A stretch of DNA of 50,953 bases from IMG/VR virus record IMGVR_UViG_3300032305_001455, positions 1 through 50,953 of that record. The stretch is one strand, 5' to 3'. This stretch comes from a virus. Lineage: Duplodnaviria; Caudoviricetes. The position numbers and the translations under genes were made by a program. Shown here in pieces: positions 1 through 50,953 of the stretch (its first letter is position 1; each line of letters starts with the position of its first letter). A model generated the notes under the pieces. The model had not been told where the DNA came from. It did not search any database and worked only from the letters and a program-made list of their open reading frames with translations.

Positions 1-813
1 GCGAGGATGTACAACAACACCGCCCCCGTGCGCGAGGTTGCGCTGCACACAGGCGAGTTGCTGGCCGGTCGGAATCCTGCCGAAACAGCCCAGCGTTTGC
101 GAGAACTTCGCCGCGAAAGCCGGGCGATCACGCCCACCGTCCCAGACGGTTTCGACCCAGCGCAGCACCGGGCCTTGGGCGAGAAACTGGAACAGGCTGA
201 CGGCCGCATGGAAGGCATGCTGTCGGCCAAATGGGGGCCGAAGTTCGCGGACGCCGCCAACGCCCTGATGTCCAAAAACAGCGAAACACAAATGCCGCGC
301 ACCTACATGTCCCCCGCCTTTAACACGCTGCTGAACGTCCCGGCGGAGTCCTTTTCTGATCCGATCAACTTGGGATTTAACCTCGCCGTGCCCGGCGTGG
401 CTGGCATGATCGCTGGCGGCACGCGAGGGGCGACGGTCGGCGGTTTGACCAATGTTGTCAAGGGAACCGGCAAGGGGCTGCTGTCTGGGCTAAAGACCGC
501 TCCCGTGCGAATGGCCGATGACGCCGTCGAGGAAACGCTGGAAAACAACGTGATCGCCCCGGCAACAATGGGCTTTGGCTCGTTCTTTTCTCCCGAAACC
601 GACAACCTGATGATGCGCGGGTACAAGGGCGATCCAAACACTCCCGGCTTCGATGACGAGGTGGAGCGCAGGCACCTACAGGCGCGCGAGGATCAGATGA
701 CCGCAGCCGACACGTATGGGCAAATGCGCAAGGAGGGGGCCAAGAACAAGCAGAAGGAGCGCGAGCGCTCCCAGCCCCCCAGCACGCGCCCGGTCGCAGA
801 GGTGCGCTGGTAA
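1..813 (+). CDS. Hypothetical phage protein, probably 5'-truncated (possible internal virion protein)
   Basis: The frame is open from base 1 (GCG AGG ATG) to TAA at 811-813. It has a Gly/Ala-rich segment and lies just upstream of the head genes. Confidence 0.55.
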   Translation, partial: ARMYNNTAPVREVALHTGELLAGRNPAETAQRLRELRRESRAITPTVPDGFDPAQHRALGEKLEQADGRMEGMLSAKWGPKFADAANALMSKNSETQMPRTYMSPAFNTLLNVPAESFSDPINLGFNLAVPGVAGMIAGGTRGATVGGLTNVVKGTGKGLLSGLKTAPVRMADDAVEETLENNVIAPATMGFGSFFSPETDNLMMRGYKGDPNTPGFDDEVERRHLQAREDQMTAADTYGQMRKEGAKNKQKERERSQPPSTRPVAEVRW

Positions 814-835
814 ATCCTGCTTGGGGCGAGCCATT

Positions 836-857
836 CGCGTTGTGATAATCACGCGCG
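836..857 (+). promoter_or_regulatory. Possible extended -10 element with overlapping palindrome upstream of the head operon
   Basis: TGTGATAAT at 841-849 (consensus TGnTATAAT) overlaps the palindrome GTGAT-A-ATCAC. AGGAG RBS precedes the ATG at 876. Confidence 0.35.
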
Positions 858-875
858 CCCCACAGGAGAAGCCGC

Positions 876-1916
876 ATGAGCGACGAAGAAGTCGAGGACG
901 TTGGCGTCGAGTCTTCAGCACCGGCCGATGAATCGGCAGCGCCTGCTGAGTCCGAAGGGCAGGCAGTCGAGCAGGCCGCCCCGCCGCAGCAAGAGGTCTG
1001 GTCGGCGTTCCGCCAGTTGCCCGAGTTCCAAGGGCAGGAAGACCGGGCCATTGCCCAGCGGCTGTACGAAGCAATGCAGCGCGAGGGGGCCGCAGCCCGC
1101 GCCCTCCAGCAGTACCAGAGCATCGTTCCGGTCGCGCAGGACTACCTGTCGAATCGCGAGGCGTTTGAGCAGTGGCGGGCGCATCAGGCGCAGGCCAAGG
1201 CCGCCCCTGCCCATGCCCCTGCCCCGCAGCCCGAGCAGCCGGGCTGGTGGAACCCGCCGAAGATCAAGGAATCCTACAAGCGCTACATCGTCCGCGACGA
1301 GAACGGGCGAGAAGTCATCTCCCCAGACGCGCCGTTCGATGTCCGGGCCTCGCTGGAGGAGTACCAGCAGTACCGGGCCGAGTTCGCGCAGAAGTTTCTG
1401 GAGAACCCGGAGCAAGCGCTGGGGCCGATGGTCGAGAAGGTCGCGATGGAGCGCGCCCAGAAAATCGTAGACGATCGCATGGAGCGCATGCAGAACGAGT
1501 CCTACGTCTCCAGTTTAGAGCGGGAAAACCGCGATTGGCTGTATGACGAGCAAGGCAATGTGTCTGCGGAAGGACTTGCTGTCCAGAAATACATACAGGA
1601 TGCCAAGAGTTTGGGCATCAACGGCGCGCAGGCGCGCTGGGACTTCGCGACAAAGATGGTTGAGCGGGACTTGATGCTCGCCACCATTCAGCAGTCGCAA
1701 CAGGCCCAGCAACCCCAGCGGCCAATGCCAGTTCCCCAGCAACCACAACAGCCGCAACCGACAGCCGAACAGCAAAACATGGCTTACCTGCGACAGCAGG
1801 CCATGCGAACTGCAAGCCAGAGGTCGGCCACCACCACTGCCGCTAGAACGCCCCAGAAGTCCATGACCTTTGAAGAGCGGCTACTCGCCGCCGCTCAAGA
1901 AGAAGGGCTTCTGTAA
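876..1916 (+). CDS. Capsid scaffolding protein
   Basis: Acidic disordered N-terminus, Q/A/E-rich helical body and short C-terminal helix (KSMTFEERLLAAAQEEGLL). Directly upstream of the capsid gene. Confidence 0.7.
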   Translation: MSDEEVEDVGVESSAPADESAAPAESEGQAVEQAAPPQQEVWSAFRQLPEFQGQEDRAIAQRLYEAMQREGAAARALQQYQSIVPVAQDYLSNREAFEQWRAHQAQAKAAPAHAPAPQPEQPGWWNPPKIKESYKRYIVRDENGREVISPDAPFDVRASLEEYQQYRAEFAQKFLENPEQALGPMVEKVAMERAQKIVDDRMERMQNESYVSSLERENRDWLYDEQGNVSAEGLAVQKYIQDAKSLGINGAQARWDFATKMVERDLMLATIQQSQQAQQPQRPMPVPQQPQQPQPTAEQQNMAYLRQQAMRTASQRSATTTAARTPQKSMTFEERLLAAAQEEGLL

Positions 1917-1938
1917 CCCGCGAAGGAGTTAGACGCAC

Positions 1939-3090
1939 ATGGCAAGCCCCACTGATTGGTCGCGCGTTATCGCCACGACGATCGTCAACCACCTGCGGGA
2001 AACCGAGGAGGCGACGTTCCGCAAGTTCAAGGTGTTCGCGCTGCTGGAGCAGTCGGGCAACGTCGTGATGAATCAGTCAGGCAGGGGCTTCGACTGGAAT
2101 GTCCGCTGGCAAAATGCCCCCGTGACCGGAAACACCGGAGACACGCCGCGCACCTTCTCGCGCGTCAACATGTGGAAGCGCGCCGAGTTGCCGTGGCGCG
2201 GCTTCACGACCACCGACTCGATCTACCGGCGCGAGATGCTGGAGAACCGAGGCCAGCAGGCGCTGGTCGATGTCGCAGGGAAAATGGCCGAGCGGCTTCA
2301 GGAGTCGCTTGAGCAGCACCTGTCGTACCAGCCCTACCGGGACGGCAACGCGAGCGGCGCGGAGAACGACTTTCACGGCATGGAATCGTTCCTGTCGTAT
2401 GACGGCACCGTGAACGAGACTGCTTCGGGCGTGGCCGACAAGCGCACCAGCAGCAACACGGGCGACCGCTACGGCTACCCGAACGACACCTACGCCGGGC
2501 TGTCCACGCAGTTGGGCTTCTACGGCGGCGGTCGGATCGGCGGCGGGACGGGCCGGTGGCCCAACACGCCGGTCGATCCTTCCCTCGACTTCTACAGCCC
2601 GGTGATCATCAACTACAACGCGACCACGTTCAACGGAGCCGGTGGCGGCCAGAACTGGAAGTCGAACTGCGTGTTCGCGATGCGTGAAGGCATCCACCAG
2701 TGCAAGCGGAACGACACGAAGGAAGCGCAAATCGACCTCGTCGTTCTCGACCGCTCGCTCTACATCCAGTTCCTGAACACCTACAAGGATCAGGAGCGGA
2801 TCATGGTGAGCAAGGAGAACGGCCTGAAGGCGCTGGGCTTCAGCGATGTCGTGACCCTCGACGGCGTCGAGATCACTTCGGAGTACGCCGTTCCCGCTGG
2901 CAAGGGCTACGGCCTGTCGGTCGGCAACATGGAACTGCGGTGTCTCGAAAATCAACTGATGGTCGCTGAAGGCCCGTTTTTCGCGGAAGAAACGCAGTCC
3001 TACAGGTACGCCTGCTCGACTCTCGGCAACTTCCGCTTCCGGTCGCCGCGTAACTTCTTCCTCCTCGCCCCCGTCACCGCTGCTTCCTGA
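1939..3090 (+). CDS. Major capsid protein (HK97 fold, podophage-type family)
   Basis: 383 aa with AAGGAG RBS. The pattern ATTI..., AELPW, SI.R.E.LENRG.QALVD, YRDGNASG.ENDFHG resembles podophage major capsid proteins as recalled. Follows the scaffold gene. Confidence 0.85.
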   Translation: MASPTDWSRVIATTIVNHLRETEEATFRKFKVFALLEQSGNVVMNQSGRGFDWNVRWQNAPVTGNTGDTPRTFSRVNMWKRAELPWRGFTTTDSIYRREMLENRGQQALVDVAGKMAERLQESLEQHLSYQPYRDGNASGAENDFHGMESFLSYDGTVNETASGVADKRTSSNTGDRYGYPNDTYAGLSTQLGFYGGGRIGGGTGRWPNTPVDPSLDFYSPVIINYNATTFNGAGGGQNWKSNCVFAMREGIHQCKRNDTKEAQIDLVVLDRSLYIQFLNTYKDQERIMVSKENGLKALGFSDVVTLDGVEITSEYAVPAGKGYGLSVGNMELRCLENQLMVAEGPFFAEETQSYRYACSTLGNFRFRSPRNFFLLAPVTAAS

Positions 3091-3107
3091 TAAGGAGTAC
3101 CGCAAGC

Positions 3108-3686
3108 ATGTCGAGCATCTTCAGTGATCCGTTCTTCCGCCGTGGCAACACGCTGCTGAGTGGCGAGGCCATCGAACTCGATGCCTCCAGCAACCCGGTC
3201 GCGGGCAACGAGATTGTCGGTCAGGTCAAGGCGTTTCAGGATGTGAATCCTGTGGGCGCGGGCGAGCGGTACAGCAACCGCCTCGTCTACTGCGTGGCCG
3301 CCCGGTACAAGGGCAGCACCGTCAACGACGCTTCGACCGTCGCGGGCCAGTTGTACCTGTTCGATACCGGCAAGCCGTTGACCGAGTTCACCGACAAGGC
3401 GTCCTCGACCAACGCCACGGCTGGCCTCGCCATCGGCGTGCTGGACGAGTACCTGACCGGCACCCTGCGTCAGAACGACATCGTCTGGCTGGTGATGAAG
3501 GGGCCGACCAGCATCAAGCAGACCGCCGTGGCGATCAGCGCGGGCGTGGCCGTGCAGGCTTCCGCGACGGCTGGCTCGATTGCCGTGCTTTCGACGGGCA
3601 TCGCCATCGCCCAGCAGATCGTCGGCGCTGCCACCTCCGCTGCGGCGGGCCTGACCCGAGTGAATCTGTACAGCGACCAAATCTGA
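3108..3686 (+). CDS. Capsid decoration/cement protein
   Basis: Small A/G/S/T-rich beta-type protein right after the MCP, with TAAGGAG RBS and followed by a terminator. Confidence 0.6.
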   Translation: MSSIFSDPFFRRGNTLLSGEAIELDASSNPVAGNEIVGQVKAFQDVNPVGAGERYSNRLVYCVAARYKGSTVNDASTVAGQLYLFDTGKPLTEFTDKASSTNATAGLAIGVLDEYLTGTLRQNDIVWLVMKGPTSIKQTAVAISAGVAVQASATAGSIAVLSTGIAIAQQIVGAATSAAAGLTRVNLYSDQI

Positions 3687-3709
3687 CCGCTGGCACATCC
3701 AGACGAAAA

Positions 3710-3750
3710 GGAACAGCCTGCGGTACGCACCGCAGGCTGTTCCACTTTCT
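3710..3750 (+). terminator. Rho-independent terminator after the capsid genes
   Basis: Perfect 15-bp stem GGAACAGCCTGCGGT-acgc-ACCGCAGGCTGTTCC (3710-3743) followed by ACTTTCT. Confidence 0.75.
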
Positions 3751-3758
3751 GGAACGAG

Positions 3759-4481
3759 ATGGACACCCGCACCTGTTCGATCTGCGGCAAAGACAAGCCC
3801 CTGACGCGCGAGCATTACCGCTGGCGTGAACAGGACGGCAAGGGCTACTTCACTGGTGAATGCAAGGAGTGCATCACCAAGGCCAAGAAGGTCAGCCGCC
3901 TGAAGGCCAAGGCCAAGCGCAAGGCCGCCCTCGACAAGATCGAGGCTGCTGGGGTGGACATCTTCACAGCGGCCACGGTCAACGGTGGGTCAAACATCCC
4001 GCACACGGCAGAGTTGGTGGAGCGGGTGTTCCAGTACTTCGGCGGTGTGGGCGGCTTTGGGGCCGTGCTGGTCAAGCAGTACTGGGACTCGCCTCCGGGC
4101 GGCTCCGCCCGCAACCGCCTGCTGGAAACCATGTGCAGGCTGGTCACCAAGAACGTGGACTCCGGCGGGGCCAAGAAGCCCCTGCAACTGTGGAGTGACG
4201 CCGACCTAGAAGCCGAACTCCAGCAGCGGCTGGTGGAGGCGGTTTCATCATTCAAGGGAATCACCATCGATGCCACGCAAGAAGAAGCCCGCCGGATCGA
4301 AGCCCAAGCGGCACCCCAAGGCAAAGCCCCCCGTAGTGCCGCCGCAGGCCGGGATGACGCAGTTTCAGAAGGAGTCGATCAAGGAACTCCAGAGCGAACT
4401 GCGGGAGCGGAAACTGGAGTCGCTGCGGCTGTACCGCCCGAACCCGAATCAGGAGGCGATCCACGCCTGCACGGCGAGTGA
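3759..4481 (+). CDS. Zinc-ribbon protein at the terminase small subunit position
   Basis: N-terminal CSIC...CKEC, then a basic helix. Precedes and overlaps the terminase large subunit gene. Confidence 0.45.
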   Translation: MDTRTCSICGKDKPLTREHYRWREQDGKGYFTGECKECITKAKKVSRLKAKAKRKAALDKIEAAGVDIFTAATVNGGSNIPHTAELVERVFQYFGGVGGFGAVLVKQYWDSPPGGSARNRLLETMCRLVTKNVDSGGAKKPLQLWSDADLEAELQQRLVEAVSSFKGITIDATQEEARRIEAQAAPQGKAPRSAAAGRDDAVSEGVDQGTPERTAGAETGVAAAVPPEPESGGDPRLHGE

Positions 4482-5997
4482 GATTCTGGTGATCGGCGGC
4501 AACCGATCAGGCAAGTCGCTCTCGACGTTCGTGGAGGATGCCCGGTGCGTTACGAACCAAGACCCATACGGCAAGTATCCCAAGGAAGGGATACTCGTCA
4601 TCGTGGGAAAAGATTGGAAGCACATCGGACTCGTCGTGGTGCCGATGTTGTTCCGCGCGGGCGCATTCCGCATCATCAAGGACGAGAACACCGGGGTGTG
4701 GCGGGCCTACAACCCGGCGACCGACGAGCATCGCAAGGGCGAGACGAAACCGGCCCCGCCGCTGATTCCGCCACGGTTCGTGAAAGCGACTAGTTGGGTG
4801 CTGAAGAGTGCCAACTACATGCAGTACTGCAAACTGCACACGGGATGGGAGATTCACTTCTTCTCGTCCGAAGGCGAGCCTGTGCAGGGATTTCAATGTG
4901 ATCGCGCCCACGTGGACGAGGACATCAACAATGAGAACTGGGTGCCGGAACTCCAAGCCCGTCTGGTTGACCGCAAGGGGGTCTTCACGTGGTCGGCTAT
5001 GCCGCACTCGACCAACAACGCGCTGTTGGGCCTGAAGGAGCGCGCCGACGCCAGCGAGCAGGCGCTGGGAGAGAAGTCGATCATCCGGCAGTTCCGGCTC
5101 CGCATGCTCGACAACCCCTACCTCGACACGACCGAGAAGGCCAAGAGTTTGGAGCGGTGGGCGGCACTGGGCGAAGACGTTCTCCGCATGCGCGCCGAGG
5201 GCGACTTCATCACGGACAGCGTGCTGGTCTACCCCAACTTCGACATGCGTATCCACGGCATGGATCGGAGCGCGTTGCCCAACATGCAAGTCCCGCGAGA
5301 GTGGTGCCGGTACGCCGTCATCGACCCCGGCCACGCCGTCACGGCGGTGCTGTTCTGCGCCGTCCCGCCGACCGAGGACTACTGGCTGGTCTATGACCAG
5401 TTGTATCTGCGGCAGTCCAACGCCGAGGTCTTTGGCGAGGAGTTCGCCAAGAAGGTACGAGATTGGAACTTCCACGCTTTCATCATCGACGCGCACGGTG
5501 GCCGGTTGCGCGACATCGGCTCCGGCAGGCTCCCGTCCGAGCAGTACACGGAGCAGTTGGTGAAGCGCGGCATCCGCAGCCAGATCACCGGGGCATCGTT
5601 CTTGGCCGGGTGCGATGACATCATCGCCCGCACCGAGAGCAGCCGCACGGCCATGCACATCCGCCCCACCGGCACGCCGATCCTCCGGGTGCTACGGAAC
5701 TCCTGCCCAGACCTTGAGCGTGAGATCAAGCGGTATCGCAAGTTGGTGAACTACGTTGCTGGGACGGCTATCGTGACAGACAGGCCGAACACCAAGGGGG
5801 AGGTTCACTTGTGCCAGTGCTTGGAATACCTCTGCGCATACCGCCCCCGTTACCACGCGCCGCGCATCCAGAATGGTGAGGTCGAGCCGTGGTGGGTCAA
5901 GTGGCAGAAGGAGCGCAGAAAGCGGCTGGGGGAGGACGGGCCGGGATTTGTATTCTTGGGGCCACAAGGAGGACGCTCGCGTGACACCAGCGACTGA
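4270..5997 (+). CDS. terL: Terminase large subunit
   Basis: Walker A GGNRSGKS, Walker B AHVDED, DNPYL motif and RNase H-like nuclease start VIDPG. Confidence 0.92.
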   Translation: MPRKKKPAGSKPKRHPKAKPPVVPPQAGMTQFQKESIKELQSELRERKLESLRLYRPNPNQEAIHACTASEILVIGGNRSGKSLSTFVEDARCVTNQDPYGKYPKEGILVIVGKDWKHIGLVVVPMLFRAGAFRIIKDENTGVWRAYNPATDEHRKGETKPAPPLIPPRFVKATSWVLKSANYMQYCKLHTGWEIHFFSSEGEPVQGFQCDRAHVDEDINNENWVPELQARLVDRKGVFTWSAMPHSTNNALLGLKERADASEQALGEKSIIRQFRLRMLDNPYLDTTEKAKSLERWAALGEDVLRMRAEGDFITDSVLVYPNFDMRIHGMDRSALPNMQVPREWCRYAVIDPGHAVTAVLFCAVPPTEDYWLVYDQLYLRQSNAEVFGEEFAKKVRDWNFHAFIIDAHGGRLRDIGSGRLPSEQYTEQLVKRGIRSQITGASFLAGCDDIIARTESSRTAMHIRPTGTPILRVLRNSCPDLEREIKRYRKLVNYVAGTAIVTDRPNTKGEVHLCQCLEYLCAYRPRYHAPRIQNGEVEPWWVKWQKERRKRLGEDGPGFVFLGPQGGRSRDTSD

Positions 5998-6298
5998 ATG
6001 GACGATGCCGCGCCCCGATATCGGGGATGTCGTGCTGTTTTCCAAGGACTTCCGTAACTTCACCGATCCGGTGGTGGGGTTCGTTAACCGAGAACCGGGT
6101 TCCTCGACCATAAGCATCCTGACGTTTACCTCGACGGGATATTCGATGGTGTACGCCAGTTGCCGTCACAAGGACGATCCAGCGCTCCTTGGCGACCACG
6201 GCTGGCAGGACTTGGGTGTGTGGGAGTTCGCGCCCATCACCCGCACCATCCGCGAACTGACTGCGGAGCCAACCAGTGCAAGAAAGCCTGCCAAGTAG
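5981..6298 (+). CDS. Hypothetical protein between terL and portal
   Basis: GTG at 5981 with AGGAGGA RBS (the ORF track start at 5873 is probably too early). Globular-looking sequence. Confidence 0.6.
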   Translation: MTPATEWTMPRPDIGDVVLFSKDFRNFTDPVVGFVNREPGSSTISILTFTSTGYSMVYASCRHKDDPALLGDHGWQDLGVWEFAPITRTIRELTAEPTSARKPAK

Positions 6299-8294
6299 CA
6301 ACCCGCTGCGGCAGATCGTCACGACTTGGGTGAAGAAACTCAAGGCGGCTGAAAAGTACAAGAAGCCGTTCAGTGACGATGCCAAGGAAGCCAGCCAGTT
6401 CTTCGACGGCGAACACAACTGGATGTGGCGGGACGCCTACGCCCGTGGCGAGCGGGGGTACAACTCGTCCATTGCCCCGCCCTCGTTCAGGATGCAACTG
6501 AACAAGGTATTTGAACTGGTCGAGATTTTCGCCAGTGTCATCTACCACCGTAATCCGGTGCGCACTGTCACAGTGATGAACCCGCCGGAGTTCCCACTGA
6601 AGCACGTGGGATTGGATGAGCCAGCCGGGCCAAACGGCCAGCCCAGCCCGGAGCAGATGCAAGTCATCCAAGCCGTGCAGGCCGAGCAGGCCCAGCGCGA
6701 GCAGATGAAGTTGATCGCGCAACTGATGGAGGCGTACCTGAACTGGACGCCCGTCGAACTCGACCTCAAGCGGCAGGCCCGCAAGGTGGTGAACGAGGCG
6801 ATGATCAAGGGCGCTGGCGTGTTCTGGACAGAACTGGTCAGCGTCGAGGTGTCGAGCGACGGCAGCATCCCGCCGATGAAACTGGTCGGCTCGTTCTATG
6901 ACACGGTGGACAACCTCCTCATCGACCCGGACTTCGACAACGAGGATGACATGCTCTGGTGCGCGCGGAAGTGCGTGCGCCCGATTGAAGAGGTGGCCGC
7001 TACATTCGGCGTGCCGGTCGAGCATCTGCGCAAGCATCACGACAACACCGACAACACGCTGCGCCGCGAGCCGAAGGGCAAGAAGAAGAAGGACACGACC
7101 AACGAACTGGTCACCTTCTACAAGATTTGGTCGAAGTGCGGCATGGGCGACCGCTTCAAGGACGCACCCAAGGGCAGTCGCGGTGTGTTCGATTCGGTCG
7201 GCCAGTACTGCTATCTGGTGGTCTGCGAGGGTGTTGAGTACCCCTTAAATCTCCCGCCATCCCTGATGCAGGAGATCGTAGACCCGGAACTGGGCATCCC
7301 GCCCGAGGTCATCCCGCGCGTCAGTTGGCCGATCCCGTTCTTCGCGGACACCAACGGCTGGCCGTTCACGATGCTGGCCTTCCACCGCAAGCCCGGCTAC
7401 GCATGGCCGGTGTCGCACATCCGCCCGGCGATTGGCGAGTTGCGGCTGCTGAACTGGTGCTTCTCGTTCCTCGCCACCCGGATCGCGACCAGTTGCGAAA
7501 CGATTGTCGCCGTGCAAAAGGCTGCGGACGAGACGATCAAGGAGCAACTGCTGGCCCCATCCGAGGGCGGCTTCAAGATTCTGGAGTTGAGCGAACTGCT
7601 TGGTCGCAGGATCGAGGACGTTGTGTCGGTGTTCCAGATGCCGCAAGTCACGAAGGACTTGTGGGACATCATCTCCGCGATCTTGGACGAGTTCGCGAAG
7701 CGCACGGGCTTGAGCGAACTGGCCTACGGTTACACCAGAAGTTCCTTCCGGTCGGCGGCAGAAGCCCAGATCAAGAACGAGAACATCAGCATCCGCCCGG
7801 ACAACATGGCGAACGAGTTGGAGGACACCATGTCTGTCCTCGCTCGCCGCGAGGCGTTGGCCGCACGGTGGCTACTGGAGCCGCAGGACATCGCCCCGGT
7901 GCTTGGCCCGATGGGCGCTGCGGCGTGGGCGCAGTTCATCAACAAGCGCGATCTGGTGGGCCTGACCCGCGAACTGCTGTACCGGGTCGAGGCGGGCAGC
8001 GCCCGCAAGCCGAACAAAGCCTCGCGCGTCGAGCAGATGCAGATGGCCGTGCAGACGCTGGGGCCGATCCTGTCGCAGTTGGCTGGCTCCGGCATGATCG
8101 AGCCGTTCAACGCGCTGATGAAGGATTGGGCCGACTCGCTCGACATCGATGCGTCTCCGTACTTGCTGCCTCCGCCACCTCCCCCCCAGCCCCCTGCCGC
8201 GCCGCCCGGCCTCCCCTCCCCACCGGAGCAGGCTGCGGCGGGGGCTGGCCCTCCTCCGCCACAAGTACCGGCTGAACTGATGCCGGGAGGCTGA
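6276..8294 (+). CDS. Portal protein
   Basis: 672 aa, downstream of terL. Has the pattern TGLSELAYG...RSAAEAQIKNEN and a Pro/Gln-rich C-tail, as in podovirus portals. Confidence 0.8.
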   Translation: MQESLPSSNPLRQIVTTWVKKLKAAEKYKKPFSDDAKEASQFFDGEHNWMWRDAYARGERGYNSSIAPPSFRMQLNKVFELVEIFASVIYHRNPVRTVTVMNPPEFPLKHVGLDEPAGPNGQPSPEQMQVIQAVQAEQAQREQMKLIAQLMEAYLNWTPVELDLKRQARKVVNEAMIKGAGVFWTELVSVEVSSDGSIPPMKLVGSFYDTVDNLLIDPDFDNEDDMLWCARKCVRPIEEVAATFGVPVEHLRKHHDNTDNTLRREPKGKKKKDTTNELVTFYKIWSKCGMGDRFKDAPKGSRGVFDSVGQYCYLVVCEGVEYPLNLPPSLMQEIVDPELGIPPEVIPRVSWPIPFFADTNGWPFTMLAFHRKPGYAWPVSHIRPAIGELRLLNWCFSFLATRIATSCETIVAVQKAADETIKEQLLAPSEGGFKILELSELLGRRIEDVVSVFQMPQVTKDLWDIISAILDEFAKRTGLSELAYGYTRSSFRSAAEAQIKNENISIRPDNMANELEDTMSVLARREALAARWLLEPQDIAPVLGPMGAAAWAQFINKRDLVGLTRELLYRVEAGSARKPNKASRVEQMQMAVQTLGPILSQLAGSGMIEPFNALMKDWADSLDIDASPYLLPPPPPPQPPAAPPGLPSPPEQAAAGAGPPPPQVPAELMPGG

Positions 8295-8722
8295 TGCCGC
8301 CCTGCCAGCACAAGCGCCGCAGCAACCTCTGGGTGCGCTACCGCGTGACTCAAGAGGAGTACGAAGCCCTGCACAGCAAGTGCCGGGGGAAGTGCCAGAT
8401 ATGCGGGCAGAAGCAAAGCACACTCTGTGTCGATCACTGTCATCACACCAAGGGCATTCGCGGCCTGCTGTGCAGTCCGTGCAACCGCGCCATTGGGATG
8501 CTGGGCGATACCGAGGAAACCCTGAAGCGAGCGTGGGACTACCTGTATGAGTACGAACGATCTGCCTTTCGACATTCAGCGCGCCAGCGACGAAATACAG
8601 GCGCACTACCTCGACATGGTCGCCAACGGAGTGGCCCCAAGGCTGGCCGAGATGCTTGCTCTCCAGCAGCCCCCCGGACTGCGAGGCACGGACAGGGCGC
8701 TCATGGAGGGTCGGCTAAATAA
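8294..8722 (+). CDS. Endonuclease VII-family (His-Me finger) nuclease, probably a homing endonuclease
   Basis: Motifs RYRVTQEEYEAL, CQICG, VDHCHHTKGIRGLLCSPCNRAIGMLGD. The domain ends near 8550 and the tail overlaps the next gene. Confidence 0.88.
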   Translation: MPPCQHKRRSNLWVRYRVTQEEYEALHSKCRGKCQICGQKQSTLCVDHCHHTKGIRGLLCSPCNRAIGMLGDTEETLKRAWDYLYEYERSAFRHSARQRRNTGALPRHGRQRSGPKAGRDACSPAAPRTARHGQGAHGGSAK

Positions 8723-9092
8723 CCAGCAGTTCGACCGCATGCCGCGCGACCATGCCGAAAACATGATCACGCTTGCCCGCAGAGCAGGCATCAACCCCAA
8801 CGGCAAGTACTACTCCTCCGGGCTGGCAGACGGGCGCGGCCCGGCAGACCCGGCGGCGTGGATCGACAGCGTGCGGGACGTTAAGCGGGTGGCCGCCGAG
8901 AGAAACCTGACCGTTTCCGGGGCAGTCGAGCATCAGGGAATCGCGCAGCCGCGCCCGGATCGCAAGCCGTTAAGCGAGCGATTGACGCGGGAGATGATGA
9001 AGGCCGAGGCGAAGCGCCAACCGTCCATGAAACAAGGTGAGTTACGTGAGTACGTAATCAGCAAATACGGGCGGAAACCTCGCAAGCGATGA
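8547..9092 (+). CDS. Hypothetical protein
   Basis: 181-aa ORF in the structural operon with an ATGA overlap to the next gene. Confidence 0.65.
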   Translation: MSTNDLPFDIQRASDEIQAHYLDMVANGVAPRLAEMLALQQPPGLRGTDRALMEGRLNNQQFDRMPRDHAENMITLARRAGINPNGKYYSSGLADGRGPADPAAWIDSVRDVKRVAAERNLTVSGAVEHQGIAQPRPDRKPLSERLTREMMKAEAKRQPSMKQGELREYVISKYGRKPRKR

Positions 9093-10216
9093 GTACTGCA
9101 CAGGACATCGTGGCCTACCTCCTCGCGACCACCGGGGGCGGGGCGCAGGACGGCGAACATGCAGCCGTCAGGCAGGCGGTGATCCACGGCGTGCGCGAGG
9201 TGACCCAGTGCCGGAACTGGCTGTGGCACACCCGCACCGGCTCGTTCACGACCTTGCAGATTCAGACCACCGGCTCGATCACAACGGGCAGCAAGGTCAT
9301 CGCAGTGGCCGACGCGACCGGGTTCGTGCCGGGCCGAGTGGTCGCAGTGGGCGCCTCTGTGTTCCCGACTCCGATCCGCATCGTCAGCGTGAATGGCAAC
9401 AACGTCACCGTCGATGTGGCCGCGAACCAGACGGCCAACGGTGTCACAGTCCTGCCACAGACCTACTACGATCTGCCGTCAGACCTAAAGGACATCGACA
9501 CGCTCGTCACCAACACGGTCGGCTCGCTGCACTGTTACCTCACCCCGCAGGAATGGCAGCGGCTGGAGATCAACACCAGAGGGGCGGGCGAGCCGTACTA
9601 CTACACGCTGATGCGGTCTGACCTGAACCCCGACAGGTGGCAAGTGCGGTTCGTGGGTGTTCCGGTCAACGGGACGGTGGTGCATTACACCTACCGCGTT
9701 CGCCCCAAGCCCATCAAGTACATGGGCTACGAACGCATCACACGGCAGGGCACGATCACGCTGGCTGGCTCCAGCGTTACGGGCGTGGGCACGGCGTTCC
9801 CACTGGACTGCGCCGGTGCCGTCATTCGCTTTGGCTCCGCCGGGATGGAGGCCGAGGCGCAGGGGGCAACGATCCCCTATCTGCTTGAGCGCGACATCTC
9901 TGCGGTGGCTTCGGCCACGGCGCTTACCGTCGCGAACAACTCCGCGTCACTCCCGGCCAACACCAAGTACGCGATCACAGACAAGATCGATGTCTCGCCC
10001 ACGATGTACACGGCAATCCTCTCGGCTTGCGAAATGTGGTACGCCCGCATTGCAGGCAAGCCTGCCGACGCAGCGATGGCCGTCTTCAATCGCGACCTTC
10101 GCATTGCGATGGAAAACGATGTTCTCGCGCCACGCTCCGGCAGGCCGCACAGCACGCCCTATCCGACACCGCGCTCTATGGGCTGGCACAGCGAACTGAT
10201 GCCTGACATCGGATGA
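9089..10216 (+). CDS. Head-tail adaptor (T7 gp11/P22 gp4 position) with inserted beta domains
   Basis: Helical N-terminus followed by WLW, YYDLPSDL and PYYYT patterns. Lies between portal and nozzle genes. Confidence 0.6.
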   Translation: MSTAQDIVAYLLATTGGGAQDGEHAAVRQAVIHGVREVTQCRNWLWHTRTGSFTTLQIQTTGSITTGSKVIAVADATGFVPGRVVAVGASVFPTPIRIVSVNGNNVTVDVAANQTANGVTVLPQTYYDLPSDLKDIDTLVTNTVGSLHCYLTPQEWQRLEINTRGAGEPYYYTLMRSDLNPDRWQVRFVGVPVNGTVVHYTYRVRPKPIKYMGYERITRQGTITLAGSSVTGVGTAFPLDCAGAVIRFGSAGMEAEAQGATIPYLLERDISAVASATALTVANNSASLPANTKYAITDKIDVSPTMYTAILSACEMWYARIAGKPADAAMAVFNRDLRIAMENDVLAPRSGRPHSTPYPTPRSMGWHSELMPDIG

Positions 10217-13200
10217 AGATTCGCCAGTGGCTTGGGTACAACGAAGACGCTTCGCAGTATCTGCTGCGACCGGGCGAACTCCGTGTACTCAACAACTTGC
10301 AGGCCCGGCGTCCCGGCATGCTGCTCTCGCGCCGTGGCCTGACCAAGATTTACGGCAAGTACGATAACGAGGCCATTTACGGCCTGTACCGACGAGCCAC
10401 GATCCTTGGCTCGCCCAACGACTTCCTCTGGCTCCAGAAGGTGCTGGTCGAGAAAGAACTGACCGGCACGCAACTGGCGGCGCAGGAGTACGGGTTTGAG
10501 TACGTGTGGATGCTGCGGCGGATCGAGGGGTATCAGTCCCGAATCATCGACACCCTGCCAATCACGCCCACCGGATCAACGTCTCCGATCAGCAACATGT
10601 GCGTGGCCGAGGATCGGCACGGTCGCATGTTCGTCTTCTACGGACACGGCGTCGAGCCACGGCTGTACCGGCCAAGTGACCTTGCCAACGTAGCCATCCC
10701 GATAGGACTGTTGGCACCGAAGTCCGCGCCGTCTGTGCTGCCGGAGGGAACCGGCTACTTCATCGAGAACGTCGATGTGAAGTCCGGTGGCGGATCGTAT
10801 TTTGAGCCACCCGCTCTGACGCTGGTCGGCGGCTCGCCAGATCGCGCAGCCAAACTCAAGGCCATCGTGCAGTCTGGCAATGTGGTCGGCGTGGACATCG
10901 TTGACGGCGGCCTGAACTACAAGTCGCCGCCCCGGATCGAGGTCGCGTCTGACAAGGTCGGCACTGGGTTTCGGGCGCGGGGCACGATCTCCTCAAGCGC
11001 CCGCACTGTCAGCGGGTTTTCCGAAAGCGCCTCCGCCACGATCACCGGCACAGCGGCGTCAGCCACGCAGACCTACGGGTCAACGGACGGCACCACGGGC
11101 AACAGCATCCTGTACCGCTCGTCGCCCACGGTTGCCAAGGTGCGCATCCTGTCTGCTGCCGGTGCGAACCTCACGCTCAACAACGTCACGGGCATTCAGA
11201 ACGGCGACACCGTCACCGTCTACCCCGCTGCGGCTCCCTTCAACGCCGGGACAGTCACTGTTACGGCGGTGAACATCTCGACAAATGTGGTGACGGTGTC
11301 GAGCAACGCTTTCTCTCCGGTTGCCAACACTTCGTATGAGGCGACTTTCCAGCGGGCCAGCACCATCGCACAGGCCGAGGCGGCCTATGACACCAACACT
11401 CGCCGATTCCGGGCGACGATCCCCCTGTCTTCGGCCTCTGCTACGGGCAAGGGGGCGCAGGCCACGCTGGAGTTCTCGCCGTCGCCGCTGGGGTTTGGGC
11501 TGAACGCCGCCAACAACGCCTCGATCACGGCGATCAATCGCAACTGGCAGACCTATCGGCCAATCAGCGGCGGCACCCAGCGCTTTCTGTATGACGAGTA
11601 CTGGGCCGGGTCGGACTTCGATGTGAAGGGCAGCGGCGAAAACTCGATCTACGGCGGCCTTCAAGCACACGGAAACCGGCGTGTCCGTGGGCGCTCCGGC
11701 ACTGTGAACGGTCGCCGGGCAGATGTGTATTGGCCCGACTATAGCGCGATCAGTGTTTGGTTTTGCACCGGGCAGTACTCCGGCGATGACGCTCACTGGC
11801 AGCGCGTAAACGTCACGGTCGAGACTGAGATCGATCCCAACACAAACATCAGCGCCAAAGTGCTGCGGTTCCGCTTGAAGCCAGCCAAGCGCGCCCGCGC
11901 GGCGCGGCGGATCGGCGGCGCAACTCTCGCAACTGACTACTCGCCCTACGATGATTTGCCTGATCCCGTTGCGCCCGAGGTCAAACTGTACCTGCGCGAG
12001 TGCCCGGACTCTTGGGTCGCCAACGATTTCACACAGTGCCTGCCGACACAGGAGAAGGAGGCGCAGCCCAATCGCCTGCCTTGGTGGTCGCCGCAAACCA
12101 CCGTGCCGAGGCCAATCGTTGACATTCGGCCATCGTCCCAGACCCCGATCACCGCTGACTTGGTGACAATCACCGACGCGGGGCGCGGCTGGGCCAAAGG
12201 CCAAGTGTTCGCCTTTCGCCTGTATCAGGCCAACGCATACGCCCAGACGGTGGACTACAACACCGCCGTCGTGGAAGACGCCAAGCGCGCCGCGCACGTG
12301 CGCGAGTCCACGAAGTACGTGGAGTTCCGGTTTACGGCAAACACGCCCGACAATCTGACGCCGCACGGCCCGCCGCAAACACTGCTCACTCCGGCCACGG
12401 TGACGATTCCGGGTGACGGCTACGCCACCGGCGCTACGGGCACGGTGACGTTGCTTCGCCGCGATGTTGGCGCCGCCGCATCTACCGCCGTGGCGGCACA
12501 AACCCTGACATGGTCGGCGGCCACGCTCGACACGCTCTCGGCGCAAAGCACCGGCTCAATCGCGTCTATCACGATTTTGAACAAGGGCCAGAACTACTTC
12601 GCCCCGCCGACTGTTCTGGTGCGCGGCGGAGGCAATGGCTACGGGCTGGCGGTGACGCCAACCGTCGAGAACGGGCGGATCGAGTCGGTGCAGATCACTG
12701 ACCCCGGCGCGTCTTACACATCGGCCCCCGAACTCTACACCAGCGCGCGGGCGGCGGAACTGACCACCGTCATGCGTCCTGCGATGCGTGGCAAGTACCG
12801 CTGTGCGTACAGGTACGTGGATCGCACCGAAACTGTGGTTGCCACCGCCACGGCTTCTCGCCTCGACTCGCCCACCACCCTGTCGTTGACCGGCTATGGC
12901 GCTGCCGAAATCAAGCCCGACATGCTGGTAGAGGGCACAGGCATTCCGTTTGGCTCCAAGATCAAAAGCGTCAACGGGGCCGAAGTCGAGATCAATCAGG
13001 AGATCACGGCGCTGGCAAACACTGGGGCGCCAGTTTGGCAAAGCGACCCGGCGCGCACCGCTACTCCGCGCTCCAGCAACAGCGCGTCTCGCATTCTAAC
13101 GGGATCGTTTCTTGACCCCGGAGAGGCGATTCGCTCTCCAAACGGGCGATACGAACTCAAGATGGAGACAGGCGGCGACCTCACGATCACCGACCTCGAC

Positions 13201-15999
13201 ACCTCCACGGTGATCTGGAACGCGGGCACCAGCATTGCCGGTTCGCGCCTGTCCTTTGGCGGCTTGGGGCGCATGACGATCCGGTTGGGCGATGACCTGC
13301 CGCATTGGTCAACACAGACATTCGCGCCCGGCGAATACCCCAATGCCGAGTTGGAACTGCTCAACAGCGGCAACCTTGTGATCTTCGCCGCGCGTCCGAC
13401 AACAACCGTCACGATTCGCGACCTGACCAAGCCAATCGCCTACAGCGACTTGTCGCCCATCTTTGATGTGGACGCCGGGCCAAACGACAGCCGCACGCAT
13501 TGCTCCAAACTTGTTTGGTCACTGCCGGGCGCGACTCCCCCCGACCGTGCCGACATGGTTGAACTCTGGCGCACCAGTGCCGACCAATCGTTGGTGTTCT
13601 ATCGGCTGGAGGCGTATGGGGCGCCCGGCCCGAACGGCGTCGAGATCGTGGGCGGGGACACGCTGACTGACGAGCAGTTGTTCGACCCCGACCGGGCCAA
13701 CTACGCTGCCATGCCTGTCGTGCTGCCCAACGGCTCCGTGAATGCCTATCGCTTTGGCAGGCCGCGCACCGACATGGCCGTAGGCGTGGCGTTCCAAGAC
13801 CGCCTTTGGATGGGGGCCAGCACTAGCGGCAAGGATGTCAACACGCTGTTCTATAGCGAGTTTGACGAGTTTGAATCGTTCCCCGATGTGAACGAACTGC
13901 CGATCCAGAACAACCAGAAGAACACCGACGTTCTCACTGCGCTCGTTCCATTCGGCAGCATGCTGCTTGCGATGCAGCACTCGCACACCTACGCCGTTTC
14001 CTACAACACCGACCCGGCAGTAGACGCCTCGATCCAGATGATGGCGCACCGAGGGTGTTTGCATCAGCGCGGGTGGGACATCCACGAAAACGTGCTGTAT
14101 GCCGCCGACGAATCGGGCATCTACTCGATGGCCCGTAACGGCGAGGTCAAGGACATCAGTCTACCCATTCGCGACTTCTTCGTCAGCGAGTTGATCGACT
14201 TCAGCAAGCGGGAGACGTTCTTCCTACAGACCGATCCGCGCACGCACATTCTGCGGTTCTTCTGCACGCTCAAAACGAACCCCACGGACACGCCAGCGTT
14301 CGCCCTGTGCTTCGACATTCAGGCGGGCACGTGGTGGACAGAGTCCTATCCCAACAGCCTGACCGCAGCCTGCACCGGCAGGCCGAGCGATGCGCGCCTT
14401 ACCACGATCCTGCTGGGGGGCGTGGATGGCAACCTGTATGAGATCGCCGGAGACAGCGATCACGCCAACGACTCCCTCACCGATGCGTTCGTGACTGCGG
14501 GCGGCAGCGGATACCGGGAGGCTCCCGCTATCACGGTGCCCAACTGCACAGGTGCGGTTGTCCGGGGCGTGGTGAGCGAGGGGCGGCTGGTCGATGTGAT
14601 CATCCAGAGCGCTGGCTGGGCCGCATCGTGGGGCATCGGCCTGCTCGCAGAGAACAACAGCCCACTCGCCACGCACGATGGGCTGGCGTTGCAGGGCGTG
14701 GAGTACGACGCCATCAAACTGGACATCGGCGCGCCGGAGCCGGGCGGAGTGCAGGCGGTGGCCTATGCCAACTACACGGTTACCCCTCTGGTTCGCCGCC
14801 TCTGCACGGTGTCTAAGGGGCAGGACTACGTTCGCCTCAAGCCCCGCAGGCTCACGACTATCGAGCCAGCCGTCACGGCTAACCTCTCCTCCGAACTGTC
14901 CGCACTACTGACCACCGAGGCCACTGCACCGATCCGGCTGGAAACCCCCGTAGCCGAGATTGGAATGGAGGCTATCGGGCCGTTCATTCCGCTCAACGCA
15001 TTCGTGTCGCGGATCGACGGCCAGAACATCCACCTCACGCACCCGGACGGCACGCCGGTCAGCATGCTGTTTGGGGCCGCGCGCGTGTACGGCCCACCCG
15101 CCGGGCAGACATGGATCGACCAGCAAGAAAGCACGATCCTGTCTTACAACTCGATTGGCGAACTCTTTGCCAACAGCACCGCCATTAAGTTCTGGGGCAA
15201 TCGATTGACGATGGCTGCGTTTGCGGCCAACAACGAAACGCCGCTCGCGGCGGAGCGCATCAACGGCGTCAATCAGTTGCTGTATCGCAACAACACGTTT
15301 GGCTTTCTGGCCGCGTGGTCGATGACCGATTCGTGGGAGTACCTTTCCACGCTGGAGTCGCATTCCTTGGGCACGGCTGCTGCCAAGGCCATGGAGGAGC
15401 GATTCCGTGTAGACGCGACCGGCGACGGCTTGGTTGGCAATGCGCCGGGCTGGCTGGATTACGGCGGCACCGAAATGGAAGTGATGTTTCGCAAGCCGTT
15501 CCGCACCCACGTGCCGTTCCGCATGGCAACTGGCTTCATGCAGTTGGTCAACGAGGACAACGCCAAGGGTGGCGACGGCCTGATCGACCGCTCTGTCACG
15601 GTGGTCTATACGCCTACGCAGTCCGACAAGGAAGTCGAGATCATCGAGCGGTTCAACGGACGCGACGAGATGCGGGCCAACCTGATGCGCCGCGACCGAG
15701 GCGGGCCGGGCGGGTTCGTGCATCGGCAGGACAGCGCCAGCACCGTCCTCAACACCAGCCGTGAAGCCTCGCATCTTGGGTTTGCCACGGGTGTTGCCAA
15801 GGCCAAGTTCGCTTCCCGCGTGTACACGGACATGACCGGAGAGGATCAGCATCTTCAGGTCGAACTGTACGGCAGGCCGGAGCAGGCCAGCCCGTGGGAG
15901 CGCACCAACTTTTGGATCGCGAACGACATCGTCAAGCAGCCGCATCAGTTCGTGCTGCACAGCCTGAACTTGAACGGAGTTGTCGAGGATGCCGAGTGA
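10213..15999 (+). CDS. Giant tail nozzle/stabilisation protein with accessory domains (B-lectin-like, W-rich-like, GxGY repeats)
   Basis: 1928 aa. Nozzle-like segment FQDRLW...LFYSE...ESFP...TALVPFG. Follows the adaptor gene. Several GxxYxxxPxV repeats. Confidence 0.7.
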   Translation: MKIRQWLGYNEDASQYLLRPGELRVLNNLQARRPGMLLSRRGLTKIYGKYDNEAIYGLYRRATILGSPNDFLWLQKVLVEKELTGTQLAAQEYGFEYVWMLRRIEGYQSRIIDTLPITPTGSTSPISNMCVAEDRHGRMFVFYGHGVEPRLYRPSDLANVAIPIGLLAPKSAPSVLPEGTGYFIENVDVKSGGGSYFEPPALTLVGGSPDRAAKLKAIVQSGNVVGVDIVDGGLNYKSPPRIEVASDKVGTGFRARGTISSSARTVSGFSESASATITGTAASATQTYGSTDGTTGNSILYRSSPTVAKVRILSAAGANLTLNNVTGIQNGDTVTVYPAAAPFNAGTVTVTAVNISTNVVTVSSNAFSPVANTSYEATFQRASTIAQAEAAYDTNTRRFRATIPLSSASATGKGAQATLEFSPSPLGFGLNAANNASITAINRNWQTYRPISGGTQRFLYDEYWAGSDFDVKGSGENSIYGGLQAHGNRRVRGRSGTVNGRRADVYWPDYSAISVWFCTGQYSGDDAHWQRVNVTVETEIDPNTNISAKVLRFRLKPAKRARAARRIGGATLATDYSPYDDLPDPVAPEVKLYLRECPDSWVANDFTQCLPTQEKEAQPNRLPWWSPQTTVPRPIVDIRPSSQTPITADLVTITDAGRGWAKGQVFAFRLYQANAYAQTVDYNTAVVEDAKRAAHVRESTKYVEFRFTANTPDNLTPHGPPQTLLTPATVTIPGDGYATGATGTVTLLRRDVGAAASTAVAAQTLTWSAATLDTLSAQSTGSIASITILNKGQNYFAPPTVLVRGGGNGYGLAVTPTVENGRIESVQITDPGASYTSAPELYTSARAAELTTVMRPAMRGKYRCAYRYVDRTETVVATATASRLDSPTTLSLTGYGAAEIKPDMLVEGTGIPFGSKIKSVNGAEVEINQEITALANTGAPVWQSDPARTATPRSSNSASRILTGSFLDPGEAIRSPNGRYELKMETGGDLTITDLDTSTVIWNAGTSIAGSRLSFGGLGRMTIRLGDDLPHWSTQTFAPGEYPNAELELLNSGNLVIFAARPTTTVTIRDLTKPIAYSDLSPIFDVDAGPNDSRTHCSKLVWSLPGATPPDRADMVELWRTSADQSLVFYRLEAYGAPGPNGVEIVGGDTLTDEQLFDPDRANYAAMPVVLPNGSVNAYRFGRPRTDMAVGVAFQDRLWMGASTSGKDVNTLFYSEFDEFESFPDVNELPIQNNQKNTDVLTALVPFGSMLLAMQHSHTYAVSYNTDPAVDASIQMMAHRGCLHQRGWDIHENVLYAADESGIYSMARNGEVKDISLPIRDFFVSELIDFSKRETFFLQTDPRTHILRFFCTLKTNPTDTPAFALCFDIQAGTWWTESYPNSLTAACTGRPSDARLTTILLGGVDGNLYEIAGDSDHANDSLTDAFVTAGGSGYREAPAITVPNCTGAVVRGVVSEGRLVDVIIQSAGWAASWGIGLLAENNSPLATHDGLALQGVEYDAIKLDIGAPEPGGVQAVAYANYTVTPLVRRLCTVSKGQDYVRLKPRRLTTIEPAVTANLSSELSALLTTEATAPIRLETPVAEIGMEAIGPFIPLNAFVSRIDGQNIHLTHPDGTPVSMLFGAARVYGPPAGQTWIDQQESTILSYNSIGELFANSTAIKFWGNRLTMAAFAANNETPLAAERINGVNQLLYRNNTFGFLAAWSMTDSWEYLSTLESHSLGTAAAKAMEERFRVDATGDGLVGNAPGWLDYGGTEMEVMFRKPFRTHVPFRMATGFMQLVNEDNAKGGDGLIDRSVTVVYTPTQSDKEVEIIERFNGRDEMRANLMRRDRGGPGGFVHRQDSASTVLNTSREASHLGFATGVAKAKFASRVYTDMTGEDQHLQVELYGRPEQASPWERTNFWIANDIVKQPHQFVLHSLNLNGVVEDAE

Positions 16000-16675
16000 T
16001 CTTGAGAAAAGCCTGATCAATGGCGGCATCTCGCCAGCAGCCGCCAAACTCATCAGCAACGCCATCGACAACGCCGCCACCGGGCGGCTGTCCACCGGCC
16101 CGCAGTTATCGGACGCCACCCCGACCGACCGCATGCGCATGATCGACGCCGATACCCGCCGGTATCTGCTGCCGAACCTCGACCACCCCGTGGATAGTCC
16201 ATTCCGAGCGCGCGTTCGTGGCAGCGGCGTGAAGTATCAGCCACGCGACACCCGGCACCCGTATGACGGCGCCCAACCCGCATCCGCCTCACCCACCCTG
16301 TCCACGCCCAATGTGAAGGCCGGGAAGTTTGTCTCGGTGGCTACCGGAGCAACGGACGAGGTGTCGCAGTCCGAGGTGACGCTGAACATCCGGCAGCAGG
16401 GAGGTGACCACGCTCGCCTTAACGCTGCGACCGGCGAGGTCGAGTCGGTGCCGATTTCGGTGGAAGTCGAGCCAAAAGAATATTTAGAGGCCACTGTCGA
16501 GGAACGGCCCGAGGGCACGGTGATCCGCATCCGGCTCAAGCCGCAAGAGTTCATGCAGATCAAGAACATCGAGCAGATCGAGATCAAGGACAGCCTTGGC
16601 GGGCAATGCGGGATTAAGAAGGTAGGCACTCCGCCCGGCGAGTTTCTCCAAAGCGCGTTCTTGTGGACAGGGTGA
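15989..16675 (+). CDS. Hypothetical tail/virion protein
   Basis: ORF overlaps the nozzle stop. This position often encodes a tail needle or fibre-docking protein. Confidence 0.55.
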   Translation: MPSDLEKSLINGGISPAAAKLISNAIDNAATGRLSTGPQLSDATPTDRMRMIDADTRRYLLPNLDHPVDSPFRARVRGSGVKYQPRDTRHPYDGAQPASASPTLSTPNVKAGKFVSVATGATDEVSQSEVTLNIRQQGGDHARLNAATGEVESVPISVEVEPKEYLEATVEERPEGTVIRIRLKPQEFMQIKNIEQIEIKDSLGGQCGIKKVGTPPGEFLQSAFLWTG

Positions 16676-16679
16676 CGGC

Positions 16680-17276
16680 ATGCGTTCTGACTACGGAAAC
16701 CCCGGTTACAAGCAAGTCGGCAACTGGACGCCTTACACGGGCACCGCCGACAAGAAGCCTGCCGATCCGCCGCCGCTGGGCCGCATGCCGCAGCCGGGCT
16801 TCCGCAGCCCGCGTTTCCCCACCGTAGGCCCAACGGAAATCCAGCCGCCAGCCGGTGGCTATCAGTCCTCGATCTCAACGCGCCCGCCGCTCGATCCCGG
16901 TCGCATGGCGCAGATCAGTTCCGTAAAGCAGACCCCGCAGTCCTACGGCTCCGGGGCCGGGGCGTCCTCGCGGGCCGCGCTGTCCCGCTCTGTAGCCGAC
17001 TTCAGCCGACAGTCGCTCAACAAGTCTGCCGACAAGTTCAACACCGAGTACCGGCAGCAGGCCGAGAAGGCCCGCGCCGAGGACATTCTTGCCCAGCGAC
17101 AGAACGCCAGCGACCGCTTCCAAATGGAGGTCTACAAGGCGATCTTTGGTGAGGACACCGACACGCGCTACACGACGGGCATCAAAGACCTGTCCCAGTA
17201 CTGGCACACCGAGAGGCTGAACGAGAACGCCGAGCAGACCGCTATGTGGCTATCGATGATCGGGGGGCTGCTCTAA
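16680..17276 (+). CDS. Putative internal virion/ejection protein
   Basis: P/Q/G-rich N-terminus, helical middle and hydrophobic C-terminus MIGGLL. Confidence 0.5.
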   Translation: MRSDYGNPGYKQVGNWTPYTGTADKKPADPPPLGRMPQPGFRSPRFPTVGPTEIQPPAGGYQSSISTRPPLDPGRMAQISSVKQTPQSYGSGAGASSRAALSRSVADFSRQSLNKSADKFNTEYRQQAEKARAEDILAQRQNASDRFQMEVYKAIFGEDTDTRYTTGIKDLSQYWHTERLNENAEQTAMWLSMIGGLL

Positions 17277-17789
17277 ATGTTCACCAACTCGCCCAAGACA
17301 AACTCGCCCACGCAGTACAAGACCAACAACAACTACAGCACGACGTTCACCGGGCCGATCACCCCGGACGCGCGCCTGCAAGACTCCAGCCGCAACCAAG
17401 CGATGGCGCAGGCTGCTTATCAGGGTGACCAGCGCCAGTACAACCAGCAGCAGGGCAAGGGCATCGGCGCTGGCGGCAAGATGGGCGCCTACAGGTCTGG
17501 CGTGCAGGCCGACACCGAAGCGGCCAAGGGGTACGCGCAAGCCCAGCAGGACATGCTGACCAAGTTCTCGGACTCCGCATCCTCCGACTTGCAGTTCCAA
17601 GAGCGGCTGGCTGGCGAGAAGGGCTGGGTGCGCGACCTGATCTTGGGCCGCGACCAGACCCTCAACCGGGAACGCATGGCCGCTTACAAGCGGTTTGTCG
17701 ATGTCAACCTGTCCGACTACGAACGCATGATCAAGGAGGCGGTGGCCGCAAAGGCGCGGCAGACCACGATCCTTGGCGGCCTTATTTGA
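17277..17789 (+). CDS. Putative internal virion/ejection protein
   Basis: Q/A/G-rich helical protein ending ILGGLI. Abuts the previous gene. Confidence 0.5.
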   Translation: MFTNSPKTNSPTQYKTNNNYSTTFTGPITPDARLQDSSRNQAMAQAAYQGDQRQYNQQQGKGIGAGGKMGAYRSGVQADTEAAKGYAQAQQDMLTKFSDSASSDLQFQERLAGEKGWVRDLILGRDQTLNRERMAAYKRFVDVNLSDYERMIKEAVAAKARQTTILGGLI

Positions 17790-17798
17790 GGTGTGGCT

Positions 17799-18113
17799 AT
17801 GGAAATGAATCTCGGCAAGAACCCGTTCAAGAAGTTCACGAAGTCCGCTCTCATCGAGATGCTGGAAGACGCCGTGATGTCGGAGAAAGAGCGCTCTCTG
17901 CCCATCCACAAGCGCGGCAAGAAAGAGAAGGCAGACAAAGACGAGGCGACTGAAGAGGCTGACGAGGAGCGCGAGAAACTGGCCGACCTCGCAGAAGAGC
18001 AGCACGGCTCCCCTGCCCCGGTCGAAATGGATGACGAAGACCTGTCCGACGAGGCTATGGACGAGATCGAGTCCAAGGCCAAGCCCGCGCCGAAAAAGAA
18101 GCCCAAGAAGTAA
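17799..18113 (+). CDS. Small highly charged protein
   Basis: GAGGT RBS, D/E-rich core with K-rich ends, TAATG coupling to the next gene. Confidence 0.6.
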   Translation: MEMNLGKNPFKKFTKSALIEMLEDAVMSEKERSLPIHKRGKKEKADKDEATEEADEEREKLADLAEEQHGSPAPVEMDDEDLSDEAMDEIESKAKPAPKKKPKK

Positions 18114-20560
18114 TGGCTGGCGAAACTAGAAAACTCCTTGCCAGCGCGCGCCTGCCGCAACTCGGCGTTCCCGAGCAGTACGGCAAAGGCGTGGGCGTTG
18201 TTGAGACGCTTGCCCCCACAGAGGACGGCGGTCTTGGCATCATTGACAAGGAGTTGGCCCCCGAAAAAGACGTTGCGGCGAGCGCCGAGGTAATAGCCGA
18301 GCGCGCAAGACAAGCCCTGTCCAACTGGCAGGCCGCCAAGGCGGCGAAATCCGGCGTTAACCAAGCCATCAAGCCACTAAATGAGTTGGCTGATCTGGTG
18401 CGCACCGTCGCAGAGACGCACCGCCGCGAGCCAGACACGATTACGGGGCACGTGGCTGGTGCGCTGCTGCGGCTGTCGCCCGACGAGAGGGCGCTGGTGC
18501 TGCGCCGCGCAGGCAGGCCGGAGGTGTTTGAGCCACTGCTGGGCGGAGGGTTGGCAGAGCCGCCTGCCGCGCCCGCGAAAGCCAAGCGCGGTTCGGCAAA
18601 GAAGCAAAAGTTTGCGCAGGCCACAAACGAGGCGGTGGAAAACGCGGGGCCGAGGACACTGCTCGTCCCCAAGCAAGCCGAGCCACCCGCCCCCAAGCGC
18701 GGCGAGGAGCGCGTGGAGGTCGAGCAGCCGGGCACAGATTGGAGCGAGGCGCAAAAGGCGCGCGGATGGAGGCGTGTCACTATCGCGCCTGATGGCCCAC
18801 AGGCTCGCCAACGCAACCTCATTCAGGTTCTAAAGGACGCGCAAGTGCAGGCAACGCGGGGGGGCGTTCTGATTGCCCCCAAGCGAGCGCAAACGCCAGA
18901 GGCGGCCCCCGGCAATAGCGTGCTGGATTTGTTTGGCGGTCTTCTTGACGCCACGGTGACGCGGGACTCGCAGCAAGCGCCTCTAAAAGGAGGCGTGGGC
19001 GACGGCCCGGCCTTGAGCGGCTTGCTCGATGACGAAGAGGGAGCGCGCGCAGCCGCGCGGGCCACGATTAACGCGGAAACCCCCACGTGGGATCGCTCGC
19101 ATCTCGCCGTGTCTGCGCGCCACAGCGCACACATGGTGCGCCCTGACTACCTCAACTCTAAGAACAAAGTGGTCAAGAGCGCCGACACGCACTCGCATTT
19201 CGAGCCAAAGGATGGCGTCACGCCGCTCGACGTTCCGGCGGCGCGCGGCCTTAGCCCCTTGCACGGGATGCTCGACACAGCAGAGCAGCGCCCTCGCGGC
19301 GGCAGCGGCGGCCTGACGCAAGATGACATGGAGTTTTGGGGCATGACAGAGGGTGCCGCAAGCACTCGCGGCACGGCTCGCTCCCGGCTTGCGGGCGATC
19401 AACTTGGGCAACTTGCCAAGGCCGAGGACGCCGCCGAGCAAACCGGGGGCGCTGCCACGCTGCCTCGCGTAGTGCAGCCAAGTCGCGACAGGCGGGCCGC
19501 TGTGGCGGCTTTTGTGGATGAGAACATTGGCACCCTGCCCCGTGGGGTTCGGCTCCCTGCGCTCTACTCTGTATTGCGTGGCTCTCAAAGCAGCACGCAA
19601 GCGGTCAAGGCCGCAAGCCGCTGGCTCGATCAGCAAGACGTTGAACTACGGCGCGCGCTGTATGACGTTGCCATGCCGTCTTCCGGGCCTGACCCAGACA
19701 CGGTGGTTACCACCGGCACTTCCCAAAGGCCGGGCGCTCGCTGGAGCGGCAAGAAACCACTGGAGATTGAGCGCGAGGTGCAGCGGCGCAACCTTGGCGC
19801 TTACGAAAAGGTCATTGTTCCGCTGTACCAGAAGACCGCCCCGGTCAGGAAAGAATATCAGTTTGAGGGCGTGTCGGAGGCTGAAGCCGAGGCATCCGGC
19901 CTATTTAGCGCGCCTATCGACAACGAGGCAACGGTTGACCTTGACCAGATGTTTCCGTGGTGGCGCGCGCCTTTTGCGTTGGTAGACGCAGAAGGCAACT
20001 ATTCATACCCAAATCTGATGCCAAGCGGGCAGCACATTACGGCCATGATCCGCAGCCTGTTTTCCATTGAAGACCCCGATTTCATGGAGCGGATAACGCC
20101 GCTTATTGAGCGGTCGATTGCCGCCGCGCCAGACCAGCCCACTACGCCGGATGCTGCTGCGTACTGGAACGGCGAGCCGTTCCTCGCCAGCCCGTCAATG
20201 GAGAAGGCTGCGCGCGCAGGAGTTGGCTCGCAGGACTACCCGTATCCGGTGTATGGTGAGCGCGCTGTGCAGCGCCCGCCTGCCGCCAAGCCGATTCGCA
20301 ACATCGAAGACCAACTGGGCCGTGATCCCACTGCCGCCTCGCCCGAGGAAGCCGCCGCAGAGGCCGAACTGATGCGGCTCATGGGAGAGGGGGCAGAGGC
20401 CGAAACCCCGGCTCCGCCTCCCGATTCCACTGACGCCGAGCAGCAGGCCATCGAGGAACTGATGCGGTTGATGGGCGAGGGAGACGGCCCCGGAACCACC
20501 GACAGCGCGTCCATATACAAGTTGCCGCAGAACTCCCCCATGCGCTTTCTTTTGGTTTAA
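18113..20560 (+). CDS. Large putative internal virion/ejection protein
   Basis: 815 aa, Ala/Pro-rich, no catalytic motif recognised, in the structural operon. Confidence 0.5.
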   Translation: MAGETRKLLASARLPQLGVPEQYGKGVGVVETLAPTEDGGLGIIDKELAPEKDVAASAEVIAERARQALSNWQAAKAAKSGVNQAIKPLNELADLVRTVAETHRREPDTITGHVAGALLRLSPDERALVLRRAGRPEVFEPLLGGGLAEPPAAPAKAKRGSAKKQKFAQATNEAVENAGPRTLLVPKQAEPPAPKRGEERVEVEQPGTDWSEAQKARGWRRVTIAPDGPQARQRNLIQVLKDAQVQATRGGVLIAPKRAQTPEAAPGNSVLDLFGGLLDATVTRDSQQAPLKGGVGDGPALSGLLDDEEGARAAARATINAETPTWDRSHLAVSARHSAHMVRPDYLNSKNKVVKSADTHSHFEPKDGVTPLDVPAARGLSPLHGMLDTAEQRPRGGSGGLTQDDMEFWGMTEGAASTRGTARSRLAGDQLGQLAKAEDAAEQTGGAATLPRVVQPSRDRRAAVAAFVDENIGTLPRGVRLPALYSVLRGSQSSTQAVKAASRWLDQQDVELRRALYDVAMPSSGPDPDTVVTTGTSQRPGARWSGKKPLEIEREVQRRNLGAYEKVIVPLYQKTAPVRKEYQFEGVSEAEAEASGLFSAPIDNEATVDLDQMFPWWRAPFALVDAEGNYSYPNLMPSGQHITAMIRSLFSIEDPDFMERITPLIERSIAAAPDQPTTPDAAAYWNGEPFLASPSMEKAARAGVGSQDYPYPVYGERAVQRPPAAKPIRNIEDQLGRDPTAASPEEAAAEAELMRLMGEGAEAETPAPPPDSTDAEQQAIEELMRLMGEGDGPGTTDSASIYKLPQNSPMRFLLV
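20366..20482 (+). repeat. Duplicated coding motif ELMRLMGEG
   Basis: GAACTGATGCGGCTCATGGGAGAGGG at 20366 and GAACTGATGCGGTTGATGGGCGAGGG at 20456. Confidence 0.85.
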
Positions 20561-20562
20561 CC

Positions 20563-22146
20563 ATGTCCCAAGCCAGCCTTCGCAAACTGCTTGATTCCGG
20601 CGATTTTCCCAAAAAGCGCGCGGATTTTGACGCCATCGTGGCGGGAGACAGCGACACCTCCAAGCGGCAAATGCTGGAGATGTGGCAAGCCCTGCAAACG
20701 CGAGTAGATGAGGGCGGCGAAGACGCTGAACTAGCGGCCGAGGCGCTGCGAATCGTGCGCGGGGCCGACCCCAAGAATGTCACCAAGGGGTTTGCGGCGC
20801 TGGCCGACGCGCTGTACGCAACCCCGCAAGCCGCAAAGACCGGAAAGGGCGGCGCCGTAGTGTCCGACACCAACCAGAAGGTTGAAAGCGGCAACTTGCC
20901 CGAACGGGCGGGCGACGAAGACCTCTTGGAAGACCCTCCGGCCCTGTCCGATGACGAACTGCTCACACAAAACGACATGGGGCCGGGCTACAAGTGGCAA
21001 TACGAGGGACAGCGCGAGGACACGCTGAAGGACTTGCGCGCAGCCGCAGCCAAAACGAAAGCAGCCGCCACATCCAAAAAAACACGCGGCGCGGCTGGCA
21101 AGCAGAAACCCAACCCCCCCCAGAAGCCTGCCCAAAAGCCTGCCGCCGAGAAGCCTGCCGCCGAGAAGCCTGCTGACCCAGTTTCTGCGGCCGTAGCCGA
21201 CATGGAGGGGCTTGGCGATTCTGCGCCGCAGCAGCCCGCTGCGTGGGAAAACAAGCGCGCTTACGATCCGTTCGACATTAATGATGTTTTCGCTCCTCGA
21301 TCGGCCGAGCAGCGCGCGCGGGTGGCTGCTATCGCGCCAGAGCAGTGGCGCGAGTTCATGGGCCAGCCCGCTATGCCCGCGAGCATGCCTGCGACGATGC
21401 ACCCTGACCCATTTGGCGTTCCGCAGCAGCCGTTTGGCTACCGTAGTCCCGGTGCGATTCAGCGAGCAGAATCGATCACGCCCGAGCAATGGCAATCGTT
21501 TATGAACAACGAGCCGCCTCCCCCGCCCGACGCACCGCCGCCGCCGGACGAGCCGCCGCCCCCTGACGCACCGCCGCCGTTTGGCTACCGTAGTCCCGAG
21601 GCTATTCAGCGGGCAGAGGCGATCACGCCCGAGCAATGGCAATCGTTTATGAACAACGAGCCGGTACAGCCTGCAACCGAGCAGGCGAACCCATTCGACT
21701 ATCAGCCTCCGCCGTTTGGCTACCGCACAGCGCGGCAGATTGCGGACGCCGAGGCGATCACGCCCGCGCAGTGGCAGTCTTTTATGGGCGAAAGCCCCGA
21801 CCCCTTCGCGAAGACTGGCGGCGGAGGCGGCAGCGGCCAAGGCAAAGCCGTTGACGGCAGCGCAGAACCCGGCGAGCGCCCAAGGCATGCGTTCAAAAGT
21901 CGCGCCCCACAGTTTTTGCGGAGAATGGGGGCCGATGTGATCACCGGCTCTGGCGAGCGTATTGCCGACTACCTACTCCCGCTTGCGGTGCTTGGCGGGG
22001 TTGGTGCCGCAGGGTACGCCATGCTGCCGGGCACGCCCCAGCCTTCACCGGAGCAGGCCAGCGAACGAGAAGAGCGCCGCCGCATGGCGCGTCAGCGGGC
22101 CGAAGAAGCCGCTCAATCCATCTATATGCCGCCGCCCGGCCAGTAA
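20563..22146 (+). CDS. Repeat-containing putative virion protein with C-terminal hydrophobic segment
   Basis: 527 aa with internal repeats and a TM-like segment LLPLAVLGGVGAAGYAML. Confidence 0.55.
   Translation: MSQASLRKLLDSGDFPKKRADFDAIVAGDSDTSKRQMLEMWQALQTRVDEGGEDAELAAEALRIVRGADPKNVTKGFAALADALYATPQAAKTGKGGAVVSDTNQKVESGNLPERAGDEDLLEDPPALSDDELLTQNDMGPGYKWQYEGQREDTLKDLRAAAAKTKAAATSKKTRGAAGKQKPNPPQKPAQKPAAEKPAAEKPADPVSAAVADMEGLGDSAPQQPAAWENKRAYDPFDINDVFAPRSAEQRARVAAIAPEQWREFMGQPAMPASMPATMHPDPFGVPQQPFGYRSPGAIQRAESITPEQWQSFMNNEPPPPPDAPPPPDEPPPPDAPPPFGYRSPEAIQRAEAITPEQWQSFMNNEPVQPATEQANPFDYQPPPFGYRTARQIADAEAITPAQWQSFMGESPDPFAKTGGGGGSGQGKAVDGSAEPGERPRHAFKSRAPQFLRRMGADVITGSGERIADYLLPLAVLGGVGAAGYAMLPGTPQPSPEQASEREERRRMARQRAEEAAQSIYMPPPGQ
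21121..21174 (+). repeat. Short tandem coding repeat (QKPA/AEKPA)
   Basis: AAGCCTGC occurs four times at 12-15 nt spacing. Confidence 0.85.
21289..21795 (+). repeat. Four copies of a ~29-aa coding repeat (PFGYRS...AI(T/A)PEQWQSFM)
   Basis: Near-identical DNA copies at ~21429-21516 and ~21576-21663. More diverged copies at ~21289-21369 and ~21711-21790. Confidence 0.9.
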
Positions 22147-22156
22147 GGAGTAGCAC

Positions 22157-22501
22157 GTGCAACATATTGCCCGCTTCAACGACAGAACCAACACCAGTGT
22201 CGTGTTCACCGCAACGCAGGCATCGACGGGCGGATTCCAGTTCGCCATGCACAGCGGGGCAATGCTGCAAGTGACGGCCACCTCTACCGGGAGTCCGGTG
22301 GTACTCACGTTTGGCACGCGCCCCAACGCCGCATCCACGCAGTTCTTCACCGCTGCGGACAGCAGCAACAGTCCGGTCACGCTAACCGTGCAGGCAGACC
22401 GCTGCTATGCCGTGCCGGATGCGGTGTTCGCGGCGACGTATGTCACGGCGACTGCGGCGGCGGGTGCGACTGTCACGTGCAACGTCTATCTCAAGGGCTG
22501 A
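22157..22501 (+). CDS. Small beta-rich virion/tail protein
   Basis: GTG start with TAAGGAG RBS; T/A/V-rich. Confidence 0.6.
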   Translation: MQHIARFNDRTNTSVVFTATQASTGGFQFAMHSGAMLQVTATSTGSPVVLTFGTRPNAASTQFFTAADSSNSPVTLTVQADRCYAVPDAVFAATYVTATAAAGATVTCNVYLKG

Positions 22502-22505
22502 CCCG

Positions 22506-23390
22506 ATGCCAGAAGCGGTCAAGATTTCGCAACTGCCGGTGCTGTCTTCGGTACAGCCCGGCGACATCGTGCCGATTGTTGACGCTGGCATCACGCAGAC
22601 CAGCCGCTGCACGGCCAGCCAGATCGCCGCGCTGGGTGGCGGCGCGCCCGGAGCGAACACGGTCAACTCGACGCACCTTCAGGACGGCGCTGTCACGGCG
22701 GCCAAGGTGCAGTTCACCGGCCCGGACAAACTCATCAGCCGCACGCTGGCCGGGGCGGGCATCGGGGCAGAGATTGTTTGCACCTCATACGCACGCGGGC
22801 TGCTTGCCACCGCCAACGGGCCTGATGCGCGTGCGTACCTCGATGCCCTCCAAACGCTGAACAACCCAGCGTTTACTGGTCAGGTGTTCGTGCCAGCGGG
22901 TTCCGCGAACATGCCGTCGTACACCTTCACGGGTGACACGAACACCGGCATGTTTTCGCCTGCCGCTGACAACATCGCGCTTGCAACCAACGGCGTGGCG
23001 CGGCTGACTATCAACTCCACTGGGGTGATTCAGGCCGAGTTGGCTGGCACCGACACGCTGTACAACGCCAAGTTTGTTCGTGCGTTCCTGCACCTCAACG
23101 GCACGGCCACGCCACCGGCTGCGCACACGGGCGGCAACTTTGGGTTTGCCTCCATTGCCCGCACTGTCGGCCAGCCCAACGGAAACTATGTCGTGACGTT
23201 TTCGACCGCCATGCCAGACACAAACTACGTGCCGTTTGTGTCGGCCAACGTCGGCGCGGCGGTGTTCACGGTGACCAGCAAAAACACAACCGACTTCACA
23301 TTCCACCTGCGCGAATGGGACTTCAACGCTGGCAACCCCCGGTGGGTCTACACCGACTACAACAGCATCAATGTCGTGGTAATCCGGTAA
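22506..23390 (+). CDS. Tail fibre protein
   Basis: N-terminal KISQLP anchor motif, GAVTAAK, PSYTFTGDTNTGMFSPAADNIALATNG and C-terminal GNYVVTFSTAMPDTNY, all familiar from phage fibres. Confidence 0.8.
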   Translation: MPEAVKISQLPVLSSVQPGDIVPIVDAGITQTSRCTASQIAALGGGAPGANTVNSTHLQDGAVTAAKVQFTGPDKLISRTLAGAGIGAEIVCTSYARGLLATANGPDARAYLDALQTLNNPAFTGQVFVPAGSANMPSYTFTGDTNTGMFSPAADNIALATNGVARLTINSTGVIQAELAGTDTLYNAKFVRAFLHLNGTATPPAAHTGGNFGFASIARTVGQPNGNYVVTFSTAMPDTNYVPFVSANVGAAVFTVTSKNTTDFTFHLREWDFNAGNPRWVYTDYNSINVVVIR

Positions 23391-23394
23391 CCAA

Positions 23395-23937
23395 ATGATT
23401 ATTGCTTACACACAGGACGGGGCGCTTGCGCTCGTCAACCATCTCGCGGACTCCGGCATGAGCATTGAAGCGCTTGCCGACATCGTGGTGCCGGAAGGGC
23501 TTCAGCACTACATCATCGACCCCGCCGCACTGCCGGAGGACTCCACTTACAGCGCGGCGTGGGTGCTTGATCTCTCCAGCGGCTACCCCACCATCGTCGT
23601 GGACGAGGCAAAGAAGGCCGCCATCGACCGGCAGATCGCCTTGCGTGCGCTGGAGGAATGGTTCCAAGCGCAGATCGCCGCCGGGTTTACCACGGCGGAT
23701 GGCTGGGTAATGGGGATGGAGCAGTCGGATGTGACGCTCCTCACCGGGAACTACGTTCTCGCCAAGGAGTCTGCCGCGATGGGCGGGCCGATCCCGCCAG
23801 TGGTGGACAAGGACGGCCTGCCGCATCCGTTCGATGACATCACCGACCTCACCATGCTGATGCTGGCCTACGGTCAGCACCGCGCGGAGATCAGCGCCGA
23901 GTACGCCACCCGCCGGGCGGAAATCGTAGGAGGCTGA
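23395..23937 (+). CDS. Tail fibre assembly/chaperone-like protein (DUF4376-like C-terminal half)
   Basis: Follows the fibre gene. VPEGLQHYIID...LP...AW pattern. C-terminal half is paralogous to 24425..24880. Confidence 0.55.
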   Translation: MIIAYTQDGALALVNHLADSGMSIEALADIVVPEGLQHYIIDPAALPEDSTYSAAWVLDLSSGYPTIVVDEAKKAAIDRQIALRALEEWFQAQIAAGFTTADGWVMGMEQSDVTLLTGNYVLAKESAAMGGPIPPVVDKDGLPHPFDDITDLTMLMLAYGQHRAEISAEYATRRAEIVGG

Positions 23938-23940
23938 CCC

Positions 23941-24060
23941 ATGCCGATGAGTCCTCGACTCCTGCGCCCGATTGCGATTGCTACTGCTGTAGCGTTACCG
24001 CTATCGACAAGCCTCTGGAAAGCCGAAACCCTTACACCCGTCTACCACTGGAGCATGTGA
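23941..24060 (+). CDS. 39-aa microprotein MPMSPRLLRPIAIATAVALPLSTSLWKAETLTPVYHWSM
   Basis: Hand-translated. AGGAGG RBS upstream. Fills the gap with 3-nt spacing to both neighbours. Below the ORF-track cutoff. Confidence 0.65.
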   Translation: MPMSPRLLRPIAIATAVALPLSTSLWKAETLTPVYHWSM

Positions 24061-24063
24061 GTC

Positions 24064-24423
24064 ATGGCCGCGCCGAACGTCAACAGCCCGACCAAGGTCG
24101 AGTTCAAGAGTACCCGCCTTGCCGCCACGACTTCCTCGCAGACCATCGTGTCATGCGGTGCGAGCAGCAACATGGCGATCCGCGTCGTGTCGCTGATCGC
24201 AGCGAACATCGACGGGACGAACGTCGCTGATGTGACCGTGACCACCACGGACGGCACGAACTCGCACGCTATCGTCAGCACGGTGGCTGTTCCCGCCGAC
24301 GCCTCGCTCGTCATCGTGTCCCGCGAAAATCCGATTCATCTCCCCGAGGGCTGGGCACTCGCCGGTCTGGCGAGCGCGAGTGGAGACATTGTTTTCACCA
24401 CCGCGCATGAGGAGATCACCTGA
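24064..24423 (+). CDS. Conserved small tail-region beta protein
   Basis: MAAPN...ANIDGTN.ADVTV...STVAVPADASLV...EEI pattern, recalled from aquatic phage tail cassettes. Confidence 0.65.
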   Translation: MAAPNVNSPTKVEFKSTRLAATTSSQTIVSCGASSNMAIRVVSLIAANIDGTNVADVTVTTTDGTNSHAIVSTVAVPADASLVIVSRENPIHLPEGWALAGLASASGDIVFTTAHEEIT

Positions 24424-24424
24424 G

Positions 24425-24880
24425 ATGCCATCCATCAACGACCCCTGCTGGCGTGACGCTTCCGGCGCGGCTGCGCTGGAACTGCCGTTTCGGGTGCAGT
24501 TGCCTGACGGCAGCACGCGGACTGATCCTACGCAGTGGAGCGCTGATCCCGACATTCTCGCCGCTACCGGCTGGTCACGATCCACGCTGACGCAGGCCGA
24601 CCTCGACGCGCTGTTTCCGCCGCCGCCGGAGCCGTCGTGGCTGGAAGCGGGATATGAGACGCCGGAAGGCTGGCGGCTTGGTTGGCAGGCCAACGATGTG
24701 GCCCTGCTTACGGGGTTGTACGTGCTTGCTGCGCGGGCCAATCAGTTGGGGGTGACACAGCCCTGCGTGGTAACTGATATGGCGGGCGAGCGGCATACGC
24801 TGACGTTCGCAGCGTTTGAGGCGCTGATGCTGGGTTACGGTGCGGCAAGGGCGGCGGCGTCCGCTGACGGTGGCGCATGA
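24425..24880 (+). CDS. Tail fibre chaperone-like protein (paralogue of 23395..23937)
   Basis: Shares AG[FY]xTxxGW, DVxLLTGxYVLA and LMLxYGxxRA with the 23395 product. Confidence 0.6.
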   Translation: MPSINDPCWRDASGAAALELPFRVQLPDGSTRTDPTQWSADPDILAATGWSRSTLTQADLDALFPPPPEPSWLEAGYETPEGWRLGWQANDVALLTGLYVLAARANQLGVTQPCVVTDMAGERHTLTFAAFEALMLGYGAARAAASADGGA

Positions 24881-25539
24881 AGCCCATTGCAGGCTACATC
24901 GGATTCAACCGCGAACCTCGCGGCTCGCCGGTCGCCAGTGGCGTGTGGGGGCTGCGCGATACACCCGTTATTCAAATACCATTCCTGTCAGACACGTTCG
25001 CCGGGTCTGCGGGCGTTCTACTGTCTTCTGTATCGCACTCTCCGCGATGGGGAGACTATGTGGTTGAAGACCTCCCCAGCAGTCTCGCTCGCTCCGGCTC
25101 ATCGTCTGCTGTTCGCGGAACGAATGACGCCTACAACAACTCCGGCAGCGTCTTGCACACAGGCAGGACGAACTTTTATGCCCAATGCGTGGTGGGTGCG
25201 GTTGGGAGTTTTGCCGTGCTGGCGCGGACAACGGCTTATGACGAGTATCCGGGTAACTACCACATTGGGTATGGATTGCACGTAACCGCGACAAATAACG
25301 CATCCCTGTACCGCAATGCGCAGTACAGCAGCACTACGTTGACCAGTACATCGATTCCGACGATGCGGGTCGGCGACACGTTTGGCATCCGCGTGAACGG
25401 CTCCACGATCACCGGGTTTTACAACAACGCTCAAATCCTGTCCGTTGTCAACAGCGACTTTTCGCATGGCACCTACACCGGATTGCTCCTCGGCCCGGCG
25501 CCCGCAAGTGCTTCTCGGTTTGATGTTTTCGCTGTGTAG
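24877..25539 (+). CDS. Putative receptor-binding/tail accessory protein (beta-sandwich)
   Basis: N-terminal GYIG...SGVW motif. C-terminal GDTFGIRVNGSTITGFYN resembles a ConA-like sandwich. Confidence 0.55.
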   Translation: MKPIAGYIGFNREPRGSPVASGVWGLRDTPVIQIPFLSDTFAGSAGVLLSSVSHSPRWGDYVVEDLPSSLARSGSSSAVRGTNDAYNNSGSVLHTGRTNFYAQCVVGAVGSFAVLARTTAYDEYPGNYHIGYGLHVTATNNASLYRNAQYSSTTLTSTSIPTMRVGDTFGIRVNGSTITGFYNNAQILSVVNSDFSHGTYTGLLLGPAPASASRFDVFAV

Positions 25540-25552
25540 CAGGGGGTGACGA

Positions 25553-26608
25553 ATGCGAGGACGCGCGGGATTTATCGGCCACTCTGTGTCTCCTGCCATG
25601 TTCGCGGGCGCGGGCGGCATGTGGAATATCCGCGAGGCCGAATCTTTGCGGCGCGATTCACGGTGGTCGCTAATCCGCCCCATTGTGTCGGACGCCTTTA
25701 CCGCCAGCAATGGAACTGCGTTGTCTGCTCGCAGCCCTAATGTGCTACAGCCCGGCGCGTCTGGATGGCAGAACCAGTTTGGCACTGCCGCGATAACCGG
25801 GAATCAAGCCTGCTTCACTTCCTACTCTTACTACGGAGTGTTCGGTGCGCATAATACCGGACTCGCCACCGTCAATGCCAACACCGCCAACTGCGTAGTG
25901 CGCTCCCGTGTGAAGTGGGGCGACAACGGATACGGCTACGGGTTTGGCGGCCTTATCCTGCGCTATCAGGACAGCAACAACTTTCTCGTCGCCCTGTCTG
26001 ATTATGCAGCAACCAACTGCGCAAAGTTTATAGTGGCGCAAGTGCAGAACGGGTCGGTATCGATTCTGGCTGATTCGACTACGCGCGGCTCGTGTCTAGG
26101 CGGTCGCACAGGCCAGACAGGTGAGATTTGCATCGCGATGAACGGCAGCGCCATTTACGCAGATTTCATAGCGAACATCAGTAACGCGGTTACGCACACA
26201 TTCAACTTCTCTTCTAACGTCGGACTGTCGGCTACGCGGCATGGCATCTACACCATCGACATTCACGGCAATGCGCGATGGGATGATTTTTCCGTGCAGC
26301 CATTCCGGCTCCCGCCCCTGACCGTGCCGGGCGCGCCGACGATCACTAATGCGTACTACGACGCCGCGAATGACTGTACGTTTGTTGTCTACGCCTTTCC
26401 CGTTAACGATGGCGGCACGCGGATCACTGACTACAACTTTTTCTTCGACGGGACTCTCGTGTCACCGACTTCCAACGCACTCGAAACGGTCTTCGTGGGC
26501 CACGGGCTGGCGAGGATCGAGCAGGACTATCAAGGGGCAGCCGCAACTGTGTCCGCGACCAGCAGTTTTGGGCAAGGCCCGCAAAGCATCCCGTTCTCGG
26601 TTTCGTGA
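25553..26608 (+). CDS. Putative receptor-binding protein with C-terminal fibronectin type III-like domain
   Basis: N-terminal GFIG...GGMW motif, GLILRYQDSNNF beta domain and VPGAPTI...NDGGTRITDY FN3 signature. Confidence 0.6.
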   Translation: MRGRAGFIGHSVSPAMFAGAGGMWNIREAESLRRDSRWSLIRPIVSDAFTASNGTALSARSPNVLQPGASGWQNQFGTAAITGNQACFTSYSYYGVFGAHNTGLATVNANTANCVVRSRVKWGDNGYGYGFGGLILRYQDSNNFLVALSDYAATNCAKFIVAQVQNGSVSILADSTTRGSCLGGRTGQTGEICIAMNGSAIYADFIANISNAVTHTFNFSSNVGLSATRHGIYTIDIHGNARWDDFSVQPFRLPPLTVPGAPTITNAYYDAANDCTFVVYAFPVNDGGTRITDYNFFFDGTLVSPTSNALETVFVGHGLARIEQDYQGAAATVSATSSFGQGPQSIPFSVS

Positions 26609-26670
26609 TAACTGCCGGAAACCTGCACAACTACGGCCCGGCGCGGCCATAAGCACGTTGAGGTAACCAC

Positions 26671-28260
26671 ATGGCTGAACTTCTTTCCCGCCTTTTGTCC
26701 CGCCAGCGCAGGCGGAATCCGTTCTCGGATGTCATGGGGCCAAACCCCCTTGAATCGCAGGCCGCGATGGACGCGGCGCAAGGGGCCGATGTCTCCACGC
26801 CCGCCCCTGTATCGCGGCGCGGCCCGGCGGCGGATGCAGACGGCGAAGGCGGGATAATGCTTGCCAGCACAGGCGGCGGCGGCAGTCCGTTTCGCACCGC
26901 AGGCGGAAGCGGAGCGGCCGATAGCCCTGTGCAGGAAACTGGCGGGCCGATTCGCAACTTCTTCTCCGGCGGCCCGGCGCCAATGCAGCGCCCATCTTCT
27001 GGGCGTCGAATGGATTGCTCGTCAGGCCAGTGCCGCATGGTCGATGACGGCGGTTTCCCTGTCACCTCTACCGTGGTGGGTAGCCCCGTAATGCAGTCCA
27101 GTTCGCCAATGATGACCGGCAGCACTGTTGTTTCGGGTGCGCCCGTTTCCGGCGCGCCTGATCTCGATTTTTCAGACCAGACCGCCATGACGCAGCAGGC
27201 GTGGCAGCAGCAGCAGATGGGCCAGCACGGCGGTCGCGCGTTTTTTGAGCGGCAGCGCAACAACGCACTGATTGATGACATCAACGCGCAAAACAAGGTC
27301 AACGATGAGTTCAGTCGCAACCTATCCCTTAACGCCGCCGGGCAGGCTCGCCTCAAGTTAGACAAGGAAATGGAGCAGGCTGATGTCGAGATGGGCCTGA
27401 CTCGCGCCATGACGGTTCACGCCGACGAAACCACCGCGACCGGATCGGAAGGGCGGCGCGTGGCTATGAAGCAGAAGTACTTGAGTCAGGGCGGCGACCC
27501 ACAGACTCTCGCCATGTTTTTGGCGCGGCTGGACAGCAAAGCCCCGCTCTCTGTGGACAAGGACGGCAACCCGATCATGCCGCAGGGCGGCGCTGCCGTC
27601 ACGGCCACAATCACTCCCCAGATGATGGCAAATGCAGAAGCCGAGGCGTATGGCACCGTCGCGGTACACGGCGTCATTTCGCACGCAATGGTGCTGCGCG
27701 ATGCCAAGGGTCTGGCGGAGAACGTGGACTCCCGCCTAGTGCCGCGCCTGCCCAACGAACCCGACGATGTGTATGCCGATCGGAAGAAGCAGTCGCTCAA
27801 GTCTATGTATGACGAGACGCTGTATCGCGCCGCCGACACCATCATTTCGGGCCTCCAGCGCACCGACGCATGGAAGAAACAAGATTGGCTTGAAGTCCGC
27901 GCGAAAATGGACAGCAACGTCTACCGCCCGCTGGAGCGCTCGATGCGGCAACTGTACGCCACGCAGCGCCCGATGCCAGAAAACCTGTCGCCAGCCGATC
28001 GCGAAGCGTACTTGCTTGAAATCGACACCGTCGCGCGCGAGCGCGCCGAGAAGTTCTACGATTTCTTTTTGGAGGAGGCGGGTGACGCCTTCCACAACCC
28101 GGAGTACCGCAAGGACGATTCGTGGTGGAACAACCAGTGGCAACAAGTCAAGTCATTCTGGGGCGGCGACGAGGCGCCCGAGCAGTCCAAGCCCGTTGAC
28201 AGCAATGACACACTCCCGCCGCACAAGTACAACCCGCTTGGCGGAATCCAGTACGAATAA
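26671..28260 (+). CDS. Putative internal virion/ejection protein
   Basis: 529 aa with GAGGT RBS, disordered G/S/P-rich N-terminus and helical C-terminus. Confidence 0.5.
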   Translation: MAELLSRLLSRQRRRNPFSDVMGPNPLESQAAMDAAQGADVSTPAPVSRRGPAADADGEGGIMLASTGGGGSPFRTAGGSGAADSPVQETGGPIRNFFSGGPAPMQRPSSGRRMDCSSGQCRMVDDGGFPVTSTVVGSPVMQSSSPMMTGSTVVSGAPVSGAPDLDFSDQTAMTQQAWQQQQMGQHGGRAFFERQRNNALIDDINAQNKVNDEFSRNLSLNAAGQARLKLDKEMEQADVEMGLTRAMTVHADETTATGSEGRRVAMKQKYLSQGGDPQTLAMFLARLDSKAPLSVDKDGNPIMPQGGAAVTATITPQMMANAEAEAYGTVAVHGVISHAMVLRDAKGLAENVDSRLVPRLPNEPDDVYADRKKQSLKSMYDETLYRAADTIISGLQRTDAWKKQDWLEVRAKMDSNVYRPLERSMRQLYATQRPMPENLSPADREAYLLEIDTVARERAEKFYDFFLEEAGDAFHNPEYRKDDSWWNNQWQQVKSFWGGDEAPEQSKPVDSNDTLPPHKYNPLGGIQYE

Positions 28261-28271
28261 CGAGGCCACGC

Positions 28272-28523
28272 ATGGCAGCGCTTATCCCCGCGCTTATCAA
28301 ACTGTTTATGAGCCGCGCCCGTGGTGGTGGTGGCTCCGGCGGCGGCGGCGCAGGCGGAGGCGGCGCGCCCAAGAGCGACTATGACAAAGACAACGAGTAT
28401 TGGAAGAAGCAGGGCATGAGCCTGTCCGACAGCGAGGACGCGCTTGCGGCGGCGATGAAAAACCGCAGCAAGCCCATGACTTGGGACGAAGCGCAGCAGA
28501 AGGCTAAAGCCGGAGGGCAATAG
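28272..28523 (+). CDS. Small glycine-rich protein
   Basis: GAGG RBS, hydrophobic N-terminal helix, then poly-Gly. Confidence 0.55.
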   Translation: MAALIPALIKLFMSRARGGGGSGGGGAGGGGAPKSDYDKDNEYWKKQGMSLSDSEDALAAAMKNRSKPMTWDEAQQKAKAGGQ

Positions 28524-28525
28524 CC

Positions 28526-29182
28526 GTGTTTGGACTGCTTGGCGGATTGTTGGGCGGGGGCATTGCTCGCGGTCTTGGCCGTGGCCGAGGTGGTGGCGGC
28601 GGCGTGCTTGGCGGCCTGCTGCAACGCGGCAAGGGCGGCGGCCAGCAGGATCGCCCGCAGCAAGCGGAGCCGTCTAAAGACGCCCCCATGACTGCGGCCC
28701 CAGAGGAGCAAAGCGGCCAACAGCAAGCCGAGCAGCAGCCGCAGAAGCCTGTCCAGCCCCCAGCACAGCAGCCGGTGGCTACCGAGATGGCTACCGAGAT
28801 TAAGGAGGCGCAGCCGAAGCAGCCGGAGACGCCGCTGACCGGCCTGCTGGATGACGCCCCCGGCGCTCCAGCGCCGCAAGACAAGCCGTCTGACAACCAG
28901 CCCCCGCCACCGCAGACGGTGGTGAACAAAACCGACACGCCCACCCCTGTTGCCCGCCCCGTCGAGGAGCAGTTCGGGGAAATCCCTGTCGCCCCGCAGC
29001 CCGACACGATCCGCAACCAGTTGCTCGATTCAGGAACAAACAAGCAGCCGTTCGACTATCAGGACGCCAACCCATCGCGTCAACCCAGCCTGTCTGGTCA
29101 GACCAAGAGCGCTGATCAGGGCTACCGCTATGTAGGCCCGTCTGGCGTGGATGGCGCGCTGCCCGCCCGGAGGTACGGGTAA
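28526..29182 (+). CDS. Gly-rich N-terminus, P/Q-rich putative ejection protein
   Basis: GTG with GGAGG RBS, begins MFGLLGGLLGGG, TAATG coupling to the next gene. Confidence 0.5.
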   Translation: MFGLLGGLLGGGIARGLGRGRGGGGGVLGGLLQRGKGGGQQDRPQQAEPSKDAPMTAAPEEQSGQQQAEQQPQKPVQPPAQQPVATEMATEIKEAQPKQPETPLTGLLDDAPGAPAPQDKPSDNQPPPPQTVVNKTDTPTPVARPVEEQFGEIPVAPQPDTIRNQLLDSGTNKQPFDYQDANPSRQPSLSGQTKSADQGYRYVGPSGVDGALPARRYG

Positions 29183-32100
29183 TGGCTCTTGGCCTCAAGC
29201 CACTAGGCGCGCCCTCTGACGCCCGCCGCCTGTATGGGCAGATGTTCGGCGTTAGCCCGAGTGGCGGCGCTGACTCTACGGCATCTGTCCCGTACATCGA
29301 AGACCCGGCACAAAAGCAGTCCGCGCTTTCGGCGTTAGGACGCGAGACGCTGAATGCCGTCGAAGTGCTGGGCAAAGTGCTGGACTACCCCGGCGCTATC
29401 GCTCGCGGCGTGCTGGCTGGCGATCCGACATCGGGCTTCTCTTGGGACTCTGACCGCCGCGTCAGCGGGCGGGAACTGCTGGAGTCCTATGGCCTGCTAA
29501 ACAAGGACTCCAATCCGTGGCTCGCTACCGGGGCCGGGCTGGCTGCGGAAATCGCCACAGACCCGCTCGCTATTTTCAGCACCGCCCCGCTGAAGGTCGC
29601 TGGCAAGGCAGCACAGGCGGCTGGCGTCTTAGACAAGGCAAGTGACGCAGCCGTGCTTGCGCTAGGCGCTGGAGACTTTGCCGCCGGTGCAAAAGCCGCC
29701 AACGAGCAACTGCGCACCGGCAGAGCCGCCTACGAATGGCTGGGCAATCTCCTGCCAGCAGGCAAGGCGCTTACGCGCGAGAACGCCGCCTACCGCCCGC
29801 TTATTGGGCCGCGCACCGCAAGGTCGATGGTCACGCTGGATGACACGCTGAAGGCGATGCCCAAAGAAGACGCCGCGCAGGCGCTGATCAAGGTCAATCA
29901 GTTTCTTGAAAAGCGCGGCTTAAGTTATGACGATGTCAAGAACGACACTCTTGGCGGCGCCTTCGGCATGGGGTACTTCAACTTTGTTGACCCCGCCGTC
30001 GCGAATCCGCGCTGGGCGCGCGGCATGCTCGACACGATGGATCGCGTTGGGCAGGCGGCCCGGTGGTCGCCAGTTGCGCGCTTTGGCTCGCAACTCTTCG
30101 ACAAGCGGGTCGGCGGGGATTTTGCGGCCATCGATCAAATCTCCAACATGAAGCGCTCCGCGCTGGAGTTGGCGGAGACGCGGGCAATGCGCGCGGCTGG
30201 TGCCGAAAACGCTCGACTCGTTAGCCGCGTCGTTCTGCCCCCCAATGCGCAGAAACTCCTTGGCACGGACACGCTTAACAGTCCGCAGGGGCGCGACTTT
30301 CTCACCCGCTTGTACGAAGGGGTACACACGCAGCGCGACATGCGGGTGATCAACGAGATTGGTCAGCCGATTCAGGATGTAATGAAGAACTGGGATAGCC
30401 TGCGCGCGATGACCTACTCCGAAGCGGGGAAACTTGGCATTCCGCGCGCTCGCCTGCAAGACCGCTTTGGCGCCCTATGGTCGCCCCGCGTAGCGCGCGA
30501 ACTGTCTTTTGGTGAATACGGCCACGGATTGAGCCGCGCCTCCAACACCACGCGCATGCTGGAACACGAAGCGCGCTCGTGGGACTTAATGACGCCCGGC
30601 GCTACCGTTGACTTCCGCGAGATCAGCCAACTGCCAATCGTCAAGCAGTTCGTTGCCGAAGGCCGCCAGAGCAAGTTGTCGGTCGAGCAAGTCGGCGCGC
30701 ACATCAAGAAGTACATCGACAACAAGTGGGGGCCGAATGCCCCCGACCCCCGAGTGCGCCCGTTTAAGGCCAAGGTTGCCGCCCGAGATAGCCAAGGCAA
30801 ACTGATCCTTGAGCCTGTGCGTGACACTGAAGGCAATCAGGTATTAGGCAAGACCGGCAAGCCCTTGATGCAGCCCAAGGTGGCTCCGGGCGAGGTGATT
30901 TCGCAGGCACAGGCAGAGGGCATCGCGCGCACCGTTATGCGCCGCGACCCCAAGAAGACCCCGCTCGACATTCCGCTGTTCAGCGAGCATCCGGCGGTGT
31001 CGCAGGCTCGCGCTTTAGCAAGCACCGGCACTGCCCGCGCGCACGCACGGCACGTGTACGCCAGCATGGCAGAGGCCGCCATCTTTGTAAAAGACGGCAT
31101 GAGCGCCAACGCCATTCCCGGCGTCAACTTTAAGCCGTTGCATCGCGCGCTGGACGAGATCGCGCTAAAGACCGGGATGGATACGTCGGCCAAAACCAAC
31201 TCTGCCTCCCGTGTTGTGCAGGACAATCTGCGCCGCGCGATCGCAACGGCCACTGGAGAGGCGGATTGGCAGCGCATCGACCTGCGCAAGTACGCACTGC
31301 CGGAGGAGGTGTACAACCGCCTGACGCGGATGAACGATTTCTACAGTTCGCCCCGCGCGCAAGAAAACGTGATCTGGCTGTTCGATTCAATCAGCACTTT
31401 GTTTAAGGGATTTGCCCTCGCGTTCCCGTCCACCAAAGTGCGCGACATGTACAGCAACGCCTTCCTGCTCACGCTGGAGGCTGGCAACGTCCCAGATGTG
31501 TACTACGGCCTGAAGACGGCGAAGGCGATTGTAGGCGGTCGCATGGATGATGCGGCTGCGCTGCTCAAGGAACTGCCCGGCTACAACATCGCAGACGCCG
31601 ACGCCATTCAGAAAAAACTTACCGAGGACGTTGCCCGCACTGGCGTGCTGGAATCGCTGGCTTCCAGCGATCTGGTGACTTCTAACCAGACCGGCATTAT
31701 GAACCAACTTGTTCCCGGCAGCGCGCCGATGAGCAAGATGGACGCTCTGCGTGAACTGATCCCCGATGGCAGTCGGTCGCTGGGGCAGATGGTTGCCGAT
31801 CAGTTTACGTTCCGTGGCCTCCGCATGCCGTGGCAAAAGGTAGCGGCAGACCAAACCCGGAACGCCACGCTCAATGCTTCGCAGAAGTTCAGCGACTACA
31901 CCGATACCGTTGCGAGGTTGGGTGGCATGCTTGCCCTCATGCGGCAGGGCATCTCTGCTGATGTGGCGGCCAAGCGGATCACCTCTGCTCTTGTGGACTA
32001 CGGTAGCCTGACTTCGTTTGAGCGCCAGACGATGCGCCGCATTTTCCCGTGGTGGGCCTACACTTCGCGCATTGGCAAGTACGTTGCCGGTCAAATCGCA

Positions 32101-32874
32101 AACAACCCCGGCGGCGGCTACGCGCAGACGATTCGTGGGCTATCCACGCTGCAAGCAAGCGACGAGGACACCTACGTACCGGAGGCGCTGCGGCAGCAGT
32201 TTGCTTTCCGCATTCCAGACGCCGTCAAGCCGTACCTTGGCATCCCCGGCGAAACTGACAAGACAACCTTCCTGACCGACATTGACATTCCGGGCATCGA
32301 CACGCTGTCGCTGCTTGGCCTCGCACCGACCACCTACGGCACCGTCCAAAGCACGGCATACAATCTTGCCCAGCAGGCCAACCCGTTCATCAAGAGCGCG
32401 ACAGAACTCGCAACGGGAATCGACACGTTCTCCCGGCGCCCGCTAGAGCAAGCCGTCACGCCCGCCGACCGCATCTACAAATCGCTTTATGAGCAGGCCA
32501 CCGGCGCCCCTGCCCCCACCGGCCTCAACCCGCTCATCCGGCAGGCGATCAACGTGACGCCCGGCCCGTGGCAGCGGCTGATCAGCATCGGCGGCACGTT
32601 CGCTGATGACCGCATTCCGATGTCGCAGAGGTTTGCCAAGGCTGGGTTCAACACCATGATGGGCATGAAACTCCGCACCGTCGATCCGGCGTGGCAGTTG
32701 AACGATGCGCGCCGCAAACTCTCCGGTCGGCTGGGTTCGTTCATGCAGGACTACACCGAGTCCTACATCCCGAAGGAAAACATCCCGCAAGTCCCCGACG
32801 CGCTGATACCTGACTACGCCTTGTTCCGCACCCTTGGCCGCGACCTGCGCGAGGTACGAAAGGCACGGCAATGA
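29182..32874 (+). CDS. Large internal virion/DNA ejection protein
   Basis: 1230 aa and helical. Motifs EIATDPL, VDYGSLTSFER..MRRIFPWWAY and NPFIK..ELATG.D.F are typical of large podovirus core proteins. Confidence 0.65.
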   Translation: MALGLKPLGAPSDARRLYGQMFGVSPSGGADSTASVPYIEDPAQKQSALSALGRETLNAVEVLGKVLDYPGAIARGVLAGDPTSGFSWDSDRRVSGRELLESYGLLNKDSNPWLATGAGLAAEIATDPLAIFSTAPLKVAGKAAQAAGVLDKASDAAVLALGAGDFAAGAKAANEQLRTGRAAYEWLGNLLPAGKALTRENAAYRPLIGPRTARSMVTLDDTLKAMPKEDAAQALIKVNQFLEKRGLSYDDVKNDTLGGAFGMGYFNFVDPAVANPRWARGMLDTMDRVGQAARWSPVARFGSQLFDKRVGGDFAAIDQISNMKRSALELAETRAMRAAGAENARLVSRVVLPPNAQKLLGTDTLNSPQGRDFLTRLYEGVHTQRDMRVINEIGQPIQDVMKNWDSLRAMTYSEAGKLGIPRARLQDRFGALWSPRVARELSFGEYGHGLSRASNTTRMLEHEARSWDLMTPGATVDFREISQLPIVKQFVAEGRQSKLSVEQVGAHIKKYIDNKWGPNAPDPRVRPFKAKVAARDSQGKLILEPVRDTEGNQVLGKTGKPLMQPKVAPGEVISQAQAEGIARTVMRRDPKKTPLDIPLFSEHPAVSQARALASTGTARAHARHVYASMAEAAIFVKDGMSANAIPGVNFKPLHRALDEIALKTGMDTSAKTNSASRVVQDNLRRAIATATGEADWQRIDLRKYALPEEVYNRLTRMNDFYSSPRAQENVIWLFDSISTLFKGFALAFPSTKVRDMYSNAFLLTLEAGNVPDVYYGLKTAKAIVGGRMDDAAALLKELPGYNIADADAIQKKLTEDVARTGVLESLASSDLVTSNQTGIMNQLVPGSAPMSKMDALRELIPDGSRSLGQMVADQFTFRGLRMPWQKVAADQTRNATLNASQKFSDYTDTVARLGGMLALMRQGISADVAAKRITSALVDYGSLTSFERQTMRRIFPWWAYTSRIGKYVAGQIANNPGGGYAQTIRGLSTLQASDEDTYVPEALRQQFAFRIPDAVKPYLGIPGETDKTTFLTDIDIPGIDTLSLLGLAPTTYGTVQSTAYNLAQQANPFIKSATELATGIDTFSRRPLEQAVTPADRIYKSLYEQATGAPAPTGLNPLIRQAINVTPGPWQRLISIGGTFADDRIPMSQRFAKAGFNTMMGMKLRTVDPAWQLNDARRKLSGRLGSFMQDYTESYIPKENIPQVPDALIPDYALFRTLGRDLREVRKARQ

Positions 32875-33143
32875 GCGAACTCATCCGCAAACTGCGAAGC
32901 GCGCAGGAGTCATGGGGCGCTGGCGACGAACGAGCCTTTCGCAGTTGGTATGGCGCTTGGTCAAAGCGCGGCGACATCGACCCCAACCCCGATGCGCCGG
33001 AGCATCAATATGACTACCGCGCGGCCTACCTGATGGGGCACACCCCCGATGCAGACATGCACTGGCCCAGCATGCACAAGAAGGACGGGCACCCCAATCT
33101 GATCATTGACGGCTTGAACACCAAGACGGGAGTGCGGCAATGA
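32871..33143 (+). CDS. Small phage protein with YDYRAAY...HWPS..K...HP motif; tag MSELIRKL
   Basis: ATGA overlaps at both ends. Confidence 0.7.
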   Translation: MSELIRKLRSAQESWGAGDERAFRSWYGAWSKRGDIDPNPDAPEHQYDYRAAYLMGHTPDADMHWPSMHKKDGHPNLIIDGLNTKTGVRQ

Positions 33144-33538
33144 GCGACATCATCCGGCTCGCCAAAGCGCTGTATGGCCCCCAGTACGGCAAACTGGCCG
33201 AGGACGCAGGCCGCGCAAAGGCGGAGTACGTGGCTGGTGGCGGCGACCCCAAAGATGTGTACAGCCCCGAGCGCGTAGCGGCCCTGTCTAACGGCGGGCC
33301 GTTGGCCTTGCTCCGGGCCGACGCTTCGCTACGCAACGACGGCAGCGTTGCTGCGCCCTATGTGCCAACGCCGCTGGCATTTGCCATGAATCTTATTGAG
33401 CCGCCCGCCATACCAGCCGTGCTGGACGCTAACAGGGCGGGCATCGAGACAGTGAGCAGCGGCGTGGATCGGATGACCGGCAAGGGGTTCGCGATTGGCC
33501 GCGATCCCAACGGTGGCATCGTGAAGGTGATGCGATGA
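33140..33538 (+). CDS. Hypothetical protein; tag MSDIIRL
   Basis: ATGA overlaps at both ends. Confidence 0.7.
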   Translation: MSDIIRLAKALYGPQYGKLAEDAGRAKAEYVAGGGDPKDVYSPERVAALSNGGPLALLRADASLRNDGSVAAPYVPTPLAFAMNLIEPPAIPAVLDANRAGIETVSSGVDRMTGKGFAIGRDPNGGIVKVMR

Positions 33539-33735
33539 GCGACATCATTCGCAAACTCCGCCAGATCGATGAGGAGCATGAGGCTCGCGCCACGCGGCGA
33601 CAGATCGCCCGCACGATCCGGGCCGGGCAGCAGCCGCAGCCAGACGCCCCTCCGATCTACACGCCGCCCACGCGCCCGCTGGTGGGTAGCGGACTCAAAC
33701 CCGTGTTCGTCCTCAACTGGCCGGTGCAACGATGA
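33535..33735 (+). CDS. Hypothetical protein; tag MSDIIRKL
   Basis: ATGA overlaps at both ends. Confidence 0.7.
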   Translation: MSDIIRKLRQIDEEHEARATRRQIARTIRAGQQPQPDAPPIYTPPTRPLVGSGLKPVFVLNWPVQR

Positions 33736-33896
33736 CTGACCGCATTCGCTCGCTGAAGAAGGGTCTGTACGCCAACATCAACGCCAAGCGCAGGCGCATC
33801 GCCAATGGCAGTGGCGAGAAGATGCGTGATCCGGGCGACAAAGGCGCGCCCAGCAAGCAGGACTTCATCAACTCCGCCAAGACAGCCCAGAAATGA
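33732..33896 (+). CDS. 54-aa basic phage protein (GLYANINAKRRRIANGSGEKMR type); tag MTDRIRSL
   Basis: Hand-translated: MTDRIRSLKKGLYANINAKRRRIANGSGEKMRDPGDKGAPSKQDFINSAKTAQK. ATGA overlaps at both ends. Absent from the ORF track. Confidence 0.8.
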   Translation: MTDRIRSLKKGLYANINAKRRRIANGSGEKMRDPGDKGAPSKQDFINSAKTAQK

Positions 33897-34162
33897 GCGA
33901 CCTCATCCGCAACCTGAAGTGCAACAGCCCCAAGCGACAGACGCAGGGCGGCAAGAAGTTCGTTGTGCGCGCTTGCTCCGGTGGCGAGGAGCGAATCGTG
34001 CGCTTTGGGGACGCCTCGATGGGCCACTACAAGGAAGGCGGCGGCAAGGGCAAGGGGCACGGCGACGAGGGGCGGCGGTCGAACTTCAAGTCGCGGCACA
34101 ACTGCGACCAGCACAAAGACAAACTGAAGGCTGGGTACTGGTCTTGTAACTGGAGTTGGTGA
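33893..34162 (+). CDS. Small basic viral protein (VRFGD...RRxxFxxRH...AGYWS type); tag MSDLIRNL
   Basis: Motif pattern recalled from small phage and giant-virus proteins. Coupled by ATGA/GTGA overlaps. Confidence 0.75.
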   Translation: MSDLIRNLKCNSPKRQTQGGKKFVVRACSGGEERIVRFGDASMGHYKEGGGKGKGHGDEGRRSNFKSRHNCDQHKDKLKAGYWSCNWSW

Positions 34163-34539
34163 ACATGACTCTTCCGATGTACGGACAACCAATGCGGCGC
34201 TACGTGACAGACATGGACATGCCCGGCATGCAGCCCGACATGCGCATGATCCAAGGTCTGCAAGATGCGCCGAAGTTTGACCCCAACGCACCGCAGAACT
34301 TTCCGCGCCGCGATGCGCAGCGCGTGCTTGAGCGTGAGTTGAAGAACATCAACACTCCCATGCCCGGAGGAATCGAGGGCCGCATCAGGCAACTCCAGAA
34401 GATGCGCGGCCAAGCGGAACCGCCGTGGGCACCGCCTCCGGGCCAAGGCCCGCGACAAGTGGCCCCGGCCCCCGGCGACATGCCGCAGCCGCAGCCGGTG
34501 CCACTGCGTTCAGTGCTGCGCCGCGACAACATGGAATGA
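34159..34539 (+). CDS. Pro/Gln/Met-rich hypothetical protein
   Basis: GTGA overlap upstream and ATGA overlap downstream. Confidence 0.55.
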   Translation: MNMTLPMYGQPMRRYVTDMDMPGMQPDMRMIQGLQDAPKFDPNAPQNFPRRDAQRVLERELKNINTPMPGGIEGRIRQLQKMRGQAEPPWAPPPGQGPRQVAPAPGDMPQPQPVPLRSVLRRDNME

Positions 34540-35033
34540 TGCTGTACCTCAACGACGCATCCACCGTGGTGGTCATCGGCCCTCCCGGTAGCGGCAAGAG
34601 TTACGTGGCCCATCTGCTTGCCGAACACAGCGGCCTGCCCGTTTACTGCACGGACAAGTTTCTGGGAGACGGGCACGTGGCCGCGCTATACGGCTTGATG
34701 CAAGCAGTTGGCGACGATGGCTGGATCGTGGAGGGGATGATTGGCTACCGCTTTTTGCGCAAGCGCAAGCAGTTGAAGTTGCCTGCTCCTGACATCGTGA
34801 TCCAACTCAATGCCAGCGATGAGCAGATCGCACGGGCGTATGCAGCGCGAGGCAAGCCGTGCAACATCAAGGTGCTGCGGAACTTTTGCGCGGCTCACGA
34901 AAAGGTGATGAGCGACTACCTTCTGCTCGATGGCGAGGAACCCAAGATTTGGGTACACGCCAACAGTTACCACCTCTGTCACCTGATCGGCGGCGGCCCG
35001 TCTGGCACAGGGCAGAGCGAGGCATCCACGTAG
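34536..35033 (+). CDS. P-loop kinase (nucleoside monophosphate kinase-like)
   Basis: VVVIGPPGSGKS Walker A, TDKF, WIVEG and DIVIQLNAS..IAR topology. Start placed at the ATGA overlap. Confidence 0.8.
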   Translation: MMLYLNDASTVVVIGPPGSGKSYVAHLLAEHSGLPVYCTDKFLGDGHVAALYGLMQAVGDDGWIVEGMIGYRFLRKRKQLKLPAPDIVIQLNASDEQIARAYAARGKPCNIKVLRNFCAAHEKVMSDYLLLDGEEPKIWVHANSYHLCHLIGGGPSGTGQSEAST

Positions 35034-35827
35034 TGACGCTGTACCAAAGTTGGTACGGAGTGCTGTAGGTAGCGCCACGATTCGCCCGGACTACGCATCT
35101 CGATGTAGGTCGCAGCAGCGCGGCGCAGGTACTTGCTGGAGCCGCGTATCTTTTGCCTGTCGAGAAAACCCCGGATCGCCAGCAGCGCGCGGCGGCGCGT
35201 CAGGAACCACGTGAACAGCGAGCCATCGGGTGATTCACTGATCAAGCGCTGCGCCCATTCCTGCCCATGCCCGGACAGTGGCCTGACCAACGCCTTGCCT
35301 GTCTTGTGTGCCGTGCTTGCGATGCACCCGTTGCGAAGGTTGCTGTCACGCAGTTCAAGCACATCGCTGAACCGCATTGCGGTGTCATACGCGATCACGA
35401 TCCACCCCGGAAACCACTCGCATACCCTGCGGTTGGCATGCCCTCCGATGCGCGTCTGGTCTGCCTCTGCTCGCGTCAGCATCAGCCGCAGATCGGCCAG
35501 CGACCACGCCTCAACAGGTCTGGCAGCAGCCTTGATCCTCATCACCCGCATCGGCGGCGTCTCGGTCAGCCCTTCTTCAAATGCCCACTTCCATAACGTC
35601 AGGAGTTCTCGCCGCACATTTTGCCGGGTCACGGCTGACGTTGACAGGCTAGAGAGAAATCTGTTCACTACTGCTGGCTTGAGGTCGGCCACGGTGCCGA
35701 CGCCAGCCGCCTCGGCTTGCCGCACGGTGCGGCGGAGGGATTCGCAATAGCGGTCGCTGCATTCGCGGCTACCGCAATACAGGCCAAGGAGTTCGGCCAA
35801 CCGCATAATGCCAGTGGTACTCAACAT
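34979..35827 (-). CDS. int: Tyrosine recombinase/integrase
   Basis: Catalytic set TAMRFSD (R), HKTG (K), KYLRR (HxxR variant), LQHS (H), HYVD (Y), with a SAM-like N-terminal domain. Start uncertain (35875, 35827 or 35806). Confidence 0.88.
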   Translation of the reverse strand: MLSTTGIMRLAELLGLYCGSRECSDRYCESLRRTVRQAEAAGVGTVADLKPAVVNRFLSSLSTSAVTRQNVRRELLTLWKWAFEEGLTETPPMRVMRIKAAARPVEAWSLADLRLMLTRAEADQTRIGGHANRRVCEWFPGWIVIAYDTAMRFSDVLELRDSNLRNGCIASTAHKTGKALVRPLSGHGQEWAQRLISESPDGSLFTWFLTRRRALLAIRGFLDRQKIRGSSKYLRRAAATYIEMRSPGESWRYLQHSVPTLVQRHYVDASLCPVPDGPPPIR

Positions 35828-35869
35828 GGGGGATTGTTTCCAAAAATGCACCCTCCCTGAGAACTGGCA

Positions 35870-35882
35870 AATCAAAAGGTTG
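35870..35882 (+). promoter_or_regulatory. IHF-consensus site in the putative attP arm
   Basis: AATCAA-AAGG-TTG matches WATCAANNNNTTR exactly, about 50 bp from the tRNA-like core. Confidence 0.5.
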
Positions 35883-35912
35883 GTCTAGCCCCCCAGATAC
35901 GGAGGTTCAGAC

Positions 35913-36806
35913 ATGACGATTGTTCCGGCCACCGGCTTCATAAGCCGGGGGTCGCGAGTTCAAGTCTCGCCGCTGCTAGTAGACCCGTCCGTTTCGATTT
36001 GCCACACCCCAGCCGCGTCCTATCACGGCTGGCCGGAGGTGTCGTGCAGCAACCTGAAACTGCTGCGCGAATCACCGCTGGCATACTACTGGCGGCAAGT
36101 CGCCAAGGCCGCCCCGCCCCGGTCGAGTGATGCCCTCGACTACGGCTCGCTCCTTCATTCGTGGGGGGAGTTGGGGGAAAAGGAGTTCTGGCCCCGCGTC
36201 GAAGTCTGCCCGGACACTCTGGCAACTGCTGCCGGAGCGTTCTCCGCCAAGGCCGCCGATTGGAAGGCGAACCTTGATCCGGCGCGCATCCCGGTATGCC
36301 CGGCTGACTACAAAAAGTTGCGTGATCAGACACGGGCGTTGCTCGCCAACTCTGATGTCACCACGATCATCGAGCGGGCCATCGATGCGGAGTTCAACAT
36401 CAAGTGGCAGTGGAACGGCCACGCCTGTCGTTGCCGCGTGGACGGCGCCACGCCCGACTACTTCTTCGATTGGAAGACAACGCGGGACGAGAACCCGGCA
36501 CGTGAGTGGTGGCGCAGCGCGCTAAAGTTTGGCTACCACTTGCAGAGCGCGATGTATGAGTCGGCTGGCCTTGCCGCAGGCTGGCCTGCCCATCGCATGG
36601 TCTTCATCGTCACCTCGACGGTGTGGCCCTATGAGAGCGTTGTTGGCCCGCTGCCGCAGCGCGTGATCGACCACGGTCGCAGCGAGTGTCTGCGCCTGCT
36701 GGATGAGTTGCAGATGCGACTCGACTTGGACTGCTGGCATCGCCTCGATGCCCGTGGAGTGGAGGAGATTTATTTCCCGAGTTATGCCCTGAAAGGAGAG
36801 GTCTGA
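35913..36806 (+). CDS. RecE-like PD-(D/E)XK exonuclease (DUF3799 type)
   Basis: GGAGGT RBS 6 nt before the ATG. Motifs YH...SCSNLK, GSLLH, E...W...CRCRVD...DWKTT and GYHLQSAMY. Confidence 0.88.
   Translation: MTIVPATGFISRGSRVQVSPLLVDPSVSICHTPAASYHGWPEVSCSNLKLLRESPLAYYWRQVAKAAPPRSSDALDYGSLLHSWGELGEKEFWPRVEVCPDTLATAAGAFSAKAADWKANLDPARIPVCPADYKKLRDQTRALLANSDVTTIIERAIDAEFNIKWQWNGHACRCRVDGATPDYFFDWKTTRDENPAREWWRSALKFGYHLQSAMYESAGLAAGWPAHRMVFIVTSTVWPYESVVGPLPQRVIDHGRSECLRLLDELQMRLDLDCWHRLDARGVEEIYFPSYALKGEV
35930..35978 (+). mobile_element. attP: Putative attP core: 3' portion of a tRNA with CAT anticodon (elongator Met or Ile2 type)
   Basis: Anticodon arm CCGGC-TTCATAA-GCCGG (35932-35948), variable loop GGGTC, T-arm GCGAG-TTCAAGT-CTCGC (35954-35970), acceptor 3' strand CGCTGCT-A. 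No D-arm or matching 5' acceptor strand upstream. About 100 bp from the integrase start. Confidence 0.85.
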
Positions 36807-37555
36807 TGCCAAGGATTGGAAACATCGCCGTGTCTGTTCTTCGCGAGGAGAGCAGCACCACGGGCGCTCTGGTGGAGGCGCTTTGCTCCGCCCATCCCGA
36901 GTTCCCTCCGGTGCCTCTCGATTCCAAGGGAAGCCGCGACGGTCACTCCTACCGCTACGCCTCGATCTCTGCGATCCGGCGTGCGGTGATGCCTGCTCTC
37001 GCCAAGCACGGCATCTGGATGAACCACCTGTATGGCGAGAACGAGGGCGGCGACTACGTCGTGACGATGCTCCGCCACAAGACGGGCGAGTACATCACCT
37101 CGACGCTTCGCATCCCGCACCTCGCTGATGTGCAGGAGCGGAAGGCGGCGATGACGTTGCTCTGTCGCACGGCCATCGAGGGGCTGCTGTCCATCTCCAC
37201 CGAGGAGGACACCGACGCGCAGGGCGTGGCGGAACACTCCGGCGTGGACGAGGCAACCCAGAAGAAGTGGAAGACCAACATGGAAATCGCGGAGGCAGCA
37301 GTCGCGCTTGCCACCGATGACGCCACGTTGGCGCGGTACGTAAACGTGGCGAAGCAGCGTGTGCAGTCTGGGGCCATGCCCCCGGACGCAGTCGAGCGGA
37401 TCGAGTCCCTGTGTCAGAAGCGAAGCACCCACCTGAAGGAGAAGACCAATGCTGGAAACGAAGGAACTGTTGGAGATCAAGGCGAGGATGCTGCTGGCGG
37501 CGGAGGCGGCGTGGAGGATCGCAAGCGAAGGCGGGCAGTGGGAACTGGAGCCTGA
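36806..37555 (+). CDS. ERF-family single-strand annealing protein
   Basis: YRYASISAI...PALAKHGI, VTMLRHKTGEYI and EEDTDA. TGATG-coupled to the exonuclease. Confidence 0.85.
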   Translation: MPRIGNIAVSVLREESSTTGALVEALCSAHPEFPPVPLDSKGSRDGHSYRYASISAIRRAVMPALAKHGIWMNHLYGENEGGDYVVTMLRHKTGEYITSTLRIPHLADVQERKAAMTLLCRTAIEGLLSISTEEDTDAQGVAEHSGVDEATQKKWKTNMEIAEAAVALATDDATLARYVNVAKQRVQSGAMPPDAVERIESLCQKRSTHLKEKTNAGNEGTVGDQGEDAAGGGGGVEDRKRRRAVGTGA

Positions 37556-37907
37556 CGCATACGAACTCGTCACGGCAGCGCTGTTGGCGCTGAAGAAAGA
37601 CGCGCGTGCTGTGCTTGCTGAGTTGGACATCCTGCGTGGGATGACCCTTGGCTCGTTCGATTCGCTGCTGGGTTCGCTCGTTACCGGCAGTGTCACCGTG
37701 AAGGAGACTGAACATGGACGTTCAGGCGATGTGGATCGAGTGCAGCAGGAGGCGAGTGTCGGAGGTGGCGGCAGCGAACCAGATGACCACACAGCAACTG
37801 GTGGCGCTGTTCGACCAGACGGGGCTGACGGGCCGAAAGTTAAGCGATCCCGGCCCCGGAGAAATCGCCGCAGCAACCCAGCAGATCAGGAACGAGTGGA
37901 GTCCTGA
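37449..37907 (+). CDS. Hypothetical protein
   Basis: GAAGGAG RBS. About 85 aa of helical N-terminus, then a low-complexity tail overlapping the next gene. Confidence 0.55.
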   Translation: MLETKELLEIKARMLLAAEAAWRIASEGGQWELEPDAYELVTAALLALKKDARAVLAELDILRGMTLGSFDSLLGSLVTGSVTVKETEHGRSGDVDRVQQEASVGGGGSEPDDHTATGGAVRPDGADGPKVKRSRPRRNRRSNPADQERVES

Positions 37908-37959
37908 ACAGGAGCGTTCGCGATGGATCGCCGCCCGCCGCATGAGCGGATGGGTTTGA
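37714..37959 (+). CDS. Small HTH-like protein with DPxPxEI...IRxxWSPE motif
   Basis: AAGGAG RBS. RRVSEVAAANQMTTQQLVALF resembles a helix-turn-helix. Confidence 0.6.
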   Translation: MDVQAMWIECSRRRVSEVAAANQMTTQQLVALFDQTGLTGRKLSDPGPGEIAAATQQIRNEWSPEQERSRWIAARRMSGWV

Positions 37960-37989
37960 CACGGAGGTTTTTCACGGAGGGCCGCAGCA

Positions 37990-39564
37990 GTGCAGGGCGC
38001 AATGGATTGGATGGATGAGGAGTGGACAACGAGGCTGTCGCCCACGACGGCCTACAAGCCACGCCCGTATCAGTCGGAAGCAGACCGCCGTGTGTTTGAG
38101 GTGCTTCAGTCAACTGACCGCACCGCTCTCTACATGGCGACCGGCTGCGGGAAAACCGAAACCGCCGCCTTGCTACTGCAAAGAGATTGGGGCCATGCCT
38201 GCGATCTCTTCATCACGCCCCGGAGGGAGTTGGTGCGTCAGTCTGCTGACCGCCTTCGCCTCCGGGGCGTGGAATGCGGCATCGAGATGGCGGAGCAGCG
38301 GGCCGATGGCGACGGCGTTGTCGTGGCCTGCTACGCCAGCCTGCAAAGCCGCAAGCGCTACCAGCGATTCTTGGGCACGGTTGGCCTGATCATCGTTGAC
38401 GAGAGCCACCTGAACTACAGCCCGGCTGCGCTTCAGATGCTGGCGGAGTTCCGATCCTTCGGGGCGAGGGTGGTCGGCATGACCGCATCGCCGCCGACAT
38501 CGAAGGAGCATTCGCTTGAGGAGCATTACGGCCAGCCCGCCTACGTGTATGACTACGCGCAGGCAGTGGCCGATGGCTACCTCGTCGGCTGCAAGATGCA
38601 CCTTTGCGTCCTGCAAGACCTCGACCTCACCCGGTTCAAGGCTTCGTTCGGTGACTTCGACGCCGCTCGCCTCGACCGGCTGATGCGGCAGAAGAGCAAC
38701 GTCGCCTGGGTGGCGGCGATGATCGAGCAGTACTGGGAGGGCCAGCCCAGCGTGGTGTTTGCGTCTTCGATCCAGCATGCGGAGGCCGTGCGTGATGACC
38801 TGATGAGCCGCAACATTGGCGCGTCGATTATCCACAGCAGGATGGAGCAGGAGGAGCAGCAACTGCACCTCTCGGACTTCATGTCCGGTCGGACGCAACT
38901 CATTATCAACGTGGGCATCCTGACACTGGGGTGGGATGCACCAAACGTCCGCAAACTTTTCATGGCCCGGCCTACCGCCAGTACCTGTCTCTACCTCCAG
39001 ATGTTCGGGCGAGGCACGCGCACGCTGCCGGGAGTGATCGACGGCCTCTCAAGCGTGGAGGCCCGGCTGGCCGCTATCGCTGCCTCCGACAAGCCCTGCT
39101 TTGAGGTGTATGACATCACGGACAGCAGCCGCCACAACGATCTGAAGACGGCTCTGTCGATCCTCCGGCCATCGCTCGATGACCGGCTGATGAAGCGGGT
39201 GCGCAACCGCATCATGCGGAAGCCCGTCAATGCCGTGGAGATGGACGCGCTGATCGAGGAGGAGCGCCGCATCCTCGCCGCCCAGCAGGCGGAACTCGAC
39301 CGGGCCGAGATGGCAAAGCGCAACCATATCAGGGTGGACGGCACGGTAACGGCGTATGAGCGGGACGCGATGGCCGACGCCGAGGGCCGCCCCGGCACGC
39401 GCCGCACCACCGACTACTGGTGGATGCCATACGGGCGATTCAAGGGCAGAGGCTTCAAGCAGATTCACCAGCAAGCGCCGTGGTATCTGCGCTCGATCCT
39501 GCCCCACGTGCGCGATGAGGGGCTGGCGAGGAACATCAGGAAGTTCCTCGCTGGCCGCTCTTGA
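37990..39564 (+). CDS. Superfamily 2 DExH helicase with C-terminal DUF3820-like domain
   Basis: Q-motif PRPYQ, MATGCGKT, IVDESH, GMTASP, LTLGWDAP, QMFGRGTR, and C-terminal MPYGRFKG. Confidence 0.92.
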   Translation: MQGAMDWMDEEWTTRLSPTTAYKPRPYQSEADRRVFEVLQSTDRTALYMATGCGKTETAALLLQRDWGHACDLFITPRRELVRQSADRLRLRGVECGIEMAEQRADGDGVVVACYASLQSRKRYQRFLGTVGLIIVDESHLNYSPAALQMLAEFRSFGARVVGMTASPPTSKEHSLEEHYGQPAYVYDYAQAVADGYLVGCKMHLCVLQDLDLTRFKASFGDFDAARLDRLMRQKSNVAWVAAMIEQYWEGQPSVVFASSIQHAEAVRDDLMSRNIGASIIHSRMEQEEQQLHLSDFMSGRTQLIINVGILTLGWDAPNVRKLFMARPTASTCLYLQMFGRGTRTLPGVIDGLSSVEARLAAIAASDKPCFEVYDITDSSRHNDLKTALSILRPSLDDRLMKRVRNRIMRKPVNAVEMDALIEEERRILAAQQAELDRAEMAKRNHIRVDGTVTAYERDAMADAEGRPGTRRTTDYWWMPYGRFKGRGFKQIHQQAPWYLRSILPHVRDEGLARNIRKFLAGRS

Positions 39565-39851
39565 CACGCCAATACAACCGACCACGACGCCGCTGCTTCA
39601 TTCACTCGTTCGGATGCAGCGGGATAGAAATCAAAAACCGGCGAGCCTAAACAAAGCCTGCCTACGCAGGAGCGGCTAGTCCGCGCAAGTCAGACCAAAG
39701 CAGCACGAAGTCCCGTAGCCCTACCGGGGGAGCGGGCAAGTTGAGGCTAGACCCTAATAAGGCTGTGGAGGTTCTCGGCACAGGATGCCAGAGGCAGGGG
39801 ACTTCCCCCTACCTCAACTGAACCGGGTGCGCACTGAAAGGAGCGGGAGCG
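39565..39851 (+). ncRNA. Candidate structured RNA or replication origin
   Basis: Longest intergenic gap in the window, with several nested helices (see findings). TTGACA at 39561. Strand and function inferred. Confidence 0.35.
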
Positions 39852-40127
39852 ATGACAGAAGCGACGATGACGTTTGGCCGCCACCGTGGCGAGCCTGCCA
39901 ACGAGGTGTCGATTGAGTACTTGCTGTGGGCCGCGTCGAGCATGCCCACGCCGCCACCATGCGTGGTCGAGGAACTGAAGCGGCGGGCCGAGAAGCACGG
40001 CAGCAGGGAGGCAGTGGACGCTGCTGCGGCTGTGTCATCGCTGACCTACCGGCAGGCCAAGACCAAGGGCAAGAAGAAGCGCAAGCAGTGGCGCCGATTC
40101 AAGGCCAATCGCCTCCGGGGGCGCTAG
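39852..40127 (+). CDS. DUF3820-like small protein with basic tail
   Basis: MTFGRHRGEP..EV..EYLLW motif. Confidence 0.7.
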   Translation: MTEATMTFGRHRGEPANEVSIEYLLWAASSMPTPPPCVVEELKRRAEKHGSREAVDAAAAVSSLTYRQAKTKGKKKRKQWRRFKANRLRGR

Positions 40128-40203
40128 TGAAATACCCACTGCAATAGTCGCTATTGACAAGCCCGGACACTAGGCGTGTCACCCAACCCCAGAGGACATA
40201 AAC

Positions 40204-40557
40204 ATGCAAGCGATGATGGATTTCGGGCGCATTCGCATTACCGCCGAGGGCGATGCCAAGGAGGTGTTCGCGGAACTGGCGAGGGCCGCCGAGGTCTTCG
40301 GCCAGAGCAAGTGCGGTGCCTGCGGCAGCGAGGACACCACGCCCGTGGTGCGCGAGATCGAGGGCAACACGTACTACGAGATGAAGTGCAACTCCTGCGG
40401 CTGCTGCCTTGGCTACGGCCAGAGGCGGCAGGACGGCGCGCTGTTCCCCCGCCGCAAGAAGGACGATCAGTGGTTGCCCAAGCGCGGCTGGATCGATCCC
40501 CGGCAGAAGCAGGGCGCGGGCATCAATCACGCGAACGACGCCGACACCCCCTTCTGA
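40204..40557 (+). CDS. Zinc-ribbon protein with SSB-like acidic C-terminus
   Basis: CGAC...CNSC, ends NDADTPF, AGAGGA RBS. Confidence 0.7.
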   Translation: MQAMMDFGRIRITAEGDAKEVFAELARAAEVFGQSKCGACGSEDTTPVVREIEGNTYYEMKCNSCGCCLGYGQRRQDGALFPRRKKDDQWLPKRGWIDPRQKQGAGINHANDADTPF

Positions 40558-41042
40558 TGCTCAACATCCACGCCATGCCCGTGATCGAAATGCCCTGCTA
40601 CATCGCAGAGCAGTGTCGCGGTCTGTGCAACGACGGCAGCGAGATGCAGGGACTATTCGACAGGGTAGCCCTGCTCTCGCTGCGTGAGCAGGACTACGCA
40701 GCACGCATCGCCTACTGCTGGTCGCGCGACGGTGACGATCTGGAGGTGATCGGCTGGGCGTCGATCAGCGAGTGGGCTGTCGGTGACGAAGTACGCATCC
40801 AAGCGCAGGGGTTCGTCCATGAGGACTATCGGCAGCGCGGCATCGCGCTCGCCTTGTGCATCGCCCTGACGCATGACCTTCCGAGGGAGTCGCTGCCGGT
40901 TGCAGTGTTCAGCCCGGAGTTCTTCCGCATCGCACAACGACTGAAATGGCAAGCCACGGAATACACGCTGGTGGACGATGGATGGATCGGAGTTGGCTCG
41001 ACTGATGGGCGACACATCGGAACCGGGACTGACGAAGGCTGA
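40557..41042 (+). CDS. GNAT-family acetyltransferase
   Basis: VIGWA strand and acetyl-CoA motif A FVHEDYRQRGIALAL. TGATG start (ORF track start at 40176 not favoured). Confidence 0.75.
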   Translation: MLNIHAMPVIEMPCYIAEQCRGLCNDGSEMQGLFDRVALLSLREQDYAARIAYCWSRDGDDLEVIGWASISEWAVGDEVRIQAQGFVHEDYRQRGIALALCIALTHDLPRESLPVAVFSPEFFRIAQRLKWQATEYTLVDDGWIGVGSTDGRHIGTGTDEG

Positions 41043-41400
41043 CTACATGCTGATGCACCAGCGGTGCGCAGTATGTCACTGGCCTGCGGAAAGGTGGGGC
41101 AGACATCTTGAGTTACATCACATCGTTGGCGGAGCAGGCAGGAAGGACTTGCCTTGCGGTAGCAACTGGCTGTGTCTGTGCGGGCGATGCCATTACGCGC
41201 TTCACTCTGCAAGGATGCCGGGCTATGGCGATCTCACGAAGGGCGCGATCCTTACGGCAAAGATCGAGGAAGACGGCCCCGTCGATGAACAGAAACTGGC
41301 GGCCCTCAAGCACCGAAGGTGCCTGCCCTACGATCAATGCTCGATACCCGAGGAATATCTAGCCGACCGACATCGGCGTGGAGGTGAACCGTGGCCTTGA
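41005..41400 (+). CDS. HNH endonuclease
   Basis: CAVC...LELHHI...NWLCLCGRCH. Start 41005 or 40978. Confidence 0.8.
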   Translation: MGDTSEPGLTKADYMLMHQRCAVCHWPAERWGRHLELHHIVGGAGRKDLPCGSNWLCLCGRCHYALHSARMPGYGDLTKGAILTAKIEEDGPVDEQKLAALKHRRCLPYDQCSIPEEYLADRHRRGGEPWP

Positions 41401-41813
41401 ATAGCCGTGCCAAAGGCAAGGTGGGAGAACTTAGTGCGGTGGCTGCTCTCGCAGAACTGTTCGGCTGGAGCGGGCGGCGCACCCAGCAGCGAACCGGCTG
41501 GAGCGACGGCAACTCGCCCGACATCGAGATCGACCAAACCCCAGACCTGTTCTGGGAGATCAAGCGAGTCGAGCGCTGCAACATTCCCCGTGCCCTGACG
41601 ATTGCAGTGAAGCAGTGCGGTCGCCGCTGCCCAGTAATCATGCACCGCCCCAACCGCAGCCCAAATGGCTGGATGCTGACCATCCGCTTGACCGATCTTC
41701 CAAGGCTTTGCCATGCGTACACGACGGCAACTGACTCCGAGGCTGCGGCGGGTAGTCCGCTGGCTGCGGCGGCAGTACCCATTGCGGATGCCCGTCACAG
41801 TCCGGGTGGTTGA
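41391..41813 (+). CDS. Holliday junction resolvase-like PD-(D/E)XK nuclease
   Basis: NSRAKGKVGE, RRTQQ, SPDI and WEIKR. Confidence 0.75.
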   Translation: MALNSRAKGKVGELSAVAALAELFGWSGRRTQQRTGWSDGNSPDIEIDQTPDLFWEIKRVERCNIPRALTIAVKQCGRRCPVIMHRPNRSPNGWMLTIRLTDLPRLCHAYTTATDSEAAAGSPLAAAAVPIADARHSPGG

Positions 41814-42030
41814 CAACCAGCCCGATCTGCATGGCCTCGCCATCTGGGGTAACGGGCGCGGCCTGATCCGGCTGTCGCCAGACACGGACACGGTAATGGT
41901 GGAGTCGCTAGTCGAGGAGTGGAGCCATCTCGCTAGAGCCGAGTGCCCGATACCAATCGAAGACGATCACGACGCTTTGTTCTGGGCCATTTATGCGGCC
42001 ATATCAATGAAGATGAGGGGAGAGACATGA
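41713..42030 (+). CDS. Minimal zincin-like protein (degenerate HExxH)
   Basis: IRLS...SLVEEWSH...HDALFW resembles SprT-like HEWAH...H...F with the first His replaced by Glu. Confidence 0.45.
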   Translation: MRTRRQLTPRLRRVVRWLRRQYPLRMPVTVRVVDNQPDLHGLAIWGNGRGLIRLSPDTDTVMVESLVEEWSHLARAECPIPIEDDHDALFWAIYAAISMKMRGET

Positions 42031-42326
42031 GTGACACGCCGCTGCCGCCACCGGCAGAGCAACTGCTGCATACCGCTATCGAGGCGGTGACCGACCGGCG
42101 CTCTACCTACGGGCCGCCGGGCGCACACTTTGCCCGGACGGTCGGAGCGATCAACGCGATCTTCGGCCACAAACTGCGGGAGCCGCTGACCGTCAGCGAT
42201 TGGGCGCAGATCATGGTGCTGGACAAACTGTCCCGGCATCAGGGCAGGCCCATCGATGACAACCCCGTTGACGTTGCGGGCTACGCAGCCTGCTGGTGGG
42301 AGTGCATGATTCGGGAAGGCGCATGA
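42027..42326 (+). CDS. DUF6378-like phage protein
   Basis: DRRSTYGPP..HF, MVLDKLSR and DNPVDVAGYAA. ATGA overlaps. Confidence 0.8.
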   Translation: MSDTPLPPPAEQLLHTAIEAVTDRRSTYGPPGAHFARTVGAINAIFGHKLREPLTVSDWAQIMVLDKLSRHQGRPIDDNPVDVAGYAACWWECMIREGA

Positions 42327-42724
42327 ACCAGATGGACAACGTAGTAGAGGCTGGCCTTGAAGGGCTGGCGGCACAAGAAATCGCTGGCGCGTACAAGGCG
42401 CTGTGCGGCATGATGCTTGTCCAGACGGCCATCGCGTTTAAGCGCAAGCCGTGCAGGCGCAAGGACACGGCGAGGGAGAGGGTAGCGGCGAGAGAGTGGG
42501 TGACGAACGAGGGCGGAGTCCTGACGTTCGGGGAATGCTGCGAGGTGATGGGGATGGACAAGGAATGGACACGGCAAGCCTTGCATGGCCTTGCTGAAGC
42601 AGAGCAACTGCCCCCCATAAACCGTGTAGTGTTTGGAGTAAATCGCAATGCCTATCTCGCAGATGCCGATTGCCGTGGCGCAGGAAGCCACGGGCCTGAA
42701 TGCCCAACTGGCCGCGTACCTTGA
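42323..42724 (+). CDS. Hypothetical protein
   Basis: ATGA-coupled; AREW...TFGECCEVMG motif. Confidence 0.6.
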   Translation: MNQMDNVVEAGLEGLAAQEIAGAYKALCGMMLVQTAIAFKRKPCRRKDTARERVAAREWVTNEGGVLTFGECCEVMGMDKEWTRQALHGLAEAEQLPPINRVVFGVNRNAYLADADCRGAGSHGPECPTGRVP

Positions 42725-43022
42725 GGTCGCCCGGCAGAAAGCCGGGGATGGACTGACGGTAGCGGAACTCACGGAACTGGTGCTGGGCGCGATCCGCCTG
42801 TCCATCGCTGCCGTGGACACGCTGTCGGCCCCCGGTGCCGACAAGAAGGCCACCGTTGTGGAGATGGCCGCTGCGGTATTCGATCAGTTTGCCGACCTCG
42901 CCATCCCGCTGGCGTTGCGCCCGGTGTGGTGGCTGCTCAAGCCCGCCGTCCGATCCCTCGTCTGCTCCCTCGCGGCCGGTGCCGTCGAGGTTCTCCTGCC
43001 TTTGGTGAGGCAATCGAAATGA
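42648..43022 (+). CDS. Hydrophobic protein, first gene of the candidate lysis cluster
   Basis: GGAG RBS, amphipathic/hydrophobic helices, GADKK motif. Confidence 0.55.
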   Translation: MPISQMPIAVAQEATGLNAQLAAYLEVARQKAGDGLTVAELTELVLGAIRLSIAAVDTLSAPGADKKATVVEMAAAVFDQFADLAIPLALRPVWWLLKPAVRSLVCSLAAGAVEVLLPLVRQSK

Positions 43023-43273
43023 GTCTGGTATGGGTACTCGTCGCCGCCGCCGCCGTGCTGCTCCTGTGGCCCTCGACCAAGCCGCAGCCCCTGCACATCC
43101 CTCCGATCAGCCCGGTCGAGCCGCCGAAGCGGCGCGAGCCGTCCTACGTGGATGCGGTGGTCTGCCTCCAGACGGTGCGCACCCGGCTGGTGAACACCTC
43201 CAAACTGGAGGAGGCGCAGGGCAAGGCCATCGCAGCGTTGACTCTGGCACTTTCCGATGGGAGCGAGCAATGA
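43019..43273 (+). CDS. Small membrane protein
   Basis: N-terminal TM segment LVWVLVAAAAVLLLW; ATGA-coupled. Confidence 0.6.
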   Translation: MSLVWVLVAAAAVLLLWPSTKPQPLHIPPISPVEPPKRREPSYVDAVVCLQTVRTRLVNTSKLEEAQGKAIAALTLALSDGSEQ

Positions 43274-43722
43274 GGGGCCGCCTTGCCGTCCTGCTGCTGG
43301 TTGCCGCTGTGATCGCATGGGCGCTCGCGTCAGCCCCGACGCCGCCTTCCCCTGCCCCGGCACCCCCGGCGGCCATCGACCTTGTGGGCGCATTTCAGGG
43401 GGCCACAGCAGCGGATGACGCCGCCACCCTTGCTGCGATGGCTGACGAGATAGCGGACATCATCGAGTGGGACGGCAGGCAGGAGTCGCCCATGCTCAAG
43501 ACCGGGCGGATGCTTGATGAACTGCGCACCCAAACAAGGGAGTTCATGTGCAGGGGCGAGTCGCTTGGCGAGAAGCACCCGGCTGCACGCACGGCCATTG
43601 GCGCGTACTTGGATGAGCAACTAGGGAACGGCGGGGGCGAGGTGACTCCAGAGCAGCGGGCCAAGTGGGTCGGCGCTTACCGTGAGATCGCGAGGTCAGC
43701 CCGCCATGCGATTGCGCAGTGA
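43270..43722 (+). CDS. Signal-anchored helical protein
   Basis: MRGRLAVLLLVAAVIAWALA followed by a Pro-rich linker. Confidence 0.65.
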   Translation: MRGRLAVLLLVAAVIAWALASAPTPPSPAPAPPAAIDLVGAFQGATAADDAATLAAMADEIADIIEWDGRQESPMLKTGRMLDELRTQTREFMCRGESLGEKHPAARTAIGAYLDEQLGNGGGEVTPEQRAKWVGAYREIARSARHAIAQ

Positions 43723-44734
43723 CCTTGCCACGTACCTAGCCGCTGCCCTGCTGGCAACGGCTTTGACGCTCGCCTTCTGGCCGAGGGGGGCGGAGAGTTT
43801 CGGCTACAGCCCTGATCCGGCGGGGGCCAAGGCGTTCGCATCCACGCTGCCCACACCCACGTTCAGCGAGGCGGCCCCGGACTGCATGGACAAGGCGCAG
43901 AAGCAGGACACGTTCCTGTGGCGCGCGATGGACGCCGCCCACCGCGCGCGATACGGCACGCCGTTCAAGCCCAGCCACCAGCGGATTGGTTCATGCGTTG
44001 CGCATGGTGCAGCCCATGCAGTATTCTGCTCCGAAGCGGTGGCGTGGTCGCAGGGTGAGCGCGACGAGCCGCCGATGCTTGTGCATCAAGGCGCGATCTA
44101 TGGCGGGTCGCGCGTAGAAAGCAGGGGCAGGCCCGGCGACGGCAAGGCTCCGGTCGGCGGCTGGTCGGATGGATCGACGGGCTACCACGGGGCCAAGTGG
44201 TTGCGCGATTGGGGCGTGATCTACAAGCAGCCCTACCCCAGTGTCGATTGCTCGACCTCCGATGGCGAGATCGAGAAATCTTGGGGGGCGTTTGGGAACG
44301 GCGGCCCGAATGATCTGGGCAGGCTCGACGCCGAAGCGAAGAAGGTGCCCTGCCAGTACGTGACGCAAGTGCGCACGTGGGATGAACTGGTTGCCGCCAT
44401 CACCAGCGGCCACCCGGTCACCATCGCAAGCAATCAGGGCTTCGCCAAGCGCCTCGATGCGCAGTCATTCGACTCGCCATCGGGCGTGTGGATGCACCAG
44501 ATGATGATCTGTGGCGTGCGCTTCGACCGTGAGGGCGCTGCCGTGATGAACTCATGGGGTGACTATCTGACCTACACGGCGCCGCGCTGGCCGAGTGACT
44601 TGCCAGACGGGGTGTTCTGGGCAGACCGCAAGGTGATCGAGCGCATCCTGTCGCAAGGCGACTGCTGGGCGATCAGCGAGGTCAGGTTCAAGTTCAGGGA
44701 CATCAACCACAACGAATGGCTAGGTGCCGAATGA
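43706..44734 (+). CDS. Signal-anchored papain-like (C1) cysteine peptidase
   Basis: HQRIGSCVAHG (oxyanion Gln and catalytic Cys), WMHQM (His), MNSWG (Asn). N-terminal hydrophobic segment YLAAALLATALTLAFW. Confidence 0.85.
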   Translation: MRLRSDLATYLAAALLATALTLAFWPRGAESFGYSPDPAGAKAFASTLPTPTFSEAAPDCMDKAQKQDTFLWRAMDAAHRARYGTPFKPSHQRIGSCVAHGAAHAVFCSEAVAWSQGERDEPPMLVHQGAIYGGSRVESRGRPGDGKAPVGGWSDGSTGYHGAKWLRDWGVIYKQPYPSVDCSTSDGEIEKSWGAFGNGGPNDLGRLDAEAKKVPCQYVTQVRTWDELVAAITSGHPVTIASNQGFAKRLDAQSFDSPSGVWMHQMMICGVRFDREGAAVMNSWGDYLTYTAPRWPSDLPDGVFWADRKVIERILSQGDCWAISEVRFKFRDINHNEWLGAE

Positions 44735-44946
44735 ATCGCAAGAGTCTGATCGTCGTGATCCTGCTCGCCTTTGCCATCGGCATGATGGCGCAGGGGGAGA
44801 CAAGCGGGAGGCAGGAGCGCCCGTTCCTGAAGATGCTGGCGTTGGCTGCGCGCGTGGGGCTAGGCTTGATGGTGTTTGAGCCGCCGCCGCAGGATGTGAA
44901 AGTGCATCACGAACCCGACTACGTGGATCACCAGCGGAGCCTGTGA
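44731..44946 (+). CDS. Small membrane protein (holin-like candidate)
   Basis: Two hydrophobic segments; ATGA-coupled to the peptidase. Confidence 0.5.
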   Translation: MNRKSLIVVILLAFAIGMMAQGETSGRQERPFLKMLALAARVGLGLMVFEPPPQDVKVHHEPDYVDHQRSL

Positions 44947-44947
44947 C

Positions 44948-45145
44948 ATGCGATGGCTGACGGCATTCCTGACTTGGCTATCGGCGGAACCGGGGGCGGT
45001 GGAGACGCACGTGCCACGCGCTGCGGCGTCATCGCAGGCGGCGTATGCCACGCTGGTGCGGGAGGCGGAGAAAGAGGGGGGCGTTGGTGTGGTGCCCACC
45101 GGGACATGCCCGGACGGGAAGTGCCCTACCCCAGTACGCAAGTGA
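44948..45145 (+). CDS. Small protein ending in CPDGKC
   Basis: 65-aa ORF fills the gap; amphipathic N-terminus. Confidence 0.55.
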   Translation: MRWLTAFLTWLSAEPGAVETHVPRAAASSQAAYATLVREAEKEGGVGVVPTGTCPDGKCPTPVRK

Positions 45146-45148
45146 GCG

Positions 45149-45664
45149 ATGCCCCGCCGACTGACCGCAGCGCAGCAGGCGCTGGCGGAAGACTCGCTGC
45201 GATTCGTGCAGCCCACGATAGCGGTGTTCGTGCGCCGCAACCCTGACCTCCGCCCGTCCATCCGGCGGGTGGACATGGAACAGGTTGCGCAGGTGGCGGT
45301 GTGCATGGCCGCCTTCACGTTCGACCCCAAGAAGTCGAAGCCCACCACGTACTTCAGCAGCGCGATCCGCCACGCGCTGTACCGGGCGGTGTTGACCCAG
45401 CAGAAACTCGATGGGCGCTACGTGCCGACCGAGTCGATCACCGATCCGCCGACGAACCGGAGCCGCACGCGAGCAGAGATGCGTGCGATGCGGGCGTTGA
45501 GAAGTCTGTCGGCGTATGACCGCAGGCTGCTAGAGGACAGGCTGATCGAGCAAGTGACGCTTGAGCAACTGTCGAGCGAGCAGCGCTGCGATCCACGCAC
45601 GATAGGGAAGCGGGTGCAGCGGGCAATCGAGCGGCTACGTGGAGCCGAGAGCGATCTCCCCTGA
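45149..45664 (+). CDS. Sigma-70 family (region 2 + region 4) sigma factor
   Basis: Region 2-like AAFTFDPKKSKPTTYFSSAIRHAL and region 4-like LSAYDRRLL...TLEQLS...RTIGKRVQRAIERLR. Confidence 0.8.
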   Translation: MPRRLTAAQQALAEDSLRFVQPTIAVFVRRNPDLRPSIRRVDMEQVAQVAVCMAAFTFDPKKSKPTTYFSSAIRHALYRAVLTQQKLDGRYVPTESITDPPTNRSRTRAEMRAMRALRSLSAYDRRLLEDRLIEQVTLEQLSSEQRCDPRTIGKRVQRAIERLRGAESDLP

Positions 45665-46420
45665 CGCCCAGAGGCGGGAGAACTCTTCCTGCGAGGTGAT
45701 CAGGGGATACCCCGCCTCCCTCGCCCGCAGTGCCCATCGCACGTAGGCCGGGTGGGCGAACTTCCTGCCCGGCTTGGTGGCGAACTGGGACTGCGTGGCG
45801 CACCAGCAGGCGATCTCATCGGCGGATAGCCCCTCGTCCTCCAGCGTCTGCATGAAGTCCACGTACTTCCGCTCGGAAGGGTCAACGCGGTACGCCTTAG
45901 ACAGCCGATCCCCCACCGTGCGCCACCCGATGGGGGCACACCGCGAGAACGGCAGGCCAGCCTCCCGCTTGGCGGCGTTGTCCCGCTTCATCTTGCGTGA
46001 CAGCATGCGCCGGTACATGTGTGCGTACAGCACCATGTTCGACTCCAGCATGTCATACAACTCCTCGTCGCCCTCAAGGCCAGACAGATCGGGGAGGTCA
46101 AGCACCGCGCGCCTGATCCCTTTGCGATCCAACTGGTCGAGCGTGACGAACCCGTCCACCTTCGCCCGGAACAGGCGATCCATCGCAGCGACCACAAGGT
46201 AGTCGCCCTTCTGGAGCGAGAAGAACACGGTGCGTCCCTGCTCCCGCTCGCTGAACAACGTGCCGCCGGAGGTGGCGGAATCGTAGAAGAACCCAGCCCA
46301 CTCCACGCCCTTGCTCTTGAGGTGGGCATCGTAGTACTCACGACATGCCCGCTCCTGCACTTCGCGGGTCATCCCCTGCTTGCTGGTACTGGCCCGTCCG
46401 TAAGCGTAGCACTTAGCCAT
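45635..46420 (-). CDS. Serine recombinase (resolvase/invertase catalytic domain with short recombinase-like tail)
   Basis: YGRASTSKQ (catalytic Ser), DSATSG, MDRLFR and APIGW. GGAGGAG RBS. Confidence 0.9.
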   Translation of the reverse strand: MAKCYAYGRASTSKQGMTREVQERACREYYDAHLKSKGVEWAGFFYDSATSGGTLFSEREQGRTVFFSLQKGDYLVVAAMDRLFRAKVDGFVTLDQLDRKGIRRAVLDLPDLSGLEGDEELYDMLESNMVLYAHMYRRMLSRKMKRDNAAKREAGLPFSRCAPIGWRTVGDRLSKAYRVDPSERKYVDFMQTLEDEGLSADEIACWCATQSQFATKPGRKFAHPAYVRWALRAREAGYPLITSQEEFSRLWASGEIALGST

Positions 46421-46634
46421 CGAACTCCTCCGTTATCTTGCTGGCCCAAACTGCAATCTCGCGGATGCGACCGCGAAGCACCCAACGCAGATGATCAATG
46501 TCATCCGCCCACGCATCATCGAAGATCACGCTTGCGTACTGGCGCAAGCGAGGCGACCGTGCGACACGGTCACGGGCCTGCCATTCCAACTCGTCCTCAC
46601 GCAGGCGGTGAGGTGGCACAAGGCTATCGTTCAT
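46413..46634 (-). CDS. Hypothetical protein
   Basis: ATGA-coupled to the upstream gene; GGGAG RBS. Confidence 0.55.
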   Translation of the reverse strand: MNDSLVPPHRLREDELEWQARDRVARSPRLRQYASVIFDDAWADDIDHLRWVLRGRIREIAVWASKITEEFDG

Positions 46635-47158
46635 GTTGTGGCTCCCTTCTTCTGGTAATAACGCTGTTTCTTCCGATACTTGGCTACTGCTGTCTTGGCC
46701 CGGCGCAACTTGGCCTCCCAATCAGCAAGCCTCTCGTTCACCTTGTCCGCGCGAGACTGCACGAGCGTGCGCTTTGGGCGAGGCTTGCGTTCCGCCTTGG
46801 CTGGCGGCATCTGCGACAGCAGTTCGTAGGAGTTGCCGTTCTTGTGCAAATCCCGCAGCACCTCGGACTCTAGGAACCGCCTGCCCTCCCCTCCGGTGTA
46901 CAGATAGGCAAGCGTTTCCGCGATCACAATACTCACCGGCCTGCTTATGTCCGACATGCTGCCGGGCGGCTTGGCCTTGCCGCTGACTTCAGTAAACAGG
47001 TTGTCGATGCCGCGCGCAAGAGCATCGTTCAACGTGCGCAATCCCGTGACTTGCCGAACGCTTTGTCTTTCGCCGTGCGTTATCAACTTCCGCATCGCCT
47101 TCACGATGCTGTGCTTTAGCAGCAACATCTTATTCAACTGAATGGGTGTCATTTGCAT
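46631..47158 (-). CDS. Hypothetical basic protein
   Basis: AGGA RBS; C-terminal WEAKLRRAKTAVAKYRKKQRYY coiled segment. Confidence 0.6.
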   Translation of the reverse strand: MQMTPIQLNKMLLLKHSIVKAMRKLITHGERQSVRQVTGLRTLNDALARGIDNLFTEVSGKAKPPGSMSDISRPVSIVIAETLAYLYTGGEGRRFLESEVLRDLHKNGNSYELLSQMPPAKAERKPRPKRTLVQSRADKVNERLADWEAKLRRAKTAVAKYRKKQRYYQKKGATT

Positions 47159-47231
47159 GGTTGGTTCCTATTGATTGCGAGTGAAGAGAAGGGAAAGAAA
47201 GAACAGGCCAGCCACCGCATACGTGAAGTAT

Positions 47232-48482
47232 TCAACCGGCATAGGTAGGCACCTCCTTCGTGCAATCGATCACCTTGGCCCACGCGGGCGGCTGCGAATA
47301 ACCAGACTTCTTGACCAGTGCAATGATCAGCCGCGCCCGTGTTGGGCGTGAAGGCCATTGCGTTTCACCGTCCGTTACCAACACGATGGCATCGGGCCGA
47401 TGCTCCCGATCCTCCTGCTCAAGGGCGGCAGTCATGTCTGTCCCGCCATACCCCTTGAACGCAAACTCCGACAGGTGCGAGATGCGCTTCGCGGATTGCA
47501 GCCGCGAGTCGAACGCGATCACCCGTGGCCGCTGCACCTTGCGCAAACCCTGTGCTATGGCGGTCAATGCACGGGACTCCAGCCCCTGCATTGACCCGGA
47601 GGTGTCGATGATGATCGAACACTCCGGCGCCAGACGCACGTAGCCGCGCCGCCGGGCTGCGTCAGAGTCCTGCCTGCGACTGAGTCGCCGGTAGGTGTAC
47701 TCCTCCTGCCCGATAGGCGAGGCGACCGACCGGCCAACCACTGACCGCAGTTGGTCGAACGGGTCTGGCTGCGGATGCAACCGTGCCTCGACCGACTTCA
47801 GCAGTTCGCCCGGCACCGAACCGGGGCGAGTGCGATTCGCCTGCGTCATCTTCTTCTCGGCCTCACGCAAACAATGGTCTGCCATTGCGTGTTCTGCTGC
47901 CGACATGGGCTTCTCGTAATCCCGCTTCTGGCCGTCGCTATTGCTGCCAGAGTTAGCAGGATCAAGAGGATTGCCCTTCTGTTGCACGGGTTGTGCCGGT
48001 GCGTACTGCAACAGCAGTCCGTAGTACGCCTCGACTGTCATGCCGCGAACCAATCCGGGTATGTCGAGGAACCGGGTGGTTGTGCCCGGCACCACGCCAT
48101 CGATCCGAACAATGCCTGCGGGTTCATGCAGACCGTAGTAGTTCGCCAGCATCTGCTGGATCACCAGATCGGCTGCGATGTTCCACACCCATCGCTCCCG
48201 CTCTGTTGCCTGCGGCGCTATCGCCTTGAATCGGCGGCAGTGCGACAGCACCACGTGCATTACCTCATGCAGCAGGCAATACGCCAACTCCATAGGGGTG
48301 ATGCTCTCCATGAACTCGCGATTGCAATACAGGCGATTGGCCTGATCGACCGCCATCGTGGGCACCTCCTCCGTTTCCACGGTGCGCATCATGGCAAAGA
48401 TATGCGTCAGGTAGGGCACCCAAGAACGCAACTTCAGTTTGGCCTTGGTGAGTAGGCGCTGGACTGTCGATAGCGTCTTCAT
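47232..48482 (-). CDS. VWA-domain protein with N-terminal HExxH metallopeptidase-like domain (DUF2201 type)
   Basis: PTMAVD, LLHEVMHVVL, WNIAADLVI, MIDAS DTSGS, GGTDM and VTDG. Confidence 0.9.
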   Translation of the reverse strand: MKTLSTVQRLLTKAKLKLRSWVPYLTHIFAMMRTVETEEVPTMAVDQANRLYCNREFMESITPMELAYCLLHEVMHVVLSHCRRFKAIAPQATERERWVWNIAADLVIQQMLANYYGLHEPAGIVRIDGVVPGTTTRFLDIPGLVRGMTVEAYYGLLLQYAPAQPVQQKGNPLDPANSGSNSDGQKRDYEKPMSAAEHAMADHCLREAEKKMTQANRTRPGSVPGELLKSVEARLHPQPDPFDQLRSVVGRSVASPIGQEEYTYRRLSRRQDSDAARRRGYVRLAPECSIIIDTSGSMQGLESRALTAIAQGLRKVQRPRVIAFDSRLQSAKRISHLSEFAFKGYGGTDMTAALEQEDREHRPDAIVLVTDGETQWPSRPTRARLIIALVKKSGYSQPPAWAKVIDCTKEVPTYAG

Positions 48483-49570
48483 GCGGCACCTCCGATCTGG
48501 GCAACCAACTTGCCGTAGCGAGACAGCAACTTCTTCGGCACGCGATACGACGAGTACTTGTTGGTGAGATCAGCAAGCACCGGGCCAACGCAGTCGAGCA
48601 ACCCGTTCTCGCCCATCTCGACCAGCACATCGAACGCATTGTCGAGACGCTTGGCCGAATGATCTGCGTCCAGAGTCTCCATGATCCCCACGGGCAGGAA
48701 CACCAACTGATCCACGCGATCACCCCCGTAGTCCAGCGTGACCTTCTTGTCCACCACTTCGGCGGGATCGTACAAGTCCTTGGCAGCAATGCTTTGCATC
48801 AACTGCCCGGCACCCGCACTACCCACCATCCCGGTCGCGATCTGGTTGATCACATCGCCGCCAGCCTTGACCTTGTCCGCACCGGCAAGGCACAGCGCAA
48901 GTTTGTGCCACTGCCGCAGAGATGGGAATGCCTTCTCGACATCGGGAATCTGCTTGCACGTGCGCAACGCAGGCTGACGCTGCAACAGGTAGGCCACACG
49001 CCGTGTCCACTTGGGGACGTAGGCAGAGGTATCGCCCACAATGGGGAAGTTAGCGGGCAAGGCAAACTGACCGCCGTTCATCATGCCCTCCATCCACGTG
49101 TCGAATGGCACCTCCCAATCGTGGTGATACAGGCGGTTCAACATCGATGCCTCCAGCGGGCTGGAGTTGGGCGCCAACTCTGGGGGATTGGCGCACGCCA
49201 CACGCAGCGTCGAAGGGTGCAGGCGCAGGTCGCCAACCCGTCCCTCGTTAAGCAGCGATAGCAGCGCTGGCCGCATGGACTGCGGGGCGGTAGTGAGTTC
49301 ATCAAAGATGATGCCCCACCCCGCCTGCGTCATGCGCACCAGCCACTCAAGGTGAACCATCCGTGCGATGCCAGACTTCTTGTCGATGTCGGGCATGCCG
49401 CCAATGTCTTCAGGCATGTGCTGCGATGGGATGAAGACAAAGGGCTTCAACCCTAGCGCACGCATCAACGCCTCAAGGTAGGCGGTCTTGCACTCACCTG
49501 TTCCGCCCCACGCAATAGCGGACATGCCGCATTGCATCACGATATACAGAGCCGCATTCAAACAGTCCAT
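48479..49570 (-). CDS. MoxR-type AAA+ ATPase
   Basis: Variant Walker A WGGTGECKT, PEDIGGMP, Walker B IIFDEL, sensor ACANP and Arg finger LNRL. Confidence 0.85.
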   Translation of the reverse strand: MDCLNAALYIVMQCGMSAIAWGGTGECKTAYLEALMRALGLKPFVFIPSQHMPEDIGGMPDIDKKSGIARMVHLEWLVRMTQAGWGIIFDELTTAPQSMRPALLSLLNEGRVGDLRLHPSTLRVACANPPELAPNSSPLEASMLNRLYHHDWEVPFDTWMEGMMNGGQFALPANFPIVGDTSAYVPKWTRRVAYLLQRQPALRTCKQIPDVEKAFPSLRQWHKLALCLAGADKVKAGGDVINQIATGMVGSAGAGQLMQSIAAKDLYDPAEVVDKKVTLDYGGDRVDQLVFLPVGIMETLDADHSAKRLDNAFDVLVEMGENGLLDCVGPVLADLTNKYSSYRVPKKLLSRYGKLVAQIGGAA

Positions 49571-49635
49571 GACTGCATCCTTTCAAGTGAAGCCACCTAG
49601 CCACGGTGGCAGAAATCAAAACCGTCGATCCGCAA

Positions 49636-50529
49636 TCACGCCAACGCCTGAAGCGCGGCCTCCCCGATCTTCTCGCGAGCCAGCCGTGCGGCCTTGGCTA
49701 CGTGCGCAAACGCCTTGCCAAGCAATCCCTTGTTGCGCTGCAACGTCTCCTCGGCAGCGATCCATTCCTCCAGCCGGGTCTGCTGCCCATTGCTGCGTGG
49801 CTTGGCGCCGCGCTGATGGAGGTCATCCATGTCATTGATCTGCCCATTGAACACAGCAAGGCTGCGCTTGATCAGTTCATCCGACACGTGCTGGATCAAT
49901 GACTTGTTCACGACCGGGCGGAACCGCACGATCAACATCTTCACGCCGTGCGGCGCAAGCGCATCCGCCACGGACTCGTAATCCTTCAGCGATTCTTCGG
50001 GCATGTACCACACTACGCCCTCGTCGCGCAGCAGGAAGCCGCACGAATCCTTGACAAGGCCGGTAATCGCCTGAGTCAGGTCATTGGCTGATAGATAATC
50101 ACAGGCTTGCCGCCAGTACTGATCGGCTTGCGCCTCCACCTTTGCCTTGTGTGCCGCAATCTGCGGACACGCAGTGGCGTCAACGTCCAGTAGTTCCACC
50201 CGGTAGGAACCATCGCTCTGTTTCAGCGCGCCCACCGAGAACAAGAACGGCAGATCGTTGCGGGTAGTACCGCGCACGAACCGCCGTGCCTCGACAGCAA
50301 CGGAACCGCTATGCCCAGACAGGCCATACGGTTTGACCGGGCCGCCGTCGTACACATTGTGCGTGGCCGCGACCTCCTCGACCGCCTTCTTCAAAGCAGC
50401 AAAATGATCGGGCTTGGGCACCAAGTTCTCCTTGCCAATCGCAGCAAACGCACCCTCGGCAATCGAGCGCAAGATGCGGGCGCTACTCCAGAAAACAATC
50501 GCCTTGTCGCCGTCAATCGTGTGTGCCAT
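49636..50529 (-). CDS. Hypothetical protein of the kind that accompanies MoxR/VWA pairs (DUF3150/DUF6744-like)
   Basis: GGAGGT RBS, IVFWS, LRDEGVVWYMP, helical C-terminus and gene context. Confidence 0.55.
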   Translation of the reverse strand: MAHTIDGDKAIVFWSSARILRSIAEGAFAAIGKENLVPKPDHFAALKKAVEEVAATHNVYDGGPVKPYGLSGHSGSVAVEARRFVRGTTRNDLPFLFSVGALKQSDGSYRVELLDVDATACPQIAAHKAKVEAQADQYWRQACDYLSANDLTQAITGLVKDSCGFLLRDEGVVWYMPEESLKDYESVADALAPHGVKMLIVRFRPVVNKSLIQHVSDELIKRSLAVFNGQINDMDDLHQRGAKPRSNGQQTRLEEWIAAEETLQRNKGLLGKAFAHVAKAARLAREKIGEAALQALA

Positions 50530-50632
50530 CGGGCACCTCCTTCCTGTGTGTATGCGGGTCACCTACCAAGGTGCCCACCCTGTCAAGAGCGGCGCTGGCA
50601 GTCCGCTACCAGCCCCATCTACCCCCTGTGGG

Positions 50633-50683
50633 AAAACAAAAAAACCCCGGTCACCAGCGGCAAAACCACTGGCGACCGGGGTT
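50633..50683 (-). terminator. Rho-independent terminator (minus strand)
   Basis: 18-bp stem 50643-50660/50666-50683 with two G-U pairs on the minus strand, followed by a U tract (TTTTTGTTTT). Confidence 0.8.
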
Positions 50684-50698
50684 CGGACTGCACGCGAA

Positions 50699-50953
50699 TC
50701 AGCCTTTCCTCCCTTCTGCTTTGGCGATGGCATCTATGGCTAGTCGAAGGCTGTTCGATATCAGTTCGTCAACGTGGGTGGCGTCCATCTCACGCCAGCC
50801 GCAGCCCGGTCTGCCGCACCCGTCATCGTCTAGTTCCATGAGGCTGGAGCGGATAGAGTCCAGAGCCGCCAACAAATCAGGCCCAGCCGCCATCAGCCGG
50901 GCATTGGCTGCCGCCGGTTCATCGTCGCCGTAGACGGTTGCTGTGTGACCGTA
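50699..50953 (-). CDS. Phage protein with ANARLxAAxPDLL motif, 5'-truncated
   Basis: Frame is open to the window edge: ...ANARLMAAGPDLLAAL... Confidence 0.65.
   Translation of the reverse strand, partial: YGHTATVYGDDEPAAANARLMAAGPDLLAALDSIRSSLMELDDDGCGRPGCGWREMDATHVDELISNSLRLAIDAIAKAEGRKG

Follow-up and report, generated by a model that had tools for sequence, protein, structure and literature searches.

The locus studied here raises the question of what integration would do to a lytic gene whose first codons lie on a likely phage attachment site. The window, i.e. the whole stretch of DNA analysed, is a linear virus record of 50,953 nt from IMG/VR (IMGVR_UViG_3300032305_001455) with a completeness rating of 87% and 62.6% G+C. 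Genes of virion type occupy its left part, those for recombination and replication its right part. An integrase gene and a RecE-like gene are divergent, with 106 nt between them and no repressor or cro-type gene in that gap. The two genes are neighbours in mid-record and stand among phage genes, an arrangement that supports the record as the unintegrated form of the phage; the preliminary description, made from the sequence alone, had likewise taken it for the excised form. The features of the locus are:

34979..35806, minus strand: tyrosine integrase, 275 aa, with core-binding and catalytic domains and no arm-binding domain; ATG at 35806
35865-35877 and 35992-36004, no strand assigned: 13-nt imperfect inverted repeat flanking the core; possible accessory sites (weak)
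35901..35906, plus strand: Shine-Dalgarno (SD) site GGAGGT of the RecE-like gene, ending 6 nt upstream of its ATG; the duplex with a generic anti-SD has an energy of -10.2
35913..36806, plus strand: RecE-like exonuclease VIII (DUF3799, PD-(D/E)XK), 297 aa; opens the replication-recombination block
35913..35936, plus strand: RecE-like codons 1-8, which would go to attR on integration, the place of crossover being judged from L030 and from the second core copy in L092
35930..35978, plus strand: tRNA-CAT 3' half, likely attP core region, equal to codons 7-22; intact tRNAs with the same half in L093 and in X3 and X6 contigs
35937..35943, plus strand: anticodon loop, probable 7-bp strand-exchange region (from L030 and L092), codons 9-11
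36806..37555, plus strand: ERF-like single-strand annealing protein; its start overlaps the RecE stop, and its own SD site lies at 36793-36798
37990..39564, plus strand: superfamily 2 helicase (ResIII, Helicase_C and DEAD matches), in the same block as RecE and ERF

Elsewhere in the window, a DUF2201 metallopeptidase/VWA gene and an AAA_5 ATPase gene occupy 47232-50562 (minus strand) and are present in G002 too. An Endonuclease VII gene, perhaps a mobile endonuclease, lies directly behind a portal-like gene (8294-8722, plus strand).

The likely attP core is 49 nt long (35930-35978) and has the anticodon CAT. Its anticodon stem (35932-35936/35944-35948) is fully paired around the loop (35937-35943) and is followed by a variable loop of 5 nt, a T-arm (35954-35970), the 3' acceptor strand (35971-35977) and the discriminator (35978). 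A structural rule for tRNA 3' halves gave one match in the window, at this place, and matched 2 of 200 order-1 Markov samples of the window. The Rfam tRNA model scored the core at 24.8 bits, under its cut-off of 29, and the 5' half did not fit; ARAGORN found no tRNA anywhere in the window. This structure confirms the preliminary description, which had reported a tRNA-CAT anticodon arm, variable loop, T-arm and 3' acceptor strand with no 5' half, beside an integrase. From these sequence features, the half is likely to be the attP core of a tyrosine integrase that targets a tRNA. The core lies ~125 nt upstream of the integrase start, and not inside the integrase gene as in the SSV1 type. For the inverted repeat around it there is a weak parallel among the relatives described below: an exact inverted match of at least 8 nt was found in 13/34 loci, with a mean of 7.1 vs 6.4 after shuffling.

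The integrase matched PF00589 weakly (4.6e-05) and the PHROG integrase profile at 1.5e-12. R145, K171, R229, H249 and Y259 are invariant in 96/96 aligned integrase rows, and the second His position holds K/R or Y/W/F, a non-canonical substitution. The structural model (pLDDT 95.6) shows a four-helix domain from residue 3, then the catalytic domain. Three of the four best Foldseek matches were arm-less constructs of Tn1549 and lambda integrase (TM 0.71-0.78), and the residues before the core-binding domain number at most 52, mostly <20, in the 96 rows. Judged by the model, the integrase is a simple recombinase without an arm-binding domain, in the sense given in the accessible text of PMC8138268.

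The RecE-like ORF (297 codons) is preceded by an in-frame TAG at 35886, and its codons 7-22 lie on the tRNA half. After the ATG at 35913, the next in-frame ATG, GTG or TTG is at 36039, past the YH motif. The ORF map thus confirmed three statements of the preliminary description: that the tRNA half is in frame within RecE at about codons 7-22, that a strong GGAGGT stands before the ATG, and that no ATG, GTG or TTG lies between core and YH. A short in-frame ORF at 35808-35888 is not retained in the X8 strain (A35808C). Pfam E-values were 5.5e-14 for DUF3799 (52.9 bits; cut-off 26) and 1.7e-10 for ERF, and phrog_412 matched the RecE-like protein at 1.7e-39. D177, D186, K188, Y208 and Q211 are kept in 60/60 aligned rows. 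By its sequence the ORF belongs to the DUF3799/exonuclease VIII family, and a nuclease is predicted. The conserved domain begins near codon 28.

Related loci were collected in sets of 16, 40, 80 and 14 and were kept if they had a RecE match of at least 37% or an integrase match. After loci with too little upstream DNA were dropped and duplicates were collapsed, 61 remained: 34 phage-form loci with a tRNA 3' half, 2 host-form loci, 12 integrase-less loci, 11 loci of a distant clade, and L070 and L083, which have an integrase and lack an intact half (in L070 a remnant of the anticodon arm is still in frame). Additions from a pattern set of viral contigs brought the 34 to 41 distinct phage-form loci with the half; loci without it are outside this count. 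In 41/41 of these loci, the RecE frame runs without a stop from an upstream start through the half, and in 31/41 that start has an SD of -5 or stronger; these are related loci and not independent trials, and the changes of target and of frame are the real replicates. The other two frames of the same loci gave 41, 17 and 4 of 82, open frames being the 41/82. No in-frame ATG lies between loop and YH in any of the 41; a GTG or TTG does in 12/41, none of them with an SD.

The anticodons of the 41 loci are CAT (26), GTG (6), CCC (6), GAC (2) and CGG (1), i.e. five tRNA targets, and two frames are in use. The frame that has a stop in the loop is used by none of the 26 CAT loci, and all six His loci use their single open frame, as do 10/10 in an overlapping set. 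In L015 and L080, the homologous SD-ATG lies 46 and 53 nt before the core, and the spacings behind the core are 22 and 27 nt; because the spacings differ on both sides, two frameshifts evidently cancel. A quick tree (SH-aLRT support only) makes the window the sister of L006 (97), which reads the other frame, and L015 the sister of L080 (92); it also puts 11 integrase-less loci together in a single nested clade (98). Among viral stretches with the CAT core pattern, RecE follows in 26/27 (duplicates included). Conservation of the open frame across the core, a check proposed at the outset, is therefore complete over the 41 loci, and on these sequences an open RecE frame through the tRNA half is a rule of the family, with the distant clade, L070 and L083 as exceptions.

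Some loci have other layouts. L264 combines a related integrase with a tRNA-Gly 3' half, behind which come a stop and then a gene that has its own start, and in L164 a CAT half occurs without RecE; both are ordinary intergenic arrangements. In seven loci (L014, L019, L030, L036, L068, L074 and L076), one CATG holds both a plus-strand ATG in frame with RecE and the likely start of the integrase. No intergenic space is left there, so a promoter serving this RecE start would have to be within int. Compared with L092, L074 retains the host-type left stem of tRNA-Gly, with its TAG, and reads another frame; the other Gly loci have an altered left stem and read the frame that the host-type stem would close.

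The same pattern was seen in proteins. Of 68 RecE homologues, 9 had too few residues before YH and were left out. A tRNA-coded peptide was present at the N-terminus of 50 of the 59 scorable homologues and absent from the other 9; the peptide is of the CAT tRNA in another frame in 34, in the query's frame in 5, and of tRNA-Gly type in 11. Met is absent from all 1,358 residues between the tRNA-coded peptide and YH, the starts themselves having been chosen by gene callers, so that the DNA counts above carry more weight. P0002 is 86% identical to the query and falls in its 90% cluster, yet has a Gly-type peptide; the start of P0246 falls inside the tRNA peptide, and P0048 starts with M directly ahead of YH (protein only). 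Six-frame tRNA translation gave scores of at least 40 for 27/49 close and 2/79 more distant 50%-cluster representatives, two of the 27 being at the threshold and possibly due to chance. Such N-termini are of use in annotation, since a protein sequence by itself can then point to an attachment site and to the host tRNA that is targeted.

At the protein level, RecE N-termini also carried the third frame of tRNA-Gly, a Gly 5' half (P0267) and antisense tRNA-Val (P0250, P0256, P0259); P0278 and P0257 were assigned by eye to the antisense tRNA-Val or tRNA 5'-half type. The antisense tRNA-Val layout was not recovered in DNA, where the viral scan gave sense Val types only. The antisense and 5'-half peptides suggest that the cut itself is kept, and not one orientation; if these layouts are confirmed in DNA, insulation from read-through would not be the sole reason for the cut.

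Two loci resemble the product that integration would leave. In L093, an intact tRNA-Met is followed directly by ~65 start-less RecE codons and then by a methylase fragment. The surroundings look cellular (aldehyde dehydrogenase, LssY-like and MFS genes), and the only host evidence is one neighbouring protein, whose cluster includes entries named Pirellulales bacterium. In L092, an intact tRNA-Gly is followed by a start-less RecE stub, whose frame is also broken behind the tRNA, and by a Fic gene. By their sequence, both are decayed, attL-like scars of the predicted product, not prophages. The proposal that integration leaves RecE without a start behind an intact tRNA is thus matched by two scars, both decayed; an intact prophage was not found among the relatives, the viral contigs or the contigs of 8 runs. 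The L092 scar lies in a stretch (1200-3230) with ~1.9 kb between two tRNA-Gly core copies, which holds the RecE stub, the Fic gene and 20-bp tandem repeats and looks like a small element that reuses the attachment arm of this phage type.

The comparison of the core with cellular tRNAs gave intact tRNAs that match at 43/49 and 46/51 positions; the exact host gene was not found. The 43/49 match is the L093 tRNA, which differs from the window with compensated changes in the T-stem. The other is in X3 and X6 contigs: over 35930-35980 they differ from the window at 5 of 51 letters, and they run on into a tRNA 5' half with an acceptor strand that pairs with the window's. ARAGORN called the L093 tRNA Met; it is an elongator Met or an Ile2. 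Initiator tRNA-fMet is recognized by an unpaired 1:72 position and three G-C pairs closing the anticodon stem; it was rejected as the target because the L093 tRNA has G1-U72 and a different stem. The 5' half of the L093 tRNA puts a TAG in both frames of the CAT loci, and when the window frame is joined to it no start lies between the host TAG and the loop.

Tyrosine integrases at tRNA genes are known to cross over in the anticodon loop. In L030 the left stem is different as far as the loop, and in L092 the second copy of the core begins 2 nt ahead of the loop; from these two observations and the habit of the enzymes, we infer that crossover takes place in the loop here too.

Integration thus probably acts as a lock on the replication block, removing the upstream DNA, the SD and ~8 codons from RecE until excision. 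The sequence itself shows the geometry, how it is kept from one tRNA target and frame to another, and the scars on the host side; the regulatory role of the cut is what we infer. In the proposed mechanism, the arm-less integrase would recombine the anticodon loop with a host tRNA gene, and all upstream phage DNA, any promoter included, would move with int to attR. At attL, the rebuilt host tRNA would stand ahead of a start-less RecE, with an in-frame stop added before RecE by the host 5' half. A terminator cannot sit in a gene that is read during lytic growth, so the missing start would take over insulation: read-through from the tRNA promoter would not be translated and would likely be ended by Rho, if Rho polarity applies, or by tRNA processing. 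Induction would require excision first, which would rebuild the RecE start.

The regulatory scans agree in part with this mechanism. No terminator-like hairpin was found behind the tRNA half in 34 phage-form loci, which fits a site that needs read-through in lytic growth. A scan of 34800-36300 gave no promoter and no terminator, and k-mer enrichment between int and core gave G/C and T runs only. The preliminary description had also proposed that integration uncouples ERF; the ribosome site that ERF has of its own, AAGGAG, speaks against this. The lock may explain the silence of a prophage that lies behind a tRNA promoter at a place where no terminator fits, and int, attP and a RecE reporter would fit into ~1.1 kb, so it can be tested without a phage isolate.

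A rather unlikely alternative is that the beheading of RecE is a by-product of an attP that happens to lie in a gene. The tRNA stretch would then be a tolerated linker, a repressor elsewhere would do the regulating, and the cut would have no regulatory value. In line with this, the residues of the peptide vary with the tRNA and its frame and are therefore of no importance, and the integrase-less relatives manage without it: in these 12 loci the tRNA piece is absent and RecE starts within about 70 nt of the domain. Against it, no downstream ATG was gained in the 41 phage-form loci, although such starts work in the 12 integrase-less loci, and the layout was kept through five tRNA targets and several frame changes. 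An integrase was not found in three integrase-less records (79, 32 and 19% complete). TTGAC occurs just upstream of RecE in 12/12 integrase-less loci (from the ranges L008-L010, L060-L065 and L071-L073, and L079) vs 2/34 phage-form loci, which suggests another promoter type in the temperate-type loci.

The distant clade also speaks for a by-product, as it would integrate and leave RecE whole. In its 11 integrase-bearing loci, RecE has its own SD and start behind an att-like piece, and a tRNA 5' half was seen by eye further upstream in 8/11 (L046-L059); Rfam, run on four of the loci, did not recognize these 5' halves. Integration would remove only upstream DNA in this clade and would hand the host tRNA to a phage promoter.

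The evidence on repressors is divided. G003, G005 and G010 each have a small gene for a LexA-type DNA-binding protein, and a repressor may therefore do the regulating. Against this, profile searches gave no CI-like or LexA-type match in two genomes with a rating of 100% complete (G002 and G004), nor in the window; the window is incomplete, and such searches miss divergent repressors. Pfam searches for CI or S24 peptidase covered ORFs of up to 420 aa (73/73 in G005, 65/66 in G002, selected ORFs in G001, G003 and G004) and gave no match.

A wider reading can be offered tentatively: that this is a family of planctomycete phages whose lysogeny has no need of a repressor for the replication block, the arm-less integrase toggling a lytic gene between a whole and a beheaded form and recombination itself being the lysis-lysogeny switch, and whose frame has been re-threaded through at least five tRNAs, three frames and both orientations.

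It is very improbable that the tRNA half is an unused relic, with no integration at this site or with integration through a second recombinase. A candidate for the latter is a serine resolvase gene (PF00239, 261 aa, 45635-46420, minus strand), convergent with a small sigma-factor-like gene (45149-45664); it is present in the window and in 7/7 integrase-bearing relatives checked, and in 0/3 integrase-less records, incomplete ones. The failure to find junctions also favours a relic: the search for attL/attR joints, suggested in the preliminary description, gave none in the contigs of 8 runs (run X1, which may be where the window comes from, is not counted). Searches of viral contigs with three DNA patterns (27, 68 and 42 stretches) gave no intact tRNA directly followed by a RecE of this type, and the closest intact tRNAs differ at 5/51 or 6/49 letters. 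The core itself does not look decayed, however: its stems are fully paired and its T-stem differences are compensated on both strands. The catalytic residues are invariant in 96/96 integrases, scars exist at tRNA sites of the same kind, and of 33 differences of the X2 strain in 35400-36145, at most one falls within 35897-36052 (32 are listed, none of them there).

Further searches gave little on the host. A scan of genome contigs produced a single close match, a 58 kb contig in a MAG labelled Rubrivivax; it was rejected because it has the phage form and the other matching tRNAs of the MAG are 76-80% alike, so that it is likely mis-binned. Among 50,697 phage records 35 matched, each at <60% identity, so none was a close relative; plasmid searches gave one 85% tRNA piece and no integrase match.

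That RecE begins behind the core at a non-canonical CTG (35973) or ATT (35997), so that only a promoter is removed as in Tn916, is hardly credible: both codons are in frame, the conserved domain begins near codon 28 and the N-termini in the protein sets are gene-caller choices, but the strong SD-ATG is upstream and none is downstream, the frame is open in 41/41 loci vs 41/82 in control frames, stop-bearing frames are never used, and frameshifts around the core are compensated.

The lock resembles the integration-dependent immunity of BPs, Brujita, Charlie and M. abscessus MabN/MabB, in which attP lies in the repressor gene and integration strips a C-terminal degradation tag from the repressor, turning it on, according to the accessible parts of PMC4557955, PMC3694055 and PMC9934374. 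PMC8138268, in its accessible text, places IntBrujita among the simple recombinases. As in the BPs type, attP is within a phage ORF, recombination would toggle the gene between two forms, and a simple integrase without an arm-binding domain is present, with no Xis gene between int and attP. The difference is that attP here is in the first lytic replication gene, where an N-terminal cut would remove the start and switch RecE off. BPs has an int-rep-cro cassette with co-directional rep and int, whereas int here is divergent from the split gene. The BPs-type integrase reportedly carries an ssrA-like tag; the integrase here has none and most commonly ends in IR or IK (42/96 rows).

Other systems share parts of the layout. 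The att site of Mx8 reportedly lies inside its own integrase gene. SSV1 also has its att site inside a gene of the element that is split on integration, but that gene is the integrase (PMC5861418, as far as its accessible text describes it), whereas int here stays whole. In Tn916, the replication genes are silent when integrated, being parted from their promoter, and an insulator against host promoters is needed; Tn916 uses a terminator and antiterminator and keeps its genes whole, whereas here the coding sequence is cut and no terminator stands behind the core (PMC11658703, accessible part). The HTVC019P-group pelagiphages have a tRNA-piece attP between int and the first lytic gene, an RNA polymerase, and some of their tRNA pieces are 5' halves, like those of the distant clade here; the accessible text of 10.1101/410191 describes every one of their attP sites as non-coding. 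No description of an attP inside a lytic or RecE gene was found in the titles, abstract openings and passages that the literature search covered, mostly from open-access papers.

The layout is real and conserved and stands outside the BPs system, though it would work like its mirror image. Broussard and Hatfull regard site-specific recombination as the simplest route to two exclusive states and perhaps the ancestral lysogeny switch (PMC3694055, accessible part). If the lock is true, the locus is the mirror of the repressor-activating examples, acting straight on a lytic gene and in an unrelated host phylum.
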